Below are positions 1 to 64,000 of a DNA stretch of 64,000 nucleotides, in pieces (position 1 is the stretch's first letter; each line of letters begins with the position of its first letter). Source of the stretch: Candidatus Uhrbacteria bacterium RIFOXYB12_FULL_58_10. Its GTDB lineage: Bacteria > Patescibacteriota > Patescibacteriia > UBA9934 > GWF2-40-263. Both the position numbers and the translations under genes were made by a program. Where the stretch lies: positions 29,774-93,773 of the forward strand of contig MGFA01000019.1 in NCBI GenBank assembly GCA_001791645.1, written 5' to 3'. The notes under the pieces were generated by a model. The model saw only the letters and a list, made by a program, of their open reading frames with translations. It had not been told where the DNA came from and made no database searches.

Positions 1-1045
1 TGTCGAGTCGAGCATTGCTCATCCCATCTGCGGCGGCATAGAACGACCGGCGGGGCAGGCATCCGCCGTTAAAGGAGCTCCGAAGCGGCGGAAGGCGCTC
101 GGCCCACATTTCCGCAAGGGCGCGGTCGCGGACGTTCCCGTACGATTCCATCTTCCCAACGCACCCGTGCGCCGTGCCAAGAATGGTAACGTAAAGTCCA
201 AGGTACTGCGTGCAGGCGCGACCAAAGCCGACGAAGGGCATGCGCGCCGAGTGCGGAAGACCGAACTCCGTCTCGTCGATGCGGCGGCACTCGGCGAACA
301 CGGCTTCCAGCTCCTCCCAGCTGGCCGCCGTCTCGGTTGCCTTCCGCGTCCTTCCCGATGGAATGAAGCTGGAGCAGGCAAGATAGACATTGTTGCGCCG
401 GCACCAGCGCAGGCAGTCGGGAATCCAAGGCAGCGTGGCCTGGTACACGATGTTGTCGATTCCAAGCCGGGTAGGCCTGGTGGAATTGAATCCGATCTCC
501 ATCAGAAGCGCGATAGCGCGGTCGCGACGATCGGCCGCCCCGGCCCGGCGCACGATGCGGTCATGCACCTCGGCCGGCCCGTGGTGCTTCACCACCACCG
601 TCGTGCCAAGCTCCCAGAGACGCTCAGCCACGGCGCGTCCGCGCCTGGCCGACCCAAGAACCGATCCGTTGGTGAATACGACCGGCTGCAGCCCGCACGC
701 GACGGCGTGCTCCACCTGTGGCATGCAGAGTGGATCGATCAGCGGTTCGCCCGCCCCCACGATGTCGTACGTCTTGGCGCCAAGCGCCGCGGCCGCGTCG
801 ATGAGCGCGAGGCGCTCATGAAGGACGAGTTCGCCCGGAAGGGGCTGTCCGTGAAATCCCGCGTCTTGCGCGACCGTGGCTTCGACCGTGTAACAGTACT
901 CGCAATCGAAGTCACAGCGGTTGGTCGTTTCCGCAAGCAGGTGCAACATTTCGCCTCGCGCAAGCGCGTCATTGCACGACGCGCTGTCATGATTCCACCC
1001 GCGCATCCGCGTAGATGCGTCAAGATCCTCAAGGCCCGTATACAT
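1..1045 (-). CDS. Radical SAM enzyme with SPASM/twitch-type auxiliary cluster domain. Partial: the C-terminus runs off the left edge of the window.
   Basis: ATG at 1045-1043, with an in-frame stop at 1069-1067 upstream. CX3CX2C motif NRCDFDCEYCY at about 890-916. GAGEPL and FTNG motifs. SPASM-like segment GRACTQYLGLYVTILGTAHGCVGKMESYGNVRDRALAEMW near 10-130. Absent from the ORF track because it is edge-truncated. Confidence 0.75.
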   Translation of the reverse strand, partial: MYTGLEDLDASTRMRGWNHDSASCNDALARGEMLHLLAETTNRCDFDCEYCYTVEATVAQDAGFHGQPLPGELVLHERLALIDAAAALGAKTYDIVGAGEPLIDPLCMPQVEHAVACGLQPVVFTNGSVLGSARRGRAVAERLWELGTTVVVKHHGPAEVHDRIVRRAGAADRRDRAIALLMEIGFNSTRPTRLGIDNIVYQATLPWIPDCLRWCRRNNVYLACSSFIPSGRTRKATETAASWEELEAVFAECRRIDETEFGLPHSARMPFVGFGRACTQYLGLYVTILGTAHGCVGKMESYGNVRDRALAEMWAERLPPLRSSFNGGCLPRRSFYAAADGMSNARLD

Positions 1046-1182
1046 GATTGCCCCCAAAAGGCTGGTTCAGAAACCGGTCGGGCATTCCAACCGCTCCGTG
1101 ACCTTTGCACAAAATCAACCGGATGTCCACCCAAGGCGATCTAATCACTCCGTTGCGCCAGATAATTGAAACCACCTTGATA

Positions 1183-1872
1183 TTATCCAATCACCGTCCC
1201 GACGAAGCTCTTTCCGTCGAGCACGTTCGATAGGTTCTCGAGGTTGGTGCCGTTCAAGAGGACCGCCTGGATGCCGGCGTTATGGGCGAGGCGCGAGGCG
1301 ACCGGGTCGAAGGGGACGTTCATGCCCGGGTCCCATGTGTCGCCGACCATCTTGCGAAAGTCCTTCCAGCCGATCTCGCAGATGGGAGTGGCCGTTTTGT
1401 CCTTGCGCGGGTCGGCAGTGTACAGGTAATCGACGTTTGAGAGGTTAAGTACCATGCCCGCGCCAAGGCGTTTGGCAATGCGCGTGGCCACGTAATCCGT
1501 GGACCAGCCTGGCTTCCATCCGGCGGCCACGAGCACGCGTTCCTTGAACCGCTTTGGCACGCGGGTCGGATCCTTGTACATGACCGGGTGCGCGACGTCG
1601 CGGAACACGGTGCGCATGAGATGCCCGTTCAGCCTGGTGGAATGAATGCCCAGCCAGTCGAGGTCGTCGCGTGTCACCGGACCAACGTCCTTGGCCGCGC
1701 TCTGATAGCTGCGCGCGGTCCCTCCCCCGCCGACCACGATGACGAACTTCCAACCTTTCTTGGCGTGGCTGACGAGCGTCTTTTTAAATGCCTTCAAAAA
1801 GTCGGTGGCAATTTCGCCGTTCGGGACGACGATGGAGCCACCGACGGAAATGACAAGCGTTGATGATTTCAC
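1183..1872 (-). CDS. pyrH: UMP kinase, archaeal type (amino-acid kinase family).
   Basis: VISVGGS...FVIVVGGGGTARSY and SNVDYLYTADPRKDKTA closely parallel archaeal UMP kinases. Length is about 229 aa. Confidence 0.75.
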   Translation of the reverse strand: MKSSTLVISVGGSIVVPNGEIATDFLKAFKKTLVSHAKKGWKFVIVVGGGGTARSYQSAAKDVGPVTRDDLDWLGIHSTRLNGHLMRTVFRDVAHPVMYKDPTRVPKRFKERVLVAAGWKPGWSTDYVATRIAKRLGAGMVLNLSNVDYLYTADPRKDKTATPICEIGWKDFRKMVGDTWDPGMNVPFDPVASRLAHNAGIQAVLLNGTNLENLSNVLDGKSFVGTVIG

Positions 1873-1875
1873 AGA

Positions 1876-2226
1876 CTACGATTCCTCGGCGTGACGAATC
1901 AACCAGTTGGTGCCAAGCGATACGACCCAAAGAATCAGCGCGGCGAGGAACGCCGGGACAAACCCTTCCACCGTGAACCCATTCACGATGGTGCTGACGA
2001 ACCACACCATAAGCGCGTTCAGCACGAAGGTGAACAGACCGAGCGTCAGGATATTAATCGGCAGAGTGAGCACGAGCAGAATCGGGCGGATGAGCGCGTT
2101 GGCGAGGCCGAGCACAAGCGCGGCGATGAGCGCGGTATAAAACGTGGACACGCCGAACCCCGGCACGATGTTCGCGACCAAGAGGAGTGCGATAGCATTG
2201 ATGAGCCAGCGAAAGATGAGTTTCAT
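1876..2226 (-). CDS. Four-TM membrane protein of the PF04020 family (YvlD/DUF360, so-called phage holin 4-2).
   Basis: MKLIFRWLINAIALLLVANIVPGF... Four hydrophobic segments, 116 aa. Confidence 0.7.
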   Translation of the reverse strand: MKLIFRWLINAIALLLVANIVPGFGVSTFYTALIAALVLGLANALIRPILLVLTLPINILTLGLFTFVLNALMVWFVSTIVNGFTVEGFVPAFLAALILWVVSLGTNWLIRHAEES

Positions 2227-2426
2227 ATGTCAGCGAATTTTTTCTTAATTTCCTTGACCTTATTTTCGAACTCGTCCATTTTCTCCTTGCACGCCGAAGC
2301 AAGTTCAAGCGCGCGCTCGAACTTTTTGAGACCCTCGTCGAGATCGACCTCGGTTCCCTCGAACCACTCGGTGATGGCCTCCAGTTCCTCGATGGCCTTT
2401 TGAAAGTTGATTTTTCCCTTCGCCAT
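2223..2426 (-). CDS. xseB: Exodeoxyribonuclease VII small subunit.
   Basis: 67-aa helical protein immediately downstream of xseA. Overlaps the PF04020 gene by 4 nt. Confidence 0.8.
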   Translation of the reverse strand: MAKGKINFQKAIEELEAITEWFEGTEVDLDEGLKKFERALELASACKEKMDEFENKVKEIKKKFADI

Positions 2427-2427
2427 A

Positions 2428-3639
2428 CTAGATCATCTTTTGTTTTCCCTTTCCGTTCGTTCGAATGACCTCGGCATCGACGGATCCGCGGGACAATTGT
2501 ACCGCGATTTCAGCCCCGATTTCAAGCAGGCTTGCGTCGGCTACCACACGGCCGCCAACAGTCACAATGGAATAGCCGCGGGCAAGCACGCGCGTTGGGT
2601 CGAGTTGCCTGAGCACGCGGTCGTACGAGAGGACGCGATCGCGCAGGCGCGATGCCCACGAGGCGAACGCGTCCTGCGAGCGCCGCGACAATACGAGCAT
2701 TCGCTGACGCTCTCGGTCGAGCGCAAACGACACCGTGCGCGTGGCGCGCTCCACCATGCGCTTATGGTGCGCCGCGATCTCAAACAGGCGCTCCTCGGCG
2801 CGGCGCGTCATCATGGCGATTTCGTAGTCCATGTCGCGGCGGTTCGGTACCACGCGCTCGGCCGCGTTGCTCGGCGTGGAGGCTCGAACGTCCGCGACGA
2901 AATCGCACAGCGACTCGTCGCGCTCGTGCCCCACCCCGCACACTACCGGAATCTTGGACCCGTACACCGCCCGCGCCACGGCCTCATCGTTGAACGCATG
3001 CAAGTCCTCGAGCGACCCGCCGCCGCGCGTAAGCACAAGCAGGTCCGGGCGCTCTTCGGGCGACATAGCGTCGAAGGCGTCAAAAGCTTCCAGAATTTCG
3101 GAAACCGCGTCCTTTCCCTGCACGCGAACCGAACAAAATGCCACCTCGACCCCTCCCCACCGGTTGTTGAGAATCCGCAAAAAATCGCCGTAGGCCGCGG
3201 CGTCCCGGCTTGTGATGAGCCCGATGCGCTCGGGAAACCTCGGCAGCGCGCGCTTGCGGCCGGCGTCAAACAATCCTTCGGCCTCCAACTTTTTCTTCAA
3301 AAGCTCGTACGCCCGCTTGAGCGCCCCTTCCCCCACCGGGTCGATCCGCTGCACGTCGATCTGGAACGTGCTCCACGGCTTCACCGTCGGATACCCGAAC
3401 ACGCGCACCTTCATCCCGTTCTCGAACGCGCCGAGAATCTTGTACGTCGTCCCGAAGCACGCCACCTTGGTCTTGGCGTCCTGCTCGTCCTTCAAATCGA
3501 AAATGATCCACTTCCCGTCCTTGACCGTGAACCCGGAAATTTCCCCCTCCACGACGATCTCGCCCGACGGGACATGCTCGCGCAGGACCGCGTTCACGAT
3601 CTGAAGATACTGGGAGACGGAGAGGACGTTTGCATCCAT
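2428..3639 (-). CDS. xseA: Exodeoxyribonuclease VII large subunit.
   Basis: N-terminal OB fold. Catalytic core motifs LITSRDAAAYGDFLRIL and RGGGSLEDL. 403 aa. Confidence 0.9.
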   Translation of the reverse strand: MDANVLSVSQYLQIVNAVLREHVPSGEIVVEGEISGFTVKDGKWIIFDLKDEQDAKTKVACFGTTYKILGAFENGMKVRVFGYPTVKPWSTFQIDVQRIDPVGEGALKRAYELLKKKLEAEGLFDAGRKRALPRFPERIGLITSRDAAAYGDFLRILNNRWGGVEVAFCSVRVQGKDAVSEILEAFDAFDAMSPEERPDLLVLTRGGGSLEDLHAFNDEAVARAVYGSKIPVVCGVGHERDESLCDFVADVRASTPSNAAERVVPNRRDMDYEIAMMTRRAEERLFEIAAHHKRMVERATRTVSFALDRERQRMLVLSRRSQDAFASWASRLRDRVLSYDRVLRQLDPTRVLARGYSIVTVGGRVVADASLLEIGAEIAVQLSRGSVDAEVIRTNGKGKQKMI

Positions 3640-3640
3640 A

Positions 3641-5431
3641 CTATTCGAGCGCGCGCATCAACGCGGACAATTTCATGAGCATCCAGCGGTCGGGGTTTTC
3701 CTCCGGGTTCCAAAACAACTCGGGAAACGCCTGGCGCACGGCCGCGACCAAGCCGTCTGGTGTCGGATGATCCCGGTAGAGCTCGCCGAATCGTTGGAGC
3801 GGCTTTCGGGCCGATTCGGGATCCCGGCGAAGAACGTCCGCGCCGCCTGTTTTTCCCAGACGATCCGCGTGGGAACGCAGAAAAACGAGAACCGCGTCCA
3901 CGTCGAGGGGATCGATCCCAGATTCCCGGATCAGTTCGGCGTACGCGCGCACGAAAACTTCGCGCTCGCGCGCAGATTCCGCCTCATGCTCGTATGTTTC
4001 GCGCAACGCCCCCTCGTACCGCTCACGGACGGCGTCGTCAAGCGTCGCCTCGACGAGCAACCGTTCCACGGCGCGGTCAATCGGAATGTCAGGGTGCATG
4101 CCTTTTAACTTCGCGTCGATGATTCCGCGCAGCTCGCGCAAACGAGCCGAGCTGTTCAAGTCGCCCATGTTCGCGCGGACGGCATCGACCACTTCCTGCA
4201 GCTCCTCGTCATCCAATAATTGGACCCCGTCGACGGTCGCCGCTTGGCGAAACGCCTCCTTGGACGCGGTTGGATCGCCTGCCAGCCGGGAGATGTCGCC
4301 GGCAAACTGCCGCTTGATAAAGATGACCGTCGGGTGTTCTACCAAACGGCCTTCGCCCTCAAGCGAATCCTTCAATCGCAGCCGCTCCTGGCCGTGGCCC
4401 GCGCTGAGAGCCGTCCGCGCGGAAAACCGGTCAAGCGGATGCGCGACCACGTCCGTCGCCACCGCGACCTTGCCGATGCCGGCGAGGCGAAACCCGAACG
4501 CGGGATCTTCTCCGCCGGCGAGCTTCGGAACGCCGCCGACAAGCGCGGCCTCAAACGCGCGGCTCGCCATATTGGCGCCCGAAAAATGAACGCGGGGCTC
4601 CTCCGCGGGAACGTCCTTGCGGTCCAGGACGTTCTTTCGCGCCTTCAGCGCCTTCGCCACCCACTGATAACGGGAAAACAACTCCGCCGTCGACGCCGCG
4701 CCGCCGAACATTTCCTTCACCTCGTCGGACAGTTCAAATTCTATTTTTCCAGAAATTCCAACCAAAGACGGGTCGCGCCCGAATGCCCGGACGAGGGACA
4801 GGATATAATTCGGCGGGAATCGCGTGTCCGCGTCGGATTGCGCGATGATGCCGTTCTTACGATGCTGTCCGTAAAACCGCTCCACCGCCTCGGCCACCCC
4901 TCGGTTGCGCGCGCCGCCCACGTTCGCTTCCTCCGGCGGGAGCGTGCGACCTTCGCCCGACTTGTCGACGACATGTACGCGCGTCCCGCGCGATCGAATT
5001 TCTTCAAGCTGCCCGCGCTCTTCGTCCGTTGCGTGCGAGGGCATCGGACCTCCATTCAAGAAGCGGAGGATCTCGATCGTCTGCGCGTTCTGCCACGTCG
5101 CCATCAGATACAGGTCGCGCTTGCGCGCCCAATCGTTCTCCGACTCGTCCAGCGTGCGAACGGGCTCGGACGGCGGGTTGTTCACGACGAAAATAACCTC
5201 GTACTCCTCGGGCTTCACGCCTTCTTGCCGCGCCAACGACAATAGCGGACGGAATATTCCCTCTCGTTCCGCATAGGCGGGAATCACGACGGATACCTCG
5301 CACCGCGAGTCCATCGGCGTCTCAATGCGCGTTTCCCCGCGAAGCGATTCCCGAAGATATTCCGTAATCCGCTTGCCACGCTCTTCCTCGCGCGCCGCGG
5401 CCTCGCGCGGGTCCAATTCCGTTTCTGTCAT
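3641..5431 (-). CDS. Family 2 glycosyltransferase with a helical C-terminal extension of about 300 aa and unknown function.
   Basis: VSVVIPAYAEREGI and the QSDADTRF (DxD) motif. Start placed at the MTETELD ATG (5431), which abuts the upstream stop at 5433. The ORF track extends it to 5473. Confidence 0.7.
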   Translation of the reverse strand: MTETELDPREAAAREEERGKRITEYLRESLRGETRIETPMDSRCEVSVVIPAYAEREGIFRPLLSLARQEGVKPEEYEVIFVVNNPPSEPVRTLDESENDWARKRDLYLMATWQNAQTIEILRFLNGGPMPSHATDEERGQLEEIRSRGTRVHVVDKSGEGRTLPPEEANVGGARNRGVAEAVERFYGQHRKNGIIAQSDADTRFPPNYILSLVRAFGRDPSLVGISGKIEFELSDEVKEMFGGAASTAELFSRYQWVAKALKARKNVLDRKDVPAEEPRVHFSGANMASRAFEAALVGGVPKLAGGEDPAFGFRLAGIGKVAVATDVVAHPLDRFSARTALSAGHGQERLRLKDSLEGEGRLVEHPTVIFIKRQFAGDISRLAGDPTASKEAFRQAATVDGVQLLDDEELQEVVDAVRANMGDLNSSARLRELRGIIDAKLKGMHPDIPIDRAVERLLVEATLDDAVRERYEGALRETYEHEAESAREREVFVRAYAELIRESGIDPLDVDAVLVFLRSHADRLGKTGGADVLRRDPESARKPLQRFGELYRDHPTPDGLVAAVRQAFPELFWNPEENPDRWMLMKLSALMRALE

Positions 5432-5432
5432 A

Positions 5433-5900
5433 TCAATCGATAAACCAGATTGGTTGATAATACTGGACGACAAGCCACATGCCGAAGCCGACGAGCAAAT
5501 GGGAGGCGAGCATTTCCAACCATACGCGATGCCCGGCGCGGCGGCCGAACGGTCCCATGCCGAGCGCGGGAAAGATCGTCAGTCCGCTCACGACCCAGCT
5601 GCCAACCGCAAAGACCACGAGTGACAGAAAGGTATATGGCGAATGCGTGACGAACAACCACCCCTTTTTTACGAACACCACGTACATGAGGCCAAACAGC
5701 GAGCCAACCACCAAATGCACGAGCAACGCGACAAGGAAAGTCTCATGACGGTCAAGCTTGCGTCCCCAGAGCGTCTTGATGTCCACGAGCAACGGGGCAT
5801 TCGGCACGCGCCAACGCTCCACCGCCTCGAGCACGATGGCCGGAATGGCAAAAAAGAGCGCGGTAAGACCTCCGATCGACGTTCCTAACAGGTAATCCAT
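5433..5900 (-). CDS. Hypothetical polytopic membrane protein.
   Basis: 155 aa with 4-5 hydrophobic helices and strong GC3 bias. No motif recognised. Confidence 0.6.
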   Translation of the reverse strand: MDYLLGTSIGGLTALFFAIPAIVLEAVERWRVPNAPLLVDIKTLWGRKLDRHETFLVALLVHLVVGSLFGLMYVVFVKKGWLFVTHSPYTFLSLVVFAVGSWVVSGLTIFPALGMGPFGRRAGHRVWLEMLASHLLVGFGMWLVVQYYQPIWFID

Positions 5901-5901
5901 A

Positions 5902-6792
5902 TCATTCCGGATATATCACAACAACCACCTTCGGGCCAGTTTCAATGGTATCAAAGGAGCCAGTCCAATCGTGCGTGGCGTCCATGACCGTATTGATGTC
6001 GTACACGTATCCCTCGCCTCGGCGCGTGCCGGGGTCGTTCGCGATGAACTGCGTTTCCGTATAACCGCGAATCACGATCATGTGATACGGCGGGCCGTCG
6101 CCGCTAAAGTTTGGGTTGTGAAGCAAACGACCGGCGGTAGGAACGATCACCGGATGGCCCGCGGCCACGTGGTTCTTGATATCCTCGACGGTCAGGTCGT
6201 TCTCCGTTTGCGCGTGTAGGCCGTATGCCTTCGCGACCAACTGCGCAGTCTCAACGGCGGTCGTGTCCTGGTAATATCCGAATAAATCGTTCTCGATCGC
6301 CACCAAACGCTGGAGCTCATTTTCCGCCACCTGCGAATCAATGACGCCTTGCACTCCGAGATAATACGCGGCGACCATGTACGCGGCGGCTTCCTCGCAC
6401 GTCTCCTCGTGCAACGCGTCCCAGTTGGCGAACGGGGCTTGCGAGGTAAACGGAACGGCGAGATTGTATGAAGCGGGGATGTCGGATACGGTCGGCAAAA
6501 CGACGGGCGGTTCTTCGTTTGCCGTTTTCGCGGGGACGTCCGCAACGGGCTCGGGAATTTCCGGCGCGTCCGGAATAGTCCGTTCATCCGATTCCGTCGC
6601 GGGCTTCTCAGCCTGCTGCGCGGCGTCCGCGTAGGAAACGGCCTCTGGCAACTCCGGCGCGCTCGCCTCTCGAGCCAAATCCGCGATGCGCACGCGCTGC
6701 GTATACATTGCGGTTGCGAGCGCGATCACAAAGATGATCGCGCCGACAGATCGACGAATATGGTATTTCATAAGACGGGAACGGTGTTTCAA
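5902..6792 (-). CDS. Membrane-anchored Peptidase_C39-like (C39_2) domain protein.
   Basis: N-terminal TM helix, a Pro/Glu-rich linker, then NLAVPFTSQAPFANWDALHEETCEEAAAYMVAAYY, typical of the C39_2 papain-like fold. Confidence 0.7.
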   Translation of the reverse strand: MKHRSRLMKYHIRRSVGAIIFVIALATAMYTQRVRIADLAREASAPELPEAVSYADAAQQAEKPATESDERTIPDAPEIPEPVADVPAKTANEEPPVVLPTVSDIPASYNLAVPFTSQAPFANWDALHEETCEEAAAYMVAAYYLGVQGVIDSQVAENELQRLVAIENDLFGYYQDTTAVETAQLVAKAYGLHAQTENDLTVEDIKNHVAAGHPVIVPTAGRLLHNPNFSGDGPPYHMIVIRGYTETQFIANDPGTRRGEGYVYDINTVMDATHDWTGSFDTIETGPKVVVVIYPE

Positions 6793-6805
6793 AATCGTTC
6801 GGACA

Positions 6806-8200
6806 TCATACGGTGTGCTTTTCTAACCACTCTTTCACGATGTGCGTCGCGCGAACGTCGTCCTCGTTGTACGCCAGAATCTTGTCGAGCGTCTTCTTGT
6901 CCTTCTTTTTCAACCAGGACTCGAACCACAGCACCGAATTCGCGCCTGACGCGTCCTCGCTCCGCCAAGAAAACCCGACGTACGCGGCAATGTCCTTCAA
7001 CGAATAGAAGGTGAGCGGAAAGATGACCGAGGCCCGAATGACCTCCATGATGTCGACCATGTTGCGCTCGAATGCCTCGCGCGCGATGTCCGAGCATCCA
7101 TATTTCGCGGCAAACCGGTTGACCACCTCGCGCTCGAACCAGCCGTAGTGATAGATCGGCGCGTCAAGATGGCTTTCGACGAACGTCACAAACTCAGCCC
7201 ATGCCTTCCCTTCATCTTCCGGTTTCTTGGCGAGAAAGGCATGATATGCCTCCTTCCCGTTTTTGACCGTCATCGCGCCGAACAAATAGTCGAAGTCGCG
7301 CAGCGGGTCGGACTCGATGTCGAAGTACACCTCGATGGCCGCCTTTGGAAATCGCGCCGGGCCGCGCACGATGTGGTGGTTGTCGCGAATCGCGATGGCC
7401 TGGTCGCGGAGCATTTCCATGCGGCCGTGATTAATGTCCGGACACATGCGCAGGAGGTCGTGCACGGACCGCGCCGCGAGCGCGTCAATGGTGCGGATGC
7501 CCGCCGCGTCGAGCCTCAACACCTCTTCGTTCCACACGCGGTTGAGCACGGACAGCTCGTTGCATGCCTCGGATTCGCGACGACACTCCGAAAACCATGG
7601 CGACTGCTTGCACGCGCTGGTCACGAAATGCACGGGGCGCTTTCCGGCCACGATCGCCTCGATTTCGTCGAGCGTGAGCTTGTACTGGGCCTCGAACTCA
7701 TTGACGAGATACGCGAGCGCGTCGCCGTCCGGAGTGATGACGTATCCCTGCGTGGGTTTCGTCCCCTGAATCTTTGAAAGCAACTCAGCGTAAAAGCACC
7801 CTTGGAACTTGAACTCATCCCGCACCTCGCGCGAGCGCTTGATGTCCGCGGCAACGTAATAGTAGGAACCGAGACGCGACGAGCCCTCCACGCGCGCGAG
7901 GATGTCCGGATGTCCCACCCAATGTTTGTCGATAAGCACGCCGCGATATATGGTTTCCCGCCCCTCGCGCATGAACGCGAGCGTCTGGCGAAACGCTTCG
8001 TCCGGATCCTCGGCATCGACCTCGGCCAAATCAGGCCGATCGGAAATAGCGCGCTGTTTTACGTCGTCCATAAGCCCGTCCTGCATCAGCCGGAGAAGCA
8101 ACGGGTCGTGAGGCTTTTCCTCGATCGTATGCGCATCAAAATACACCCAATTCGGGCACTTGATGAACTGATAAAACGTGGTTTCGGTAATTTGTCGCAT
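6806..8200 (-). CDS. TM0106-family RecB-like nuclease: PD-(D/E)XK/Cas4-like N-terminal domain plus RNase H-like C-terminal domain.
   Basis: MRQITETTFYQFIKCPNWVYFD... and YFDIESDP (DEDD-like). Real start is the ATG at 8200-8198. The ORF-track extension to 9370 is an R-rich artefact. Confidence 0.75.
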   Translation of the reverse strand: MRQITETTFYQFIKCPNWVYFDAHTIEEKPHDPLLLRLMQDGLMDDVKQRAISDRPDLAEVDAEDPDEAFRQTLAFMREGRETIYRGVLIDKHWVGHPDILARVEGSSRLGSYYYVAADIKRSREVRDEFKFQGCFYAELLSKIQGTKPTQGYVITPDGDALAYLVNEFEAQYKLTLDEIEAIVAGKRPVHFVTSACKQSPWFSECRRESEACNELSVLNRVWNEEVLRLDAAGIRTIDALAARSVHDLLRMCPDINHGRMEMLRDQAIAIRDNHHIVRGPARFPKAAIEVYFDIESDPLRDFDYLFGAMTVKNGKEAYHAFLAKKPEDEGKAWAEFVTFVESHLDAPIYHYGWFEREVVNRFAAKYGCSDIAREAFERNMVDIMEVIRASVIFPLTFYSLKDIAAYVGFSWRSEDASGANSVLWFESWLKKKDKKTLDKILAYNEDDVRATHIVKEWLEKHTV

Positions 8201-8258
8201 GTAGGGAAAGTATAGCAAAAAAACGTTCCGGGCGTTAGACGGGCGGTCCGACCAGCGG

Positions 8259-8287
8259 TTGACACTTGCGTTCGAATGTGGTATCTT
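8259..8287 (+). promoter_or_regulatory. Sigma70-like promoter: TTGACA, 17-nt spacer, TGg-TATCTT.
   Basis: Canonical -35 at 8259-8264 and -10 at 8282-8287. SD aagga lies 8 nt before the ATG at 8333. Confidence 0.55.
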
Positions 8288-8332
8288 TCCACTCCGTTCA
8301 TTGAAAGAAAATCCCCCCACCAAGGAAAACAC

Positions 8333-9196
8333 ATGGAACCGATCCCCCCCCTTACCGCTGGGGAGAATCTCACCACCAACCTTCGCCTCGCGGAGTTCGC
8401 GCAGGGAGCGAGACTGCGCCGATACGAGGCGCGAGAACACATCGCTCTCGACCTCGCCGTAAGCGCGGCCGTGTTCGCGGGCTGGTGGATCGTCGCCGCG
8501 CTCCTCGCGGTGGTGCTCCAGGGCCAGGTCGCGAACGGCCTGATCGTCGCCGGACTGGCCCAAAGTCTGGCCGGGATCATGATGGCGGCGTTCGCCATCG
8601 CGTTCCCTGGGGCCGTCTCGTCGGTGAGCGGGAAAGCAAGGTTTCCGTTCCTCCCCCAGCGCGGCGAAAACGCCAGGGACAAAACGGTGGGTGTCCTCAC
8701 CGTCGCGCTGTTCGGCCCCCTGTTCGCGGCATGCTCGGCGGCATGCGGGTTGTCGGTTGCCAATGGCAACCCGCAAACGGAATTCGGGTATGCCGAACAG
8801 ACGGTCAGGATGGAGTCCATCCTGAACGACGACCGGACCGCCACCGTTTTTTTGCCGCTCGCGCAGCAGATCAGGGACTGGGAGCGAGCGCGACTGGCGG
8901 CGAACCGGCTCATCGCCTTCGCGGAGGCCGGAACGTCCCTCTCCGAGGAAGAAGGGGCCGAAGTTGCCGCGTGCACGGTCGCGCGGGGTGGGCTCATGGT
9001 CCTCATCCGGATCGCGGAGGCACTCTCGATGGAGGGACCCCTCGGAACCACAGAGCAGGGTCTTCTTCCGGAGAGGGATCCTGTCAGTGCGGTCGATGGA
9101 CTCTCCCAAACGCGCAAGCACGTGGAGAGTCTGCGGGAAGACGCCTGGCAGCGGGCGCGCGCCGCCGCCGAGGTGAGCGACAAGCAGAAGACCTGA
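8333..9196 (+). CDS. Hypothetical membrane protein (287 aa, GC-rich).
   Basis: MEPIPPLTAGEN..., 2-3 TM helices, very strong GC3 bias. Own promoter and terminator. The antisense ORF 8086..9219 is spurious. Confidence 0.65.
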   Translation: MEPIPPLTAGENLTTNLRLAEFAQGARLRRYEAREHIALDLAVSAAVFAGWWIVAALLAVVLQGQVANGLIVAGLAQSLAGIMMAAFAIAFPGAVSSVSGKARFPFLPQRGENARDKTVGVLTVALFGPLFAACSAACGLSVANGNPQTEFGYAEQTVRMESILNDDRTATVFLPLAQQIRDWERARLAANRLIAFAEAGTSLSEEEGAEVAACTVARGGLMVLIRIAEALSMEGPLGTTEQGLLPERDPVSAVDGLSQTRKHVESLREDAWQRARAAAEVSDKQKT

Positions 9197-9199
9197 CCT

Positions 9200-9226
9200 G
9201 AGACGGGCCACCGTCTCATTTTTTAT
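9200..9226 (+). terminator. Rho-independent terminator: GAGACGG-gcca-CCGTCTC followed by ATTTTTTAT.
   Basis: Perfect 7-bp GC stem followed by a T-tract. Lies between convergent genes. Confidence 0.6.
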
Positions 9227-9879
9227 TCCGGCAAATAGTCTGCCGGCTCGTATACGTTGCGGGCGTTCCAGAGCATCCAGCCGCTCGCGTGCGCGTCGCG
9301 GGCCGCCTGGATTTGCGCCTCGATGAGATCGGCCGTGTACACCGCGCCAATGTCGAAGTCCTGGATCCACGGACGAAACTTCGGGGTAATCTCCGCGTCT
9401 GGAAGACCGAAGTTCGAGGCGACGATGCCAAGCCCGGTCACAAGGGAATGCGTGACAACCTCGTACGGATACAACGCCGGGTTCGCGTATCCCTGAAACC
9501 CGGAGGCATAATGCGACGGGTACACCATGGGCGAGATGAAATCCGCGTTCGGAAACACGTCGACCAGGCGTTGGCCGATTCCGAAGTCATTGCCCGTCTC
9601 AAAGGTCATGCCGAACAGGTCGAACGACACGGGAATCCCGTTTGCGCGCATGACGCCACCAACGGTTTCAAAAAATCGCGCCATCACTTCGGTCTTCGTC
9701 TCCACGCTGTCATACACCGAATATCGGATCGACGAAAGCGCGCCGTCGGACGCGAACCGCACGTAATCGAACTGCACCTCGTCGAATCCGCGCGCGTACG
9801 CCTTGCGGCCAAGCGCAATCGCCTCCTCCGCGACCACGGGCGCGACGATCGCGTCATCGACCCACCCCCCCCCGCCCAT
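9223..9879 (-). CDS. DUF4015-like (glycoside-hydrolase-like TIM barrel) protein. Its 5' end appears frameshifted at a C9 tract from an upstream signal-peptide ORF.
   Basis: WVDDAIVAP...GFDEVQFDYVRF... Internal ATG at 9879. Upstream ORF fragment 9880-9949 encodes MWAKRGLLLIAVPAFLVLTTVGMYGRGG in another frame. Confidence 0.6.
   Translation of the reverse strand: MGGGGWVDDAIVAPVVAEEAIALGRKAYARGFDEVQFDYVRFASDGALSSIRYSVYDSVETKTEVMARFFETVGGVMRANGIPVSFDLFGMTFETGNDFGIGQRLVDVFPNADFISPMVYPSHYASGFQGYANPALYPYEVVTHSLVTGLGIVASNFGLPDAEITPKFRPWIQDFDIGAVYTADLIEAQIQAARDAHASGWMLWNARNVYEPADYLPE
9865..9873. repeat. C9 (minus-strand G9) homopolymer tract at the frameshift point.
   Basis: Read directly from the sequence. 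Removing 1 nt, or adding 2, fuses the signal peptide to the DUF4015-like domain. Confidence 0.9.
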
Positions 9880-9950
9880 ACATCCCAACGGTCGTCAGAA
9901 CCAAAAACGCAGGCACCGCAATCAGCAGGAGCCCGCGTTTCGCCCACATA

Positions 9951-10550
9951 TTATTTCGTATTATCCTCAACCGTCACCTCAAGCATCTTGTCACCGACCG
10001 CAATTGCGTCAACGACGTCCATTCCTTCCAGCACCCGTCCAAAAATCGAGTAGCTCTTTGGCAGCGGATTGTCAGCCAGCATGATGAAAAACTGCGATCC
10101 GTTGGTATTTGATCCGGAATTGGCCATGGCAACGATCCCGCGGTCATACGCGTATTCGTCGTTGAGCTCGTCGGCGAACTTGTATCCCGGACCGCCGGTT
10201 CCCGTCCCGCGCGGATCACCGCCTTGAATCACGAACCCTTCCACGCGACGATGAAACGTCAGGCCGTCGTAATATCCCTCCTTGGTGAGATACACGAAAT
10301 TCGAGACCGTATTCGGCGCGGTATCGGCGAACAATTCGAACAGGATGTCACCTTTTTCCGTGTGCAGGCGCACGCGCTTGTTCTGAATTTCTTCCAAGGG
10401 CAAAACGCCCGGGAACGCGTACGATGATTCTTCGGCCATAATTCCAGTGGTTCCCTCGACGACCTTCGCTTCCGGAACGGACGACGCACAACCGCCGCCG
10501 AGCAAAACGAGCGAGAGGACGACAGGGATCAAATAAGAGATGCGCGGCAT
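9951..10550 (-). CDS. ppiB: Cyclophilin-type peptidyl-prolyl cis-trans isomerase, lipoprotein.
   Basis: Signal peptide plus lipobox LLGGGC. Cyclophilin motifs HRRVEGFVIQGGDP and SQFFIML. Confidence 0.85.
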   Translation of the reverse strand: MPRISYLIPVVLSLVLLGGGCASSVPEAKVVEGTTGIMAEESSYAFPGVLPLEEIQNKRVRLHTEKGDILFELFADTAPNTVSNFVYLTKEGYYDGLTFHRRVEGFVIQGGDPRGTGTGGPGYKFADELNDEYAYDRGIVAMANSGSNTNGSQFFIMLADNPLPKSYSIFGRVLEGMDVVDAIAVGDKMLEVTVEDNTK

Positions 10551-10553
10551 AGA

Positions 10554-10913
10554 TTAGCGAGACGCGACGGAAGCGGTCGACCCGGAACTGCCAACGACGA
10601 CGTTTTGGCTACTCAGTGTGACCGACGCGGCCATCAGCATGGCGGACAGCGTGAAGATGATGGCGATGAGCACGGTAAGCAGCGCGTTGACGCCAAGCGG
10701 TACGTGATGACAGTTGCGGCAACCCGCAAGGTACACGACGTGACGCGACGCGGAGCCGCTCGGGCCCGGCATGGGTTCGGGTTCCGGCATGGGCATCGGC
10801 TGCGGGTCGGAGATAACCTCCATCGCTAGCGATTTTGTTTTTAATGACTTTCGACGCGTCGCGGACTTTTTCGCGAGCACCTTCTTTTTGGTCGTGGTAG
10901 GCATATCCTCCAA
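10554..10913 (-). CDS. Hypothetical small protein: Lys-rich N-terminus, Pro-rich PMPMPEPEPMP segment, CxxCHH, C-terminal TM helix.
   Basis: ORF with GC3 bias. No motif recognised. Start uncertain. Confidence 0.45.
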   Translation of the reverse strand: MEDMPTTTKKKVLAKKSATRRKSLKTKSLAMEVISDPQPMPMPEPEPMPGPSGSASRHVVYLAGCRNCHHVPLGVNALLTVLIAIIFTLSAMLMAASVTLSSQNVVVGSSGSTASVASR

Positions 10914-10944
10914 TGAACAAATGATTGACGCAGGAAGTATAGCA

Positions 10945-11403
10945 TCATCGCGCGCCGAGCGTCCACCAAATCGCGTCGATGCCGCTTGATTCCGTTGTCA
11001 CGGTCCGTTCTGCCGGATCCACGACGCTTTGCAACGCGATCCACGCGCGAGCCACCCGATCGTACGCGAACGCGGAAAGGCGGTTTGGCGCAATGCCGTC
11101 GAGTTTTTCTTCGTCGTAGGAAATCTCGACGATAAATCCGGCCGGCAATGGGTTGCCGCCAAGTTCGGAGCGATAGACCATGCCGACGCCGGAAGACAAT
11201 GCAATGCCCGGATCATCCGAAACGCCGATGGAAAGACGGCCGACCGATGGGGCCGCCTGTCCGGAAACCATTGCCAAACCGTCAGCGGAAATCGAGAACC
11301 GCGCTTCCGGCTCGCTCATACTGAGCACCACGAACGTACCGAAAAACAACGCGATGATCAGCGCGCCGATTCCAGCGACCGGTTGTGTCACCCTCCTTTT
11401 CAT
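10945..11403 (-). CDS. Hypothetical secreted or anchored protein (152 aa from MKRRVTQ).
   Basis: Signal anchor GIGALIIALFFGTFVVL. No motif recognised. The ORF-track N-terminal extension is probably spurious. Confidence 0.5.
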   Translation of the reverse strand: MKRRVTQPVAGIGALIIALFFGTFVVLSMSEPEARFSISADGLAMVSGQAAPSVGRLSIGVSDDPGIALSSGVGMVYRSELGGNPLPAGFIVEISYDEEKLDGIAPNRLSAFAYDRVARAWIALQSVVDPAERTVTTESSGIDAIWWTLGAR

Positions 11404-11496
11404 ACGCCCTAAAAACGCTCGTCGTTCTCTTGGTGCGACTGAACGTAAATTTCGCGTTCTTCTTCCATCACATCCGTCCAAATGGCATAGACCGCT

Positions 11497-12540
11497 TTAT
11501 TTTACTGTTTCTTCCCAAGAGAATCCAGGGCGACCGAAATGTCCGTAGGATGCGGTCTGGCGATAGATCGGCCGAAGCAGGTCGAATCGCTCGACGATTG
11601 CGTCCGGACGAAAGTCGAATTGTGCCTTCACGAGGTTCGCATAATCCATCTTGCTCCCGCGCGATTTCTCCGAGACTCCCGACGCCTCGAGGTGCACGGG
11701 CTCGGCACGACCCGGCGCGTACGCCGCGGTCACGAGCGCGGAGGACGCAAGCCCCTGCTCCACGAGCCACCGGGCCGCGGCGCGCGCCGCGTACAACCCC
11801 GCGCGCTTGGCACATCCGGGATCCCTTCCGGAAATGGACGCGTCGCCGTGCGGAATCAGCCCGCCATACGTGTCCGAGGCGAGCTTGTTCCCACTCATGC
11901 CCGATGACGCGGCGAACCCGGCGTGCACGAACGCCCCATTCGGATTGACATGCAGCTGCACGCCGTCCTCGCCGACCATCGGGGAAACGACGCGCTCGAG
12001 AATCGCGGTACGCACGTCGTTGAGCGCGATGTTTTGCGCGTGCGCGACCTGGATCGTCACGCACGTAACGCGATCGCGCTCGGCCACCACCTGCACCTTG
12101 CCGTTTGGCAACAACCAGGAAAACGATGGGTCCGTGCGACGCAGGTCGTCGAGGCGGCGGGCCATGTTGTTCGCGAACACAAACGCGCGCGGGAGCATCT
12201 CGCGCGTTTCCTTCGTGGCATACCCGTTCACGACCGCTGCGTCCGCGGGCACGCGAGCTCCCCGCAAAGGTTCGTCGGCCACGTTCACATTGACGAACAC
12301 CTCCGCTTCGTCCGCGTATCCCGTATCCGCATACGCCTGCTTGACGAGCGCCGCCACGTCAAAGTCCGCCCTTGACCGCACCTCTCCGCCCACCACGATC
12401 ATTCCGCGCGACCCGAGCACGCCCACATTCACGCGCGCCGCCGGATCACGACGCAAATACTCGTCCACGATCGCATCCGCGATCTGATCGCACACTTTGT
12501 CCGGATGTCCCTGCGTCACGGCCTCGGCAGCTTTGCGCAT
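11497..12540 (-). CDS. metK: S-adenosylmethionine synthetase.
   Basis: GHPDKVCDQIADAIVD and ASYGHFGR motifs. Start placed at the MRKAAEAV ATG (12540). The upstream extension is AT-rich leader. Confidence 0.85.
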   Translation of the reverse strand: MRKAAEAVTQGHPDKVCDQIADAIVDEYLRRDPAARVNVGVLGSRGMIVVGGEVRSRADFDVAALVKQAYADTGYADEAEVFVNVNVADEPLRGARVPADAAVVNGYATKETREMLPRAFVFANNMARRLDDLRRTDPSFSWLLPNGKVQVVAERDRVTCVTIQVAHAQNIALNDVRTAILERVVSPMVGEDGVQLHVNPNGAFVHAGFAASSGMSGNKLASDTYGGLIPHGDASISGRDPGCAKRAGLYAARAAARWLVEQGLASSALVTAAYAPGRAEPVHLEASGVSEKSRGSKMDYANLVKAQFDFRPDAIVERFDLLRPIYRQTASYGHFGRPGFSWEETVK

Positions 12541-12613
12541 ACCGCCGCATTTTACTCCATATAAAAAAAACTTATCCACACCAGAGAAAATTCCGCTTAA
12601 CCATTACCCTTGC

Positions 12614-12655
12614 GTTCGGTTTTTGTTCGGTGTATTATACGAACAGATACCGAAC
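12614..12655 (+). promoter_or_regulatory. LexA operator: two direct-repeat boxes GTTC-N7-GTTC (12614-12628) and GAAC-N7-GAAC (12641-12655) flanking TGtATTATA.
   Basis: gttcggtttttgttcgg TGTATTATA cgaacagataccgaacag. The direct-repeat GTTCN7GTTC is the alphaproteobacterial-type LexA box. Located 9-50 nt upstream of the lexA ATG. Confidence 0.6.
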
Positions 12656-12663
12656 AGAAACCT

Positions 12664-13278
12664 ATGAGCCTCACAAAGAAACAAGCTGAAATCCTTGCCT
12701 TCATCAAGGAACATATCGCGGACAAGGACTACGCGCCGAGCTATCGGGAAATCGCCGAGCACTTTGGTCTCTCTTCCCCGGCGACCGTACACCAGCACGT
12801 ACAGGCGCTCGCGGAAAAAGGAATGGTCTCGCTCGGCGAAGACGGAACCGCGCGCTCCATTGAGCTCATTGAAAAACAACCGCTCGACCCGTTCTCCATC
12901 ATGCTGCCGCTTGCCGGGCTCATCACCGCCGGCGTGCCAATCGAGGCAATCGAGGAAAATGAAACGATCGCGGTTCCGGCGCAGTTCGTCGTCGACGGCC
13001 TGAACTCGTACGTACTGCGCGTCAAAGGCCAGTCCATGATCGACGACGGCATTTTCGACGGCGATTACGTCGTCGTCGAACGAAACCCTTCCCCACGCAA
13101 CGGCGAGGTGGTCGTGGCGCTGCTCGACAATGCCTACGCGACGCTCAAGCGCTTCTACCGCGAACCGAACCGCATCCGCCTGCAACCGGCCAACTCCACC
13201 ATGTCTCCCATCTTCGTGAAGGACTGCATCATCCAAGGGACGGTGCGCGCGGTCATCCGAAAGTTTCAAACGGCATAA
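12664..13278 (+). CDS. lexA: LexA repressor.
   Basis: N-terminal wHTH (FIKEHIADKDYAPSYREIAEHFGL). C-terminal S24 peptidase with Ser (GQSMIDDGI) and Lys (TLKRF). Confidence 0.9.
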   Translation: MSLTKKQAEILAFIKEHIADKDYAPSYREIAEHFGLSSPATVHQHVQALAEKGMVSLGEDGTARSIELIEKQPLDPFSIMLPLAGLITAGVPIEAIEENETIAVPAQFVVDGLNSYVLRVKGQSMIDDGIFDGDYVVVERNPSPRNGEVVVALLDNAYATLKRFYREPNRIRLQPANSTMSPIFVKDCIIQGTVRAVIRKFQTA

Positions 13279-13562
13279 GACAACCTGACCATTTGGAATC
13301 TGTCGACGAGGCGCGAAGGGATCACGCGCGTCGTCGCCAGGTTTCAGATTGCCAAAATTAATTCGTAACGCATGATCCCAAAACCGATATGCCGAGCACA
13401 ACCCTCCGTCACCATGCGTTCACCTTCGCGTACCTTCCGGTTCGTCGCGTCCGGCGTTTCGAATCCGCGGTACGTGCCGTCCGCCTTCGCATAAGCTCCC
13501 GTCGAATCAAGGAAGTCATCCGCTCCACGCTCGCCGCCTCCTGGCCCAACAACACCTAATCT

Positions 13563-13814
13563 ATGGCACACGAAGTTATTAACGAGCCCGTGGACATGCT
13601 CGTCGCGTTCCGCGAAAATCGCGTCATCCCCAAGCGCATGATGTGGAACGCGCGCGAGTACGAAATCAAGTCCGTAAATCTCGTCCACACGGCCCGCGAA
13701 GGAACAAAACGCGTGTTCTACTTTTCCGTCTCAGACCTCACTAACTATTTCAAACTGAAACTCGATCCGGAGTTTCTCGAATGGCGCCTCATCGAGACGT
13801 ATACTGACGGATAA
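13563..13814 (+). CDS. Hypothetical 83-aa protein immediately upstream of dinB. Possible YolD-like/UmuD-analog accessory factor.
   Basis: Co-oriented with, and 25 nt from, the DNA polymerase IV gene, downstream of lexA. The YolD assignment rests on position only. Confidence 0.5.
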   Translation: MAHEVINEPVDMLVAFRENRVIPKRMMWNAREYEIKSVNLVHTAREGTKRVFYFSVSDLTNYFKLKLDPEFLEWRLIETYTDG

Positions 13815-13839
13815 TTTCCACATGCATGATCCCGCTTCT

Positions 13840-14870
13840 ATGAGCAGGATCATTTTGCATATCGACATGAACTCGTATTTCGCCTCCGTGGAGCAGCAGG
13901 CGAATCCTTTTTTGCGCGGGAAGGCGATCGGCGTGACCGGCAAGCGCACGGAACGCTCCGTGGTCGCGGCCGCGTCGCGCGAGGCAAAGAAACTTGGGGT
14001 GCGAACGGCCATGTCCACGTGGGAGGCGAAGCGCGTTCTTCCATCCATGATTCTCGTCATGGGCGATCCGGAAAAATATAGCGACATCACGCGGCGCTTC
14101 AATGCAATTTTTTTTGAGTTCACGCACCTCGTCGAGCGATTCAGCGTTGATGAAAGTTTCCTGGATATCACCGATTCGGCCCGTGACTTTCTAGGCGCGA
14201 CGATCATCGCGCAGACAATCAAGACACGGTTGCGCGAGGAATGCGGCGGGTACGTCACCTGTTCTGTCGGCATTGCCTCAAACAAGCCCATGGCAAAACT
14301 TGCCTCGGATCGCATGAAGCCGGACGGCCTCGTCGTCGTGTTGCCCGGACGCGAAACAGAGCTGCTCGACGCGTCCAGGCTCGAGGACGTGTGCGGCATC
14401 GGCCCGCGCATGGCCGTGCGCCTGAACGCGCTTGGCATTTTTTCGTTTCCGCAACTGCGCGCGTACCCGCTTGACCGCCTTGTCGGGGAGTTCAAGTCCT
14501 ATGCCCTTCGGCTGCATGATATCGCGCACGGACGCGGCGACGCCACGGTCTCGCCGGGCGAGGTTGACCCGAAATCTGTTGGACATTCGTACACGCTTCC
14601 GACGAACGTCAAAGATCCGCCCGTCATCCGACGGTATCTGCTTACCCTGTGCGACAAGGTTGCGTGGAGACTTCGCCGAGACGGCTTTGCGACGCGCTGC
14701 GTGACGGCATATGTGCGCTATGGAGATTTCTCCGGAGAATGTCTTCCGTTCTTTCCGCGCTCGACGCCTTGCAAACGCGTTATGGCGACCGCGCCTGGAC
14801 TCGCGCCTCACTCATTCGCACAAACGTTCTCGCCCGCACGAGCGGCTTCCGATACGACCATGAGCTCTGA
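13840..14870 (+). CDS. dinB: DNA polymerase IV (Y family), interrupted by an apparent frameshift at about 14736-14755. The C-terminal 45 aa are in the -1/+2 frame.
   Basis: MSRIILHIDMNSYFASVEQQANP and Y-family palm, thumb and little-finger motifs through ...VRYGDFSGE. The conserved C-terminal tail LSALDALQTRYGDRAWTRASLI is encoded in another frame (ORF 14649..14870). Confidence 0.7.
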
Positions 14871-14924
14871 AATCAAAATGACGGAATTCCTACATTCTTC
14901 ATTTTGCATTCCCCATTTTGCACT

Positions 14925-15503
14925 TCACTCAAACTCCCCTTCCAGCACATGCCGCGACGGATCGGGATTTCCATCCTTCGATTCGACGGTCACGACGATC
15001 TGCGTATACGCGTCATACTTCCCCGCTCCTGAGTCTGTCGAAGCGGACCATTCGAGCACCCACTCGCCAACGTCATTCGTCACGAAATCGCCAACGGAAA
15101 AATAATCGTATGGAACCTGGCGAAGCAACCAGGCCTCATACGCGTACGTCTCTCGATCAACATCAGGAAGGCTGGCCTTGATGGACAGGAAAAACTGCCC
15201 GCCATCGGTCTCTCGTTCCGCATTTGCGAACGACGAACCGCCTTTCGGATCGTGCAACGTCGCCTCGTTGGACGTGCCTTCCGCCGCCGCGATCACCGCG
15301 GATGCGACGGGCGTCGGGGTAAGCACGTCGACGATGGTATCCGAGGTGGACGCCGACGGCTCATTCTTCGGGGCGAACCGGAACCACCAAATGCCATAGG
15401 CGAACAACCCCGCAAGGACAGCGACGATGCCGAGCGTTCCGAAAACCGTGCCATACGGAACGGAACGCGGACGCCTGGAACGAAAGGACGAGCGTTGATA
15501 CAT
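14925..15503 (-). CDS. Hypothetical N-terminally anchored extracytoplasmic protein (192 aa).
   Basis: Start MYQRSS at 15503 abuts the malic-enzyme stop. One TM helix, then a Thr/Ser linker and beta-rich domain. The ORF-track extension is spurious. Confidence 0.55.
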   Translation of the reverse strand: MYQRSSFRSRRPRSVPYGTVFGTLGIVAVLAGLFAYGIWWFRFAPKNEPSASTSDTIVDVLTPTPVASAVIAAAEGTSNEATLHDPKGGSSFANAERETDGGQFFLSIKASLPDVDRETYAYEAWLLRQVPYDYFSVGDFVTNDVGEWVLEWSASTDSGAGKYDAYTQIVVTVESKDGNPDPSRHVLEGEFE

Positions 15504-15504
15504 A

Positions 15505-16647
15505 TCAAACCACGGCCTTGACCGCGTCGGCGACGATGCGCGCAGCCCCGCCCTCCAGCAAGGAGGGCAGAATATGCTCCGCGGTCGGTTCCTCGACCAT
15601 GGCGGCAAGCGCGCGCGCTGATGCGATTCGCATCGCGTTCGTAAAACGAGGTGTCCTCGCTTCCAATACGCCGAGAAACATGCCTGGGTATGCGAGCACG
15701 TTGTTGACCTGATTCGAGTAGTCGCTCCGTCCCGTGGCAACCACGGCTGCGCCCGCCGCCTTCGCGAGGTCGGGCATAATCTCCGGGGTCGGATTTGCCA
15801 TGGCGAACACGATTGCCCCGGGCGCCATCGCGCGTACCATCTCCTCGGTGACGATTCCCGGGGCGCTTACTCCCACGAACACGTCGGCCCCAACCATGGC
15901 CTCCGCGAGCGAACCCGTGCGCCCTTCGGCATTGATGCGCGCGGCCATCTTCGTCTTGGTATCGTTCATCCCGTCTCTCTCCACCGCGATGATGCCCTTT
16001 GAATCGACCATGGCGATATGCGTCGCCCCCGCCTCAAGCAACAGATTCGCCGTGGCGATGCCAGCCGCACCAACTCCGGAGATGACGACCGACGCGGATT
16101 CAAGCGACTTTCCGACGACTTCCAGGGCATTCAGGATTCCGGCCAGGACAACCACGGCCGTGCCATGTTGGTCGTCATGCATCACGGGAACATCGAGCTC
16201 GCGCGAAAGCCGATCCTCGATTTCAAAACACCGCGGCGCGGAAATGTCCTCCAGGTGAATCGCGCCGAATCCGGGAGCGATATTTTTTACGGTCGCGATG
16301 ATCGCCTCGGTATCTTGCGTGGCCAGGCAAATCGGAAACGCGTCGATACCAGCGAACTTCTTATACAAAATGGCCTTCCCTTCCATGACCGGCATGGCGG
16401 CCTCCGGACCAATGTTGCCAAGTCCAAGCACGGCCGACCCGTCCGTCACCACCGCGACGAACCGTCCCTTGATGGTGAGATCGTACGCCAACGACTTGTC
16501 CTTCGCGATTGCCTCACACGGCGCGGCCACGCCCGGCGTGTATGCAATTGACAGATCGTCGCGCGTCTCAAGCGACACGGTCGGCGCAAGTTCCATCTTC
16601 CCTCGCTTCTCGTGGTGCAGCTTCATCGATGCTTCTGCGTAGTTCAT
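15505..16647 (-). CDS. NAD(P)-dependent malic enzyme (small form).
   Basis: Malic_M/NAD-binding motifs (VISGVGAAGIA, GLGNIGP). ATGA start/stop overlap with uvrD at 16644-16647. Confidence 0.85.
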   Translation of the reverse strand: MNYAEASMKLHHEKRGKMELAPTVSLETRDDLSIAYTPGVAAPCEAIAKDKSLAYDLTIKGRFVAVVTDGSAVLGLGNIGPEAAMPVMEGKAILYKKFAGIDAFPICLATQDTEAIIATVKNIAPGFGAIHLEDISAPRCFEIEDRLSRELDVPVMHDDQHGTAVVVLAGILNALEVVGKSLESASVVISGVGAAGIATANLLLEAGATHIAMVDSKGIIAVERDGMNDTKTKMAARINAEGRTGSLAEAMVGADVFVGVSAPGIVTEEMVRAMAPGAIVFAMANPTPEIMPDLAKAAGAAVVATGRSDYSNQVNNVLAYPGMFLGVLEARTPRFTNAMRIASARALAAMVEEPTAEHILPSLLEGGAARIVADAVKAVV

Positions 16648-18743
16648 AGGTCTTCGATATTTCTCAAGAATGATCCGCCGGAGGGCTTCGTCGGCCTGCG
16701 TTCGCCGAGGTCGTCGAGGACGATGGTCGGCTCGTCGTCGCGCCACGCGGATTGAGTGGGACGCTGGCCGTGCGATCCGCCCGACGGTTGCCCGCGCAAG
16801 CGTATCTGCTCGACCAAACTATCGGGCAGTTCCTGAATGAACTGCGATGGCTGGCTGAACATCAGGGTATCACCCCCGCTCGAGATGGGATAGGTCAAAA
16901 ACAGATGGCGGCGGGCGCGCGTGGTCGCGACGTAAAACAGGCGGCGTTCCTCCTCGAGTCCCCCATCTTCGTCAAGCGCGCGCTGGTGCGGGAACTTGCC
17001 GTCCACAAGCCCCATCACGAACACCGCGTCCCACTCAAGGCCTTTCGCCTGATGGATGGTCGAGAGCACCAACCGCTCGCGATCGTCCGTCCCGTTTTCC
17101 CGCGCGGCGCCATAATCCTCGGTCAGCGTCACTTCCTCCAAAAACGTATTCACGTCCACGTACGGCTCCGCGAACAGCGCGAATTGCTCAAGGTCCTCCA
17201 GGCGATCCATGAAATCCGGATATTCCGCCTCGAGGTAATCGCGATACCCGCCCGTGATGACCGCGCGCACCATGTCCGCGGGACGCGTTCCCGAAAGCAT
17301 CTTGCGCAGCATCGACAGGACGGCATCGAATCCGCGGCCGGACTTCCCTTCAATGACGGGAGGCGACGCAACGAGGTCGCCGGCCGATTCAAAGCCGCGC
17401 AGTTTCTCAACGATCCTTCCCGCGGTCACCGTACCGATCCCCGACTGCAGCCCGAGCACGCGCGTCCATGAGAGCACGTCGCGCACGTTTGCCACAAGCT
17501 TCAAGTGCGACACCACGTCCTTGATATGCGCGCGCTGAAAAAACTTCATCCCTCCGCGGTAGTCATACGGGACGTCGCGCTTCGCGAGTTCGAATTCGAG
17601 CGATTGAGACTGAAAGGACCCGCGAAACAGCACGGCGATGTCGCGAAGATCGGTTCCCGCGTCGCGCAGCTGAAGCACTTGCTCGGCAATGTACTGTGCC
17701 TCTTGAAACTGATTGGCGGCCGGAACGAGATTCGGCTTTTCGCACCCCGCGCAAACGGCCCGCAGCTCCTTTTTGAACTGATCGCGATTCCGCCCGATCA
17801 CCGCGTTCGCGAGCGACAAAATCTCAGGACTCGACCGATAGTTTGTGACAAGACGAAACGTTTGCGCTTCCGGATACGTCTTCGGAAAATCCAAAATGTT
17901 GCGGATCTGCGCCGCCCGGAACGAATAGATGCTCTGCGCGTCATCGCCAACCACGAGCACGTTTTGATGTACCGAAGCGAGCTGCCGCACGATGTCGGCC
18001 TGCACGGTGTTGGTGTCCTGGTACTCGTCGACAAGCACGTACTGGAACTGCGTGGCGAGTCGATCGCGCACAGCCGGATTCGTATAGAGCAACTTTCGCA
18101 AAAGCAAAAGCAGATCGTCGAAATCCACAACGTCGGCGTTTGCCTTATGTATCTCGTACAGCTCGGCCATGCGCTCGATGGTCGGGATGAGATTCCAAAA
18201 GCCTGCGTGTTTCCGTTCGACGGCCTCGCGAGTGCTGAGTCCTGAGTTCATCGCGTACGAAATGACGTTGTGCAGGTTCGCGGGCGACGGGAATCGGCGC
18301 GCCGTGGTGTCTACCGCGAGCTCCTTCACGCACGCCTTGATGAGACTGCGCGCATCCTCCTCGTCCATGATGGTGAAGTTCGAGGTGTGCCCGACCGCGC
18401 TCGCGTGCACGCGCAACAAGCGGTTGGCGATCGAGTGAAACGTCCCTCCCCAAAGCCCCTTCGGATACGCGCACAAAAGTCCTTCGACGCGTCCAAGCAT
18501 CTCGCGCGCGGCCTTGTTCGTGAACGTGACGAGCAAAATGTTCTCCGGCGACACGCCGTTTTCAATGAGATACGCCACGCGATACGTGATGGTGCGCGTT
18601 TTTCCGGAACCCGCCCCGGCAAGCACCAGGCATGGCCCATCGCCGTTCAAAACGACGTCTAGCTGTTCCTCGTTCAATTCCTTGCGATAATCGATTTTAC
18701 AACGGCTGGGATCGAACTGATTTTGGAGGACGAACTCTTTCAT
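16644..18743 (-). CDS. uvrD: ATP-dependent DNA helicase UvrD/PcrA.
   Basis: Walker A AGAGSGKT, VDEYQDTN, and other SF1 helicase motifs. Confidence 0.9.
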   Translation of the reverse strand: MKEFVLQNQFDPSRCKIDYRKELNEEQLDVVLNGDGPCLVLAGAGSGKTRTITYRVAYLIENGVSPENILLVTFTNKAAREMLGRVEGLLCAYPKGLWGGTFHSIANRLLRVHASAVGHTSNFTIMDEEDARSLIKACVKELAVDTTARRFPSPANLHNVISYAMNSGLSTREAVERKHAGFWNLIPTIERMAELYEIHKANADVVDFDDLLLLLRKLLYTNPAVRDRLATQFQYVLVDEYQDTNTVQADIVRQLASVHQNVLVVGDDAQSIYSFRAAQIRNILDFPKTYPEAQTFRLVTNYRSSPEILSLANAVIGRNRDQFKKELRAVCAGCEKPNLVPAANQFQEAQYIAEQVLQLRDAGTDLRDIAVLFRGSFQSQSLEFELAKRDVPYDYRGGMKFFQRAHIKDVVSHLKLVANVRDVLSWTRVLGLQSGIGTVTAGRIVEKLRGFESAGDLVASPPVIEGKSGRGFDAVLSMLRKMLSGTRPADMVRAVITGGYRDYLEAEYPDFMDRLEDLEQFALFAEPYVDVNTFLEEVTLTEDYGAARENGTDDRERLVLSTIHQAKGLEWDAVFVMGLVDGKFPHQRALDEDGGLEEERRLFYVATTRARRHLFLTYPISSGGDTLMFSQPSQFIQELPDSLVEQIRLRGQPSGGSHGQRPTQSAWRDDEPTIVLDDLGERRPTKPSGGSFLRNIEDL

Positions 18744-18771
18744 AGCCCCGACAGATTAACACGTTTGGCAC

Positions 18772-18798
18772 AAAAAAAGAACGGTCCAAAGACCGTCA
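18772..18798 (-). terminator. Rho-independent terminator after ORF-B: GACGGTC-ttt-GGACCGT followed by TCTTTTTTTG on the minus strand.
   Basis: Hairpin overlapping the ORF-B stop, then a T7 tract. Confidence 0.55.
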
Positions 18799-19716
18799 GA
18801 GCGGGGCCAGGGCCACAGAGAAATCACGACATGCGCGGGAAACGTCGAGCGGTCCATCGGACATGAGAAGATCCGCGACCGCAGAGAGCTTGGGAACCAC
18901 GGTCGGAACGATGACGGCGCGGCAAAATCCGTCGTCGAGCGGCCTCCCGTTCTCAAACAGCATGCCGCGTCCGCGACAAATCGCGGCGGCGATCCGCGCG
19001 CGGCCCTCGCGATCAGGCTCGGTCTTGCGACGTCTGTGGCGTGCCATTTCGGCGAACGCGCCCTCGAGCGATCGGCGCACGAACGTCATGCGTAGCGATC
19101 GCGCGGCCATGGAGAGACGCGCGGCCGCGTCATCGCCGCGACTCACGCGGAGCGCCGCGATGGCGGCGTCGACGTCGGTCGCGGCGTTCGGCAGCGCGCG
19201 CCGGCTGAACGGGGCCAGCGACACCCCGCGCAAGAACCGCGCGGCACGTTCGAGACGTACGATGTCAGGCTCGCCGGTGACATCGCCGCGAATGACACGA
19301 TGGCATTCGCGCAACGCGTCGAAAAACGCGGCCGCGAACGATTCGAGCGCCCAGGCTTCGCGCTCCACGCCCCCACGGATCAGATCGATCTCGAACGGGC
19401 GCCCGGGCTTCTCGCGCAGCCGCGTGGGGTCCGCCCCAAGCCTCGCGAGCTCGGCCTCGTACCCGTCGCCGACGTGCCCTCCGATCGCACGCAGCGCGTC
19501 GTACAGCCCGCCGTCGAACGCGCGCGCTCTGAGCGGCCCGTCGTTTTCCGGCGCGGCCGCGCACCAGAGCACGGCACCGCTTTCCACGAAGTCAGGCTTG
19601 CCGCGCACCATCATCTCCGGCCCTTGCCGACTGCATACGTACAGACGTTCCTCGCGGATCGGCTTCACGCGAAGCGTCACCGCGTTCCCGCCACGGACAA
19701 GAAACGCTCGTTCCAC
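18796..19716 (-). CDS. Hypothetical protein ORF-B (about 306 aa) with no recognisable domain. Second gene of the GC-rich pair.
   Basis: GTG start at 19716 preceded by GGAGGG with a 4-nt spacer. Very strong GC3 bias. The ORF-track N-terminal 190 aa (S/R-rich) overlap ORF-A and are spurious. Confidence 0.55.
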   Translation of the reverse strand: MERAFLVRGGNAVTLRVKPIREERLYVCSRQGPEMMVRGKPDFVESGAVLWCAAAPENDGPLRARAFDGGLYDALRAIGGHVGDGYEAELARLGADPTRLREKPGRPFEIDLIRGGVEREAWALESFAAAFFDALRECHRVIRGDVTGEPDIVRLERAARFLRGVSLAPFSRRALPNAATDVDAAIAALRVSRGDDAAARLSMAARSLRMTFVRRSLEGAFAEMARHRRRKTEPDREGRARIAAAICRGRGMLFENGRPLDDGFCRAVIVPTVVPKLSAVADLLMSDGPLDVSRACRDFSVALAPL

Positions 19717-19837
19717 GGTCCCTCCGTTCGTGAATCGCGTGGATGCGGCGACGCTACCAGAAAAACCGGCTCGCGTCAACCAATACGTGTCGAAAAGAAA
19801 AAGGCCCCGGGCGAGGCTTGAAAGCCAGGCCGCGGGG

Positions 19838-21064
19838 TCAGTTGACGGACGAGCCGTCGAGATACAGGTCCGAGGCGTCGGCGAGCGCGTCGTAGGCCGC
19901 CCGCGCGTCGAACGCGTCCTCGAGCCCGATCTGCTTGGCGTCCGCGAGGGCGCGAAGCAGATCGTCCAGAAAGCCGGAACGAGAAGGTTCCGCGAGCTGC
20001 GCGAGTGCGACCTCGTTGCAGGCTCGATCTGCGGCGGCCGCGTACTCGCGGCGCTCCTTGGCCTTGATCGGCCGCTTGAACCGCCGCACCATGCCCGCGG
20101 TGACGAGCATCTGTGCGATCTGGCGGTGGATGAGCAGCTTTCCGACCGAACGCCGCGCGGCCATGAGCAACGGGAGCGCGGCACGAAATCTCTCTCTGTC
20201 GTTGAGCGCGACGACGAACGCGTCGAGCTCATCGCGAAGCTGAGCGAGGAGCGGCATTTGCGCGTAAGGCGCCGCGGTGATGAGCGTGAGCTCGTCACTC
20301 GTCCGCGCCGCGCGCTCGGCCAGGCGCTTGGCCTGCGCGAGCTGAAGCGGACGCTTGCGGCCCGGCTTCCACCACCGCGTCATGGAGGCAAGCTCCACGT
20401 CGCAGTCATGGAGACACTTCCAGATGCTCGCGAGCAGCCGGACGATGGCAACCCGCGAGCGGCTGACGCGCTCATCGGCGTTGAGTGCGATACGAAGCTG
20501 CTTGTCAAGCTGCACCGCGGCGCCCCAGTTGGCCATCGCGGCCGCCATGGGGTTGCGCTGCCCCCGCTTGTCGCGCTCGAACTTCGCGCGCGTGGCGTCC
20601 GAGACGGCCCTGCGCTTTCGTTCGCCAGTACTTCCGGTGTTGCGCTCGATCAGGCGATCGAGCCTCCGGACCCGCCTGCGGACCAGCTCCGGGTCGGTGA
20701 GATCGTCGCTGTCGTGCACCGCGTCGAGCGCCCAACGCGCGTCGTTGCGGAACACGCGCAGATCCGGGATCGCTCCGTCGTAGTAGGTGTCGGCGTACAT
20801 CTCGCCGCGGTCGGCGTGCAGCACGCTTCTGTAGATGACGCCGACCGGAAGCGTCTCATGCGACCCTTGGGTCAGCACGATTGCCGCTCCTGGTGGCACG
20901 CTCTCATGCGCGCCCACGTGAGTGTATAGCACGCCTGGCTCGTTGACATCGACGTCGAGGCGCAGCACGCCGAGCTCGGTGGAGTAGAACAGCAGCGACG
21001 CGTGAGCGCGTCCGCGAACCGGACGGCCATCCGTCGCATACGTATGAGTCAGTGGGTTTTCCAA
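19838..21064 (-). CDS. Hypothetical protein ORF-A (408 aa): beta-rich N-terminal ~110 aa, then an Arg-rich helical region. No recognisable domain.
   Basis: TTG start at 21064 preceded by AAGGAGG with a 4-nt spacer and an in-frame stop just upstream. GC about 72-75%. The antisense ORF 18863..20929 is low-complexity junk. Confidence 0.55.
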   Translation of the reverse strand: MENPLTHTYATDGRPVRGRAHASLLFYSTELGVLRLDVDVNEPGVLYTHVGAHESVPPGAAIVLTQGSHETLPVGVIYRSVLHADRGEMYADTYYDGAIPDLRVFRNDARWALDAVHDSDDLTDPELVRRRVRRLDRLIERNTGSTGERKRRAVSDATRAKFERDKRGQRNPMAAAMANWGAAVQLDKQLRIALNADERVSRSRVAIVRLLASIWKCLHDCDVELASMTRWWKPGRKRPLQLAQAKRLAERAARTSDELTLITAAPYAQMPLLAQLRDELDAFVVALNDRERFRAALPLLMAARRSVGKLLIHRQIAQMLVTAGMVRRFKRPIKAKERREYAAAADRACNEVALAQLAEPSRSGFLDDLLRALADAKQIGLEDAFDARAAYDALADASDLYLDGSSVN

Positions 21065-21114
21065 GGAACCTCCTTGCCCTTAGGCGCCCGGAACTGTACA
21101 CTTTTTCGACCGAT

Positions 21115-21594
21115 ATGTCAACCTTCCGACCAAACGCGGCAGTCATCGTGACCGATGGGAACGGGCGCGTCTTGTTGTGCGAGCGGGAGGATTTGCCCGG
21201 CGCCATCCAAACCGTGCAAGGCGGCATCGACGAGGGAGAAACGCCGGAGATGGCCGCGCGGCGCGAGCTGCACGAGGAGATCGGCCTGAGCCCGCCGCAC
21301 TACGAGTTCGTCGCGTCGCTCCCGAACCCCATGCGCTACGAATGGCCGCAGGAGCTCCTCGACAGATGGCGCGCGCAACCGGGCGACCGTTTTTCCGCGT
21401 ACGACGGACAAGAACAGTATTTTTTCCTCGCGCGCGTTTCCCCGGACGCGACGTTCAATCTCGACGCGCATGCCCGCGAATTCTCGCGCTGCTCGTGGGG
21501 CACGCCGCAACAGATGCTGGATGGCGCGTGGGAATACAAGCGGTCCGTTTTAAAATCCGCGCTGGAGCAATTCGGGCTCATCAAAGAAAAATAA
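21115..21594 (+). CDS. rppH: Nudix hydrolase, RppH-like RNA pyrophosphohydrolase.
   Basis: Nudix box GGIDEGETPEMAARRELHEEIGL. Overall similarity to RppH/NudH (FRPNAAVIV..., YFFLARV). Confidence 0.75.
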   Translation: MSTFRPNAAVIVTDGNGRVLLCEREDLPGAIQTVQGGIDEGETPEMAARRELHEEIGLSPPHYEFVASLPNPMRYEWPQELLDRWRAQPGDRFSAYDGQEQYFFLARVSPDATFNLDAHAREFSRCSWGTPQQMLDGAWEYKRSVLKSALEQFGLIKEK

Positions 21595-21620
21595 CCGTCG
21601 GCGACGGTCAGTCTGAGAGG

Positions 21621-21851
21621 TCAGGGCCGGACGTTCCTCTGCGTCCACTGCTTCTTGCACAGCGGACAGAGAAATGCATGGACCATGAACCTCGAATCGT
21701 CCGGCTGTACTTCTTCCCTTTGCCCCAACCATTGCGCGTCCACGTGCGGGCAGGCGCGCTGCAATTCGCGCACGACCCCGGCGAGATCCGCTTCCAGGCG
21801 ATCTCGTCGTTCCACGAGTTCCTTTACTTCCTCCACATTCCACCTCCTCAT
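21621..21851 (-). CDS. Small zinc-ribbon-like hypothetical protein (76 aa).
   Basis: ATG at 21851 with SD aagga. Cys/His ligands CPH...CPLC. The ORF track extends it artefactually to 22085. Confidence 0.5.
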   Translation of the reverse strand: MRRWNVEEVKELVERRDRLEADLAGVVRELQRACPHVDAQWLGQREEVQPDDSRFMVHAFLCPLCKKQWTQRNVRP

Positions 21852-21958
21852 GGGTAGGTCCTTATACACCTTATATGAGGATTTGTCAACAACGCAACGC
21901 GCGGAACGGATCGTTGATAACGCGATGCTCCCCAAAGAAAAATGACCGTCTGGGACGG

Positions 21959-22993
21959 TCAGCTGGGCAGGTCGAGGTCGGCAAGCCTGCCCTCCAGGCA
22001 CGCGAGGAATTCGTTGAACTTGTCTTCTCGTCGCTGGCCGACGCGCGGTCCGTCCGGAAAATCGAGCAGTGCGCCGCCGGAACACTCCTTGGCGCCGGAG
22101 TTCGGACCGAACAAATGGACGAGAATCCTGGGAAGCGGGAGCGCGGGTTCCCTGGTACGCGCGGATACGCGCACGTGATCCCCGACCACGCCGAGCGCGA
22201 GCACGAGGCGCGCGTCCTCATGCCGAACGAGGATGTCCGCGGCGAAGGCGAGATACTCGCCCTCGGTCGGCTCGAGCGCACTCGGCGGGTGTGACAGAAG
22301 AATGTTGCCACGGTACATGGATCGGTGCGTGAGCAGTCTCTGCACGATGGTACACGCGCGTTCAGACATCGGGAACCGAGAGATGCGATGCACCAATTCC
22401 TGGTCGCCCGTGTCCATGAGCCACGCGTACGCATATCGGTCGATCGGACGGGTCCCGACGTAAGTCAGCCCGTCGGTATCCGTGTGGATGCCCATGGCAA
22501 GCAGGGTTGACACGTCACGCCCGAATGTGACGCCGAGACGCGCGCCAAGGCAGGCAACGAGCGAGGAGGCGGCGCCCACCGGCACGACGCAGTGGAACCT
22601 GTCCATCCGCACCTCGCGCGCGTCGCCGTGGTGGTCGATGACGATCGCTGGGTCGAGCGAGCGCTCTCCGAATCGCGCGTCGCTCGTCTTCGACGAGTCG
22701 ACGAGCGCCACCGGGAAGCCCGGATCGATTGCTTCGACCGGACAGATGCGTCCCGCAAGCCCGAACGCCTCCCAGAGCATGATCATCTGCGGATGGCCGA
22801 ATGAGCCGGCGTAAAAGATGCTGGCCTCGACTCCGAGGTGGCAAGCAATCGCCGCAAGCCCGAGCGCTGACCCAATGCCGTCCGGATCCACCTGCGCCAC
22901 CAGAATAACAAGGCGAGGCTGCTGACGGACGAGCATGGAAAACAGCAAGATCTCCTCGTCCTTGAACAAGGACAAGAATGCGCTTTGGAACAT
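21959..22993 (-). CDS. nrnA: DHH/DHHA1 phosphoesterase (NrnA-like nanoRNase/pAp phosphatase).
   Basis: Motifs VDPDGIGSALG, IVIDHHGD and GGGH-like C-terminal domain. Confidence 0.8.
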   Translation of the reverse strand: MFQSAFLSLFKDEEILLFSMLVRQQPRLVILVAQVDPDGIGSALGLAAIACHLGVEASIFYAGSFGHPQMIMLWEAFGLAGRICPVEAIDPGFPVALVDSSKTSDARFGERSLDPAIVIDHHGDAREVRMDRFHCVVPVGAASSLVACLGARLGVTFGRDVSTLLAMGIHTDTDGLTYVGTRPIDRYAYAWLMDTGDQELVHRISRFPMSERACTIVQRLLTHRSMYRGNILLSHPPSALEPTEGEYLAFAADILVRHEDARLVLALGVVGDHVRVSARTREPALPLPRILVHLFGPNSGAKECSGGALLDFPDGPRVGQRREDKFNEFLACLEGRLADLDLPS

Positions 22994-23099
22994 GTCCCTT
23001 CCGTGTTTGAGAAAGTTGTCATCACGTCCGAGGGTCGGACGAGCATTGAGAATAGATCAAATCCGATGGCGTGTCAATCCATGAAACGAATAAAAGACC

Positions 23100-24746
23100 C
23101 TACCAGCTTCCACCGCCCCCGCCGCCAAATCCGCCGCCCGAGGAACCGCCGCCGGAATCACCGCCGCCTGACGAGCGAGGAGCCGACACCTCGCCGAACG
23201 CGGAACCTATCGACTTCATGCGATCGGCGAAGTCTGCCGTACCAAGGTTCGAACCGGCCCCGACGTAGTACCATTCCCAGTCGGAAGAAATCTGCGGGGC
23301 AAGCGCCTTCGTCCATGTTCGCGCGACGCCAAACGACATCGCGTACGGCAAAAACGCCTCGAAGATACCTTCCTTTTCCTGCCAATGAATTCGATACTTC
23401 TCGGCGCGCGACAGGTATTCCTTGAAGCCGCGCGCGTGATCGTATGCCTCCTGGCCCTTTTCCGTGCGCTTCGGCATCGCGAGCGCCATGAGCATCAATA
23501 TGATCCCGACCGGAAACGTCACCCACGCGAACCAACCGATAAACATGGACCCGATGGCAAAAACAAGACCGGCAATCAGATAGTTCCTGCGCGTCTGTTC
23601 GGGATTCCGTACGAAATATCCGTCCCATGCCATGGTCGAATACACGATGCTCGAAACCATTTTTCGTGCCGCGACGAACCGTTTTGCATCGTCCTTTGTC
23701 GACACTTCTTCCTTTTCGCCGAAAAGCGTATCCATCAATTCCGCCTCAAACGGCTTCAGTCCATCCACGCTCTCCCGAACGCGCGTAAGCGTAAACTTTT
23801 TCCCGCCGTGGTCGGTCATCTTCAAATATCCGCGGACGGCCAGGTGCACGATCGCCGCCGAAAAATCCTTGCCGTCGAGCCGCGCGTTCATGAGCGTTCC
23901 CATTTCGGTCGGAGTCATTCCGGCCGGCGGTTCGTATTGGGCAACGATTGTTCCGCGGCCCTTTGGATCCCGACCATATTTCCACCAATGTCGGATGGCC
24001 CAAAAGAGAGTAACTGGTGGAATCGCAAGCAAGAAGAGCCTCCAGTTGTCCGACAACCACCATCCAATTCTGATCCATGTGGTCGGCTCGGGAACGATCC
24101 CTTTCGGAAAGGAAACCGAAATCGTCAAAAAGTCATTGGCCGAAAACGAAACGGATCCGTCATCAATTTGCGCCGCACAATCCCGTGCGATCGAGCCACG
24201 CGATCCGGTATAACACGCGGCAGCCAGCGCATTCGCCGGAACGCCGGCCATGAGCACGATCGCTCCGACGGACGGAAGGCGTTCATCCCATTGGGTTCCG
24301 GAAACGTTCCAATACAATTCGTCCGATGTCTCGCCGTACAAGATGGCCCTCTCGACGCTATAGTTAATTTGATAGGTAAACGGGCCGGAAAACGTCAGGT
24401 CTGGATCGCCGATCTTGATGACCAAATAATCCCCGTCATGATACGTCGTATAATGCACTGGTTCTCGGTCGCGCGCGACTTCCAGGACATCAACCGAAAT
24501 TCTTTGCGTCAATCCGTAGGGCCCATGGTAACGAAGCGGGATCGAACGAAAAATGCCATGTCTTTCGGATGCGAACGATCCCGTCATCGTCTCGCTCACG
24601 ACGAACGCGCCGTCTGGGAGCAGCTCAATCGTGGAATCAAAGGAGCTATACGTGCCCGCATAGGCCGGTCCGGCCGCCAGGAAGCACAGGATGCTAGCGC
24701 AAGTAGCGACTTTTATTCGCCACGTGTTCCTCGAACGTCGAAGCAT
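23100..24746 (-). CDS. DUF2207 family membrane protein with a Gly-rich C-terminal tail.
   Basis: Signal peptide from MLRRSRNTW... Extracellular domain, two TM helices, C-terminal GGGDSGGGSSGGGFGGGGGG. Confidence 0.7.
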   Translation of the reverse strand: MLRRSRNTWRIKVATCASILCFLAAGPAYAGTYSSFDSTIELLPDGAFVVSETMTGSFASERHGIFRSIPLRYHGPYGLTQRISVDVLEVARDREPVHYTTYHDGDYLVIKIGDPDLTFSGPFTYQINYSVERAILYGETSDELYWNVSGTQWDERLPSVGAIVLMAGVPANALAAACYTGSRGSIARDCAAQIDDGSVSFSANDFLTISVSFPKGIVPEPTTWIRIGWWLSDNWRLFLLAIPPVTLFWAIRHWWKYGRDPKGRGTIVAQYEPPAGMTPTEMGTLMNARLDGKDFSAAIVHLAVRGYLKMTDHGGKKFTLTRVRESVDGLKPFEAELMDTLFGEKEEVSTKDDAKRFVAARKMVSSIVYSTMAWDGYFVRNPEQTRRNYLIAGLVFAIGSMFIGWFAWVTFPVGIILMLMALAMPKRTEKGQEAYDHARGFKEYLSRAEKYRIHWQEKEGIFEAFLPYAMSFGVARTWTKALAPQISSDWEWYYVGAGSNLGTADFADRMKSIGSAFGEVSAPRSSGGGDSGGGSSGGGFGGGGGGSW

Positions 24747-25746
24747 AGATGACCGTCCCGTCGGACGCGGTGAGGAAATAAAGATACGGGTTGTCGATCG
24801 GACGAAGCACGGCGTCGATGGCGTTGAGACCTGGGTTCGAAATAGGCCCCGGCGGAAGGCCGGCGCGCGTGTACGTGTTGAACGGCTCGTCCGAGCGGAG
24901 ATCATCGGTCGTCAATTCCGCGGAAGTTTTGCCAAGATAATATGAAATCGTCGAGTCGGCCTGCAGGGGCATTCCTATTTTCAGGCGCGACAAGAAAATG
25001 TCCGCCACGTACTTCATGTCCTCCGAACCGCGCACCTCGCGCTCGACGATAGACGCAAGGGTAAGCACTTCATGCGCGCCGAATTCCGACGCAAGCACGT
25101 ACCCATCGCCCGCGCCAAGTGATTCCGTTAGCCTCGACTCCATTGTCTCAACCATCCTGAGAACCACGTCCTCCGCGCTCGCGTCCGAAAAAAACCGATA
25201 AGTGTCCGGGAAGAGATATCCCTCAAGGTCCACAGTCGCCGGCTTGGACTGGGCGAGAAAGAAACTCTTCCCGATGACCGGCGACCATGCGCCGGCCGCG
25301 ACATTCCATTCGTTCTCGGTGATTCGCGGAAGCGCCTCGCGTACTCGTTCGCCAGTTTGCTTGAGCGTGAACCCCTCCGGAATCGTAATTTGAACCTCAT
25401 TGGCGTCCGATCTTGAAAGCGTCGAGACGATCGACGCGTAGCTCATGCCAGGACGCAACTCGAACGTGCCGGGCTTCAGATCCGTCCCCGTCCCGGAAAA
25501 TCGAAGATACGCGCGAAACATCCAGGTCCCATCGATGAGACCGGCCTCCTCCAGCTTCTGCGCCACGCCAAAGCCGCGGTCTCCCTCCGCGATCGTGAAC
25601 GAAACGGTCGGGGCGTCCGCATCCGGCGAGACGGCATATGAATCAAACACATACGACCCGGACAACGCGACGCCCACCAGCAACGTCACTCCAACCAGGA
25701 TGGCAAAAAATCGAATCATAAGACTATTTTCCGTGACATTCGACAT
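24694..25746 (-). CDS. mltG: Endolytic murein transglycosylase MltG (YceG family).
   Basis: N-terminal TM helix. YceG motifs LASIVEREV and PGPISNPG. Confidence 0.85.
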   Translation of the reverse strand: MSNVTENSLMIRFFAILVGVTLLVGVALSGSYVFDSYAVSPDADAPTVSFTIAEGDRGFGVAQKLEEAGLIDGTWMFRAYLRFSGTGTDLKPGTFELRPGMSYASIVSTLSRSDANEVQITIPEGFTLKQTGERVREALPRITENEWNVAAGAWSPVIGKSFFLAQSKPATVDLEGYLFPDTYRFFSDASAEDVVLRMVETMESRLTESLGAGDGYVLASEFGAHEVLTLASIVEREVRGSEDMKYVADIFLSRLKIGMPLQADSTISYYLGKTSAELTTDDLRSDEPFNTYTRAGLPPGPISNPGLNAIDAVLRPIDNPYLYFLTASDGTVIYASTFEEHVANKSRYLR

Positions 25747-26230
25747 ACCTCACACCGGACCCGCAAAAACAATCGCGCGCATCGCGATCCTCCGCCGTCA
25801 ACCAGGAACTCGACTGCACCTTTCCGCCGCGCCCGACACCATAGACAATCTCTATGCCAAGCTCGGCGCACAGCCTTGCCTCTGGATTCTGGGACGAGTC
25901 TGGGTCAAGCGCATCCTTCAAATCACGATCTCCTCCCTGCGCAAAAATATCCGGGTGAATTTCTCGGAGCTCCCGACACACGCTCCGGTCCTCAAAGCCC
26001 GGCTCATGCGCGGTAAACACGACGCGCGTCACGCCCGTGATTGCCTCAATGATCTCACGACGCTGATCCTGCGGCATAAAAACATGCCCTTTTTTCCTTC
26101 GAAGCCAATGATCATTGTTGATGATCACGACAAGCTCGTCGCCAAGCGCGGCCGCCTCCTGGATCATTCGAACGTGGCCGACATGAATCGGATCAAACCC
26201 TCCCGAAACGCAGACGATCTTATTTTTCAT
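25724..26230 (-). CDS. Cytidylyltransferase-like nucleotidyltransferase (HxGH class).
   Basis: MKNKIVCVSGGFDPIHVGHVRMIQEA (HxGH). Start at the ATG 26230. The ORF-track extension is spurious. Confidence 0.7.
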   Translation of the reverse strand: MKNKIVCVSGGFDPIHVGHVRMIQEAAALGDELVVIINNDHWLRRKKGHVFMPQDQRREIIEAITGVTRVVFTAHEPGFEDRSVCRELREIHPDIFAQGGDRDLKDALDPDSSQNPEARLCAELGIEIVYGVGRGGKVQSSSWLTAEDRDARDCFCGSGVRYVECHGK

Positions 26231-26238
26231 AAAGGACC

Positions 26239-26748
26239 CTATAAATATCGAATCACGAAAGACGTGACCGCGATGCCGACCACGGCTCCGGCAAGAACGT
26301 CGGTGAAGTAATGGACGCGCATTGCAACCCGACCGACGGACACCAGTATGGCAAGGCAAAAGGCGATCCAAAACAGCAGCGTATCTTGCAGCGCGTGCGT
26401 CGCAGTGACAAGCGCAAACGCGATCGTCGCATGGCCGGACGGAAACGATGGCGGAACCCACAGCATCTCGACCGCAAGCCGGCGCCCCTGCTCCTGAAAC
26501 GGGCGGCGGCGTCGGAATGCGTACTCAAGCACGAGCGTCACGAACCAGGAAAGAAAAATCCCGAAAATCAGACGCAAAACGAAGCTGTCCACCATGGCCT
26601 TGGAGAGATAGTAAACGACCAATCCGAATCCGCCGGCCATAAACCAGATGAGCTGGGAGGCGCACATGTCCCCGATCTTTCGCAAGACCGCGTTGCGTTG
26701 CACGACGTCGGCGATGCGCTTTGAGAAGCGCGCGTCCAGAGTGATCAT
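26239..26748 (-). CDS. PAP2-family membrane phosphatase.
   Basis: PSFPSGHAT and GRVAMRVHYFTDVLAG motifs. Confidence 0.8.
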   Translation of the reverse strand: MITLDARFSKRIADVVQRNAVLRKIGDMCASQLIWFMAGGFGLVVYYLSKAMVDSFVLRLIFGIFLSWFVTLVLEYAFRRRRPFQEQGRRLAVEMLWVPPSFPSGHATIAFALVTATHALQDTLLFWIAFCLAILVSVGRVAMRVHYFTDVLAGAVVGIAVTSFVIRYL

Positions 26749-26824
26749 ACGAACATTGGTAGTTGCTAAAATTTATACTCACGGCCTGCAATCTTCACGC
26801 GGATCGCGGCACAATTCTCTTACA

Positions 26825-27418
26825 CTAACATATCACGCCCGCATCCACGAGCGCTTGAAAATGCTCCGGCCGTTCGCGCCGGATAAACTCAACTACCTTT
26901 CCACGAATGGCGTCCGCGGACAGACCGTGCGCCATCGCGTACGCATCCACGCGCGCGGAGGCCGCGTCCGCGTCCTTTTCATCCTCGACCATGATTTCGA
27001 TTTCCGCGAGCGCGTATCCGAAATCCGCGACGTCCAGATCAATGCAAAATTCATGATCGCGATATTTGCGTCGGGTCGTGACGATGCGCGCGCACGGCAC
27101 ATATCCCGCGGTTCGCAAAACGTCTTCGAACGGCCCGTCGCCGTCAAGGCCGATCGCCATTCGAATTTTCTCTTCCGTTTCCAATTCTCGATACTGCGTT
27201 ACCCCACGCAATATGCCCGGACTTATCGCATGAAGCGCGATCTTGATTTCCCAACGACCATTCCGCCTTCGCAGCCACCAATCCTTGCGAGTCAATGAAA
27301 AATTGGTCGTATCCCAATATTCGTCATCCTGTCTGACTTCCTTTACGAATTCGGCATCGACAACCAGGCGTTCTTCATCTCCGGGTTGCAACGCGAATTT
27401 TTTTTCGATCTCAATCAT
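26825..27418 (-). CDS. CYTH-domain (triphosphate tunnel metalloenzyme) protein.
   Basis: N-terminal EIEKKF signature, 197 aa. Confidence 0.7.
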   Translation of the reverse strand: MIEIEKKFALQPGDEERLVVDAEFVKEVRQDDEYWDTTNFSLTRKDWWLRRRNGRWEIKIALHAISPGILRGVTQYRELETEEKIRMAIGLDGDGPFEDVLRTAGYVPCARIVTTRRKYRDHEFCIDLDVADFGYALAEIEIMVEDEKDADAASARVDAYAMAHGLSADAIRGKVVEFIRRERPEHFQALVDAGVIC

Positions 27419-29001
27419 AACAGCGATGCACCCGTCATTTCCGACGGCTGAGGGATGTTCATCACGGCCAAAATCGTTGGCGCGACATCCGCGAGCATAC
27501 CAATGGGCGAGAGCAATGAGAGGTCGCCGTCTGGAACTTCCCCGGAGGCGGACGGCTTTCCCTCAAACTCCTTCCCTACGATCACGAACGGTACCGGATT
27601 CGTCGCATGTTCCTTATCGATGTCGCCGGTGCGAAGATTCTTCAGTTCCTCGGCGTTTCCGTGGTCAGCGGTGATGAACGCAACCCCGCCGGCCGCGAGC
27701 GTGGCATCGACTACGCGCCCGACGCACGCGTCAACGGTTTCCACGGCCTCGATCGTGGCATCTAACACTCCGGTGTGCCCGACCATATCCGGATTCGCAT
27801 AGTTCAAAACGATGAAGTCATGGCCCCCTCCCTGAATCTCCCTCACGACTCGGTCGGTAATTTCGTTGGCGCTCATTGCCGGCGCCTGGTCATATGACGC
27901 GACTTGCGGAGACGGAATAATCACGCGGTCTTCGCCGGGAAACGGATTCTCATAGGTGCCATTTAGAAAAAAAGTCACGTGCGCGTACTTTTCAGTCTCG
28001 GCGATATGAAGCTGGGTGAGCCCGTTGTCAGAAATCACCTTGGCAAGGCAGTTCGCAACCTTCTCCGCCGGGTATGCGACCTCAACGGGAAGGCCCGCCT
28101 CGTACTCCGCCATGGTGACGAACAACAGGTCGTTTACCTTCTGGCGCGGAAACCTGCCGAAGTCCGGCAACACGAACGCCTTGGTGAGCTCGCGCGCCCG
28201 GTCCGGACGAAAATTGAAAAAAATCGCGGCGTCACCGTCCTTCACGGTCGCGACCGGCGCGCCATTTTCTTCGATGACCGTCGGGGGAAACTGCTCGTCG
28301 TACACCTCCTTCGCGTAACTGGCCCTCAGGGCCCCAATGGCATCGGCGGCTTTTTCTCCATCGCCCCTTGCCATCGCGTTGTATGCCTTTTCCACGCGGT
28401 CCCACCGGTTATCGCGATCCATGGCAAAATACCGTCCGCTCATGGACGCGATTTTTCCAACGCCGAGCTCCGTCATCTTCTCCTGAAGCGTCGTGATGAA
28501 ATCGATTCCCGCGTTGTAGATGGTGTCGCGCCCATCAAGAACCGCGTGCACGAATACCTTCGTAATCCCCTGGTCCTTGGCGAGCCTCAGAAGGGCGTGG
28601 CAGTGTTCGTCCATGGCATGCACGCGTCCGGCGCTCACGAGCCCGATGAGGTGAAGCGCGGAATCATTTTTCTTCACGTGCTCGACCGCCCTGAGAAAAG
28701 CCGGGTTCTTGAAGAAATCAGCCGTCGCGATGTCACGGTTGATGCGCGGGAACAACTGGTAGTAGACGCGCCCAGCGCCAATGGCAAGGTGTCCGACCTC
28801 GGAATTACCCATTTCGCCCCAGGACAAGCCGACCTCCTCGCCAGAGGCACGCAGCGTCATCGTTGGATAGGCACGGATGAGTTCCTTCCATCTGGGCGTT
28901 TCTGCGTGCGTGATGGCATTTCCCTCGGAATCCGGCGCCACGCCGAATCCGTCAATAATCAGCAGGACGGCCGGACGCGGTCGATATTTTTTTTCGTCCA
29001 T
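27415..29001 (-). CDS. gpmI: 2,3-bisphosphoglycerate-independent phosphoglycerate mutase.
   Basis: AVLLIIDGFG, metalloenzyme and iPGM motifs. About 528 aa. Confidence 0.9.
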   Translation of the reverse strand: MDEKKYRPRPAVLLIIDGFGVAPDSEGNAITHAETPRWKELIRAYPTMTLRASGEEVGLSWGEMGNSEVGHLAIGAGRVYYQLFPRINRDIATADFFKNPAFLRAVEHVKKNDSALHLIGLVSAGRVHAMDEHCHALLRLAKDQGITKVFVHAVLDGRDTIYNAGIDFITTLQEKMTELGVGKIASMSGRYFAMDRDNRWDRVEKAYNAMARGDGEKAADAIGALRASYAKEVYDEQFPPTVIEENGAPVATVKDGDAAIFFNFRPDRARELTKAFVLPDFGRFPRQKVNDLLFVTMAEYEAGLPVEVAYPAEKVANCLAKVISDNGLTQLHIAETEKYAHVTFFLNGTYENPFPGEDRVIIPSPQVASYDQAPAMSANEITDRVVREIQGGGHDFIVLNYANPDMVGHTGVLDATIEAVETVDACVGRVVDATLAAGGVAFITADHGNAEELKNLRTGDIDKEHATNPVPFVIVGKEFEGKPSASGEVPDGDLSLLSPIGMLADVAPTILAVMNIPQPSEMTGASLL

Positions 29002-29054
29002 AGTGTCGCCATTGTAAGGCATCGGGAGAAAAGAAAAAAGGCGGGAAGAACCGC

Positions 29055-29537
29055 CTACGAAGGGAGGGCCACGATGGCCTGTTCGGCTCGAACGTCGCCG
29101 GGAACGATATCGAGCACGCGATTGAGCGCGGACCGGGCCTCGTCATGGCGCCCAAGCGCGACCAGGCAGAGACCGACGTTGTAGTGCGCGCGATAGTCGC
29201 GACTGTCACGGCGCACCATGCCGTTGAACACGTCGAGGGCACCCGCGTGATCTCCACGCGCCTGGCGCACCTTGCCAAGACACATCCACGCGGCCATTTC
29301 GTGCGAGGACGTCGAGTTTCCGACCCGTTCCTCCACGATCCGTGACACCAGATCGGCATCTACGTTGAGCAGCGGCTTGGCCGTGCGCCAGCAAGGCCTG
29401 GCCGCGAGCCTGGACCAGGGATCCATGGTACGAAGGTAAACGTCTGGGTGCAGCTCACGCAACAGAAACAGGTCGACGGCGCTTACAAGCGTCACGTCGG
29501 GAATCGATGACCCACGTCGCATCGACAGTTCCTCCAT
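29055..29537 (-). CDS. TPR-repeat protein.
   Basis: Repeated AxxxxGxxxxAxxxF/Y-like TPR units (AHYNVGLCLVALGRHDEARSALNRVL). Confidence 0.55.
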   Translation of the reverse strand: MEELSMRRGSSIPDVTLVSAVDLFLLRELHPDVYLRTMDPWSRLAARPCWRTAKPLLNVDADLVSRIVEERVGNSTSSHEMAAWMCLGKVRQARGDHAGALDVFNGMVRRDSRDYRAHYNVGLCLVALGRHDEARSALNRVLDIVPGDVRAEQAIVALPS

Positions 29538-29590
29538 GGCCGCGAATCAAAACGCGGCAGGGCGCAATCCTACCGCGATCATGCGGGATG

Positions 29591-30868
29591 TCAAGAGGTC
29601 GGAGCCTCTGCGAGAATTTCCTCCTCGATTTCCATCAGCCGATTGTACTTCGCCAGACGCTCGGAGCGCGAAAGCGATCCAGTCTTGATATATTCCGCGT
29701 TCACCGCGACCGCGAGGTCGGCGATGGTAGTGTCCGAAGTTTCACCGGAGCGATGCGAAACGGAAACCGCGTATCCGTTTTGCTGCGCGAGTAAAATGGC
29801 ATCCATGGTTTCGGAAAGCGTCCCGATCTGGTTGACTTTGATAAGAATCGCGTTCGCGCACCCCATCTCAATCCCCTTGCACAACCGATCCGCGTTCGTG
29901 ACGAAAAAATCGTCGCCTACCAACGCGAGTTTCTTTCCGAGACGCTCGGTCAGTTTCTTCCACCCGTCCCAGTCGTCCTCCGCCAGCCCATCCTCGAGCG
30001 ACACGATCGGATACTTCTTTGCCCACATTTCCCACATTTCAATCATCTGGTCGGACGTGAGGGTTTTCTTGTCGACGCGCAACACGTAGCGTTTTTTTTT
30101 CGCGTCGTACACCTCGGACGTCGCCGGATCCATCGCGAGCATCACGTCCTTCCCTGGCATGTAGCCCGCGTCCTGAATGGCCTGCGTGATGTGCTTGAAG
30201 GCGTCCTCGTTTCGCGCGAGCTTGACCGCGTACCCGCCTTCGTCGCCCTTGAGCGTTGAGAATCCCTTTTTCTTTAAGAGGCGCCCGAGGGCATGAAACA
30301 CCTCGGACCCACAACGCACGCGCTCCGCGAACCTACGCTGGCGCGGGACGATCATGAACTCCTGAAAGTCGAGAATCCATCCGGCATGCGCGCCGCCGTT
30401 CAGGATGTTCATCGTGGGAGTCGGCAAGCGATATACGTCGGACGGCAAGCCATAGGCACGGCGGATCCACTGATAGAGCGGCATGCGTTTGGCCCGCGCG
30501 GCCGCGTGCGCGCAGGCAAGCGACACGCCAAGGATCGCGTTCGCGCCGAGCTTCGACTTGTTCGCGGTCCCGTCGAGAATCAGCATGCGCGAGTCGACTT
30601 CGCGCTGGCGCGTGGCGTCCATGCCGACGAGTGTCTGAGCGATCGGGCCGTTTACGTTCTTCACTGCCTTCAATACGCCCAATCCCCCATACCGCTTCGC
30701 GTCTCCATCGCGCAACTCCAAGGCCTCGTGGACCCCCGTCGACGCTCCGCTTGGCACGCTCGCCGAGCCGCTCACGCCATTTTGCAACAAAACAGTCACC
30801 TCGAGCGTCGGGTTTCCGCGCGAATCAATGATCTCATGCGCGTGAACGTACTCAATGGCATTGGACAT
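29591..30868 (-). CDS. eno: Enolase.
   Basis: Full-length enolase with SHRSGETED-type motif ([10 protein letters not shown]). Confidence 0.95.
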
Positions 30869-30869
30869 A

Positions 30870-31118
30870 TTACGTGTTGAGCTTTTCCTTAAGGACGTTT
30901 GACATGCGGCTGAGCTTGGTCGTGACCAAAACGACGATGACCGTAATGAGGATCGCGTACAAGAACTTTGCGATCAGCCCGCCTTGCTCCGGGAACAACA
31001 GTTTGAATAAATCCTGAATGGCCTGATTCCACGCAAGACCGGCAACCAATCCGAATCCGGCCGCCACGAGCGTGGTCATCTTTTCGACGAGTTCCAATTT
31101 GAGGGCGTTACTCATCAT
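30870..31118 (-). CDS. Small hypothetical membrane protein (82 aa, 2 TM helices).
   Basis: Hydrophobic hairpin. Lies between eno and pgk with tight spacing. Confidence 0.55.
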
Positions 31119-32299
31119 ACTTCGAGCGCTTTAATGCCAGGCATTTTTTCCCCGGCCAAAAATTCCAGCATGGCTCCTCCTCCCGTGGATAGCAGCGTAA
31201 ATCGATCCGCGACGCCCGCGGCCTCGACGACCGGAATGGTGTCGCCTCCTCCGACGACCGTGACGGCGCTGCGCGTACGCGAGGCGATCGCCCGAGCGAT
31301 TTCGAACGATCCCGCGCAAAACGGCTCGCGCTCGCAGTATCCGAACGGACCATTCCACACGACCATTTTCGCGCGCTGGATCTCCTCCTTGTACCGACGG
31401 AGCGTTTCCGGCCCAACGTCCACGACACGATCCGTCTTTCGAATGTCCTCGACGGCGACCGTCCGACGCGACGCGTCCTTGCGAAGGCTCTTTGCCACCA
31501 CCACGTCGGTTGGAAGCCAGATTTTTCCACCCCATTCTCCCAAAATCTTCCGGGCGTCCGCCACCCCGTTCTGATCGTATGCCGAACGGCCGATTTCACG
31601 TTCCTGCGCCGCAAAAAACGCATGCGCGAGCGCGCCGCCAACTATGACGCGATCCGCCTCGGGCGCGAGACTGCGAAGCACGGGAAGCTTGTCTTTCATT
31701 TTCAACCCGCCCATGACGAGTACGAACGGATGCTTTGGATGCCTCATAACCCTTTCGAGCACTTCGACCTCGGTCGCAAGCTGCGGCCCCGCGTAACTCG
31801 TCAACTCGGAGGTAATGGCATCAACCGACGCATGCGCGCGATGCGACACGGCAAAGGCATCGTTCATGTAGATATCGCCAAGCTGTGAGAGTGCGTCCGC
31901 GAGAGCCGTCGAATTCCGTTCCTCACCCGGATCGAACCGCACGTTCTCAAGCATGATGACGTCGCCGTTTTTCATCTGACGAACCAAACGACGCGCGGAC
32001 GGGCCGACGATGTCATGGGCAACGCGCACCTCGGTCACAAGCAGCCCGGACAAACGCTTGGCCACCGGGCGCACCGAGTAAGCCGGCACGCGCTTGCCGC
32101 CAGGACGCCCAAGATGGGTCATGACGATCACTTTCGCTCCACGTTGACGGAGCCACTCAATGTCCACGGCCGCGCGCGCAATTTTTCCGTGCGGACCGTC
32201 AGCGGCTTTCCCTTTCGCGATGGGAACATTCGCGTCAATTCGAAGCAAGACTCGTTTTCCGGATAAGTTCACACCATTGCGCAGGGTCCGAAGCCGCAT
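31115..32299 (-). CDS. pgk: Phosphoglycerate kinase.
   Basis: RIDANVPI, GGGA...GK and other PGK motifs. Confidence 0.95.
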   Translation of the reverse strand: MRLRTLRNGVNLSGKRVLLRIDANVPIAKGKAADGPHGKIARAAVDIEWLRQRGAKVIVMTHLGRPGGKRVPAYSVRPVAKRLSGLLVTEVRVAHDIVGPSARRLVRQMKNGDVIMLENVRFDPGEERNSTALADALSQLGDIYMNDAFAVSHRAHASVDAITSELTSYAGPQLATEVEVLERVMRHPKHPFVLVMGGLKMKDKLPVLRSLAPEADRVIVGGALAHAFFAAQEREIGRSAYDQNGVADARKILGEWGGKIWLPTDVVVAKSLRKDASRRTVAVEDIRKTDRVVDVGPETLRRYKEEIQRAKMVVWNGPFGYCEREPFCAGSFEIARAIASRTRSAVTVVGGGDTIPVVEAAGVADRFTLLSTGGGAMLEFLAGEKMPGIKALEV

Positions 32300-32341
32300 A
32301 ACGCTGGCAGTGTATCACAAAATAAATGCGAGGGCGCGGGT

Positions 32342-33616
32342 CTAATCATTTTTCGCGTAAACGGACGATCCGGTTCTCCAAAGCTTCCAGGCAGACCGGG
32401 GTGCAAGAACGGAAAGAAAGTACATGAGGTCCACGGCCTTGAGCACGAGGTACCCGATCCTTCCATACAATCGCATGACCCCAAGATCCGCAATGGCATA
32501 CTTGCCGCCTACCGGAAGGATCATCGTCCATCGTTCCGGAGGATTCCAAAGCGTCGGTGCCTTGCGTTCCAAATGCCGGACGATATTTTCCGCGACGATG
32601 CCCGCCTCACGCACCGCGGCCTGTGCCAACGCGGGAACGCGGACATTCGTCTTTGGATGTAAAAAAGAGGCGCAGTCACCAAGCGCATACACCCCCCTCA
32701 TTCCCTCGACGGCAAACGCCCGATCGATCTTTATGAATCCATGTTCATCCACGGGCAATCCCCACTCCCTCACAAATGCGTGAGACTTCATTCCGGCCGT
32801 CCACACGGTCACGTCCGCCGGTTCGTCGTACACGGATCCGTCCGTCTTACATAAAGAGACAGACTCGAATCGCACTTCCTTCAAGGAAACGCCCGCGAGC
32901 GCCTTCACGCCAAGCGAAACCAACCGTTGTTTCGCTTTCTCACGAATCCGGGACGAAAAAGACGGCAATATCTCCGGCCCTGACTCCACGATGGTCACGT
33001 GAAAATGCCCTGGACGCACCGTTCCTTTCGCCACAAGACGCTGAAAGTAATTCGCAAGCTCCGCCACGAACTCCACGCCCGTTGCACCTCCGCCGACGAC
33101 CACGAACGAAATCTGACGGCTCGTTTCCCTCGCGTACGTTTTCAAAGACGCATGGATGCGATCGCGTACGCGAAATCCGTCGCGTAGCGTTTTTAGCGGG
33201 ATTGCATGTTCCAGAACGCCTGGGATGCCATAGGTCGCCGTTTCAGCCCCAACGGCTATGACCAGATCGTCGTATGGAAGCCGTTTGCCATCCGAAAGAA
33301 GCACGGTCCGGCTTTCCTGTTCCATGCCAAGCACCGCGCCTCGCACAAACCGGACGTTCTTCTTGGCCGCGACGTTCGCGTACGCGTCGAACCGCACGGA
33401 CACGCCGCGTTCAATCTCGTCTGCGCATGCCTTCCCGGACAATTCCAATTCCCCGCTCGCTACTTCATACAGCAACGGCGTGTAGAGGTGCGCGTCGTTC
33501 TGATCAACGAGCGTAACGGAACAATCCTTGATGCGCGCGCGACGCTTCGCGAGCTCAAACGCGGTTTTGAGCCCGCCAAACCCGCCGCCCACGATGACAA
33601 TCCGATGCGGTTCCAT
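32342..33616 (-). CDS. ndh: Type II NADH dehydrogenase (FAD pyridine-nucleotide disulfide oxidoreductase).
   Basis: IVIVGGGFGGL and a second Rossmann motif VVVGGGATGVE. Confidence 0.85.
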   Translation of the reverse strand: MEPHRIVIVGGGFGGLKTAFELAKRRARIKDCSVTLVDQNDAHLYTPLLYEVASGELELSGKACADEIERGVSVRFDAYANVAAKKNVRFVRGAVLGMEQESRTVLLSDGKRLPYDDLVIAVGAETATYGIPGVLEHAIPLKTLRDGFRVRDRIHASLKTYARETSRQISFVVVGGGATGVEFVAELANYFQRLVAKGTVRPGHFHVTIVESGPEILPSFSSRIREKAKQRLVSLGVKALAGVSLKEVRFESVSLCKTDGSVYDEPADVTVWTAGMKSHAFVREWGLPVDEHGFIKIDRAFAVEGMRGVYALGDCASFLHPKTNVRVPALAQAAVREAGIVAENIVRHLERKAPTLWNPPERWTMILPVGGKYAIADLGVMRLYGRIGYLVLKAVDLMYFLSVLAPRSAWKLWRTGSSVYAKND

Positions 33617-33638
33617 TTTGTTTCCTGTCTCTCAAATG

Positions 33639-34646
33639 TTAAAGCCCGCCGACGTACTCGGCCATTTCCACGAGGCGATTCGAATACCCCCATTCGTTGT
33701 CGTACCATGCGAGGACTTTCACGAGATCGCCGTCAACCACACGGGTCATCTCCAGGTCAACGACCGTAGAAAATGTCGATCCAATGAAGTCGGATGATAC
33801 GAGCGGAACCTCGGAAACGCCGACGATACCCTTCCACCGAGGAGAGGAGGCCGCTTTCTTGAACGCCGCGTTGATTTCCTCGGGGGTTACTTTCTTTTTC
33901 AAAACGAACGTGAAGTCCGAAAGGGACACGTCAAGCGTCGGAACGCGAATCGCGATGCCGTCGAACTTGCCCTTGAGCTCGGGAACCGCCTCGCTCGTTG
34001 CCTTCGCGGCGCCCGTCGAGGTCGGAACGATATTGACGAGCGCGGCGCGCGCGCGGCGCAGGTCCGGATGAAGCTTTGGTGGCAGGCCGTCCACCACGTT
34101 CTGCTCCGCGGTCACCGAATGGACCGTGGTCATCATGGCCTTCTTCACGCCAAAGGCTTCCGTCATAATCTGCGCGATCGGAGCGATGGAGTTCGTGGTG
34201 CACGACGCATTGTTGACGATCGCGTCGGACGCCTTCACTGTTTTGTGATTCACTCCCATGAGCACGGTTGGAACGTTCTTTGCCGGAGCGGAAATCACGA
34301 CGCGATGCGCCCCCGCAACCAAATGCGCGGACGCCGCTTCCTTGCTCGTGAATCGCCCGGTCGACTCGATGACCACGTCGACCTTGTGCCGTTTCCATGG
34401 CAGCATGGCCGGATCGGTCTCGGCGATAATCGGAATTTGGTGGCCGTCGACGATCAGATGACCTTCGTCAAACCCGACCTCGTGGTCCCAGGTGCGGAAC
34501 ACCGAGTCGTATTTGAGCAGATGCGCGAGGATCCTCGGCTCGGTAAGATCGTTGATGGCGACGATCTTCATCCCTTTCCGTCCCCAGCCGACGCGAAACG
34601 TCTGACGGCCAATGCGGCCAAACCCGTTGATGGCAATACGTATCAT
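33639..34646 (-). CDS. gap: Glyceraldehyde-3-phosphate dehydrogenase.
   Basis: INGFGRIGR and the catalytic SCTTN motif (ASCTTNS). Confidence 0.95.
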   Translation of the reverse strand: MIRIAINGFGRIGRQTFRVGWGRKGMKIVAINDLTEPRILAHLLKYDSVFRTWDHEVGFDEGHLIVDGHQIPIIAETDPAMLPWKRHKVDVVIESTGRFTSKEAASAHLVAGAHRVVISAPAKNVPTVLMGVNHKTVKASDAIVNNASCTTNSIAPIAQIMTEAFGVKKAMMTTVHSVTAEQNVVDGLPPKLHPDLRRARAALVNIVPTSTGAAKATSEAVPELKGKFDGIAIRVPTLDVSLSDFTFVLKKKVTPEEINAAFKKAASSPRWKGIVGVSEVPLVSSDFIGSTFSTVVDLEMTRVVDGDLVKVLAWYDNEWGYSNRLVEMAEYVGGL

Positions 34647-34726
34647 AGGCCCTTAGTATATCAGAAAATCAAAAGAACCAGGATCCAAAATGATACCTGG
34701 CTCTGGTTCTTTGCATTTTCGGCCCG

Positions 34727-35314
34727 TTATCCAATCTGGAACCGGCTAAACCGGCTGACTTGGATGTTCTCGCCAATTGTGGCGATTTTGGCTTTCACGA
34801 ACTCGTCGACAGTTGTGTCCTCGTCCTTGATAAACGGCTGCTCGAGCAGGCACACGTCGCTGAAATACTTGTTCAGTTTTCCTTCCACGATCTTTTCGAC
34901 GATCTCCGCTGGCTTGGCTTGTTCGGCCATCTCCGCAGCATAGATCTCCCTCTCCTTCGCGACGACCTCCGCCGGAACGTCCTCGCGTTTCACGTAGAGC
35001 GGGTCCGCGGCGGAAATGTGCATGGCAAGGTCATGACAAAGTTCGGTAAACGCCTCGTTGCGCGCGACGAAGTCCGTTTCGCACAGCACTTCAACCATGG
35101 CTCCGAGCTTGCCATTGCTATGGATATAGGAGAACACGCGGCCTTCCTTCGTTGCCCGATCGGACTTCGACGCCGCCTTGGCAAGTCCTTTCGCGCGCAG
35201 CGCCTCGGCCGCGGCGGTCAGGTCGCCGTTCGTTCCTTCGAGTGACTTCTTGGCATCCATCATGCCAGCGCCAGTCATTTCGCGCAGCTGCGCGACGAGT
35301 TTTGCATCGATCAT
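34727..35314 (-). CDS. tsf: Elongation factor Ts.
   Basis: LREMTGAGMMDAKKSL N-terminal UBA-like motif. Start is MIDAKLV; the ORF track adds 11 aa. Confidence 0.85.
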   Translation of the reverse strand: MIDAKLVAQLREMTGAGMMDAKKSLEGTNGDLTAAAEALRAKGLAKAASKSDRATKEGRVFSYIHSNGKLGAMVEVLCETDFVARNEAFTELCHDLAMHISAADPLYVKREDVPAEVVAKEREIYAAEMAEQAKPAEIVEKIVEGKLNKYFSDVCLLEQPFIKDEDTTVDEFVKAKIATIGENIQVSRFSRFQIG

Positions 35315-35350
35315 AATGAGCTTGTTAGCTAACTCCCTCACTCCCAAAAT

Positions 35351-36088
35351 TTATACCGCCTTTGGTGTTTGCTCCACCTGCTTTTGCAGCGCGGCGCGCT
35401 TGGCTTCCACCACGCCTTCCAATACGGCCTCAGAAATAAGGCTTGTGATGAGATCAATGGACTTCACGGCATCGTCGTTGGCAGGAATCACGTAATTTAC
35501 CCCGTCCGGATTCACGTTGGTGTCACAAATTGCGACCACCTTGGTACCGATCACGTTTGCCTCGTCCACGGCGGTCTTCTCCATGCGGATGTCCACCACG
35601 AAGATCGCCTCCGGCGGCTTCTCTAGCATCTGGATACCACCGACCTTGTGCTCCATCTCTTCGATCTCGCGACCAAGGATGATCTGTTCCTTTTTCGTAT
35701 ACTTCTTGAGCTCGCCCTTCTCACGCTGATCCTTCAGGGTACGCAGGCGCTTGAGGGTATGCTTGATCTGCGCGAAGTTGGTGAGCGTCCCGCCGAGCCA
35801 GCGCTGCGTGACATACGGCATACCGCACGCCTTCGCATACTTCTCAACGATCGGCTGCGCCTGGCGCTTCGTGCCGACGAACAGCACGTTTCCGCCGCGG
35901 GCCGCGACGGACTTCACGAACGCGAGCGCGTCCGGGAGCATCTGCTGTGTCTTTTCCAGGTCCACGATGTGGATCCCGCCGCGCGAACCAAAAATGAAAT
36001 TCTTCATCTTTGGATGCCAGCGCGAGGTCTGGTGGCCGAAATGGACTCCGGCTTGGAGCATTTCGACCAGGTTTGGCAACTTGGCCAT
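35351..36088 (-). CDS. rpsB: 30S ribosomal protein S2.
   Basis: LLEAGVHFGHQTSRW-like N-terminus (MLQAGVHFGHQTSRW). Confidence 0.95.
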   Translation of the reverse strand: MAKLPNLVEMLQAGVHFGHQTSRWHPKMKNFIFGSRGGIHIVDLEKTQQMLPDALAFVKSVAARGGNVLFVGTKRQAQPIVEKYAKACGMPYVTQRWLGGTLTNFAQIKHTLKRLRTLKDQREKGELKKYTKKEQIILGREIEEMEHKVGGIQMLEKPPEAIFVVDIRMEKTAVDEANVIGTKVVAICDTNVNPDGVNYVIPANDDAVKSIDLITSLISEAVLEGVVEAKRAALQKQVEQTPKAV

Positions 36089-36227
36089 ACGATATTTTCC
36101 TTTTAACACCGACGGGCCGCCGCGGGCCCCAGCACTTGCCAGGGAGGATCCGAGCGCGGTTAACCCCCGTCTGTTTGATTTATGCGCGGAGTATAAAGGA
36201 AGAGTTGATTTTGGTCAACCACAACTC

Positions 36228-37253
36228 CTATCGAATAAACATGGCATCGCCGAAAGAAAAGAAACGATAGCCCAGACGAACCGCTTCCCCGTAGGCGGCA
36301 AGGACACGCTCACGGCCGGCGAAAGCGGAAACAAGCACGAGAAGCGTGGACTTCGGCAAATGGAAGTTGGTGATCAGGCCGTCGATGATCCTAAAGTCAA
36401 AACCCGGCGTGATGAACAGATTCACGTCGCCGACAAATCCCGTTTCCGGCACGCCGCTTCCCTCGAGCGAGCGTACCGTCGTCGTTCCAACCGCGATCAC
36501 GCGCCGACCTTCGCGCTTTGCCGCGTTTATCCTCGACGCGGTGCCGGCATTGATCAAAACGAACTCCCGGTGCATCTCGTGTTCCTCGAGCGTTGCGACC
36601 TTCACCGGCCGGAACGTCCCAATGCCGACGTGCAGCGTGACGAACTCGAACTGCACGCCCTTCTCTTTCAACGACGCGATCAGCTCCGGCGTAAAGTGAA
36701 ACCCGGCGGTCGGAGCCGCCACCGATCCGGTTTCCTTCGCATAGACGGTCTGGTAATCCTCGAGCTTTTCCGGAACATGATCAACGTATGGCGGAACCGG
36801 GATCCTTCCATGCACATCCGAAAACGCCAGCACCTCGTCGATGCCAACTTCAAACGCAAGCGTCGCCGTGCCATCCTCGTGCTTCCCGACGACCGTTGCG
36901 ACCAACCCGCCGAGATCAAACGCGTCGCCAATCTTCGCCTTGCGCCCGGGCCTGAGCAACGCCGACCACTCCTTCCCATCCCCACGCAACAAAAAGACCT
37001 CCGCTATTTTAGATTCTCCATTTTTCAGTTTGCACTCCCCGCTCAATCTCGCTCGAAAGACCTTCGTGTCATTCATCACCAGCACATCACCAGCGCACAG
37101 CTCGTCCTCGATGTCAAAAAATCGCCTATGCTCAACCTTGCCGGTCGCTCGACCAAGCAAAAGCAACCGCGAGTGGTCACGCGGCCGTGCCGGCTCCTGA
37201 GCGATTTGTTCCGACGGAAGATGATAAGAAAACAGATCAATCGACGTCCCCAT
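36228..37253 (-). CDS. queA: S-adenosylmethionine:tRNA ribosyltransferase-isomerase.
   Basis: FSYHLPSEQIAQEPARPRDHSRLL and other QueA motifs. Confidence 0.9.
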   Translation of the reverse strand: MGTSIDLFSYHLPSEQIAQEPARPRDHSRLLLLGRATGKVEHRRFFDIEDELCAGDVLVMNDTKVFRARLSGECKLKNGESKIAEVFLLRGDGKEWSALLRPGRKAKIGDAFDLGGLVATVVGKHEDGTATLAFEVGIDEVLAFSDVHGRIPVPPYVDHVPEKLEDYQTVYAKETGSVAAPTAGFHFTPELIASLKEKGVQFEFVTLHVGIGTFRPVKVATLEEHEMHREFVLINAGTASRINAAKREGRRVIAVGTTTVRSLEGSGVPETGFVGDVNLFITPGFDFRIIDGLITNFHLPKSTLLVLVSAFAGRERVLAAYGEAVRLGYRFFSFGDAMFIR

Positions 37254-37527
37254 ATGTTGTCCAAAGCCGGCTATGGCCAATTGGCGTAAGAAAAACAGTC
37301 AATTTCGTTAATAGCGTAAATCTCATCATAATATCCTATGACTATCAAGCAGTCCGCGGCAACGAGTACGTCATTTCAGGGGGCGACCCCGACGCGCGGG
37401 AAACGCGCGGTGACTTCCGCGCAGGGGTTTGTGTTTGTTGTTCATGGTCGCACAGCCTTTTCGCGGAGGATGAATTGACATCCAACGGCCCCTTTGCTAC
37501 ACTTCCGCTCGTTATTCTCCACCTATT

Positions 37528-37812
37528 ATGAAGAAGGAAATCCACCCGGAATACTTCGAAAAAGCTAAGATTGTCTGTGCCTGTGGCGCGGTCTATGAGG
37601 TCGGCTCCACGCTCGCGGAAATCTCGGTTGAACTTTGCGCTGCCTGCCATCCGTTCTATACTGGCAAGCAGAAGATCATCGACACGGCTCGCCGCGTCGA
37701 AAAGTTCGGTGAAAAACTGACCAAGAAGGATGCCGGCAAGACGGTCGCAAAGCGTGCCAAACAGGCCGCCCGTACCGCAAAGAAAAAGGACAGCGCGAAA
37801 AAGGTCTCATAG
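37528..37812 (+). CDS. rpmE: 50S ribosomal protein L31, Zn-binding type.
   Basis: MKKEIHPEY...CxCG...CAACHPFYTGKQK. Confidence 0.9.
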   Translation: MKKEIHPEYFEKAKIVCACGAVYEVGSTLAEISVELCAACHPFYTGKQKIIDTARRVEKFGEKLTKKDAGKTVAKRAKQAARTAKKKDSAKKVS

Positions 37813-37815
37813 ATC

Positions 37816-38880
37816 ATGAATCTCCTCGACGAGCTCACGAAGATCCAAGCGCGTCAGAAAGAGCTCGAGTCACGTCTCAGTGACCCGAGCGTTCTTTCTA
37901 ATATGACTCTTTTGCGCGAGGTGAACACGGAGTTTGGGGAGACAAATGAGGTCATCGCAATCGGACAGCGGTATGCGAAGGCCGTCTCCGACCTGAAGGG
38001 CGCGGAAGCGACGCTCGCTTCCGAGTCCGACCCAGACATGCGTCAGATGGCCGCGGACGAAATCGAACTCTTGAAAAGCCAAATCCCCAAGCTCGAGGAA
38101 GACTTCACGCTTGCCCTCGTCCCTCCTGACCCGCTCGACAAAAAAAATTCCATCGTCGAAATTCGAGCTGGCGCGGGCGGCGACGAATCCGCGCTCTTCG
38201 CCTCGGAACTTTTTCGCATGTACACGCGGTACGCCGACAAACAGGGGTGGAAGGTCAACCTTATCTCCTCAAACCGCAACGACTTGGGCGGATTCAAGGA
38301 AATAATTTTCTCCATCGACGGGAGAAGCGTATACAGCCGCCTCAAGTACGAATCCGGTGTCCATCGCGTGCAACGCGTGCCAGAAACCGAAAAGGCCGGC
38401 CGCGTGCATACTTCGACTGTCACGGTCGCCATTATGCCGGAGGCAGAGGAAATCGATATCCGGATTGAGCCAAAAGACCTACGCATCGATACGATGACTT
38501 CCGGCGGCGCGGGCGGACAAAGCGTAAACACCACCTATTCGGCGATCCGCGTAACGCACATTCCAACGGGCGTGGTGGTGCAGTGCCAGGACGAACGCAG
38601 CCAAGCGCAAAACAAAGAACGGGCTATGTCGGTTCTTCGCGCGCGGCTATTCGCGTTCGAGCAAGAGAAGGTGGACAAGGCGCGAGGAGAATCGGTCCGC
38701 GGACAAATCGGCAGCGGCGACCGTTCGGAAAAAATTCGGACCTACAACTTTCCTCAGGACCGTCTGACCGACCACCGAATTGGACAAAATTTTCATAACC
38801 TTCCAGGCATCATGGAGGGAGATCTCGACGAAATCATCACGGCGCTCAAAACCGCGGAACTCAACGACACGGACCGATGA
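37816..38880 (+). CDS. prfA: Peptide chain release factor 1.
   Basis: GGQ motif (AGGQSVNTT) and PxT-region. 354 aa. Confidence 0.95.
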
Positions 38881-38913
38881 GTTTTGTCGCCGGTATGCTA
38901 AGATGATCCCGAT

Positions 38914-39831
38914 ATGCTTGTGATGGAAGCGCTGCAATGGGCAAATGACGCCCTCAAGCGCCATATCGACAAAACCGACGACGGAGGACGCCTGGACTCT
39001 CCCATGCTCGACGCGGAGGTGTTGCTTGCGGCGGTCTTAAATGCGAACAAGCCCTGGTTGTTTACGCACCTTGACCATCGATTGACCGCCGAACAGGAAG
39101 AGCGTTTTCATGAGCACGTGAAGCGAAGAACAACGCACGAACCCGTGGCATACATCATCGGATACCGAGAATTTTTCAAACGCAGGTTCCAGGTCAACCG
39201 ATTTGTCCTGATCCCGCGTCCGGCAACGGAGGTTCTGGTTGAACGCGCCCTCGCGGCGGCCGACGGGCCGGAGCGCGACCACACGGTGTTCGCGGACGTG
39301 GGAACCGGATCGGGCGCCATCGCGGTGACTCTCGCCGCCGAGTCGCAGCTCCCCGTGTTCGCAACCGACACAAGCAAACAGGCACTCGCCGTCGCGAAAG
39401 CGAACGCGGAAGAACATCACGTCGAGGAACTCGTCGACCTGAAGCACGGAGATCTCATCGAGCCGATCGTGCGTATCTTCAAATCCGTGGCCGCGACGCA
39501 TCCGCAGACCTTCCGACACCTGGTGCTTTGCGCGAACCTGCCGTACCTGACCGACTTTCAGGTAGACACCGGCCAGCGCGACGTGCGCGACTTTGAACCA
39601 CGCGAGGCGCTCGTGGCGGGACGCGACGGGCTCGACGCGTATTGGAACTTATTCCGACAGCTCAAGCGCCATCGAGGCGTTCTTCCAAAACGCCTGACGG
39701 CGCTTATCGAAATCGATCCGTCACAACGCCAATCTATCGTAGACCTCATCCGCCATGACTTCCCCGCCGCCAAGCCACATATCGAAAACGACCTCGAAGG
39801 CTTCGCCCGCGTCGTGCTGACAGCACTATAA
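38914..39831 (+). CDS. prmC: Release-factor glutamine N5-methyltransferase (HemK/PrmC).
   Basis: SAM motif VGTGSGAI and NLPY (NPPY variant). Follows prfA. Confidence 0.85.
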   Translation: MLVMEALQWANDALKRHIDKTDDGGRLDSPMLDAEVLLAAVLNANKPWLFTHLDHRLTAEQEERFHEHVKRRTTHEPVAYIIGYREFFKRRFQVNRFVLIPRPATEVLVERALAAADGPERDHTVFADVGTGSGAIAVTLAAESQLPVFATDTSKQALAVAKANAEEHHVEELVDLKHGDLIEPIVRIFKSVAATHPQTFRHLVLCANLPYLTDFQVDTGQRDVRDFEPREALVAGRDGLDAYWNLFRQLKRHRGVLPKRLTALIEIDPSQRQSIVDLIRHDFPAAKPHIENDLEGFARVVLTAL

Positions 39832-39851
39832 GGTCCCTTCCTGGTTTCTTA

Positions 39852-39876
39852 AACAAAAAAAGACGGCAGCGCCGTC
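39852..39876 (-). terminator. Rho-independent terminator for the SPFH gene, possibly bidirectional: GACGGC-gct-GCCGTC followed by TTTTTTTG.
   Basis: Hairpin overlapping the stop codon, then a T7 tract on the minus strand. Confidence 0.55.
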
Positions 39877-40594
39877 AGGCCTCCTTTCCGTTTTCTCTTC
39901 CGCCGCCGTCGACGTTCACCACTGGCGAACCGCTCCCGCGCAGGAGCAACGCCGCGACCACCGATGGCCCGAGGTGGCCGAAGGATGCACTCCTGGCCAG
40001 TTCCCTGATCCCTTCGACCAGGATCCTGTTGCCTGTGACCTGGGCGCGGGCCAACTCGGGCTGCACCAGCACCTGGGCCGTTTCCGGCGTCGGCGCGACG
40101 TCGGCGAGCTGGAACGCGAGAATCTCGATCCCCCAGTCGGAAGTGGCACCATGAAGTGCCGTCTTCAGCTCCTCGCTGATCACCTGCAGGTCGTGCAGGT
40201 TGGACGACGACTTCGCGGAAAGACGCTCGCGCAGTATCGTCCCGCCGATGTCCTTGACGCTCTCGTACAGATTGGCCATCTCGAACAGCGCCTGATACAC
40301 GTCCGTCACACGGAACAACACCACTGCCTGAATGGTGTAGGACAGATTGTCCTTCAGGGTGATGGTCTGAGCCGCGAGGCCGAGGGTCGTCTTGCGTACG
40401 TGGACGCGTCGAAGCTCGTGCACAAACGGGATGACAAGGACGAACCCGGGCTCGACGACCCGAAGGAACCGGCCGAAACGCAGCAACCCGCCGCGCTCCC
40501 CCTCCTTCACGAACACCAGGCTCTTGAAGATGCCGAAACTGCCGGCAAGCCCACCCACGACATGTGGCATCATGTCCATCAATGTTCCGTCCAT
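39875..40594 (-). CDS. SPFH/band-7 (stomatin/prohibitin-like) protein.
   Basis: Band-7 core PFVHELRRVHVRKTTL...DNLSYTIQAVVLFRV. Confidence 0.8.
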   Translation of the reverse strand: MDGTLMDMMPHVVGGLAGSFGIFKSLVFVKEGERGGLLRFGRFLRVVEPGFVLVIPFVHELRRVHVRKTTLGLAAQTITLKDNLSYTIQAVVLFRVTDVYQALFEMANLYESVKDIGGTILRERLSAKSSSNLHDLQVISEELKTALHGATSDWGIEILAFQLADVAPTPETAQVLVQPELARAQVTGNRILVEGIRELARSASFGHLGPSVVAALLLRGSGSPVVNVDGGGRENGKEA

Positions 40595-40649
40595 TCTGAC
40601 TCCTTCCCCTTCTTGGGGGAGGAAACAGTAACAAGGATGCGTGGATCCG

Positions 40650-41708
40650 TCAATTGATCGAAACGTCCTTCTCGCTTGGTATCACCTCGATCCAAGTGTT
40701 CCCGGCGCCCATTGCGACCTGATTGCCATCCGCGTCGTAAAACGCGAGACGCTCGCTCACCGACGGTTTTTTCCAGGTAATTTCAATGGTCTTTCCATCC
40801 TGGAGCAGCCACGCCTTTCCTTCCCCGGTCGTTCGGACGCTCCGACGGCCCACGGAGTCGAGCACCGCAACGTCCGTGACCATGACGACAATATTATTGG
40901 CCGTAAGCCGCGTGCCATCGGCCGTCTTTGCTTCCCGACCGCCTTGCGAACGCAGATATGCGTTCGTCTCTGCGTCGTATTCCCAATGAACCGAGTATAA
41001 CGCGGAGTTATATTGCACAGTCACGCCCTTTTTTTCACCATCTTCGCTCTTTTCGTCATCAATAAACTTCCACGTTCCATACAGCGTCTCCGGCGCGCGA
41101 CCGCGCTCCTCGGCCTTCGCGACGGCCGCAGCGAGAAGCGCTGTGGACGTGTACGTGTTATGCGGCGCGTATCGGTCGGAGGACCGCCAAAAGAAGACCC
41201 CGTTATAAAACTCGTTCAAATCAAACGTGCCCGTGGACGCAATCAAATCAAGCGCGGCATTCGAGCCGCCAACGTGCGCGTACAGCGCGTCAAATTCATT
41301 TGCCCAATCGATAAAATATGGCCGCGCAGAACGAACCGGGCCGATTTTTTCCACGTCCGTGTCCGCAGAGAAGAATGCCTCGAACCGGGGGATCGACGCC
41401 TCCACAGGCGCCTCGATGACCAAAAACGCCCTGTCCACGCCAGATGGGGGCCAGGCATCCACGGAATTGTCGATCATGACTGCGTACACGCGCGGAAGAA
41501 TCGAAAGATCCTCTGAAACCTGGAGGCCGGAAAGCGGGTGGCGGAAAACAGGCGACTCGACTTCCTCTCCACCGCCAGTCTCATCTGTTCCGCCTGTCTC
41601 CTCTGTTCCATTCGCGAATATTTTCCATCCCCCAAAACCAAACGCAAGCGCCAGAATGATGACGCCTGCGATCGCATGCTTCTTCGTAAGTTTACTTGGC
41701 AACTTCAT
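40650..41708 (-). CDS. DUF3048 domain secreted protein.
   Basis: Signal anchor. YAVMIDNSVDAWPPSG is a typical DUF3048 motif. Confidence 0.7.
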   Translation of the reverse strand: MKLPSKLTKKHAIAGVIILALAFGFGGWKIFANGTEETGGTDETGGGEEVESPVFRHPLSGLQVSEDLSILPRVYAVMIDNSVDAWPPSGVDRAFLVIEAPVEASIPRFEAFFSADTDVEKIGPVRSARPYFIDWANEFDALYAHVGGSNAALDLIASTGTFDLNEFYNGVFFWRSSDRYAPHNTYTSTALLAAAVAKAEERGRAPETLYGTWKFIDDEKSEDGEKKGVTVQYNSALYSVHWEYDAETNAYLRSQGGREAKTADGTRLTANNIVVMVTDVAVLDSVGRRSVRTTGEGKAWLLQDGKTIEITWKKPSVSERLAFYDADGNQVAMGAGNTWIEVIPSEKDVSIN

Positions 41709-42357
41709 CCGTGGTTTCCCCCTCTTCCTTCTTTTCCTTCTCAACCTTCTCCACGGCATTCACGTCGATTTCTACCGCCGTGTCGAGCTCGGCAAGTTCT
41801 TCTTCCGAACGCGGGGCATCAACGCCCGCGACCATCGCGTCCTCATCCTCGAGAATCTCGACCCCGGACGGAACCGGCAGATCCTTCACGAGAATCTGAT
41901 CCTCGAACGTGACGAGCTTCGAGACGTCGACGTCAATGTGCGACACGAGGTCCATCGGGAGCGCGCGCACGCGAACTTCCTCGATCGGGTGCATGAGCGT
42001 TCCACCAAGGCTCTTCACCGCCGGCGACTCGCCAACGAACGCGAGCTTAACCTCGGCCTCAATCTTCTTCGTCATGTCCACGGCGCGGAAATCCGCATGG
42101 ATAAACTCACCACGAAGCGGATCGATCTGGGTGTCTTGGATAAGGACGTGCATTGCCTTGCCGTCGCCAATCGCAAGTTCGACGATCGTGGATTCCCCAG
42201 CGCTCTTAAACGTCTTGGCGAACTCGTTATGCACGATCTCGATGTTCATCGGATCGGTTCCAACCCCGTACACGACGGCCGGAATGACGCCTTCGTTACG
42301 AAGATGATAGGTCTTGCGTCCAATCAGGTCGCGTTTTTTTGCCTGAAGCGTAAGTGT
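41692..42357 (-). CDS. rplY: 50S ribosomal protein L25 / general stress protein Ctc.
   Basis: METLTLQAKKRD...GVIPAVVYG N-terminal L25 motif. Acidic C-terminal tail. Confidence 0.85.
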   Translation of the reverse strand, partial: TLTLQAKKRDLIGRKTYHLRNEGVIPAVVYGVGTDPMNIEIVHNEFAKTFKSAGESTIVELAIGDGKAMHVLIQDTQIDPLRGEFIHADFRAVDMTKKIEAEVKLAFVGESPAVKSLGGTLMHPIEEVRVRALPMDLVSHIDVDVSKLVTFEDQILVKDLPVPSGVEILEDEDAMVAGVDAPRSEEELAELDTAVEIDVNAVEKVEKEKKEEGETTDEVAK

Positions 42358-42416
42358 TTCCATACAAACAATACCAGCGTTAATCGCCCGCATTGTGCTT
42401 GATAGGCCGGAATATG

Positions 42417-42818
42417 TCAAGCGGCGCGACGGGACGCAACCGATACCTTGGCCCGGGACCGTCTCTTGGGCGGCGAAATATGCAAAACTTCCGCAAGCGG
42501 AGCCTCTAATCCCTCATGTGCCTCAATCACGTCGTCGGTACTCACCCGCCCCCCGCGATGAAACCGCAGGACATCATCGTAGCTCAAATCCGTCACGAGC
42601 CCGACCGTGCTCCCTCCGGCCTCCCCTTCAACCACCAACGCAAGCGTGGCAGACCCGCACTTCTTGCAGGTGGCGTGAATCAGCCGCGTATCATCCTGTT
42701 CGGAAAGGACGCGCGCCTGCGCTGGCGCGTACTTGGTCTCACACAACGGACAGAAAGACATGAGACGGAGCGAGTCGTTTCCAGATGGGAGTGGCTTCAT
42801 ATAATTGCACTTTAACAC
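42417..42818 (-). CDS. Hypothetical zinc-ribbon protein (CPLC...CKKC).
   Basis: Two CxxC pairs. Start uncertain (M1, M7 or M21). Confidence 0.5.
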   Translation of the reverse strand: MLKCNYMKPLPSGNDSLRLMSFCPLCETKYAPAQARVLSEQDDTRLIHATCKKCGSATLALVVEGEAGGSTVGLVTDLSYDDVLRFHRGGRVSTDDVIEAHEGLEAPLAEVLHISPPKRRSRAKVSVASRRAA

Positions 42819-42839
42819 AGGCGTTGGACGGTGAGTAGG

Positions 42840-43937
42840 CTACCCCCTTGATCGTACCGTGACGCTTTCCACGATCCCAAGCATCACAAGGGTAAACAAG
42901 AGCGACGATCCTCCGTAACTGACGAGGGGAAGCGCCACGCCAGTCACGGGAAGCAACCCGAGATTCATCCCCACATTAATGAAAAACTGAACGAACAGCG
43001 TTCCACCGATCCCAATGAGCAAAAAGCTCGTAAAATCATCGCGCGTCGAAGACGCGAAATGCCAGATGCGAAAGAAAACTAAGGCAAAGGCGCCAAGCAA
43101 AAGGATGACTCCGACGAATCCGAGCTCTTCGGCGATCACCGCAAAAATAAAGTCCGTTTGCGATTCCGGCAAAAATTTCAATTGGCTCTGCGAACCGAAC
43201 CCGAGCCCGCTCCCAAGCCATCCGCCCGCTCCAACGGCAATCATCGCCTGTGCCACGTTATAGCCTTGCCCGAGCGGATCCGCCGCGGGGTTCACGAATG
43301 TCCTGAGACGATCTTTCTGGTATGGGGCTAACAAAAAGGACCACGCGACAACGGATACGATGGCCATGGCCACGACGAGCGTGGCGAGATGACGCTTCTT
43401 CATTCCGGCGAACAAGACGAGAATGCCCCACATCCCAAGGAGGAGTGCCGCGGAACCAAGGTCTGGCTGCATCAGGACAAGACCGACTGGCAACGCGGTG
43501 ATGATTCCGCTCTCCAACAGTTCCCTCCAACCGAAATCCAAGCGTGCACGGCGGCTGAAGTATGCCGCGAGCGAAACCGCGAGCGCGACTTTCATCAGCT
43601 CAACCGGCTGGAAACTCACCGGGCCGATCGCGTACCAACCGGTCGTTCCACGAATCGTAACGCCAAACGCCAGCACCCCCGCAAGCGACGCCACCCCAAT
43701 GACATACGAGATGAGCGCGTAGTTGCGCAACAAATGATAATTGGAGCCAGCAACGGCGAAAAAAACACCCAAACCGACCAACGCGGACACAACCTGCTTT
43801 TGAATGTTCAAAAAGTCAGAATCTCCGTAAGAAAGTTCGATGGAGTAAATGGCTGCCAAGCCCAAAATAACGAGAGTAAAAGCCCCGGAAATAAGAAACC
43901 AGTCCGCCGTTTGAAGCTGGCGAAAAAATCGGTACAT
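42840..43937 (-). CDS. SEDS-family peptidoglycan glycosyltransferase (FtsW/RodA).
   Basis: 10 TM helices. Conserved SEDS loops (MQPDLGSA, GVALPLVSYGGSS). Confidence 0.85.
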   Translation of the reverse strand: MYRFFRQLQTADWFLISGAFTLVILGLAAIYSIELSYGDSDFLNIQKQVVSALVGLGVFFAVAGSNYHLLRNYALISYVIGVASLAGVLAFGVTIRGTTGWYAIGPVSFQPVELMKVALAVSLAAYFSRRARLDFGWRELLESGIITALPVGLVLMQPDLGSAALLLGMWGILVLFAGMKKRHLATLVVAMAIVSVVAWSFLLAPYQKDRLRTFVNPAADPLGQGYNVAQAMIAVGAGGWLGSGLGFGSQSQLKFLPESQTDFIFAVIAEELGFVGVILLLGAFALVFFRIWHFASSTRDDFTSFLLIGIGGTLFVQFFINVGMNLGLLPVTGVALPLVSYGGSSLLFTLVMLGIVESVTVRSRG

Positions 43938-43942
43938 GAGGC

Positions 43943-44872
43943 TTACCGTCGACCGCGCAACTGAACGCGCGTGCGCGTGTCCTCGGTCGTCTCTCCTTCT
44001 AACGGCTTATAGGACAAAATGTCAAATGGGTTCACGGACGCGCTGATCTCCACCTTACTGACGTTCGGGATCGTCCCGAACCAGTTGATTGTCACATTCT
44101 GTTCCTCTCCGGAAACCAAATCCGAGAGGGATGTGCCCGTCACGCCCACCACGGAGGACGCTCGCAAAAGCGTCGCGGTAAACGCCGGCTCATAGTAACT
44201 GTAGGCGGTATTATTTTTCACCGTGAAGCTGACACGGCCGATCGTTTTGCCATCAAGCTCAACGCTTTCGAACGACGCGTTTGATATGTCAAACCCAATC
44301 CGGTCATCGAACCACTGGGCGTAGTCGCCCGTCACGTGATGGTCCACCCGGTGCCACACGACCTCGGAGATGACCAGCGACACGGAGCGTGGCGCAGCCA
44401 AAGATTCCACCAAATACGCGATGATCGGTTTCTCAGCGCCTGGCAGAATATAACCGTCGGCCTGGTCAGTGGTGCCCGCGCTTGAGGTAAACGCATACGC
44501 GAACTCAGCCCACCAGTCAGGATTCGGATTCGTGAGCGTGGCGTACAAATCATACGTTCCTGTCGTGGACAAAACTGCGGTCGCCTTGCCGGCCTCTAAG
44601 TCATCCGCCGCGGTCGCGGAAGAATAGGCGCGCAAGTCGCCCTGCCCGTAAGCGGCAAGCTCCAGCACCGCGCGTTGCTCGTCGGCGTAGCTCACGACGT
44701 ATACATCGACGAACGTCCAGGCTACAAACGCGATCAGAAGCAAATCAGCACACGCGAACAAAATCAACCCAAGGCGCTTCACCCCGGCCCGGCTCTCAAT
44801 CCACCAGCTCGAAAGCCGATACTGCTTCTGATAGTCTTTTTCCGCCTCCAGCAGGACACCTCCATTTTCCAT
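43943..44872 (-). CDS. Hypothetical N-terminally anchored protein (309 aa).
   Basis: One TM helix, then a beta-rich, Thr/Ser-rich ectodomain. No motif recognised. Confidence 0.55.
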   Translation of the reverse strand: MENGGVLLEAEKDYQKQYRLSSWWIESRAGVKRLGLILFACADLLLIAFVAWTFVDVYVVSYADEQRAVLELAAYGQGDLRAYSSATAADDLEAGKATAVLSTTGTYDLYATLTNPNPDWWAEFAYAFTSSAGTTDQADGYILPGAEKPIIAYLVESLAAPRSVSLVISEVVWHRVDHHVTGDYAQWFDDRIGFDISNASFESVELDGKTIGRVSFTVKNNTAYSYYEPAFTATLLRASSVVGVTGTSLSDLVSGEEQNVTINWFGTIPNVSKVEISASVNPFDILSYKPLEGETTEDTRTRVQLRGRR

Positions 44873-44929
44873 ATTGTTTATAGTATACCTGATCCTGATT
44901 CGATTGACATCTCCCCCGTTTCACGATGA

Positions 44930-47134
<2,205 letters not shown>

Positions 47135-47140
47135 CGCATA

Positions 47141-47166
47141 GACCCCGCCAAAGGCGGGGTCTTTTG
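47141..47166 (+). terminator. Rho-independent terminator after gyrB: GACCCCGCC-aaa-GGCGGGGTC followed by TTTTG.
   Basis: Perfect 9-bp stem followed by a T-tract. Confidence 0.7.
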
Positions 47167-47192
47167 ACAAGTTGCGGGCCTTGCTGTATATT
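47164..47192 (+). promoter_or_regulatory. secE-nusG-rplK operon promoter: TTGACA, 17-nt spacer, TGtATATT. It overlaps a second hairpin (GCGGGCCTT...AAGGCCCGC).
   Basis: Consensus -35 plus an extended -10 about 40 nt upstream of the secE ATG. Confidence 0.55.
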
Positions 47193-47232
47193 TGCGGCAG
47201 AAAGGCCCGCAAGGGCTTCTTAAAGTAGCGTT

Positions 47233-47436
47233 ATGACCAACCCGATCAAACCAGTCACGTCGTACCTCCGCGAATCAAAGGAGGAACTCAAGAAGGTTAC
47301 CTGGCCATCGCGCCGCGAAACGGTGCGCTATTCGATCATCGTGATCGTGGTTTCCCTTGCGACCGGAGCCCTCTTCGCCGGGCTCGACTGGGCGCTTAAC
47401 CTCGGCCTCGAACAGCTCATCATCCTTACTTCGTAA
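47233..47436 (+). CDS. secE: Preprotein translocase subunit SecE.
   Basis: 67 aa with a single C-terminal TM helix. Positioned before nusG. Confidence 0.8.
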   Translation: MTNPIKPVTSYLRESKEELKKVTWPSRRETVRYSIIVIVVSLATGALFAGLDWALNLGLEQLIILTS

Positions 47437-47482
47437 TCCATTCGCCCCTTTTCGTCCTTTCAGACACACCAAGCCCTTACGC

Positions 47483-48031
47483 GCTATGCCAAAACAAACA
47501 GCAAATTACGGACGACGCTGGTACGCCATCCATACGTACTCCGGTTACGAAGACAACGTTTCCGAGGCGCTGCATCAGCGCATCGACACCATGGACATGC
47601 ACGAAAAGATTTTTTCGGTGCTGGTTCCGAAGGAAAAGAAGATCAAGATCAAGAACGGCAAGCGAAAGATGACCGAGGAAAAGATTTTTCCTGGGTACGT
47701 GCTCGTTGAGATGGTCGTGACGGACGACTCGTGGTACGTGGTGCGCAATACGCCGAACGTCACAGGATTCATTGGCACGGGAACCATCCCGACGCCGATC
47801 GCGCAGGAAGAAATTGACGCGCTGCTCAAGCGCACGGGCGCGACCGAACCGGAAACGACATTCGACGTCACGAAGGGCTCAGTGGTACAGATTACGGACG
47901 GACCGTTCAAGAATTTCGAAGGCAAGGTGTCCGATATCGACGAGACGCGCGGAAAGGTCAAGGTGCTCGTCAACATGTTCGGACGCGAAACCCCTGTGGA
48001 ACTCGATTTCCTCCAGGTCAAAAAAATCTGA
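47483..48031 (+). CDS. nusG: Transcription termination/antitermination factor NusG.
   Basis: WYAIHTYSGYE NGN domain and C-terminal KOW (GKVKVLVNMFGRETPVEL). Confidence 0.9.
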   Translation, partial: AMPKQTANYGRRWYAIHTYSGYEDNVSEALHQRIDTMDMHEKIFSVLVPKEKKIKIKNGKRKMTEEKIFPGYVLVEMVVTDDSWYVVRNTPNVTGFIGTGTIPTPIAQEEIDALLKRTGATEPETTFDVTKGSVVQITDGPFKNFEGKVSDIDETRGKVKVLVNMFGRETPVELDFLQVKKI

Positions 48032-48093
48032 TCTCATTAATCCACATAGCATGGTTGCCCTCGAGCGAGGGAATCCAATAATCAAAAAACGCT

Positions 48094-48516
48094 ATGGCCA
48101 AGAAACTCGTTACTCAAATCAAGTTGCAGATCGCCGGTGGCGCCGCCACCCCTGCCCCGCCGGTCGGTCCGGCACTCGGCCAGCACGGCCTCAACATCGC
48201 CGACTTCGTGAAGCGCTTCAATGACGCCACGCAGGCGCGCCGCGGCGAAACCGTCCCGGTCATCATCAACGTGTACGAGGACCGTACCTTCGACTTCGTC
48301 ATGAAGGTCGCGCCGGCATCCGGTCTCATCGCGAAGGCGGCAGGCATCGAAAAGGGCTCCGGCAAGCCGCTCACGGAAAAGGCGGGCAAAATCACGAAGG
48401 CGCAGCTGCGAGAGATCGCGGAAAAAAAGCTGCCTGACCTCAACACGTCCGACATCGAAGCCGCGATGAAGATCATCGCCGGCACCGCGCGCCAAATGGG
48501 AGTGGACATCGTTTAA
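48094..48516 (+). CDS. rplK: 50S ribosomal protein L11.
   Basis: [23 protein letters not shown] motif. Confidence 0.95.
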
Positions 48517-48546
48517 CATCGATTCTTTCACCCTAATCAACGTCGT

Positions 48547-48909
48547 ATGACAAAGGGAGGCTCGATCATTCTCCGAATTTACTTCACGCTCGTGGCGTTT
48601 GTCACCCTGATGATTCTCATCTTCTCGGTGTCGGATCTCGTGAACATCGCTCTGAAGACCTACGTCTTTCCGAAGGCAGACCGCCCGGAGTACACCATGG
48701 TCTGCGACCTGCAATATCAGACGCGGGAGCAGTGCGACACGCAAAAGGTCAATGACGAGGAATCCGCGCGCGTCCGCAAGCAGCAGTCGGCCGTGCGCGA
48801 CATCTCGCTGCTCTTGGTCGCGGCCCCCCTGTTCTGGCTCCACTGGCGCGTCGTGTATCGCGACCTGATGGGAGAGCGCGAAGAAAAGAAAGAAGAAAAA
48901 AAGTCTTAA
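48547..48909 (+). CDS. Hypothetical 2-TM membrane protein inserted between rplK and rplA.
   Basis: 120 aa: two hydrophobic helices flanking a charged loop, Lys/Glu tail. Confidence 0.55.
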   Translation: MTKGGSIILRIYFTLVAFVTLMILIFSVSDLVNIALKTYVFPKADRPEYTMVCDLQYQTREQCDTQKVNDEESARVRKQQSAVRDISLLLVAAPLFWLHWRVVYRDLMGEREEKKEEKKS

Positions 48910-48960
48910 ATATCTAAATAGGTGGGAGGTCGGAGGAGACCGCTTGAACCACAAATCCCT

Positions 48961-49644
48961 ATGGCAGGAAAGCGCATTGAAGAGGCACGCAAGCTCGTGG
49001 ACGCGAAAAGGACCTATACCCTCACCGAGGCCATTGCCCTCGTGAAACAGTTCCCAAAGGCGGGATTCGACGAGGCGGTCGAGCTCCACGTGAAGCTCGG
49101 CATCGACCCGACCAAGGGCGACCAGCAGGTGCGTGGCACCATCGCCTTCCCGCACGGGGTCGGCAAGTCGAAGCGCGTCGCGGCGTTCGTCGAGGCGGCG
49201 AAGGAAGCGGATGCGAAGGCCGCTGGTGCGGACATCGTCGGCGGCGAGGAGCTCATCAATGAGATCGCCACGAAGGGTACCATCGACTTCGACGTCGCAG
49301 TCGCGACGCCGGCCATGATGCCAAAGATTGCCAAGCTCGCGAAGCTGCTCGGTCCGAAGGGCCTCATGCCGAACCCGAAGAACGACACGGTCGGCCCAAA
49401 CGTGACCAAGATGATCCAGGAACAGAAGGCCGGTAAACAGTCGTTTAAAAACGACACCACGGCCAATATCCACCAGATCGTCGGCCGCGTGTCGATGACC
49501 GAAGCACAGCTTAGAGAGAACATCGCGCCGTTCGCCGAGCAGCTGCGCAAGCTGAAGCCGGCATCGGCCAAGGGCATTTACTTCCGCAACGCGTCGCTCA
49601 CTACCACGATGGGTCCGGGCGTGAAGATTGACATGAACTCGTAG
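48961..49644 (+). CDS. rplA: 50S ribosomal protein L1.
   Basis: MAGKRIEEARK...FDEAVELHVKLGIDP motifs. The ORF track adds 13 aa upstream. Confidence 0.9.
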   Translation: MAGKRIEEARKLVDAKRTYTLTEAIALVKQFPKAGFDEAVELHVKLGIDPTKGDQQVRGTIAFPHGVGKSKRVAAFVEAAKEADAKAAGADIVGGEELINEIATKGTIDFDVAVATPAMMPKIAKLAKLLGPKGLMPNPKNDTVGPNVTKMIQEQKAGKQSFKNDTTANIHQIVGRVSMTEAQLRENIAPFAEQLRKLKPASAKGIYFRNASLTTTMGPGVKIDMNS

Positions 49645-49694
49645 TAGACAATGGCGCCCGCCGGCGGTAAGCTGGCGGGTGTTATTGTTATCGA

Positions 49695-50411
49695 GTGTAT
49701 ATGACCGGAGAACGAATGGATCGCGGCATGACGCGCGTGCCGGAAAAAAGACTCCAAGAAATCGTAGATGATTTTGGAGAAATGGAGAGACTTTGGAATC
49801 GACGGATCATTTTCATTACAAACAAACGCAAGGTGGTCGCGCACGCGGAGTGGCAGGGCAGCGACATCGTGGTCACCAAGCTGCGCCGCCCTGAAAAGAC
49901 GAAGCTTCAGGTTGGACAGGTGCTGTACGAGGGATATCGTCCCCCGCCGGAGCTGCCACCCCGCCCGGAAATCCGTGTGGACGGCTGGCGGCTGATCCGA
50001 AATGCCCAGTATGACTCGACGCAAGCGGCCAAACCGGATCCATTTTGGGAGGAATACGAAGGCTGGTTTTTGATCCCCGACAAAATCAACGGGGGCGATG
50101 GGCTTGAGGAATACCTCTTCGACTATCCCGAGCTCCTTGCGGGCGACACTCCCTCCTACCGGACCCTTGAACTCAAAGAATTGAACGCGGACAGCCTTCG
50201 CATGGCCGCCTTTTCCGAGGTCGACGCGTACGTGTGCGGACGGACGGAACAGGTCCCCGCCTTACTCCCGTTCGTCCCTCCGAAAACGAACGAGGTGGTT
50301 CTCTACCGTCCCAGCGTGTGCTCCTGCGGATGCGGAAATTTCGAAGGATGGCACCGATATTGGGAAAATAAATGGATTGTGTACGTTCCCCGCGCAAAAT
50401 CACCCTTATGA
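49695..50411 (+). CDS. Hypothetical protein (238 aa, C-terminal CSCGCGNFEGWHRYW) following rplA.
   Basis: Good coding bias, no motif recognised. Occupies the position where rplJ-rplL would be expected. Confidence 0.55.
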   Translation: MYMTGERMDRGMTRVPEKRLQEIVDDFGEMERLWNRRIIFITNKRKVVAHAEWQGSDIVVTKLRRPEKTKLQVGQVLYEGYRPPPELPPRPEIRVDGWRLIRNAQYDSTQAAKPDPFWEEYEGWFLIPDKINGGDGLEEYLFDYPELLAGDTPSYRTLELKELNADSLRMAAFSEVDAYVCGRTEQVPALLPFVPPKTNEVVLYRPSVCSCGCGNFEGWHRYWENKWIVYVPRAKSPL

Positions 50412-51058
50412 TCCTTTCTCGACAAGACGTCCTCGCGCAATTCGCTTCCGGCGGGATCCGGTTAACTCCGGAGCTTGACCGGTTCCAACTGCAGCCGCAT
50501 GCCATTGATCTGCGCTTGGGCTACAAGTTTTTGATCCCGCGCAACTGGACGATCGACGAAAAGGGCCGGCGCGCCATCAAGGTGTCCATCGACGACGCCG
50601 CGACGCATCCCGAACAATTCGACGAGGTCATCCTAAAGCCCGGCCAGTATTTCGAACTGCTCCCAAACGAATTTGTCATCGGCACGAGCCTCGAGCGCAT
50701 CGAGATGAACGCGCCGAACCTCATGGCTATTCTTTTTCCGCGTACCTCCACTAACCGCCGTGGCATTGACCTGTCGCTTAGCGGCATCATCGATGTCGGC
50801 TACAAAGGCAACCTCATCTTTCCGATGCAAAACGAGGCGGGAAACCAAGTGATCCGCGTCTATCCGGGAGAGCGTGTGTGCCAGGTGATCTTCGAGGAAC
50901 TCAAGACTCCGCTCACGCCAGAGGAAGCCGACCTGCACGGGGTGAGCGCCGCAAAATATTCCGAGTCCGACGGCGCGTTTAAACTCGACAAGGACGAAGA
51001 ACGCCAAGCCCTCATCACCGGCACGCTCGACGAAATGAAAAGGCGGTTCGGGATTTGA
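50408..51058 (+). CDS. dcd: dCTP deaminase.
   Basis: MILSRQDVLAQ..., dUTPase-like trimeric fold motifs (IDVGYKGNLIFPMQNEAG). ATGA overlap with the preceding gene. Confidence 0.85.
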   Translation: MILSRQDVLAQFASGGIRLTPELDRFQLQPHAIDLRLGYKFLIPRNWTIDEKGRRAIKVSIDDAATHPEQFDEVILKPGQYFELLPNEFVIGTSLERIEMNAPNLMAILFPRTSTNRRGIDLSLSGIIDVGYKGNLIFPMQNEAGNQVIRVYPGERVCQVIFEELKTPLTPEEADLHGVSAAKYSESDGAFKLDKDEERQALITGTLDEMKRRFGI

Positions 51059-51074
51059 CCCCGAGCCGCTTTTT
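51043..51074 (+). terminator. Rho-independent terminator for dcd: GCGGTTCGGG...CCCGAGCCGC followed by TTTTT.
   Basis: 10-bp stem with one G:U pair enclosing the stop codon, then a T5 tract. Confidence 0.6.
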
Positions 51075-51440
51075 GGATAAGACACTGAGCGGAGGACACA
51101 TGAAACGAACCGTCCGAGCGTCGCCGGGCCATTCGCCGGCACGCTGCCACGCTCAGCGACGAGCCTGTTCTTCCGGAACGGTTCGGCGCGACGCTAAAAT
51201 GGCAGGAGGATGCCGCGCTTGCCGAAACGGGATTCGCGAACGTTCGATCGATGAAGGCAAGCGTCAATCGATACTGGAAAAAAAATGGGAAAAGGCCGAA
51301 GGTCTCGAGATGTGATACTTCGCGCGTTTCGACGCGAGGATCGGCCGCATCCCGCCCTTTCGCCCGGCGACAATGATGCACTGGCCTATTTTTACCGTCA
51401 CACGGAAAATAGGACATGGAAAGAAACGGGCCTGCTCATC

Positions 51441-51466
51441 TTAGGCGTAATCGCCTGTTTTTTTAT
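51441..51466 (+). terminator. Plus-sense terminator-like element (AGGCG-taat-CGCCT followed by GTTTTTTT) with no annotated plus-strand gene upstream.
   Basis: Hairpin plus T7 oriented for a plus-strand transcript. Ends at the stop of the convergent minus-strand dCMP deaminase gene. Confidence 0.4.
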
Positions 51467-52182
51467 AACTGTCTCAGCACGTTCTTGAACTGGCGGCAGG
51501 CGGTGTCGTGGTCGTCGCAGACGATTTGATACACCGGCTTTTCCTCGGTCGGAAGATGGATGGTGATATCGCTTCCTTTGCAGATGGCGCGCACGTGCGC
51601 GTCTTCGTTTTCCGTCACCTCGCAGCCAAGATCTTCGATGGTCTGCTGAAGCTTGGCCGCGAGCACATCGTCGGCTCCCTCCACGCGCACGGTCTTTACG
51701 GACGGCTTGAGCGTTTCCGCGAACACGCGATCGCGATGAAACCGCTCGTGCGCGTCATCGGTGACATAGAGGTCGCGGATACCGGCGCGGATGAGCGAGT
51801 TCCAACACGGCTCGCACGCCCACCAGTGGCCATACATGTACGCGTCGGCCCCCTTGATATCGACTCCCTGCTCCGCGGCCACCTTCACGGCCATCTGTTC
51901 GGCGTGTCCGGGCGCATCGTGCAGCGTGCACAGGTCATACCCCGTGCCGCTCGGCACGTCGAGCACGATGCGCGGGCACACGTGCGGCGCGCCCGATCCG
52001 CGATTGAACCCGTTGCCAGCGGTCACAAGAACCCTGCCGTCGCGCACGATCGCGATTCCGACGGGATACTGCGGATCTCCGGCCTGCCGCTCACGCGCGC
52101 TCTTGGCCGGGATCATGCATTCATGATCGTGCGACACATACTTGAGATGGCGGTCCGACGGCATGTAGGGATAGTTGGGCAT
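51463..52182 (-). CDS. dCMP deaminase (CMP/dCMP deaminase zinc-binding fold) with an 80-aa C-terminal extension.
   Basis: HAEQMA...PCWNSL zinc ligands and GIAIVRDGRVLVTAGNG. Confidence 0.75.
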   Translation of the reverse strand: MPNYPYMPSDRHLKYVSHDHECMIPAKSARERQAGDPQYPVGIAIVRDGRVLVTAGNGFNRGSGAPHVCPRIVLDVPSGTGYDLCTLHDAPGHAEQMAVKVAAEQGVDIKGADAYMYGHWWACEPCWNSLIRAGIRDLYVTDDAHERFHRDRVFAETLKPSVKTVRVEGADDVLAAKLQQTIEDLGCEVTENEDAHVRAICKGSDITIHLPTEEKPVYQIVCDDHDTACRQFKNVLRQL

Positions 52183-52185
52183 ACG

Positions 52186-52680
52186 TTATTTCAAGAGAAG
52201 ATAATGCAAGAGAACGGAGGAATCACCAAGCTTCGTCGTTTCTAACAACTTCAGATTAATCCGAGCCCCATTGCGGAACAACGGCACGCCGTCTCCGAAC
52301 AGCACGGGCTCCACGGTCAGGAATAACTCATCCACGAGACCGACCGACAAAAATGCGTCGTAGATCGCCGCACCGCCGCAAAGCGCCATCCGCGTCACCC
52401 CCTCGCGCTCAAGCCGCGCAACGAGATCCGCGGGCGGCTCGCTCGTCCATTCGACCCCCTCGATCCCCGTCCTTGAACTCATCACGATCGTCCGTCGATC
52501 TTTCAGCGGCTTGCCGATCGTCCCAAAGGTCTTACGTCCCATGACCACCGTCCCGATCTCCTTTGTCTTCGAAATAAAAAATCGCGTGTCTTCCCTGCTC
52601 GTCCAGTCGAGCGAGGACTGTTCCGCGCTCTGAGCAATCTTTCCGTCCGCGCTTACGGCGGCGATGAGGGACACGATCAT
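52186..52680 (-). CDS. folA: Dihydrofolate reductase (RibD C-terminal-domain type).
   Basis: MIVSLIAAVSADGKIA...GRKTF...; ATGA overlap with the thyA stop. Confidence 0.7.
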   Translation of the reverse strand: MIVSLIAAVSADGKIAQSAEQSSLDWTSREDTRFFISKTKEIGTVVMGRKTFGTIGKPLKDRRTIVMSSRTGIEGVEWTSEPPADLVARLEREGVTRMALCGGAAIYDAFLSVGLVDELFLTVEPVLFGDGVPLFRNGARINLKLLETTKLGDSSVLLHYLLLK

Positions 52681-53510
52681 ATGGCGATTTGCACTTTTTT
52701 CATAGGGGTTCCGGGAACGTACTGGGATTGAAACATCTCGACGAGCTCGCTGACGAGCGTTGGGTCGGCGTCGAGCGCGCGCTGGAAGGAACGCTCCGGA
52801 AGGCGGCACTCGATCTCGGCGTGCGGCGCGACCTCCCGCGCGAGGATGTCCTCGACCGCGTCGAACTGATTCTCGTAGATATGCGCGTGCGAGATGGACA
52901 CCGTAAGCTTGCCCACTGCGGTCCCGAGTTCCTGTGCGAGCATGGCCTGCAGGAGCGCGAAGTCAGCGACGTCGTTCGGGTTGCCGAGCACCATGTCGTT
53001 TGAACGCACGACGAGATGGAGGTTGAACTTCCCGCCGATGATGTTCGCCGTCCAGGTGAACGGACATGGGACGTTTTTCTTTTTTGGCGCGCGCAGCCCG
53101 TCGGTCGCTGGGTCCCACATCACCACCACGCCCTGCCGGCTCGACGGCTCCTCGCGCAGATGCTCGACGAGATCGACCAGCTGATCCCGGCCGAAGTGGT
53201 GGCGCCAACGATAGCCATACGCGGTTTCGACCGTCCCGTCCTCTTCCAAAAAGCCGTCCCAGCCCTTGGTGAACTGCTGAAGGAAGCCTGCATGCTTGTG
53301 TCCGGCCACGAACCAAACCGTTTCCGCGCAAAAAAACTTTGGGAACATCTTTCGGACGGTAAGAAGAGGAAACCCCTGCGCCGGATGAATCTCATAGGTC
53401 ATTCCCGGAATCGCTTTGGTCGAAAACCCCGTCCGTTCGCTCCGAACAGTCTCCCCTTCCCGGTAGATCCGGCCAAGAGCGTCCAGATAGAGACGGTCAA
53501 ACATAGTCAT
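52677..53510 (-). CDS. thyA: Thymidylate synthase (ThyA type).
   Basis: ThyA motifs: catalytic Cys region VPCPFTW and RSNDMVLGNPNDVA. 277 aa. Confidence 0.85.
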   Translation of the reverse strand: MTMFDRLYLDALGRIYREGETVRSERTGFSTKAIPGMTYEIHPAQGFPLLTVRKMFPKFFCAETVWFVAGHKHAGFLQQFTKGWDGFLEEDGTVETAYGYRWRHHFGRDQLVDLVEHLREEPSSRQGVVVMWDPATDGLRAPKKKNVPCPFTWTANIIGGKFNLHLVVRSNDMVLGNPNDVADFALLQAMLAQELGTAVGKLTVSISHAHIYENQFDAVEDILAREVAPHAEIECRLPERSFQRALDADPTLVSELVEMFQSQYVPGTPMKKVQIAI

Positions 53511-53579
53511 AACTCCCTCATCCTATCAGACAACTACCCTGTTTCCAAACGTTCAATTATGGGCTAAGATGCGTTCATT

Positions 53580-54014
53580 ATGAACATCCCTGTGGATATT
53601 ACCAAGGTTCATCCGGACGCGAAAATACCCGAATACAAAACGTCCGGAGCGTGCGCGTTCGATTTGGCTCCAGTCGAGGACGCGGTCATTCAACCAGGTG
53701 AAATCAAAGGGCTGCGAAGCGGCCTGGTCATCAAGGTTCCGGAGGGATTCGTGCTTCTCATTGTCTCCCGCTCATCAACGCCTAAAAAATACAAACTGAC
53801 TATCCCCCAGGCGGTCGGGATCGTTGACAATGACTTTTGTGGGCCGACGGACGAACTGCTTCTCGTTCTCCATAACTTTGGGACGGAACCTGTCGAAATA
53901 AAAAAAGGCCGGCGTTTGTGCCAGGGACTCTTCGTTCCGGTTGCGATCGCTCAGTTTCAGGAGACAGCTGGCCATGACGCTCCGAACCGAGGCGGATGGG
54001 GATCCACCGGCTAA
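53580..54014 (+). CDS. dut: dUTP diphosphatase.
   Basis: dUTPase motifs AFDLAP, GLRSGL, GIVDNDFCG. Confidence 0.85.
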   Translation: MNIPVDITKVHPDAKIPEYKTSGACAFDLAPVEDAVIQPGEIKGLRSGLVIKVPEGFVLLIVSRSSTPKKYKLTIPQAVGIVDNDFCGPTDELLLVLHNFGTEPVEIKKGRRLCQGLFVPVAIAQFQETAGHDAPNRGGWGSTG

Positions 54015-54033
54015 ATCGTGTTATAATCGGGCT

Positions 54034-54756
54034 ATGGAACGGCCTGGACGGTTTATCATGATCGACGGGATCGCCGGCAGTGGAAAGTCCACTTTGCTTC
54101 GGGCCGCCCAGGAATGGGCGCGTTTGTGCGAACACCGCGTGTTTGACCTCGGCGCATGGTCCAAGGAACACGCCGAGCCGCCGCGCTTCGAGGAGATCGC
54201 GGACTATGACGCGTACTTTACCTTCGAGCCGACGCGACAATGGGTCGGCTCCGCGATCCGGTTCGAGATGTCACGCACGGACGCGCCGTATTCCGGAACG
54301 TCGCTCGCGCACGCCTTCGCGCTCGACCGAGAGATCATGTACAAACGTCTGATTCTGCCCGCGCTCGACGCAGGAAAAACCGTCATCCAGGATCGTGGCG
54401 TGAGCACGTCCATCGCGTACCAGCCGATCATGCAGAACGGACTCGCGCTCGAGGACCTGGTCGCGCTTCCAGGAAATGCGCTGGCGCTCAAGCATGCCCC
54501 AGGACATCTCATTCTCACCAGACTCGATCCGGCCGTAGCAATCGAGCGCGTCAAGATGCGCGACGAGGAATCCAAGGGGGTATTCGCGGATCTCGACTTT
54601 CTCCGAAGGGTGGACGAGCGCTTCCGGTCCGACTGGTTCCAGGAAATGTTCCGCACTCAAAACACGATCTTCCACGAGCTTCCGACCGACGCGCCGCTCG
54701 ATGCGACCGTGGAACGCGCCCAACGATTGATTTCAACCATTTTGACCTCTTGCTAA
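54034..54756 (+). CDS. tmk: Thymidylate kinase.
   Basis: P-loop IDGIAGSGKST and DRGVSTSIAYQ. Start at MERPGRF. Confidence 0.85.
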   Translation: MERPGRFIMIDGIAGSGKSTLLRAAQEWARLCEHRVFDLGAWSKEHAEPPRFEEIADYDAYFTFEPTRQWVGSAIRFEMSRTDAPYSGTSLAHAFALDREIMYKRLILPALDAGKTVIQDRGVSTSIAYQPIMQNGLALEDLVALPGNALALKHAPGHLILTRLDPAVAIERVKMRDEESKGVFADLDFLRRVDERFRSDWFQEMFRTQNTIFHELPTDAPLDATVERAQRLISTILTSC

Positions 54757-54758
54757 AT

Positions 54759-55625
54759 ATGCCCATCCTTACCATCGGCGAACTCATCGACCGCTCCTGG
54801 GAGCATTATCGCCGTGAGTTCGTTGATCTCATGAGCGTCTCCGGTTGGATCCTAGTCGTGGCGATCGTAAACATCATCGCGCTCGCGGCCTATCCGTCCG
54901 CGTCAACCCTGCTCGGCGACACCGCGTTAACTTCCATGGAAGCGTTCGGCGTTGGTCTCTACGCGTTCGCGAACTGGATCTTGGCGCCGCTCATCGGCCT
55001 GTGGGTTTTCATCGTGCTCGTTCGCCTGGTACGCAGCCAGCTTTCCGGACGGCGAGGAGCCGTACGCGAGGCCATGGCGGACGGCACACATCTCTTTTTT
55101 CCAACCATGCTCGTTTCCGCGCTCGTTCTCCTGATCATGGCCGGAACGGTCGTCATCGCGTTCGGACCATCGGCATTACTCTCACTTGCCGGCACGGTGA
55201 TGGGAACTGAGATACTCTTTGTGCTCGCAAGCGTCGCACTCATTATCGGCGTGATCACTGCCATCCTGCTCGGATTCCGATGGTCCGTGCGCTACTACTT
55301 CGCGCCATTTGCCCTTCTCATTGACGATATACGCGGACGATCGACGCTTCCAGCGAGCCGAGCGATTACCGAGGGACGCTTCCTCGAAGTTCTTCTGCGT
55401 CTGGTTGTCCCGAAGCTTGTCTTTATCCTGCTTGGCATCATGGCCACGGCAGTCGTAATTTTTATCTTCTCGCTTGCCACCGGCATCGTTTCCGGACTGA
55501 ACTTTGACGTCCAACTGCGGCTTTCGACCATCTCGACCACGGTCCTATCGACGATCGTCGCGACCCTGCTTAACCCCATAATCATCATCGCCGACGTCAT
55601 GCTGTACCAATCGCTCAAACGCTAG
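54759..55625 (+). CDS. Polytopic membrane protein, paralog 1 of a tandem pair.
   Basis: About 6 TM helices. The ORF-track N-terminal 170 aa (R-rich, overlapping tmk) are spurious. Confidence 0.6.
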   Translation: MPILTIGELIDRSWEHYRREFVDLMSVSGWILVVAIVNIIALAAYPSASTLLGDTALTSMEAFGVGLYAFANWILAPLIGLWVFIVLVRLVRSQLSGRRGAVREAMADGTHLFFPTMLVSALVLLIMAGTVVIAFGPSALLSLAGTVMGTEILFVLASVALIIGVITAILLGFRWSVRYYFAPFALLIDDIRGRSTLPASRAITEGRFLEVLLRLVVPKLVFILLGIMATAVVIFIFSLATGIVSGLNFDVQLRLSTISTTVLSTIVATLLNPIIIIADVMLYQSLKR

Positions 55626-55629
55626 AACT

Positions 55630-56334
55630 ATGGTACGCGCCCTAGACATCCTGCGAAATTCTTGGAGATTGTATCGTGCGAACGGGCCGTTGATCGTTGG
55701 ATACGCGGCATGGCTTCTGTTGACCGCGGCCGCGTTCGTTCTCACGAGTTTCGTCCAGCATGAGGGTGCACGACAGCTGCTCCTGCTTGCCGTCCAAATC
55801 GTCGACGTCATGCTTTGGATGTGGGTCGGGATCATGGTGACCCTGATCACGATCGACGCGAACGCGGGCAAACAACCTGGTTCCGCGCGTCTTCCAAACG
55901 ACGCGTGGACGCTCATTGTCCCATTCGCGTGGGCGACCGTCTTGCAAGGACTCGTGGTGCTCGGCGGCCTGCTGCTATTTTTGGTTCCGGGATGCATTTT
56001 CATGGTGTGGTTCGCATTCGCCCAACAGGCGGTCGTCATCGACAAAAAACGCGGTCTCGATGCCCTGACGCAAAGCCGCGCGCTCTGCCGAGGTCGGTTT
56101 TTTGCCGTAACATGGTATCTGTTCGTCGGCCCGTTCCTCGTCATGCTCGTCTACTTGCTCGTGCTCGCCATGGTCTTCGCGGCCGTGGCCGCGCTAACGG
56201 GGACGCATATCGACGTGCTGTTCGGGGACCAGCCGCCTCTCTGGATGGACATCACGGCATCCGTCGGAGAAATTTTCCTCATGCCGCTCATTTACGTGTA
56301 TTGGACCCTGACCTATCTGGAACTGAAAAAATAA
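55630..56334 (+). CDS. Polytopic membrane protein, paralog 2 of the tandem pair.
   Basis: Same architecture and similar conserved positions as 54759-55625: LDILRNSWRLYRANG against IGELIDRSWEHYRREF. Confidence 0.6.
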   Translation: MVRALDILRNSWRLYRANGPLIVGYAAWLLLTAAAFVLTSFVQHEGARQLLLLAVQIVDVMLWMWVGIMVTLITIDANAGKQPGSARLPNDAWTLIVPFAWATVLQGLVVLGGLLLFLVPGCIFMVWFAFAQQAVVIDKKRGLDALTQSRALCRGRFFAVTWYLFVGPFLVMLVYLLVLAMVFAAVAALTGTHIDVLFGDQPPLWMDITASVGEIFLMPLIYVYWTLTYLELKK

Positions 56335-56341
56335 GGATCAT

Positions 56342-57838
56342 ATGCTCGAATCCGTCATCGGACTTGAAATCCACCTGCAGTTGAAGACGAAAACAAAAAT
56401 GTTTTGCGGATGTGCCACGCATGACAGCGCGGTCACGCCAAACCAGAACGTGTGTCCCGTTTGCACGGGACAGCCGGGTTCCCTGCCCGTTCCCAACGAA
56501 CAGGCAATTCGGTTCGGCATTCGCATGGGGCTTGCCCTTCACTGCCGCATCGCGGAGGCGTCCAAGTTCGACCGAAAGAATTATTTCTATCCTGACCTCC
56601 CGAAAGGATACCAGATCTCGCAATATGACCAGCCGATCGCCTCGGACGGTTTTCTGACGCTTGGGGAAAAGCGCATCGGGATTACGCGGGCGCACCTTGA
56701 GGAGGACGCCGCGAAAAATCTGCACGGAGCCGACGGAAAAACGTACGTGGACTTCAATCGCGCCGGCACGCCCCTTCTTGAAATCGTGACGGAGCCGGAC
56801 TTTGCCTCGCCGCAAGACGCCAAGGCGTTCATGCAAGAATTGCGTCTGATCGCCCGTTACCTCGGCGTGTCTGACGCGGACATGGAAAAAGGCCATATGC
56901 GCTGTGACGCGAATATCAGCTTGCGTGAGCGCGACGCACAGGGCGGCATTGTCGGCATGGAGTTGCACCCGAAAACCGAAGTGAAAAACATTAATTCCTT
57001 CCGAAACGTCGAACGCGCCCTTCAACATGAGATCAAACGTCAAACGGAACTCTGGAACGCGGGATCTCCCCCTTCGGTCTCGACGACGCGCGGATGGGAC
57101 GACGCGACCCAAACGACCAAGGAGCAGCGCGACAAGGAAGGCGAAGGCGACTATCGGTATTTCCCGGAGCCGGACATTCCCGTCCTCGCGCTTACCGACA
57201 TGGCAGAGCGAGAACGCTCGCGCATGCCCGAACTCCCCGCCGCGAAGCGCGCACGGTTCGCGGACGAATACGGCCTTCGAGCCGAGGACGCGCGTCAAAT
57301 CTGCGACGACCCGGCACTTGCGGACTTCACGGAGAACGTCTTCTCGGAACTCCAGGCATGGCTCGAGTCACAAACCGACCTCGACGCGGAGGGCGCGATC
57401 GCGGAACGACGGCGTCTCGCCAACTTGGTGTCCGGCTGGCTGCTCTCGAAGCTTGGCGGTCTCATGGCCGAACGGACCATCGACATCCGAACCTGCAAGA
57501 TCAATCCGGAAAACTTCGCGGAATTCATTACGCTGATCGCGTCGCGCAAGTTGAATTCCTCGGCGGGACTGGTCGTACTCGGAACAATGCTCGACGACGG
57601 ATCCGATCCGTCGCATATCATGGAAGACAAGCGCCTCGGGGCCATTGAGGACGAAGGCGCGATCGCGGAAATCATCGAACGCGTGATCGAAAATAACGCC
57701 GACATGGTTGAGCGTTATCGCGGGGGAAAAACGGAATTGCTCCAGGTGCTCATCGGCCAGGCCATGAAGGAATCCGAGGGCACGGTGGACGCGAAGATCG
57801 CACGCAACATGCTGCTCGTCAGGCTCGAAAACGCGTAA
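56342..57838 (+). CDS. gatB: Asp-tRNA(Asn)/Glu-tRNA(Gln) amidotransferase subunit B.
   Basis: GLEIHLQLKTKTKMFCGC..., full-length GatB including the C-terminal YqeY domain. Confidence 0.9.
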   Translation: MLESVIGLEIHLQLKTKTKMFCGCATHDSAVTPNQNVCPVCTGQPGSLPVPNEQAIRFGIRMGLALHCRIAEASKFDRKNYFYPDLPKGYQISQYDQPIASDGFLTLGEKRIGITRAHLEEDAAKNLHGADGKTYVDFNRAGTPLLEIVTEPDFASPQDAKAFMQELRLIARYLGVSDADMEKGHMRCDANISLRERDAQGGIVGMELHPKTEVKNINSFRNVERALQHEIKRQTELWNAGSPPSVSTTRGWDDATQTTKEQRDKEGEGDYRYFPEPDIPVLALTDMAERERSRMPELPAAKRARFADEYGLRAEDARQICDDPALADFTENVFSELQAWLESQTDLDAEGAIAERRRLANLVSGWLLSKLGGLMAERTIDIRTCKINPENFAEFITLIASRKLNSSAGLVVLGTMLDDGSDPSHIMEDKRLGAIEDEGAIAEIIERVIENNADMVERYRGGKTELLQVLIGQAMKESEGTVDAKIARNMLLVRLENA

Positions 57839-58808
57839 CCAAATCGAAAGCCTCTTCCGACGACCGGATCCAACGGATCCGGTCGTCGCGTTTGAACCAG
57901 GTCATCTGGCGCTTCGCGTAGGTCCGGGTGGCCTTTTTGATTTCCTCGATGGCGTCGGCGAGCGAAATAAGCTGCATGGGGCCCTGATCCTCCGCACCCA
58001 TGCGGCTCTTAGACGCTAGCCACCGGCAAATCTGTCGGTACCCGATGCCAGTCATGGCCTCGCTCGCGCAGCCGTAGCGGTCGCGCAGCCCACGTACTTC
58101 GTTGACGAGCCCCATGGCGACCATTTCGTCGACGCGCAGATTGATCCGTTCGTTCAACGTGTCCCGCTCGACGGCGATTCCGAGTTCGAGCACGTCATAC
58201 CTTCCGTTCCCACGTTGAACCTGTTGAGAAAACGGCTTGTTCGTCGAAAGCGTCACTTCGAGGGCGCGCACCACGCGGCGCTTATTTTGCCGGTCAATGA
58301 GTTCCGCGCCGTCCGGATCGAGCCGCTTGTATTCGGCGAACAGGTCATCAGGCGAACGGGTCTCCAGTTTTGCGCGCAACTCCCTGTTTGGTGGCGTCTC
58401 GGTCAGGCTCAGGTTATCGACAACCGCGCGCACCCACAAGCCCGTGCCACCTACCAAAATGGGCAGACTGCCACGCCGCTCAATTTCCTTTATTTTCTCG
58501 TCCGCGTATTTCTTAAAATCCGCCACGTTGTACTCCATGTCCGGCTCGACAAGATCGATTCCCCAATGCGGCACGCCGTCCACCATAAGCGCCATTGGCA
58601 ATCCGTGGCCAAGCTGCCATTTTTCACCTTGCATTTTCCATTCCCCATTGGGCTTCGCCGTCCCAATGTCCATCCCCTTGTACACGAGCCGCGAGTCAAC
58701 CGAAATCACCTCGCCGTCGAACCGTTTGGCGAGATCAATGCCGAGCTGTGTCTTGCCGCTCGCCGTAGAGCCTACGACAACGACGATTTTTGTCCGTCGA
58801 GAATCCAT
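57819..58808 (-). CDS. miaA: tRNA dimethylallyltransferase.
   Basis: P-loop VVGSTASGKT and IPT family motifs. Confidence 0.9.
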   Translation of the reverse strand: MDSRRTKIVVVVGSTASGKTQLGIDLAKRFDGEVISVDSRLVYKGMDIGTAKPNGEWKMQGEKWQLGHGLPMALMVDGVPHWGIDLVEPDMEYNVADFKKYADEKIKEIERRGSLPILVGGTGLWVRAVVDNLSLTETPPNRELRAKLETRSPDDLFAEYKRLDPDGAELIDRQNKRRVVRALEVTLSTNKPFSQQVQRGNGRYDVLELGIAVERDTLNERINLRVDEMVAMGLVNEVRGLRDRYGCASEAMTGIGYRQICRWLASKSRMGAEDQGPMQLISLADAIEEIKKATRTYAKRQMTWFKRDDRIRWIRSSEEAFDLVTRFRA

Positions 58809-60169
58809 TTTTCTGCTTTCTCAATCTTAACATCCACGACCTGTCCCACCAACTCCTTGCCGCCCGGAAAGCGTACGAGTTTCATTTCGCGCGAATTGCC
58901 AAGACAGGTTCCCGGAAGCCTGGCCAAATTCTCGATGATATTTCCCGGCATGGCAAGCATCTCGTCCGTTGGCGCGGGCGACTCATGGCGTTCCACAAGC
59001 ACGCTGACCGTCTTTCCGACGTACGCCTGGTTCTTTTCGTACACGATGCGCTCCTGGATCTCCTGCAAATGTCGCCAACGCCATTTCTTCTCGTCGCGAT
59101 CGACGTCGTCCTTGAACGCGCGCGCGGCTGCCGTCCCGGAACGGGTCGAGTATCGCGCCGTATACGAGATATCGAACCGCGCGCGCTCGTAAAGCTCGGC
59201 GGTTTTCAAATACTGCCCGCGCGTTTCCCCGCAAAATCCGACGATGATATCCGTGCCAATCGCGATATCCGGAATCCGCGCGCGCAGGCGATCAACAACG
59301 TCAAGAAATTGCGCGGCCGTGTGTCGACGATTCATGCGCCGCAGTACCTCATCGTCGCCGGCTTGGACCGGAAGGTGAATGTAATTGAGATGCGCCGGAA
59401 GCGTCATGGCGTCAATCACCTCGTCGGTCATGTGCAACGGATGCGGCGCCGTGAAATGAAGACGCGTGATTCCCTTGACCTGGTTCACCTCCCATAGGAG
59501 CGCGGCAAAGTGGTCCGCGTATGGATTGCCGGACGAAAACTGCGACGGGTCCGTTGCGCGGAACGAATTGACGGTCTGGCCGAGCAGCGTCACTTCCGCG
59601 CATCCGTGCGCCGCGAGATCGCGCACTTCTCCCATGATGTCCGCCACCGGCCGGTTCTTCTCAAGCCCGCGCGCGAACGGCACCACGCAGTAGGTGCAGA
59701 ACTTGTTGCAGCCCGTCTGAATGGTCACGAATCCCTGGCGGAACGTTCGCCGTTCCGGGATGACCTTAAGGTAGTCCTCGCCGATATCGGAACCGTTCAC
59801 GAGCTCCGGCCGAATCTCCGCGATCCACCGTGGAAGCTGTACCACGTCCGCTGTCGGAAAATACAAATCCGCCGTTTGCATCTTCTTGCGAATCGCGCCG
59901 TCGCGGTCGCGCCCTGGCAGGCACCCGGTCACGCCGACGATGAGCTCCGGACGCGTTTCCTTGAGCGCGGCAAACTCCTTGAGGAATCCGAACACGCGGT
60001 CCTCAGCGCTTTGCCGGACCGAACAGGTATTGATGAGAATCAGGTCCGCTTCCTCTCGCACGTCGGTCGATACGAAACCGACGCCCGCCAAAATGGCGTC
60101 CATGCGCTCGGAATCATTCTTATTCATCTGGCAGCCGAGCGTGATCAGGTGATATTTCGGTGTCGCCAT
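58772..60169 (-). CDS. miaB: tRNA-i6A37 methylthiotransferase (radical SAM).
   Basis: MTTase N-terminal CQMN, radical SAM GCNKFCTYCVVP, C-terminal TRAM domain. Confidence 0.9.
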   Translation of the reverse strand: MATPKYHLITLGCQMNKNDSERMDAILAGVGFVSTDVREEADLILINTCSVRQSAEDRVFGFLKEFAALKETRPELIVGVTGCLPGRDRDGAIRKKMQTADLYFPTADVVQLPRWIAEIRPELVNGSDIGEDYLKVIPERRTFRQGFVTIQTGCNKFCTYCVVPFARGLEKNRPVADIMGEVRDLAAHGCAEVTLLGQTVNSFRATDPSQFSSGNPYADHFAALLWEVNQVKGITRLHFTAPHPLHMTDEVIDAMTLPAHLNYIHLPVQAGDDEVLRRMNRRHTAAQFLDVVDRLRARIPDIAIGTDIIVGFCGETRGQYLKTAELYERARFDISYTARYSTRSGTAAARAFKDDVDRDEKKWRWRHLQEIQERIVYEKNQAYVGKTVSVLVERHESPAPTDEMLAMPGNIIENLARLPGTCLGNSREMKLVRFPGGKELVGQVVDVKIEKAEKWILDGQKSSLS

Positions 60170-60223
60170 AGCGCCGCCACCCTACCAAACCAACGGCTTC
60201 ATGGCAATAAAAAATCCGGCTCG

Positions 60224-60895
60224 CTACTTGCGAAACCGGTCGAAGAGCCTGGGTGATCTGGGAGGAGGAACGGGCGGCGCTGAAACGGGCGGCTGTTTGC
60301 GTCCGGCGACGAGGACGTTCCCCTCCACGAGACAGGTGGCAAACACCGCGCACAGGTAGGAGCAACGCGCGTCATGCAGAAACGCGCTGCGATTGGCGTA
60401 TGCCGTATGGAGCGCGCGCTCGAACTCGGCCAGCGGACCGTCCGTCCAGGCCTCGCTGGCTCGCCGGCCGGCACGAAGCGCGAGATTGCGCGTCGGCTTG
60501 AGTTTGCGGCAAACGTAGGCGTCGTTTTCGTCCTCCGACCGCGTCATGCGCACCAGGACTTCCGCGCGAATGCGCCGGCAGGCGCTCGCGTCCCAGAAGG
60601 CCGCGCTGCGAGCCGCGAGCAGATGCCGGAGCATCAGCTCCGCGTCCGCGCGCTGAAGCGGCATGCGCTCGCCGACATGGGTTGGCGTTGACAGCTCGGA
60701 AAAGAGCGAGCCGATATTCGTCTTCCACGAATCCGACGCCGGCTCTTCGCCCAGCCGCGTTCCATCGTCGAGCACATGGCCCGACCCGAACTCGATAACT
60801 TGACCTCCCATCGACTCCTCCATCCCCGCCCACCGGTTCATTGGGATAACCACCCTAACCGATCCGTGCCGTTTCGTCAAGGTTCGATAGCGCTC
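60224..60895 (-). CDS. Hypothetical protein (about 224 aa, start uncertain) with no recognisable domain.
   Basis: GC3-biased ORF. An upstream start at 60970 would overlap the divergent TATAAT promoter at 60921-60926. Confidence 0.5.
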   Translation of the reverse strand, partial: ERYRTLTKRHGSVRVVIPMNRWAGMEESMGGQVIEFGSGHVLDDGTRLGEEPASDSWKTNIGSLFSELSTPTHVGERMPLQRADAELMLRHLLAARSAAFWDASACRRIRAEVLVRMTRSEDENDAYVCRKLKPTRNLALRAGRRASEAWTDGPLAEFERALHTAYANRSAFLHDARCSYLCAVFATCLVEGNVLVAGRKQPPVSAPPVPPPRSPRLFDRFRK

Positions 60896-60949
60896 CATTG
60901 GGTTCAAAAACATTTTGTGATATAATTTATCGTGATTAATCGCAATCCT

Positions 60950-62755
60950 ATGCCACGACGCGCCGAACAACCCTTTTCATCACACGCGGAAGCGGAACCG
61001 CCAAAATCTCGCAAACATGTTGACGCGACTAAAAAACTCCTTGGCATCAGGGAGATCAGGGGCAGAGACGCGGGCGCGGAACGCGTGTCCGTCGTCGATA
61101 ATTCCGGAAATGAACGGTTCGTGTCCATGTCGCGCGAAGAATTAAACAGGGCCGAGGCGCGCGCGGACAGGGACTTTGAGCGTACCGTTGCCGCGGTCAC
61201 GGCCGGCGCGAACGTTGACAGCGCCATGGCCACGGAGCTTTTTGGCGCGAACAAGGAAAACATCCTTGCCCTCGCCCGAAAGGAGGGTGACATCAAGGGA
61301 GCCATGTACAGGGTCATGGAAGACGCGATCGACGCGATGTCGGAATACGACCGACTCGTCGAGAAGGCCGTGACGGACTCCGGATACACCGGCATCGTCG
61401 CGGAAGGATTGCGCAACTCCTTGTTGGGCGAGCGCTCGCGCGTGTTCGGCGACGCATTCAGCCAATCTGCCGGACCGCGTGCCAAACGCAACTTGGAGAA
61501 TGCCGTTCGCGGAAAGGTTCTTGCGGAGGCATCAAGGCAGGTAAGCGCGCTTGCGGAAACGGTCGGCAAGCCAAAACGGGCGGACAACGTTTCTGACATT
61601 CTTTCGGATGTCCAAGTGCTGAAGAAAACCGAAAAGAGAATGAGAGAGAATCCGGCCGACGCATCGCTCCCGGGCCGAGTGAACGCAATCGACCGCATGA
61701 TCCAGCAAAACGTCGCGGAGTGGGCCGTCCAATACCTGACCGAAAATCCAAAGGCGTCTGCCGCCGCCGTCCTCAAGGAAGCAGAAGCGAATGGTCTTGA
61801 CGAATTTATCACTAGGCAAGACGTCACAAAGCTGAAACGCGGCGTCGCGGTCGACGAACTCCACGCGCCGGTGACCAAGGAGGAGCAAATGGCGGCGCTG
61901 GAAGCCCTGAAGCCAGAACTGATCGTCGAGCGCGTGCGTGCCGGAGCCGTCAAGGAAGGGCCGGGCGCGCCGCTCGAGCAGGCGATCGTGGACGATGGCA
62001 TCACATACGACCGACACTTGGACAAGCCAGGCGAGATCACCGAACGTCATGCGGCAGAACAGCGGGCAGAAGCAATCATCGCGCGAAACGAACGACGTCA
62101 ACGCAAGAAAAATCCGACGGCCATGGAGGATTATGACATGCCTGTCTTTACCGGCGAATCAAAGGTTCCTGACGTGTCCGACCTTCTCGAGGAGGAAGTA
62201 GCGCCCGCCAACAAGGGATTTCTGCAAGGCTTGGCAAAAACCGGACGCAAGGCACTGCTCGGCATGGCCCTTCTGTTTGGTCTGAAGGCCGGCTCTCCCG
62301 ACCAGCGACTTCCCCACCAGGACGACCAAGGTCCAGAGCGCGAAACCGCGTCGCTTCAGGAAGCCGTGGACGTTATGGCCGCGCCAACCGGCAGCGTGAT
62401 CGCCGACACGAAGGGAATGACCGGAGAACGAAATGATTCCCTGCTTGCGCCGGAGGCAAAGCCTTCTCGTGTCGATACGATCTTTGCGAAAGGCGACCCA
62501 CGCAATCTCGAACGTGCCCTCAAAAATCTTGACGAGGCCATGAATGAAGCGGGGCTCCCATCGAAGGCAGAATTTCTCAGGCTGAAGGCCGCGGAACGAA
62601 AGGCTAAAATCACGGAAATGAGAGAGCGCATGGAAGTCATGAAAGAGCTCTCACGAACGGATTCTCCGGCGATTTCGGCAATGAAGCGCGCCGAGCTGGG
62701 ACAAAAACTCGAAGATCATCAGCGATTTCTTGATCTCATGAAGAGTATTCGGTAA
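60950..62755 (+). CDS. Large hypothetical protein (about 601 aa), highly charged and predicted helical, with no recognisable domain.
   Basis: TATAAT at 60921-60926 upstream. Low-complexity E/K/R/A-rich sequence and coiled-coil-like stretches. Confidence 0.55.
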   Translation: MPRRAEQPFSSHAEAEPPKSRKHVDATKKLLGIREIRGRDAGAERVSVVDNSGNERFVSMSREELNRAEARADRDFERTVAAVTAGANVDSAMATELFGANKENILALARKEGDIKGAMYRVMEDAIDAMSEYDRLVEKAVTDSGYTGIVAEGLRNSLLGERSRVFGDAFSQSAGPRAKRNLENAVRGKVLAEASRQVSALAETVGKPKRADNVSDILSDVQVLKKTEKRMRENPADASLPGRVNAIDRMIQQNVAEWAVQYLTENPKASAAAVLKEAEANGLDEFITRQDVTKLKRGVAVDELHAPVTKEEQMAALEALKPELIVERVRAGAVKEGPGAPLEQAIVDDGITYDRHLDKPGEITERHAAEQRAEAIIARNERRQRKKNPTAMEDYDMPVFTGESKVPDVSDLLEEEVAPANKGFLQGLAKTGRKALLGMALLFGLKAGSPDQRLPHQDDQGPERETASLQEAVDVMAAPTGSVIADTKGMTGERNDSLLAPEAKPSRVDTIFAKGDPRNLERALKNLDEAMNEAGLPSKAEFLRLKAAERKAKITEMRERMEVMKELSRTDSPAISAMKRAELGQKLEDHQRFLDLMKSIR

Positions 62756-62767
62756 CCAAGGCAAGGA

Positions 62768-62798
62768 AAAAGACGCCCCGCTACGAGCGGGGCGTCTT
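62768..62798. terminator. Bidirectional rho-independent terminator: AAAGACGCCCCGC-tacga-GCGGGGCGTCTTT.
   Basis: 13-bp perfect stem flanked by A-tract and T-tract, between convergent genes. Confidence 0.75.
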
Positions 62799-64000
62799 TG
62801 ATTCCTCGAGCGCGCGGGCAACCAACTCGCCCGCCGGAATGAGAATGTCTTCTTCCTGTCCGAATACGTTTATCTTGAAGTCCCCTCCCTCGGCCTCCTT
62901 CGCGCCGATGACCACGGTCCAAGGAATCTTCATCATCGCCGCGGCGCGAATCTTCTTCCCCACCTTCTCGTCGGACGCGTCGAGCTCCACGCGCAGCCCG
63001 GCCTCCGCGAGACTCTCCCTCAGCTCCTTCGCGAACGGAACGAACGCGTCGCTCACGGTCGCGAGCCGAACCTGCGTCGGCGCCAGCCACATGGGGAATG
63101 CCCCGGCCGTGTGCTCGATCAGAATGGAGAGGAACCGCTCGATCGCGCCCATGATGGCCGCGTGGATCATGACGATGCGCTCATGCTCCCCGGCTTCATT
63201 GATACACGTGAGATCAAACCGGTCCGGCATGTTCACGTCGAGCTGAATCGTGGCGACCTGCCATTCGCGGCCAATCGAATCCTTGGCAAGAAAATCGAGC
63301 TTCGGCGCGTAAAACGCGGCCTCCCCCGGAGCCTCGACGAACTCAATCTTGTTTTCCTGCGCGACCTCCTTAAGGATTCGTTCTGCCTGATCCCAATGTG
63401 ACTGATCCCCAAGATATTTTTCAGGATGCGCCGGATCGCGCAAGGACAAGCGCAACCGAAGCGGAAGATTGAACGCGCCGTAGAACGCATGAACGATTTC
63501 CCAGATCTTTTGAATTTCTTCCTTGGCCTGGGAAATGCGACAGAACACGTGCGCGTCATCCTGCGTGAATCCGCGAAGTCGCGACAATCCGGCAAGTTCG
63601 CCTGTTTGTTCGTCGCGATAACACATGGTGGTGTTCGCGTACCGCTGGGGCAGTTCCCGATAGCTCCATTGCCGACGGGCGTAAATCTGTGTGTGATGCG
63701 GGCAATTCATCGGCTTCATCGCGAACTCATGGCCTTCGCGCGTCGTGATGCGAAACAGGTCGTTCTGATACTTTTCCCAATGCCCGCTCTTTATATACAA
63801 GTCTTTTTTCGTGATGTGCGGAATCTCGACGCGCTCGTACTCGCGCGCGTGGCGAAGTTTCCACACGAATGCGTCGAGGACGTTCCGCAAAACGGTCCCG
63901 CGCGGAGTCCAGAGCGGAAGTCCGGCCCCGACAAGCTCGGAGAACGTAAACAAATCGAGCGCCGGACCAAGCACCTTGTGATCGCGTTTCTTTGCCTCCT
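62781..64000 (-). CDS. thrS: Threonyl-tRNA synthetase, C-terminal part. The gene continues beyond the right edge.
   Basis: Class II aaRS core (FRITTREGHEFAMKPMNCPHH, motif 2/3) and C-terminal anticodon-binding domain. Confidence 0.85.
   Translation of the reverse strand, partial: EAKKRDHKVLGPALDLFTFSELVGAGLPLWTPRGTVLRNVLDAFVWKLRHAREYERVEIPHITKKDLYIKSGHWEKYQNDLFRITTREGHEFAMKPMNCPHHTQIYARRQWSYRELPQRYANTTMCYRDEQTGELAGLSRLRGFTQDDAHVFCRISQAKEEIQKIWEIVHAFYGAFNLPLRLRLSLRDPAHPEKYLGDQSHWDQAERILKEVAQENKIEFVEAPGEAAFYAPKLDFLAKDSIGREWQVATIQLDVNMPDRFDLTCINEAGEHERIVMIHAAIMGAIERFLSILIEHTAGAFPMWLAPTQVRLATVSDAFVPFAKELRESLAEAGLRVELDASDEKVGKKIRAAAMMKIPWTVVIGAKEAEGGDFKINVFGQEEDILIPAGELVARALEESKTPRS

Follow-up and report, generated by a model that had tools for sequence, protein, structure and literature searches.

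Within the window, by which we mean the whole 64,000-nt stretch of DNA analyzed here, a ppiB-like cyclophilin gene on the minus strand is followed by a short ORF for a membrane anchor, a poly-G tract, and an ORF for part of a DUF4015 protein (Table 1). The original prediction had described an ATG tightly coupled to the ppiB stop, a run of nine C, and a DUF4015 ORF continuing in another frame, and a reading of the minus strand agrees with it in each respect: the ppiB TAA lies at 9953-9951, with the anchor ATG at 9949 only one base (t) further on; the plus-strand C9 is a G9 in the sense of these genes; and the second ORF begins MGGGGWVDD. The spacing of stop and start suggests that the anchor ORF may be translationally coupled to ppiB. 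The same arrangement is found at orthologous loci, and the gene order is common to two loci with intact genes (L001 and L096) and to L093, from a sister species.

The anchor is strongly hydrophobic (Kyte-Doolittle mean of 2.44 across LLLIAVPAFLVLTTVG) and is orthologous to the N-terminal transmembrane anchor of full-length DUF4015 proteins, such as MRWKRGLLLLAAPVFLILGAIGYG in P0002. Homology of the second ORF to its orthologs begins at the TGG at 9864-9862, equivalent to W162 of P0002, and the exact remnant protein of the window is present on three public contigs. When other tract lengths were simulated, G8 gave a 241-aa fusion and G11 a 242-aa one, so that removing one G or adding two does restore a single ORF, as had been predicted; G9 gives the 31-aa peptide, and G7 gives an 87-aa product of anchor plus junk.

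Table 1. Position of the poly-G tract and other features within the window
Feature	Position	Strand	Description
ppiB-like cyclophilin gene	9951..10550	-	199 aa; Pfam PF00160, E 1.7e-42
Anchor ORF (G9 allele)	9854..9949	-	31 aa, MWAKRGLLLIAVPAFLVLTTVGMYGRGGVGR; stop at 9856-9854
Poly-G tract	9865..9873	-	G9 in the window; exactly at the internal-deletion junction
DUF4015 remnant ORF	9223..9879	-	218 aa from the ATG at 9879; PF13200
Convergent neighbor gene	8333..9196	+	Predicted membrane protein, 287 aa
C8 run of the neighbor gene	8344-8351	+	Codons 4-6 (MEPIPPL)
C6 run	8313-8318		Just upstream of the RBS of the neighbor gene
854-aa ORF (rejected)	6806-9370	-	Spurious upstream extension of a 464-aa PF13482 (RNase_H_2-like) gene
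LexA/Y-family polymerase cassette	~12664-15100		LexA repressor gene, small ORF, Y-family (IMS/DinB-UmuC type) polymerase gene; beside metK

Judged by dinucleotide-preserving shuffles, runs of at least eight C are not rare in the window: 1.81 are expected, three overlapping matches are observed, and 31 of 100 shuffles reach that number. Against the window's own spectrum of G/C runs (193, 45, 4, 0, 1, and 1 for lengths 4 to 9), the C9 and the C8 of the convergent neighbor gene are outliers, being the sole runs above 6. Of all G/C runs of at least 6, which number six, three fall inside 1.55 kb (P of about 0.03).

The membrane-protein family to which this neighbor belongs is amplified in tandem in related species, with the window member 24 to 35% identical. 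L001 has five tandem paralogs of ~290 aa (4763-9910), and L093 has two or three. In the latter, a C9 on the minus strand (7704-7712) follows the stop of one paralog and precedes the ribosome-binding site (GAGGA) of the next; this run is intergenic and has no effect on frame. The 854-aa ORF that overlaps the neighbor gene on the opposite strand was rejected; the real start of the PF13482 gene (MRQITETTFYQF) is near 8200, and it is the spurious extension that produces the overlap. Elsewhere in the window, the LexA/Y-family polymerase cassette, which is conserved in the sister species, is possibly an SOS-mutagenesis module in a genome of the Candidate Phyla Radiation (CPR).

Tract length among sibling strains

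The 90% protein cluster around the window protein holds four forms. P0121 (241 aa; OGM00040.1, from Uhrbacteria RIFOXYC12_FULL_57_11) has a G8 tract and is exactly the predicted fusion. P0122 and P0001 (240 aa; OGL97705.1, from RIFOXYB2_FULL_57_15) have a G7 tract and are the same product save for the first residue, which is M in P0122 instead of V. P0123 (218 aa; OGL94874.1, from RIFOXYB12_FULL_58_10) is the G9 form of the window. Among the sibling contigs, which were taken from NCBI, ENA, JGI, and Logan assemblies, G8 was found on eight, G7 on five plus P0001, and G9 on three plus the window, and all of them share the internal deletion described below. Scans of a further collection of metagenome contigs, which lacks these contigs, gave no matches to the flanks of the tract with either a variable or a fixed gap, although the pattern did recognize the sibling loci.

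When the window was aligned with 10 sibling loci over ~19.7 kb, there were 17 substitution sites and one N run, and the single indel was the tract. Extending the comparison to 24 loci, with 61,017 of the 64,000 positions covered, gave 28 SNP positions and, again, exactly one indel site, the tract. Across these 24 loci, no variation was seen in 24 other homopolymers of at least 7 nt, among them a T9 and the adjacent C8. The C8 of the neighbor gene served as an internal control for tract variability, and neither it nor the C6 near it showed any length variation in at least nine sibling contigs. Set against 28 substitutions in 61 kb, the two changes of tract length described below would, as a rough estimate, give the poly-G tract a per-site mutability thousands of times that of an average base.

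G7 is linked to five private SNPs (974, 971, 968, 392, and 378) and G9 to two (13056 and 12807), and the G8 haplotype L006 has none of these at covered sites and carries one private 4-nt variant. This puts G8 at the center of a star tree, and stepwise parsimony accordingly assigns G8 to the internal node and calls for two single-step changes. For each tract length there are about three consensus sequences that differ slightly from one another. As far as the consensus sequences show, tract length is congruent with the SNP haplotypes, with two changes on the genealogy and no homoplasy, and this speaks against a very rapid switch. Two sibling scaffolds, L008 (at the equivalent of window ~19785-19926) and L003 (beyond window position 1), have ends that diverge completely from all other contigs, which suggests different joins or chimeric scaffold ends.

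The source study sampled one well at four time points in an oxygen-injection series, with serial 1.2-, 0.2-, and 0.1-µm filters, and assembled each of 33 samples separately from Illumina HiSeq 2000 2x150 reads (PMC5079060). From the names of the metagenome-assembled genomes (MAGs), we infer that G7 (B2) and G9 (B12) come from a single time point, each from its own size fraction, and that G8 (C12) comes from the next one. If the name codes do stand for time point plus filter, the G7 strain came from the 0.2-µm filter and the G9 strain from the 1.2-µm filter of the same water. Such a split may reflect a partitioning of co-existing strains according to their association with particles or a host.

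The internal deletion and a truncation in a sister species

The window gene and its fused form match PF13200 with 172.9 bits (cut-off 27; E of 1.2e-50) over profile positions 118 to 313 of 313. Even the repaired fusion therefore lacks the first third of the DUF4015 domain (profile 1-117), and the anchor is in frame with the rest in the G8 allele only. Homologs are proteins of 366 to 400 aa with the full domain, from Candidatus Uhrbacteria and other Patescibacteria, and the intact orthologs carry an in-frame anchor or lipoprotein signal, as the original prediction would have it. The closest full-length ortholog, P0002 (376 aa, 84% identity), has the same anchor as the window gene, and its locus shares the metK-small-small-ppiB-DUF4015 synteny with the window. 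In P0002, ~137 codons lie between the anchor and AAWLDPAAPEVVENAIAIGREAYARGFDEVQFDY; the window gene resumes there with WVDDAIVAPVVAEEAIALGRKAYARGFDEVQFDY, having lost about 411 nt internally. A search of 5.8 billion protein clusters turned up no intact copy above 84% identity, and a scan of species-representative genomes, which did not return the window's own species, gave none above 76%.

What the deletion removes is highly conserved. In an alignment of 37 orthologs, the missing segment holds 38 columns that are at least 90% conserved, and the lost elements include EVRGIYWT, LNxVVIDxKMDNG (LNxVVIDxKxDxG), YRIARIAVMRD (YRIARxxVMRD), W154, D156, and G159. An AlphaFold2 model of P0002 (mean pLDDT of 86.8) has a transmembrane helix at residues 2-26, a disordered linker at 27-62, and then a (beta/alpha)8 barrel, of which beta1 (66-71), beta2 (95-101), and beta3 (124-130) fall within the segment deleted in the window. 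On this model, the remnant keeps beta4 to beta8, with the linker and beta1/alpha1 through beta3/alpha3 gone, a loss of over a third of the enzyme domain. Foldseek neighbors of the barrel are glycoside-hydrolase-type TIM barrels (Cthe_0052 4s1a, the C-terminal domain of PgaB, Cwp19, SleL, GH36, and GH191). The literature searched describes no characterized DUF4015 activity, leaving this a family without an experimentally defined one.

Several other origins for the short gene were considered and rejected. A split gene with its N-terminal part elsewhere would require a match that the window does not offer (tblastn of P0002 residues 25-162, best E of 0.06). An assembly collapse is contradicted by the presence of the same junction in the window and in all fetched sibling contigs (L003 to L012); the junction recurs across four assembly pipelines and at least three samples. 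Nor does a conserved short DUF4015 architecture exist among the homologs: P0073, P0075, and P0112, which start at an internal MRDGA and are without an anchor, appear to be partial calls; P0006 and P0016 are anchorless only through mis-called starts, since an anchor or lipobox lies in frame in each; and a contig end truncates P0017.

Orthologous intact genes have no tract at this position. Distant orthologs do encode a GGG-x-W-x-D motif as G7 or G8, inside the segment that is deleted in the window, and the window 9-mer GGGCGGGGG equals ortholog nt 447-455, the AGGG motif within that segment. This match is a lead on how the tract may have originated rather than proof of it; a reconstruction of the G run by a single event fitted poorly.

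In the sister species (L093, L094, and L095; P0007, same synteny), the DUF4015 gene is also truncated, with the break directly after the anchor. L093 keeps a ppiB-coupled anchor, MSWKCGLLLVAVPAFLILTAWGY, and after it comes a tandem array of a 19-nt unit, GGGCTACGAATCTACGAAT, in 3.9 copies (L093 5984-6058, also in L094 and L095; TRF score of 136). The domain resumes at YVRFASDG (residue 193 of P0002), with everything from beta1 through the beta4 motif missing; beyond what the window remnant has lost, that of L093 is without the invariant GFDEVQFD motif. The domain is offset from the anchor by 79 nt (1 mod 3), so that the two are out of frame as assembled; three or six copies of the unit would put the anchor in frame. 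A single copy number of the array was seen, in two samples. For ppiB and the C-terminal part of DUF4015, respectively, the window shares more identity with the intact L001 (82% and 85%) than with L093 (79% and 82%), from which it follows that the truncations arose independently.

L093 further contains a MITE-like element of ~265 nt, in two copies in inverted orientation (~6640-6900 and ~12170-12450), whose ends are terminal inverted repeats of ~48 nt built from 8-mers (ACAGATGT and TACGGATC). One copy lies directly downstream of the truncated DUF4015 gene, and the terminal 8-mers resemble the 19-mer unit; the element is absent from the window.

The intact relative L096 has an in-frame 18-nt repeat in two copies (VTNDEW VTNDEW, ~2930-2990) in the linker that follows the anchor. 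Since even an intact linker bears repeats, we take this region to be intrinsically repeat-rich and slippage-prone, and judging from the sequences compared, it is plausible that the post-anchor linker is a recurrent breakpoint of the DUF4015 gene.

What is left of the gene does not look decayed. The window remnant has 215 codons without a stop and, of 98 conserved columns, departs from the consensus in two (P165D, which lies at the junction, and G351H), compared to a mean of 1.6 (SD of 1.5) for intact orthologs. Pairwise dN/dS against L001 is 0.135 for the remnant, 0.175 for metK, 0.118 for ppiB, and 0.095 for the RNase_H_2-like gene. In three-taxon comparisons, the terminal-branch omega is 0.09 to 0.12 for the window remnant and 0.14 to 0.19 for the L093 remnant; on the same branches it is 0.10 to 0.16 for ppiB and about 0.19 for metK. 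Relaxed selection on the remaining sequence was thus not detected, the omega of the remnants being equal to that of their neighbors. With omega this low, either the truncations span at most a few percent of the terminal branches, or the remnants are still constrained.

Readings of the variable tract

We think that this locus probably represents a recent decay of the DUF4015 gene at a slippage-prone linker, followed by neutral drift of the tract at the junction. The gene belongs to one population of Candidatus Uhrbacteria (Patescibacteria/CPR) in the Rifle aquifer, and DUF4015 is a membrane-anchored protein with a TIM barrel of the glycoside-hydrolase type. Through an internal deletion of about 411 nt, the N-terminal anchor has come to lie directly before the last five beta/alpha units, with a poly-G run that the event either spared or generated where the two parts meet. 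G/C runs of 7 to 9 are intrinsically prone to replication slippage, and because the product would already be crippled by the deletion, changes in length may be tolerated, so that co-existing strains carry G7, G8, or G9. Of these, G8 alone holds anchor and remnant in one frame, and the G9 of the window yields a 31-aa anchor peptide and an unanchored remnant ORF. The polymorphism of the tract, its specificity, and the deletion with all that it removes are established by the comparisons above; a non-functional remnant, and neutral drift by slipped-strand mispairing as the cause of the length changes, are what we infer.

In support of decay, a single in-frame allele among three is what neutrality predicts in the absence of selection on frame, the sister species has suffered an independent second truncation of the gene, and the invariant C8 of the intact neighbor, together with the lineage-stable alleles, fits an ordinary instability of homopolymers where frameshifts are tolerated. 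Features of a pseudogene are present, with conserved sequence lost in all alleles and the frame disrupted in G9 and G7, although not in G8. The main evidence against decay is the low omega: as the remnants show no visible decay, both truncations would have to be very recent on this reading. The low omega does not overturn it, since pseudogenes in bacteria are, as a rule, young. Two other considerations count against decay. Both of the independent truncations keep the anchor, a conserved C-terminal ORF, and a junction repeat that is not a multiple of three, a pattern that selection would also fit, and the tract sits just after the export signal, exactly as in classical contingency loci.

One can also envision that the G8 form is a shortened but working protein and that G7 and G9 are loss-of-function alleles, each having arisen once in one of two strains and possibly under selection. 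One-way inactivation of this kind agrees with the position of G8 as the hub haplotype, with G7 and G9 on their own SNP-marked branches, with the low omega of the remnant, and with a deletion that is in frame in the G8 form. It requires, however, that five-eighths of a barrel be functional, against the same structural objections as are raised below for a switch, and the present data fit neutral decay alike. We therefore regard it as unlikely.

One of the two explanations in the original prediction was a slipped-strand switch that toggles the export of a surface glycoside-hydrolase-like protein. Part of this has held up: the tract does vary in length, and the predicted fusion exists in nature as the G8 form (P0121). 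The functional toggle has not, at least as stated, given that the gene is a deletion derivative and that the lengths are stable within haplotypes. A true contingency locus, in which the G tract would switch the membrane-anchored expression of a still-useful surface protein at high frequency, accordingly seems to us quite improbable. It is equally doubtful that G8 and G11 serve as ON states and G7, G9, and G10 as OFF states that yield phenotypic heterogeneity in the population, and we give as little credence to a product acting as, for example, a glycan-binding or partner-dependent fragment.

There are nevertheless several observations that such a locus would explain. The tract is mutable and alternates in and out of frame, with G7, G8, and G9 among near-identical genomes and only G8 in frame; it is long enough and lies just after the anchor; three adjacent lengths, the ON form included, occurred in one aquifer well within weeks; and it is the sole indel within 61 kb. 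The remnant is constrained as much as its housekeeping neighbors, the sister species is convergent in that the copy number of a 19-nt repeat would toggle its frame too, and in both species further long G/C runs lie beside adjacent membrane-protein paralogs.

Against these stand the structure of the product and the behavior of the alleles. The ON product is without beta1 to beta3 and 38 conserved columns, so that, going by the model, it is probably not functional, although the low omega leaves some doubt; the L093 remnant lacks GFDEVQFD as well, so the two remnants are not equivalent. Tract length follows the SNP haplotypes, with 2 changes versus 28 SNPs and no scrambling within lineages, and the 19-mer array has one copy number in two samples. 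Three of the four alleles observed across the two species are OFF, and intact orthologs are without a tract here. No multi-tract set (phasome) is seen within the 64 kb examined, where the neighbor's C8 and all 24 homopolymers of at least 7 nt are invariant, and phase variation through simple sequence repeats in CPR/Patescibacteria was not found in the literature searched.

There is a slim chance that two related Uhrbacteria species have convergently built a repeat-controlled frame switch at the junction of anchor and shortened DUF4015 domain, using poly-G in one and the 19-nt array in the other. If so, this would be the first simple-sequence-repeat contingency locus in the CPR, switching in situ in a single aquifer well. 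Phase variation of the tract, if true, would likewise show for the first time that a CPR surface protein can be phase-variable through a repeat, and it would bear on cell-surface variation by these episymbionts.

The other explanation offered by the original prediction, a homopolymer sequencing or assembly error with one true length and a window frameshift that is a consensus artifact, is very hard to sustain: Illumina sequencing is error-prone on G9 runs, and coverage was presumably only about 10-15x, if the MAG names follow the usual convention, but each length recurs across IDBA-UD scaffolds, MEGAHIT k141, Logan, and JGI assemblies in several distinct consensus sequences, the lengths co-segregate with SNP haplotypes and deviate in opposite directions (7 and 9), and no other homopolymer, T9 and C8 included, differs in 61 kb. 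It is just as far-fetched that programmed recoding, by RNA-polymerase slippage or ribosomal frameshifting, restores the fusion from G9 or G7 templates, so that a frameshift in the DNA would not mean OFF; transcriptional slippage can occur on long homopolymers, but G/C runs are less documented for it than A/T runs, neither a stimulatory structure nor a conserved slippery heptamer is apparent, and recoding is not required, since an in-frame DNA allele exists.

The frameshift is best taken as genuine strain-level variation and not as a consensus error, and the MAG should not be silently corrected. The proteins annotated as "DUF4015 domain-containing protein" under OGM00040.1, OGL97705.1, and OGL94874.1 are truncated derivatives and not normal family members. 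The locus also provides a clean natural mutational hierarchy in an uncultured CPR population, in which a tract of 7 to 9 G changed twice against 28 SNP sites and no other indel, and it draws attention to the repeat-rich linker after the DUF4015 anchor as a likely site of repeated breakage.

Comparison with known systems

As a member of the DUF4015/PF13200 putative glycoside hydrolases, the window gene is recognizable by its 200 retained residues, which account for the 172.9 bits, and by the synteny and anchor that it shares with its orthologs. The motifs kept in the remnant are GFDEVQFDYVRF, SPMVYPSHY, RPWIQDFDIGAVYT, RDAxASGW, and WNARNVY. Unlike other members of the family, it is without profile positions 1-117.

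The locus resembles the contingency loci of Campylobacter, Neisseria, Haemophilus, and Helicobacter in having a poly-G/C tract of 7 to 9 nt in the 5′ coding region, just after the export signal. As in such homopolymeric-tract loci, a change of one nucleotide in either direction shifts the frame, and ON and OFF lengths are found among close relatives in one habitat. It differs from the loci of those genera in that the gene is internally deleted, with three of eight barrel units missing, and in that tract length, known here from consensus sequences, is stable within SNP haplotypes and not mixed. No description of contingency loci in the CPR was found in the literature searched.

The locus is also unlike the young pseudogenes of host-associated bacteria and reduced genomes in two ways: one of the natural alleles, G8, remains an undisrupted in-frame ORF that includes the anchor, and the terminal-branch omega is without relaxation. 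In other respects it is like them. Conserved sequence has been lost and the frame is broken at a homopolymer, the remnant still looks conserved, as it would after a recent event, and the same gene has been disrupted independently in a sister lineage.

Follow-up and report, generated by a model that had tools for sequence, protein, structure and literature searches.

A predicted LexA operator of two direct-repeat boxes in the lexA promoter of a Candidatus Uhrbacteria genome

The DNA analyzed here, referred to as the window, is a stretch of 64 kb from Candidatus Uhrbacteria. The region of interest lies between two divergent genes, metK and lexA, and is followed by three further genes on the lexA strand. 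The features used throughout, with positions counted from the first base of the window, are as follows.

11497 to 12540, minus strand: metK, the divergent neighbor, with three S-AdoMet synthetase Pfam domains
12572 to 12580, plus strand: exact match to the DnaA-box consensus, TTATCCACA, 42 nt before box 1 begins
12610 to 12615, plus strand: probable -35 hexamer TTGCGT, whose last two bases are the first two of box 1
12614 to 12630, plus strand: predicted LexA box 1, GTTCGGTTTTTGTTCGG, a GTTCGG direct repeat with an 11-bp period that fills the spacer between -35 and -10
12633 to 12638, plus strand: probable -10 hexamer TATTAT, 17 nt after the -35; TATAAT in most relatives
12639 to 12655, minus strand: predicted LexA box 2, GTTCGGTATCTGTTCGT on the minus strand (ACGAACAGATACCGAAC on the plus strand)
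12664 to 13278, plus strand: lexA, 204 amino acids, ATG at 12664, Pfam LexA_DNA_bind (4.5e-20) and Peptidase_S24 (9.4e-31)
13389 to 13559, plus strand: ORF56, a small basic open reading frame of 56 amino acids between lexA and ORF83
13563 to 13814, plus strand: ORF83, 83 amino acids, conserved, immediately upstream of dinB
13822 to 15105, plus strand: dinB, a Y-family translesion polymerase, Pfam IMS (6e-40) and IMS_C (7e-13)

Alignment of the LexA protein to the solved LexA structures of E. coli and Thermotoga extends over its full length and covers the Ala-Gly cleavage site (ITAG/V), the Ser (GQSM), and the Lys (LKRF). Among the 120 matches listed for this protein, at 72 to 92% identity, every named relative comes from Uhrbacteria, Parcubacteria, or Patescibacteria, and the closest lexA genome loci include contigs labeled Candidatus Uhrbacteria. 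The initial annotation, made from the letters alone, had taken the genome to be CPR-like, and the host and these relatives bear it out. Downstream, the ORF56 protein is conserved at the same position in about 20 Uhrbacteria loci, had no Pfam match, and is probably encoded in the same operon as lexA. ORF83 had no Pfam domain, and its AlphaFold2 model (pLDDT, 93.6), an all-beta seven-strand meander, had no significant PDB match. Its 85 database relatives are all unnamed or from Patescibacteria, and on this evidence ORF83 appears to be a family restricted to Patescibacteria. Pattern and matrix scans found no LexA box between lexA and dinB in the window. Because the order lexA-ORF83-dinB is conserved in 28 genome loci, the simplest reading is that lexA, orf56, orf83, and dinB form one LexA-controlled operon, the four genes being presumably cotranscribed.

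The promoter sequence upstream of lexA reads gcGTTCGGTTTTTGTTCGGtgTATTATaCGAACAGATACCGAACAgaaacctATG, and the stretch quoted in the initial annotation, ccTTGCGTTCGGTTTTTGTTCGGtgTATTATaCGAACAGATACCGAACAgaaacctATG, is exact in the window. A pattern scan placed one GTTC-N7-GTTC match, GTTCGGTTTTTGTTC, at 12614-12628 on the plus strand and an inverted copy at 12641-12655 on the minus strand. Together, the two boxes make a 16-nt inverted repeat with arms at 12614-12629 and 12640-12655 that are 88% complementary and have 10 nt between them; the inner inverted pair of this repeat is TGTTCG-N10-CGAACA. With the hexamers assigned by consensus and conservation, box 1 overlaps the probable -35 and occupies the spacer up to the -10, and box 2 begins one base past the -10, where it would cover the expected transcription start region.

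We infer the -35 and -10 from an alignment of 16 Uhrbacteria promoters and from consensus. The TTGC of the -35 is invariant in that alignment, as are the A at position 2 and the T at position 6 of the -10. In more distant Patescibacteria, TTGACA or TTGACG stands at the -35 place, 16 to 18 nt before TATAAT. The promoter scanner did not list the -10 because the -35 matches at only 3 of 6 positions. An extended -10 (TGnTATTAT) had been read at this position in the initial annotation. The TG (12631-12632) directly adjoins TATTAT (12633-12638), with zero bases between them, and relatives have tcTATAAT or atcTATCAT at the -10, without the TG; there is therefore no conserved extended -10, and we do not retain that element.

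The short pattern alone shows no enrichment. The bare GTTC-N7-GTTC has 6 matches in the window versus 4.09 expected, as many are reached in 22 of 100 shuffles, and two matches fall within 50 nt of each other in 23 of 1,000 simulated windows (2.3%). Apart from the two promoter boxes, scans of the window for GTTC-N7-GTTC and for GTTCG-N6-GTTCG both returned matches at the chance rate. Therefore, bare 4-mer and pentamer patterns cannot define a regulon. Better discrimination came from a 19-nt matrix built from 34 non-identical upstream boxes, taken only from lexA promoters of other genomes; these loci were fetched as the 80 best of 362 LexA loci, and the window boxes were kept out of the training set. 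With this matrix, box 1 scored 33.7 bits and box 2 scored 20.0 bits, the next best site in the 64 kb scored 11.3 bits, and the maximum over 20 shuffled windows was 14.2 bits. The longer motif is clearly far beyond chance, and the matrix found no other strong box in the 64-kb window.

The matrix columns also show which bases are held. In the first repeat, TTC is invariant and the G after it is near-invariant; in the second repeat, the whole GTTCG is invariant or near-invariant. A further G is frequent after each pentamer, the spacer is T-rich and conserved as TTTnT, and the least conserved position of all is the first G of the left repeat. The half-sites are thus GTTCG pentamers set head to tail, 6 nt apart. 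From these columns, (G)TTCG(G)-TTTnT-GTTCG(G), which is longer than GTTC-N7-GTTC, is the better description of the motif. As a side observation, the half-site (GTTCG or GTTCT) was compared with the recognition helix (SSPATVH versus ASPSTVH); the comparison was suggestive, is confounded by phylogeny and has exceptions, and was not used as evidence.

We determined how widely this arrangement is kept at lexA promoters. Of 55 Patescibacteria lexA loci, 50 carry, ahead of lexA and on its coding strand, a site that scores at least 15 bits; this count is partly circular in that the matrix was trained on relatives of the same promoter. The remaining 294 kb hold only three sites at or above 15 bits, one of which is a dinB promoter. 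Read as letters, (G)TTCGGTTTTTGTTCGG stands between the -35 and the -10 at 50 of 55 loci, and the box 1 17-mer, or a variant of it with one to three changes, is found upstream of lexA at 50 of 55. The second, inverted box occurs at 17 loci and is specific to some lineages. Metagenomes supplied 20 further lexA promoters with the box (20 to 21 by a 16-mer scan, among the matches listed). Across the 16 Uhrbacteria promoters, the invariant positions comprise, along with those of the hexamers (TTGC and the -10 A and T), both GTTCG pentamers of box 1, both CGAAC pentamers of box 2, and TTATCC.CA upstream, and the flanks and the spacers inside the boxes are variable. Magasanik-, Falkow-, Berkel-, and Saccharibacteria have a single box, set between a consensus TTGACA and a consensus TATAAT, and we therefore place box 1 of the window in the -35/-10 spacer.

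The initial annotation had named absence of the motif from other SOS genes as the finding that would speak against a LexA operator. Signatures of recA, uvrA, uvrB, ruvB, and recN were found neither in the window nor in the fetched flanks of close relatives, and the only one of these genes in the fetched loci is uvrA, which adjoins distant Gottesmanbacteria lexA genes. The box is nonetheless present at other SOS genes. On a Berkelbacteria contig (L054), dinB lies apart from lexA and has its own box in the promoter spacer. An unbiased 16-mer scan of metagenomes gave three more separate dinB promoters with their own box among the matches listed (L153, L170, and L203); in two of these, L153 and L170, the box precedes an ORF83-dinB pair. 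Another match listed from that scan is a box that precedes a rarA/mgsA gene by 15 nt (L239). At none of the four separate dinB promoters does the direct-repeat box have an inverted partner. The regulon evidence therefore covers dinB, on four contigs, and one rarA.

The 16-mer must be read together with its context. The metagenome scan gave at least 120 matches; of the 120 listed, about 96 (about 80%) lie at non-SOS sites, in unrelated coding or intergenic DNA, and the useful ones among the matches listed are 20 to 21 lexA promoters, three dinB promoters, and one rarA promoter. The 16-mer also occurs on 68 viral contigs, mostly in intergenic or repeat contexts in phages, without SOS genes downstream. 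Because most metagenome and viral matches are away from SOS genes, the 16-mer alone is not diagnostic.

Taken together, these results suggest, with a probability that we put at about 0.9, that 12610-12655 is the core promoter and self-repressing operator of the Uhrbacteria lexA-orf56-orf83-dinB operon and that its direct-repeat boxes are bound by LexA. The exact matches, the matrix scores, and the conservation at lexA promoters all uphold the central proposal of the initial annotation, a LexA operator of two direct-repeat boxes, inverted relative to each other, that flank the -10. In the mechanism that we propose, one LexA dimer would bind each box, each box being a head-to-tail GTTCG(G) repeat. 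With LexA on box 1, over the -35 and the spacer, and on box 2, over the start site, RNA polymerase would be able neither to bind nor to open the promoter, and lexA would repress both itself and the downstream translesion polymerase. Upon DNA damage, activated RecA would induce LexA self-cleavage, for which the Ala-Gly, Ser, and Lys residues are present, and the promoter would be freed. The freed promoter would then yield more LexA, the two small proteins, and DinB.

A different origin for this operator follows from the initial annotation, which had assigned the boxes to the LexA box of Alphaproteobacteria. The literal GTTC-N7-GTTC fit stands. The assignment itself does not go further, since the half-site is longer, the spacer is conserved, and there is no alphaproteobacterial LexA among the 80 best of 362 loci. 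Alphaproteobacterial LexA proteins are about 230 to 240 amino acids long, with a longer linker and a different recognition helix; the 204-amino-acid LexA of the window carries SPATVHQHV, which we take to be a Firmicutes-like helix. If lexA and its box had been acquired laterally from Alphaproteobacteria, or shared recent ancestry with them, the window would hold a true GTTC-N7-GTTC system, and the exact fit to that pattern would be explained. An alpha-type lexA is reported to have been transferred laterally (Mazon 2006), and such an acquisition was proposed for Acidobacterium capsulatum. Furthermore, the nearest LexA relatives retrieved from outside Patescibacteria (Acidobacteriota, Myxococcota, Gemmatimonadota, Binatia, and Bdellovibrionales, at 45 to 50% identity) also have direct repeats in the promoter spacer. 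Because the lexA promoter spacers of those relatives carry TTCG-N7-TTCG, the direct-repeat geometry is wider than one phylum. However, the 80 best of the 362 LexA loci contain no alphaproteobacterial record, and conservation falls on TTCG or GTTCG and on the T-rich spacer rather than on GTTC with an unconstrained spacer. Direct-repeat recognition by LexA is also taken to have evolved independently several times (PMC7739468). We therefore consider an alphaproteobacterial origin improbable.

The inverted repeat formed by the two boxes could itself be the functional unit, in which case a symmetric dimer, of LexA or of another regulator, would occupy the inner or outer inverted half-sites, or both, and the direct repeats would be incidental. 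The 16-nt arms with their 88% complementarity fit this reading, as does the fact that inverted repeats are what LexA dimers bind in most phyla, TGTTC-N4-GAACA of Verrucomicrobia being one case. Against it, the lexA promoters of Magasanik-, Falkow-, Berkel-, and Saccharibacteria and the four separate dinB promoters lack the inverted partner altogether. Clades differ in the distance from box 1 to box 2 (24, 25, 31, 32, or 36 nt), and the spacing of the inverted half-sites varies with it, whereas the pentamers inside each box are always 11 bp apart. Given the single-box lineages, and given an 11-bp spacing that stays constant where the box-to-box distance does not, the direct repeat is the recognition unit. 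By this comparison, the large palindrome is most simply seen as a consequence of two direct-repeat units placed back to back, and a palindromic operator is very improbable. The larger palindrome around the -10 that the initial annotation had pointed out is thus present as a 16-nt inverted repeat but is not what has been conserved.

The same inverted repeat might act as a nucleic acid hairpin, either as a DNA cruciform or as the RNA stem of a terminator or attenuator for lexA or metK. As a single strand, it folds at -11.5 kcal/mol, with a z score of -3.8 relative to shuffles. Across the 16 promoters, however, there is no excess covariation (0.046 versus 0.035 in shuffles, reached by 52 of 500), 8 of the 16 pairs are invariant, and in 7 to 8 of the 16 sequences three pairs of the spacer fail to form. 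Box 1, being ahead of the conserved -10, would be left out of the lexA transcript, the stem is not followed by a T-tract, no terminator-like site was found, and single-box lineages cannot form the stem. With no covariation beyond that in shuffles, a hairpin role was rejected, and we regard it as hardly credible. Finally, the view that the boxes are a chance match or a mere by-product of promoter composition, which agrees with the chance-level frequency of GTTC-N7-GTTC in the window, is effectively refuted, given the conservation data, by the scores of the two boxes (33.7 and 20.0 bits, with 14.2 bits as the highest score in shuffles) and by the keeping of the motif across a phylum-level group with genome GC contents from 30% to 64%.

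The initial annotation had also described the region as the divergent promoter of metK. The probable metK start is the ATG at 12540, before MRKAAEAVTQGHPDK, 74 nt from the start of box 1. Synteny of metK with lexA is confined to Uhrbacteria; the operator is not so confined, and the same operator is present at loci where metK is not adjacent. From this distance and distribution, any importance of a putative sharing of the operator with the metK promoter seems unlikely. Rfam and tRNA scans of the window were both empty, and so no SAM riboswitch is indicated before metK. Three loci (L022, L025, and L038) have second minus-strand boxes about 90 nt upstream of lexA. These boxes were considered as a mark of a divergent regulated gene and rejected as such, as a divergent gene is present only in L022.

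The operator has a conserved companion, the DnaA box. The copy of TTATCCACA at 12572-12580 is the sole exact one in the 64-kb window, and in the 16 Uhrbacteria promoters, this box is invariant save for one base in one sequence. An exact DnaA box lies between -120 and +60 of the LexA box at 35 of the 50 genome loci that carry the latter. Counted from the LexA box, the preferred positions are -21 to -24 and -42 to -46; copies in reverse orientation lie mainly at +33 to +47, typically near +44, and only four further exact copies occur in 297 kb. The copy in the window belongs to the class at about -43, which is two helical turns further upstream than the class at about -22. A metagenome sample chosen by the LexA 16-mer only gave the same picture, with an exact DnaA box in 15 of 20 lexA promoters among the matches listed. 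At the other metagenome matches listed, an exact DnaA box was present in 2 of 97, and one of these two is a lexA promoter seen from the opposite strand. Elsewhere in the genome and metagenome contigs, about 900 kb in all, exact copies are almost absent. The DnaA box is not tied to metK, since it is also present where metK is not a neighbor.

From its perfect match to the high-affinity consensus, we infer that DnaA may bind at TTATCCACA. The association of the two boxes raises the possibility that the Patescibacteria lexA promoter is a composite one, controlled by DnaA as well as by LexA; we hold this only tentatively, at somewhat less than even odds. If DnaA does bind, these tiny-genome bacteria would link the expression of the SOS repressor and of their only translesion polymerase to the status of the replication initiator. 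We found no description of an association between the DnaA box and lexA in Patescibacteria in the searchable literature, to which the 2017 study by Sanchez-Osuna is a possible exception. This association is the part of the analysis most worth following.

For the Uhrbacteria genome, these results predict an SOS switch of canonical type, one that represses itself and has the translesion polymerase as its sole clear output. For annotation, the operator can serve as an anchor; a 17-nt matrix detects it in related DNA and gives hardly any false positives. The locus is also a clear case in which the LexA half-site GTTCG recurs in a different geometry. Experiments could be repaid by the conserved DnaA box and by ORF56 and ORF83, which travel with dinB under predicted LexA control.

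Several known LexA systems share parts of this arrangement. E. coli lexA is autoregulated and has two SOS boxes of the form CTGT-N8-ACAG. As in the window, the two E. coli operators overlap core promoter elements; however, the motif differs, and the E. coli sites are in tandem, whereas those of the window are mirrored around the -10. It is common for lexA promoters to have LexA sites in tandem, which are bound cooperatively (PMC4951493), and the two-box layout of the window is a variant of this theme. Verrucomicrobia share with the window the TGTTC/GAACA half-site, a lexA promoter with several LexA sites next to one another, and the use of one half-site in different arrangements. Their motif is a palindrome with a 4-nt spacer, whereas 10 nt separate the inner inverted half-sites of the window, a distance that is not kept across loci.

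The Cheo box of Firmicutes and Actinobacteria, CGAAC-N4-GTTCG, has a half-site pentamer identical to that of the window, but its half-sites are inverted and 4 nt apart, whereas those of the window are head to tail and 6 nt apart. A Cheo box was considered for the lexA promoter and rejected: there is no match to CGAAC-N4-GTTCG within 12500-12700, and its frequency in the window is the chance rate. The alphaproteobacterial box, as in Rhodobacter, Sinorhizobium, and Caulobacter, is a direct repeat of GTTC with an 11-bp period at SOS promoters, as in the window. The Uhrbacteria box differs from it in having GTTCG(G) as its half-site, conservation that is lowest at the first G of the left repeat, and a T-rich spacer that is kept; the host lineages are different.

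The nearest known system is that of Patescibacteria themselves, for which LexA binding was reportedly validated in vitro in the 2017 study. Their SOS system was characterized by Sanchez-Osuna, Barbe, and Erill (2017; Environ Microbiol 19:3465), work that is cited for Patescibacteria as a lineage with a documented SOS response and, in PMC7739468, as one of several instances in which LexA came to recognize a direct repeat. As cited there, the 2017 motif has the superphylum, the regulator, and the direct-repeat type in common with the window. The initial annotation had expected such a box in a CPR-like genome to be phylogenetically informative; with a direct-repeat LexA motif in Patescibacteria already published, as cited in PMC7739468, it is not news in that sense. 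The feature is real and largely ordinary, of a published kind rather than a new phylogenetic signal. The boxes of the window are probably one more instance of the 2017 Patescibacteria motif, likened to it by motif type and not by consensus letters.

Beside the LexA operator that precedes lexA, the window carries an exact match to the DnaA-box consensus:

Window 12572-12580, + strand: DnaA-box consensus TTATCCACA, exact

An exact TTATCCACA was found near the LexA box in 35 of 50 genome lexA loci (among L001-L054) and in 15 of 20 metagenome lexA promoters among the matches listed (contigs L149-L268, retrieved with the LexA-box 16-mer). Its favored offsets from the LexA box were about -22, about -43, or, inverted, about +44, and it was nearly missing from the rest of those contigs, away from LexA boxes. 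In genome locus L054, it also precedes a separate dinB promoter. The pairing of a DnaA box with the LexA operator at favored offsets, together with its rarity elsewhere, suggests from sequence that the SOS promoter is co-regulated by DnaA.

Some genome lexA loci contain a further element on the strand opposite the lexA promoter box, about 95 nt 5' of that box:

L022 947-1000 and L025 2833-2880: array of four phased 11-bp units, GTTCGGTTATT CAACGGTTTTT ATTCGGTTTAT GTTCG

No divergent gene adjoins the upstream array in L025 or L038, and the array could be an auxiliary operator.

Other matches to the LexA box were found before or within further genes:

L239 3298-3313: perfect LexA-box 16-mer, before the rarA/mgsA gene that starts at 3329
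Window 18765-18783, - strand: CGTTCTTTTTTTGTGCCAA, LexA-box half-match, weak (9.6 bits)
L002 3177-3193, L011 2752-2768, L016 3727-3743, and L021 5042-5058, all - strand: moderate matrix matches within dinB

In the metagenome contig L239, the 16-mer has TTGACT on one side and the gene start on the other; the gene, which encodes MgsA_C and AAA domains, is a candidate for addition to the regulon. In the window, a UvrD-type helicase gene on the - strand (16644-18743) begins 22 nt 3' of the half-match, whose score is at noise level. The matches within dinB scored 11 to 15 bits and recurred about 40 to 50 nt into the coding sequence; they probably reflect how the conserved FASVEQQAN motif is encoded (GAA CAA CAA GCG AAC) and not an operator. 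The 16-mer also occurred in viral contigs (L089, L093, L095, L101, L103, L105, and others) and in L156. In one family of large phage contigs (about 100 to 170 kb, roughly 31% GC), it adjoins a Cheo-like CGAACAGGTGTTTG and the intergenic surroundings are identical; other phage contigs hold tandem arrays of GTTCGGTTTTT units.

Two small proteins are encoded between lexA and dinB:

Window 13389-13559, + strand: 56-aa basic ORF, conserved at the protein level
Window 13563-13814, + strand: ORF83, conserved 81- to 83-aa protein, from synteny and database relatives

The 56-aa ORF is kept as a protein in about 20 Uhrbacteria loci, with the pattern MS..LR.H..T..FLP.RR.R...LR...SRRR.KQ, and a family search gave no match. 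ORF83, found in Patescibacteria only, invariably lies directly 5' of dinB, and in metagenome contigs L153 and L170 it has a LexA box of its own. A Pfam search returned no domain for ORF83; its AlphaFold2 model was confident and all-beta, with seven strands, and had no significant match in the PDB. The label "ribosomal protein L24E" in some JGI records looks spurious.

Direct repeats also precede lexA outside Patescibacteria:

L055, L056, L057, L060, L061, and L068, about 2830-3000: TTCG-N7-TTCG direct repeats 5' of lexA

The hosts belong to Myxococcota, Acidobacteriota, Gemmatimonadota, Binatia, and Bdellovibrionales, and their LexA proteins are relatives at 45 to 50% identity. In these relatives the repeat lies in the promoter spacer, with a TTGAC-like -35 on one side and the -10 on the other, and in L055 an inverted CGAA-N7-CGAA is also present downstream. 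The direct-repeat geometry may extend much more widely than Patescibacteria and Alphaproteobacteria.

Follow-up and report, generated by a model that had tools for sequence, protein, structure and literature searches.

In this stretch of DNA from Candidatus Uhrbacteria RIFOXYB12_FULL_58_10 (the window, 64,000 nt), the region just ahead of the pcrA/uvrD helicase gene holds two adjacent, GC-rich genes, ORF-A and ORF-B, and raises the question of what kind of system, if any, they form. An earlier note on this DNA could assign no motif to either protein, and proposed a toxin-antitoxin or defence module or, equally, a lineage-specific operon. Its description of the proteins as unfamiliar holds: scans of ORF-A and ORF-B against Pfam, NCBIfam, PADLOC and PHROGs gave no match, no known housekeeping family was hit and no catalytic motif is recognisable in either sequence.

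Two genes with non-ATG starts

ORF-A (19838..21064, minus strand) encodes 408 amino acids from a TTG start and is a full-length, "A-type" member of the family described below. ORF-B (18796..19716, minus strand) encodes 306 amino acids from a GTG start and is its shortened, "B-type" paralogue. Both are real genes, as indicated by a coding-type GC pattern over the three codon positions (0.72/0.47/0.83 for ORF-A and 0.75/0.54/0.79 for ORF-B), by homologues at 45–67% identity (10 for ORF-A, 6 for ORF-B) and by AF2 folds with confident C-terminal bundles. The strong Shine-Dalgarno sequences reported before are present, AAGGAGG (21069..21075, minus strand) 4 nt ahead of the TTG and GGAGGG (19720..19725, minus strand) 3 nt ahead of the GTG, and the unusual start codons are backed by the conserved N-termini of homologues. 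The ORF-A frame offers no further start codon upstream of the TTG, and residues 3–8 (NPxTxT) are conserved; five homologues of ORF-B (305–311 aa) begin, like ORF-B itself, with M-E/D-R-x-F-L-V-R-G. The deposited ORF-B of 327 aa probably has its annotated start too far upstream.

A long open frame of 688 aa runs on the plus strand opposite both genes (18863..20929), and L001 and L003, two GC-rich relatives, have similar antisense frames, so that one might take it for the true gene and the minus-strand frames for artefacts. We give this reading practically no credence. The GC of the plus-strand frame by codon position is less coding-like, in L002 the antisense frame is closed (longest, 241 codons), and it is the minus-strand proteins whose homologues and start sites are conserved, whose genes carry Shine-Dalgarno sequences and whose folds are predicted with confidence. 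Where GC3 is high on one strand, the antisense frame in codon register with it loses stop codons mechanically; we rejected the 688-aa frame, not conserved in L002, as such a by-product.

Signals around the two genes

Promoters, of sigma-70-like type, and terminators were called here from consensus and conservation. A promoter-like site for ORF-A, TTGACA-17-TACAGT (21093..21121, minus strand), overlaps the 5′ end of the divergent Nudix gene; in L001, L003 and L002 both its location and its −35 box are conserved. Directly after ORF-A lies a terminator-like hairpin with a U-tract (19793..19837, minus strand; −22.4 kcal/mol, z = −2.9); L001 and L003 carry a hairpin and T-run at the same spot, with different stem sequences. 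The 121-nt spacer between the genes holds this hairpin together with a promoter-like site for ORF-B, TTGACG-17-TAGCGT (19751..19779, minus strand), which is also conserved in L001 and L003, its TTGAC and GGTAGCGT elements being invariant across the window and these two loci. Because a conserved hairpin with U-tract and a promoter-like element separate the genes, the predicted arrangement is one of two separate transcription units, and the single tight operon of the earlier note is not supported. The rho-independent terminator that the note placed before uvrD was recovered, as an intrinsic-terminator-like hairpin and U-tract after ORF-B (18772..18797, minus strand).

SOS regulation was considered as a candidate. 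The LexA operator was derived locally, from lexA promoters of five genomes, as GAAC-N7-GAAC; no such box precedes ORF-A, ORF-B or uvrD, so nothing links the three genes to the SOS regulon and the candidate was rejected. PMC8565304 cites a study of the SOS response in Patescibacteria (Sanchez-Osuna et al. 2017). An RNA element was likewise dismissed, the one sub-threshold Rfam match (gyrA RNA, E 0.07) being judged a chance hit.

One family with two subtypes

ORF-A and ORF-B are, in our judgement, quite probably diverged tandem paralogues of one small family, lineage-specific core genes and not a mobile toxin-antitoxin or defence system. Aligned directly with hhalign, the two narrow profiles give a weak match (probability 5.6%, E 0.007). 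The argument for paralogy comes from bridging sequences that match both the pure ORF-A and the pure ORF-B profiles, with E-values scaled to 1.84e9 sequences: P0027 (1e-24 with profile A1, 1e-36 with A3), P0034 (1e-12 and 2e-43) and L001_2 (2e-8 and 9e-34). A profile built from ORF-A sequences only also recovers proteins with an ORF-B-type N-terminus and a VAPFSRR motif. Against ORF-B, the broad family HMM scores 1.5e-42 in two pieces, profile positions 17–104 and 251–400, and about 145 central profile positions have no counterpart in the protein.

The family can be recognised by a beta domain with GA(x)(I/L)V, by the motifs AxRG..Y, DxxGRxNP and (V/A)AP(Y/F), by a C-terminal four-helix bundle and by a gene position upstream of uvrD. 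ORF-A fits this signature over its full length and ORF-B at both ends, the DxxGRxNP segment being absent from the latter. It is a small family, of 37 clusters in 1.84e9 representatives, and the members that bear names belong only to the uncultivated Uhrbacteria or to unclassified Patescibacteria; pattern scans of GTDB and metagenomes extended this by no more than two further Uhrbacteria species, besides duplicates, and phage, plasmid and IMG/VR collections yielded no relatives. The fallback offered by the earlier note, a lineage-specific operon, was therefore essentially right about lineage specificity, but not about the operon, given the terminator and promoter between the genes.

Family members diverge faster than their neighbours, at 20–30% identity where UvrD keeps about 65%. 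The number of copies per locus is one or two, and the order of A and B is reversed between clades. The ancestral state appears to have been a single gene of about 390–420 aa, directly upstream of pcrA/uvrD and co-oriented with it. Some lineages duplicated this gene, and in the clade of the window the uvrD-proximal copy, ORF-B, has lost about 145 central residues.

A fixed position upstream of uvrD

Downstream of the family, the pcrA/uvrD gene (16644..18743, minus strand; 699 aa in the window) is the invariant neighbour. Among the recovered related loci with downstream sequence, one or two family copies lie directly upstream of it in 10/10 independent cases, so that the neighbourhood check proposed in the note found the same locus in every related genome recovered. 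The conserved block consists of the family gene or genes, uvrD, in some cases a malic enzyme, a small RskA-like protein, dinB, an 82-aa gene and lexA. It sits within a wider region, PGK-eno-iPGM ... YceG-DUF2207-family-uvrD-...-lexA-metK, that is syntenic in these genomes, and within this collinear housekeeping region the family keeps its place, with DUF2207 (or DHH/Nudix) on one side and uvrD on the other. Since the whole region is syntenic, adjacency to uvrD may be historical and not functional. In L009 the family-uvrD-dinB-lexA block is intact and the upstream context is different; it is the sole rearranged locus able to separate the two possibilities.

The neighbours named before were confirmed as an RppH-like Nudix protein (below cutoff), a DHH-like protein and PcrA/UvrD; the gene described as a small zinc-ribbon protein gave no family match. 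Residues 21–649 of the helicase align to positions 3–641 of the 725 in the PcrA/UvrD model, with 530 bits. Two short motifs are conserved in the C-terminal tail of UvrD: PTIVLDDxGE and, at the very end, one resembling FLRxIxEL (LLR in L006/L011). No FGxG-type Tudor motif was found in this tail in the Uhrbacteria lineage.

Protein architecture

The predicted structure of ORF-A runs from a disordered N-terminal tail with NPxTG through a small beta domain to helical bundles. A beta region followed by a helical one was thus correctly anticipated, although the beta domain covers about residues 21–78 only, and not some 110 residues. ORF-B, mostly helical according to the note, has in addition an N-terminal beta region in a low-confidence prediction. 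Mean AF2 pLDDT is 74 for ORF-A and 76 for ORF-B; confidence is good in the C-terminal bundles, and low in the beta domains and in the central part of ORF-A. Across the family, helical domains of the four-helix-bundle type are predicted after the beta domain, and the NPxTG tail motif is conserved in A-type members. Both proteins are basic (pI 9.4–9.6) and rich in Ala and Arg, and they are predicted to be soluble because neither a signal peptide nor a transmembrane segment was detected.

Structural matches of the family are generic helical bundles, the nearest being cytochrome b562, HPt/CheA-P1, PsbQ, Borrelia FbpA/B/C, the MnmE helical domain and YfdX; the score for YfdX (PF10938) does not exceed the Pfam gathering threshold. 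PDB sequence searches with three profiles found no match, and Pfam returned nothing usable for 36 family members. A possible analogy is with beta plus helical adaptors of the transcription/repair interface, such as CarD/CdnL, the Mfd RID and the C-terminal Tudor domain of PcrA/UvrD. With these the family would share the succession of a small N-terminal beta domain and a helical part; its members are basic and adjoin pcrA/uvrD. In size, however, ORF-A and ORF-B exceed them two- to threefold, neither these two proteins nor their relatives match CarD_TRCF_RID or another Pfam family, and the searches placed the beta domain in no fold class.

Origin of the high GC content

The two genes are the most GC-rich of the window, as first noticed, but at 67.3% (ORF-A) and 68.9% (ORF-B) per gene, with a top 200-nt window of 74%, rather than the local 72–77% first given. 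Amino-acid composition alone predicts a GC of 0.630 for ORF-A, versus 0.675 observed, and of 0.661 for ORF-B, versus 0.691, the reference gene set standing at 0.589. A composition rich in Ala, Arg and Gly thereby explains about half of the excess in ORF-A and about 70% of that in ORF-B, and the GC3 excess left in the window is common to DHH, Nudix and uvrD. The raised GC is thus part amino-acid composition and part regional GC3 excess. In L002, L007 and L009, relatives of lower GC, the GC3 of the family genes is much above that of their neighbours; this locus-specific excess amounts to +0.2 to +0.36 in two-copy genomes, with little or none in single-copy genomes. Translational selection is an unlikely cause, since ribosomal-protein genes of L009 are at background GC3.

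The segment being the highest-GC stretch of the window, and family GC3 far exceeding that of the neighbours in those three relatives, one could suspect a recent foreign island or an assembly chimera. We hold this to be very unlikely. Independent assemblies from different samples share the same genes at the same position, which counts against a chimera, and much of the excess in the window is amino-acid composition. Orthologue divergence of the family keeps pace with that of the Nudix, DHH and DUF2207 neighbours; with protein identities of 20–60%, saturation of synonymous sites is expected, and any trace of a donor's composition should be gone. Moreover, no homologues were retrieved outside Uhrbacteria-type syntenic loci, every named member being from Uhrbacteria or Patescibacteria.

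Even less probable, to the point of near dismissal, is a two-gene toxin-antitoxin or anti-phage module, possibly one that, like Gabija, makes use of the UvrD-like helicase next door. The idea draws on two adjoining genes of unknown function and atypical GC beside a UvrD-family helicase, on copy numbers that differ (one versus two) and on fast sequence divergence. As in Gabija (GajA plus GajB), the helicase scores on GajB HMMs; but it matches PcrA/UvrD along most of its length and belongs to a conserved block of housekeeping genes, and no GajA-like OLD/TOPRIM partner is present among the scanned proteins. PADLOC found no match in ORF-A, ORF-B or six relatives, nor did PHROGs in the two proteins. 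Type II toxin-antitoxin pairs resemble the locus in having adjacent, co-oriented genes, but ORF-A and ORF-B are not a tight bicistronic operon of small genes (they encode 408 and 306 aa, and their spacer holds a terminator and a promoter), are each other's paralogues instead of a toxin and an unrelated antidote with a known domain, and exist as a single copy in some relatives. Nor is the distribution patchy or mobile: the locus is fixed in all relatives, with no variable region or defence island and no phage, plasmid or viral relatives. The synteny of these genes in every related genome recovered, a criterion set beforehand in the note, refutes the module.

A possible role beside UvrD

With low confidence, we propose for the family the role of a basic, soluble adaptor that would act together with UvrD or nucleic acid. 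In a fuller version, which is tentative and on the unlikely side, the proteins would be non-enzymatic adaptors or scaffolds, perhaps forming an A/B heteromer in two-copy genomes, with nucleic acid and/or PcrA/UvrD as their partners; such an adaptor might, for example, dock the conserved C-terminal peptide motifs of the lineage's UvrD. More doubtful still is an Uhrbacteria-specific PcrA/UvrD partner whose four-helix bundles dock the PTIVLDDxGE and FLRxIxEL-like motifs, encoded at a recombination-prone, possibly conflict-driven locus. The beta domain and basic surface of the family would then supply in trans an adaptor function for a UvrD that has no canonical Tudor-like C-terminal motif, and the duplications, reversed A/B order, fast divergence and GC3 excess in multi-copy genomes could be marks of such a locus.

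Rated above both, if still somewhat short of an even chance, is a lineage-specific, fast-evolving cytoplasmic protein with a structural, regulatory or symbiosis-related role outside UvrD and repair, whose adjacency to uvrD is inherited gene order. The whole 20-kb neighbourhood is collinear among related genomes, each gene has its own predicted promoter and terminator, the LexA box is absent, and the family has diverged far more than UvrD. Against this, family, uvrD, dinB and lexA hold together in L009 despite a wholly different upstream region, basic, Arg-rich proteins suit nucleic-acid binding, and the conserved terminal peptide motifs of the lineage's UvrD suggest a partner. The literature search returned no paper joining Uhrbacteria and UvrD.

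Orphan families are common in candidate-phyla-radiation genomes, and the novelty here is that of a protein family, not of a mechanism. The importance of the result is modest: a false defence or toxin-antitoxin lead is removed, and a small orphan family is defined by its architecture, motifs, two subtypes, copy-number variation and strict positional link to pcrA/uvrD in Uhrbacteria. Its locus-specific GC3 excess is possibly a useful natural case in which to study bacterial GC enrichment driven by recombination or selection. Should the link to UvrD prove functional, the family would be a lineage-specific helicase accessory factor, and would bear on DNA repair in reduced-genome bacteria without many canonical repair partners.

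An orphan paralogous family fixed upstream of uvrD

Exact protein matches assign the window to Candidatus Uhrbacteria bacterium RIFOXYB12_FULL_58_10, a genome of the candidate phyla radiation (Patescibacteria). ORF-A (19838-21064, minus strand; A2348_05355 by exact match) and ORF-B (18796-19716, minus strand; likewise A2348_05350) belong to an orphan, Uhrbacteria-restricted family of paralogues, fixed upstream of pcrA/uvrD. Neither protein has a match in Pfam, NCBIfam, PADLOC or PHROGs, and profile searches of PDB sequences found nothing. Both are basic (pI 9.4-9.6; Arg 12-15%, Ala 15%), with no hydrophobic segment and no signal peptide. A profile built from ORF-A orthologues only, scored against 1.84 billion representative proteins, returned just 37 clusters, whose complete members are all 385-440 aa long. 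The organism names on family members are Uhrbacteria and Patescibacteria only, and no relatives were found in phage, plasmid and IMG/VR collections.

By sequence, ORF-A and ORF-B are paralogues. The remoter matches to the ORF-A profile carry the ORF-B-type N-terminus (F/L-x-V-R-G-G-N...) and the ORF-B-type motif VAPFSRR(G/A)(F/L)P. Moreover, the family proteins P0027, P0033 and P0034 match both pure profiles, with E-values (scaled to full library size) of 1e-24, 6e-13 and 1e-12 for ORF-A and 1e-36, 9e-37 and 2e-43 for ORF-B, respectively, as does the second gene of the related locus L001 (2e-8 and 9e-34). The family-wide HMM matches ORF-B (1.5e-42) over profile positions 17-104 and, separately, 251-400, which argues that ORF-B is a copy that lost ~145 central residues, the D-x-x-G-R-x-N-P motif included. 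The other family-wide motifs are G-A-x-(I/L)-V in the beta region, A-x-R-G...Y and (V/A)-A-P-(Y/F); an NPxTG motif is conserved in the full-length A-type members, within a disordered N-terminal tail.

Ten independent loci include downstream sequence: the window, L001, L002, L003, L006, L007, L009, L010, L011 and L012. In all of them one or two family genes immediately precede, on the same strand, a helicase gene of PcrA/UvrD type (uvrD in the window, 16644-18743, minus strand). The helicase aligns to the PcrA model across most of its length. Beyond uvrD the block reads (malic enzyme)-small RskA-like protein-dinB-82-aa gene-lexA, and it is intact in L009 though everything upstream differs. A single copy is present in L006, L010, L011 and L012; the order is A-type then B-type (ORF-B-like) in the window, L001 and L003, and the reverse in L007 and probably also in L002. 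Only in the window's clade do the DHH and Nudix genes separate the family from DUF2207. The toxin-antitoxin or defence module that the earlier note had put forward is not supported by this synteny: the fixed locus is the very outcome of a neighbourhood search that it had named as speaking against an accessory system. Its observation was largely right, and it is the interpretation that is not supported. A chimeric assembly is unlikely, because gene order is identical in independent assemblies.

The "DHH" neighbour (21959-22993, minus strand) matches DHH only weakly, below threshold (23.6 bits, cutoff 28.1). It is GC-rich (64%, GC3 0.79), and ranks with the most GC-rich genes of the locus in L001 and L003. 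A small gene with 23S_rRNA_IVP/bAvd matches adjoins lexA in L009 (17999-18370) and L010 (14923-15288), and is absent from the lexA region of the window; bAvd is an accessory protein type of diversity-generating retroelements. In the vicinity of the L009 gene are a Y1 transposase and an unknown gene of 621 aa.

Gene models and transcription signals

The codon-position GC of ORF-A (0.72/0.47/0.83) and ORF-B (0.75/0.54/0.79) follows the pattern of minus-strand coding sequence, and the positions and Shine-Dalgarno sequences of both genes are as first described. For ORF-A, TTG is the earliest possible start past the upstream stop codon, and the conserved M-x-N-P-x-T-x-T follows it; for ORF-B, five homologues of 305-311 aa have their N-termini at the position of the GTG start. 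The deposited ORF-B protein, of 327 aa, reaches 21 codons further upstream (19717-19779) than this homologue-supported start; its first codon is probably the TTG with which the conserved TTGACG -35 box opens. A plus-strand open frame of 688 codons (18863-20929) runs antisense to both genes. Similar frames are present in GC-rich relatives and closed in the lower-GC L002, and we regard it not as a gene but as the by-product mechanically expected from high sense GC3.

ORF-A and ORF-B look like separate transcription units, judging from predicted signals. Directly 3' of ORF-A the sequence is predicted to fold into a strong hairpin (-22.4 kcal/mol), accompanied by a U-tract; next come a promoter-like element, TTGACG-17-TAGCGT, and the Shine-Dalgarno sequence of ORF-B. 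L001 and L003 have a hairpin with a T-run and promoter elements at matching positions, with different stem sequences. ORF-A has its own promoter-like site (TTGACA-17-TACAGT), kept in three relatives, among them L002, where the gene upstream is a co-oriented paralogue and not the divergent Nudix gene. The terminator proposed after ORF-B was recovered as a second one; given the predicted terminator and promoter-like site between the genes, the pair does not look like the operon envisaged in the earlier note, though some read-through may occur. Only ~50 nt (region 21065-21121) separate ORF-A from the divergent Nudix (RppH-like) gene, which probably starts with the ATG at 21115, so that the ORF-A promoter-like site overlaps the first Nudix codons, an arrangement kept in L001 and L003.

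Rapid evolution and a GC3 island

Within the block, the family genes rank among the fastest to evolve. Between the window and L001, protein identity is 94% for LexA, 81% for UvrD, 79% for DinB, 77% for malic enzyme, 69% for DHH, 68% for Nudix, 63% for ORF-A and 54% for the RskA-like protein; for ORF-B it is 31% in all, rising to 40% in the best stretch of 124 residues. In deeper comparisons UvrD retains ~65% identity and the family falls to 20-30%.

GC content is 67.3% in ORF-A and 68.9% in ORF-B, against a window median of ~58.5%. These values are the highest in the window, as had been noted, although the local GC of 72-77% then given is overstated (the richest 200-nt segment reaches only 74%). 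Computed from amino-acid composition and the codon usage of the window itself (reference set GC 0.589), the expected GC is 0.630 in ORF-A, where 0.675 is observed, and 0.661 in ORF-B, where 0.691 is observed. An Ala/Arg/Gly-rich composition thus accounts for about half of the excess in ORF-A and ~70% in ORF-B; the remainder is a GC3 excess common to the neighbours DHH, Nudix and uvrD. A sub-threshold Rfam "gyrA RNA" match inside ORF-A on the opposite strand (19890-19979, plus strand; 21.5 bits, gathering score 45, E 0.07) was taken as chance.

In two-copy relatives with moderate background GC, the family genes stand far above their neighbours in GC3: family GC3 is 0.89 and 0.95 in L007 (7411-11263; neighbours ~0.65), 0.78 and 0.92 in L009 (10001-12634; neighbours ~0.55) and 0.69 and 0.78 in L002 (264-2888; neighbours ~0.47). 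In single-copy genomes the excess over neighbours is small (L010 +0.11, L012 +0.05) or absent (L006, L011). An adjacent 378-aa unknown gene in L007, not a family member, has a GC3 of 0.92. Translational selection is an unlikely source, since the ribosomal-protein genes of L009 have background GC3. Synonymous sites should be saturated at these divergences, and the bias would therefore be actively maintained; we favour, as a putative cause, a recombination-prone locus with GC-biased conversion.

SOS control, the UvrD tail and possible function

The lexA promoters of five genomes contain two GAAC-N7-GAAC direct repeats (CGAACA-N5-CGAAC) flanking the -10 element: window 12614-12655 (lexA 12664-13278, plus strand), L001 13784-13825, L007 17909-17950, L006 16400-16454 and L009 18413-18454. 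They are the presumed LexA operator of the lexA-82aa-dinB operon, and have the same form as the alphaproteobacterial SOS box, GTTC-N7-GTTC. No such operator was found upstream of ORF-A, ORF-B or uvrD, and SOS control is therefore not indicated.

Alignments to PcrA/UvrD models stop at about residue 650-667. The C-terminus of Uhrbacteria UvrD (~50 codons, 16647-16800, minus strand; equivalent region in L001, L002, L006, L007, L009, L010 and L011) is a variable low-complexity linker in which two short motifs are conserved: PTIVLDDxGE and, at the end of the protein, an FLRxIxEL-like motif (LLR in L006 and L011). The tails from these genomes show no visible Tudor motif of the FGxG type. The two motifs may be partner-docking peptides. 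Our best guess, tentative and less likely than not, is that the family serves as a basic adaptor or scaffold without enzymatic activity, acting together with UvrD, nucleic acid or both, and perhaps forming an A/B heteromer. Its main rival, a serious contender if still short of even chances, is that the family is a lineage-specific protein that evolves fast and adjoins uvrD only through inherited gene order.

The finding is new as a protein family. Its importance is modest, since these genomes commonly carry uncharacterised families of such lineage-specific kind; the parts worth following are the GC3 island and the possible link to UvrD.
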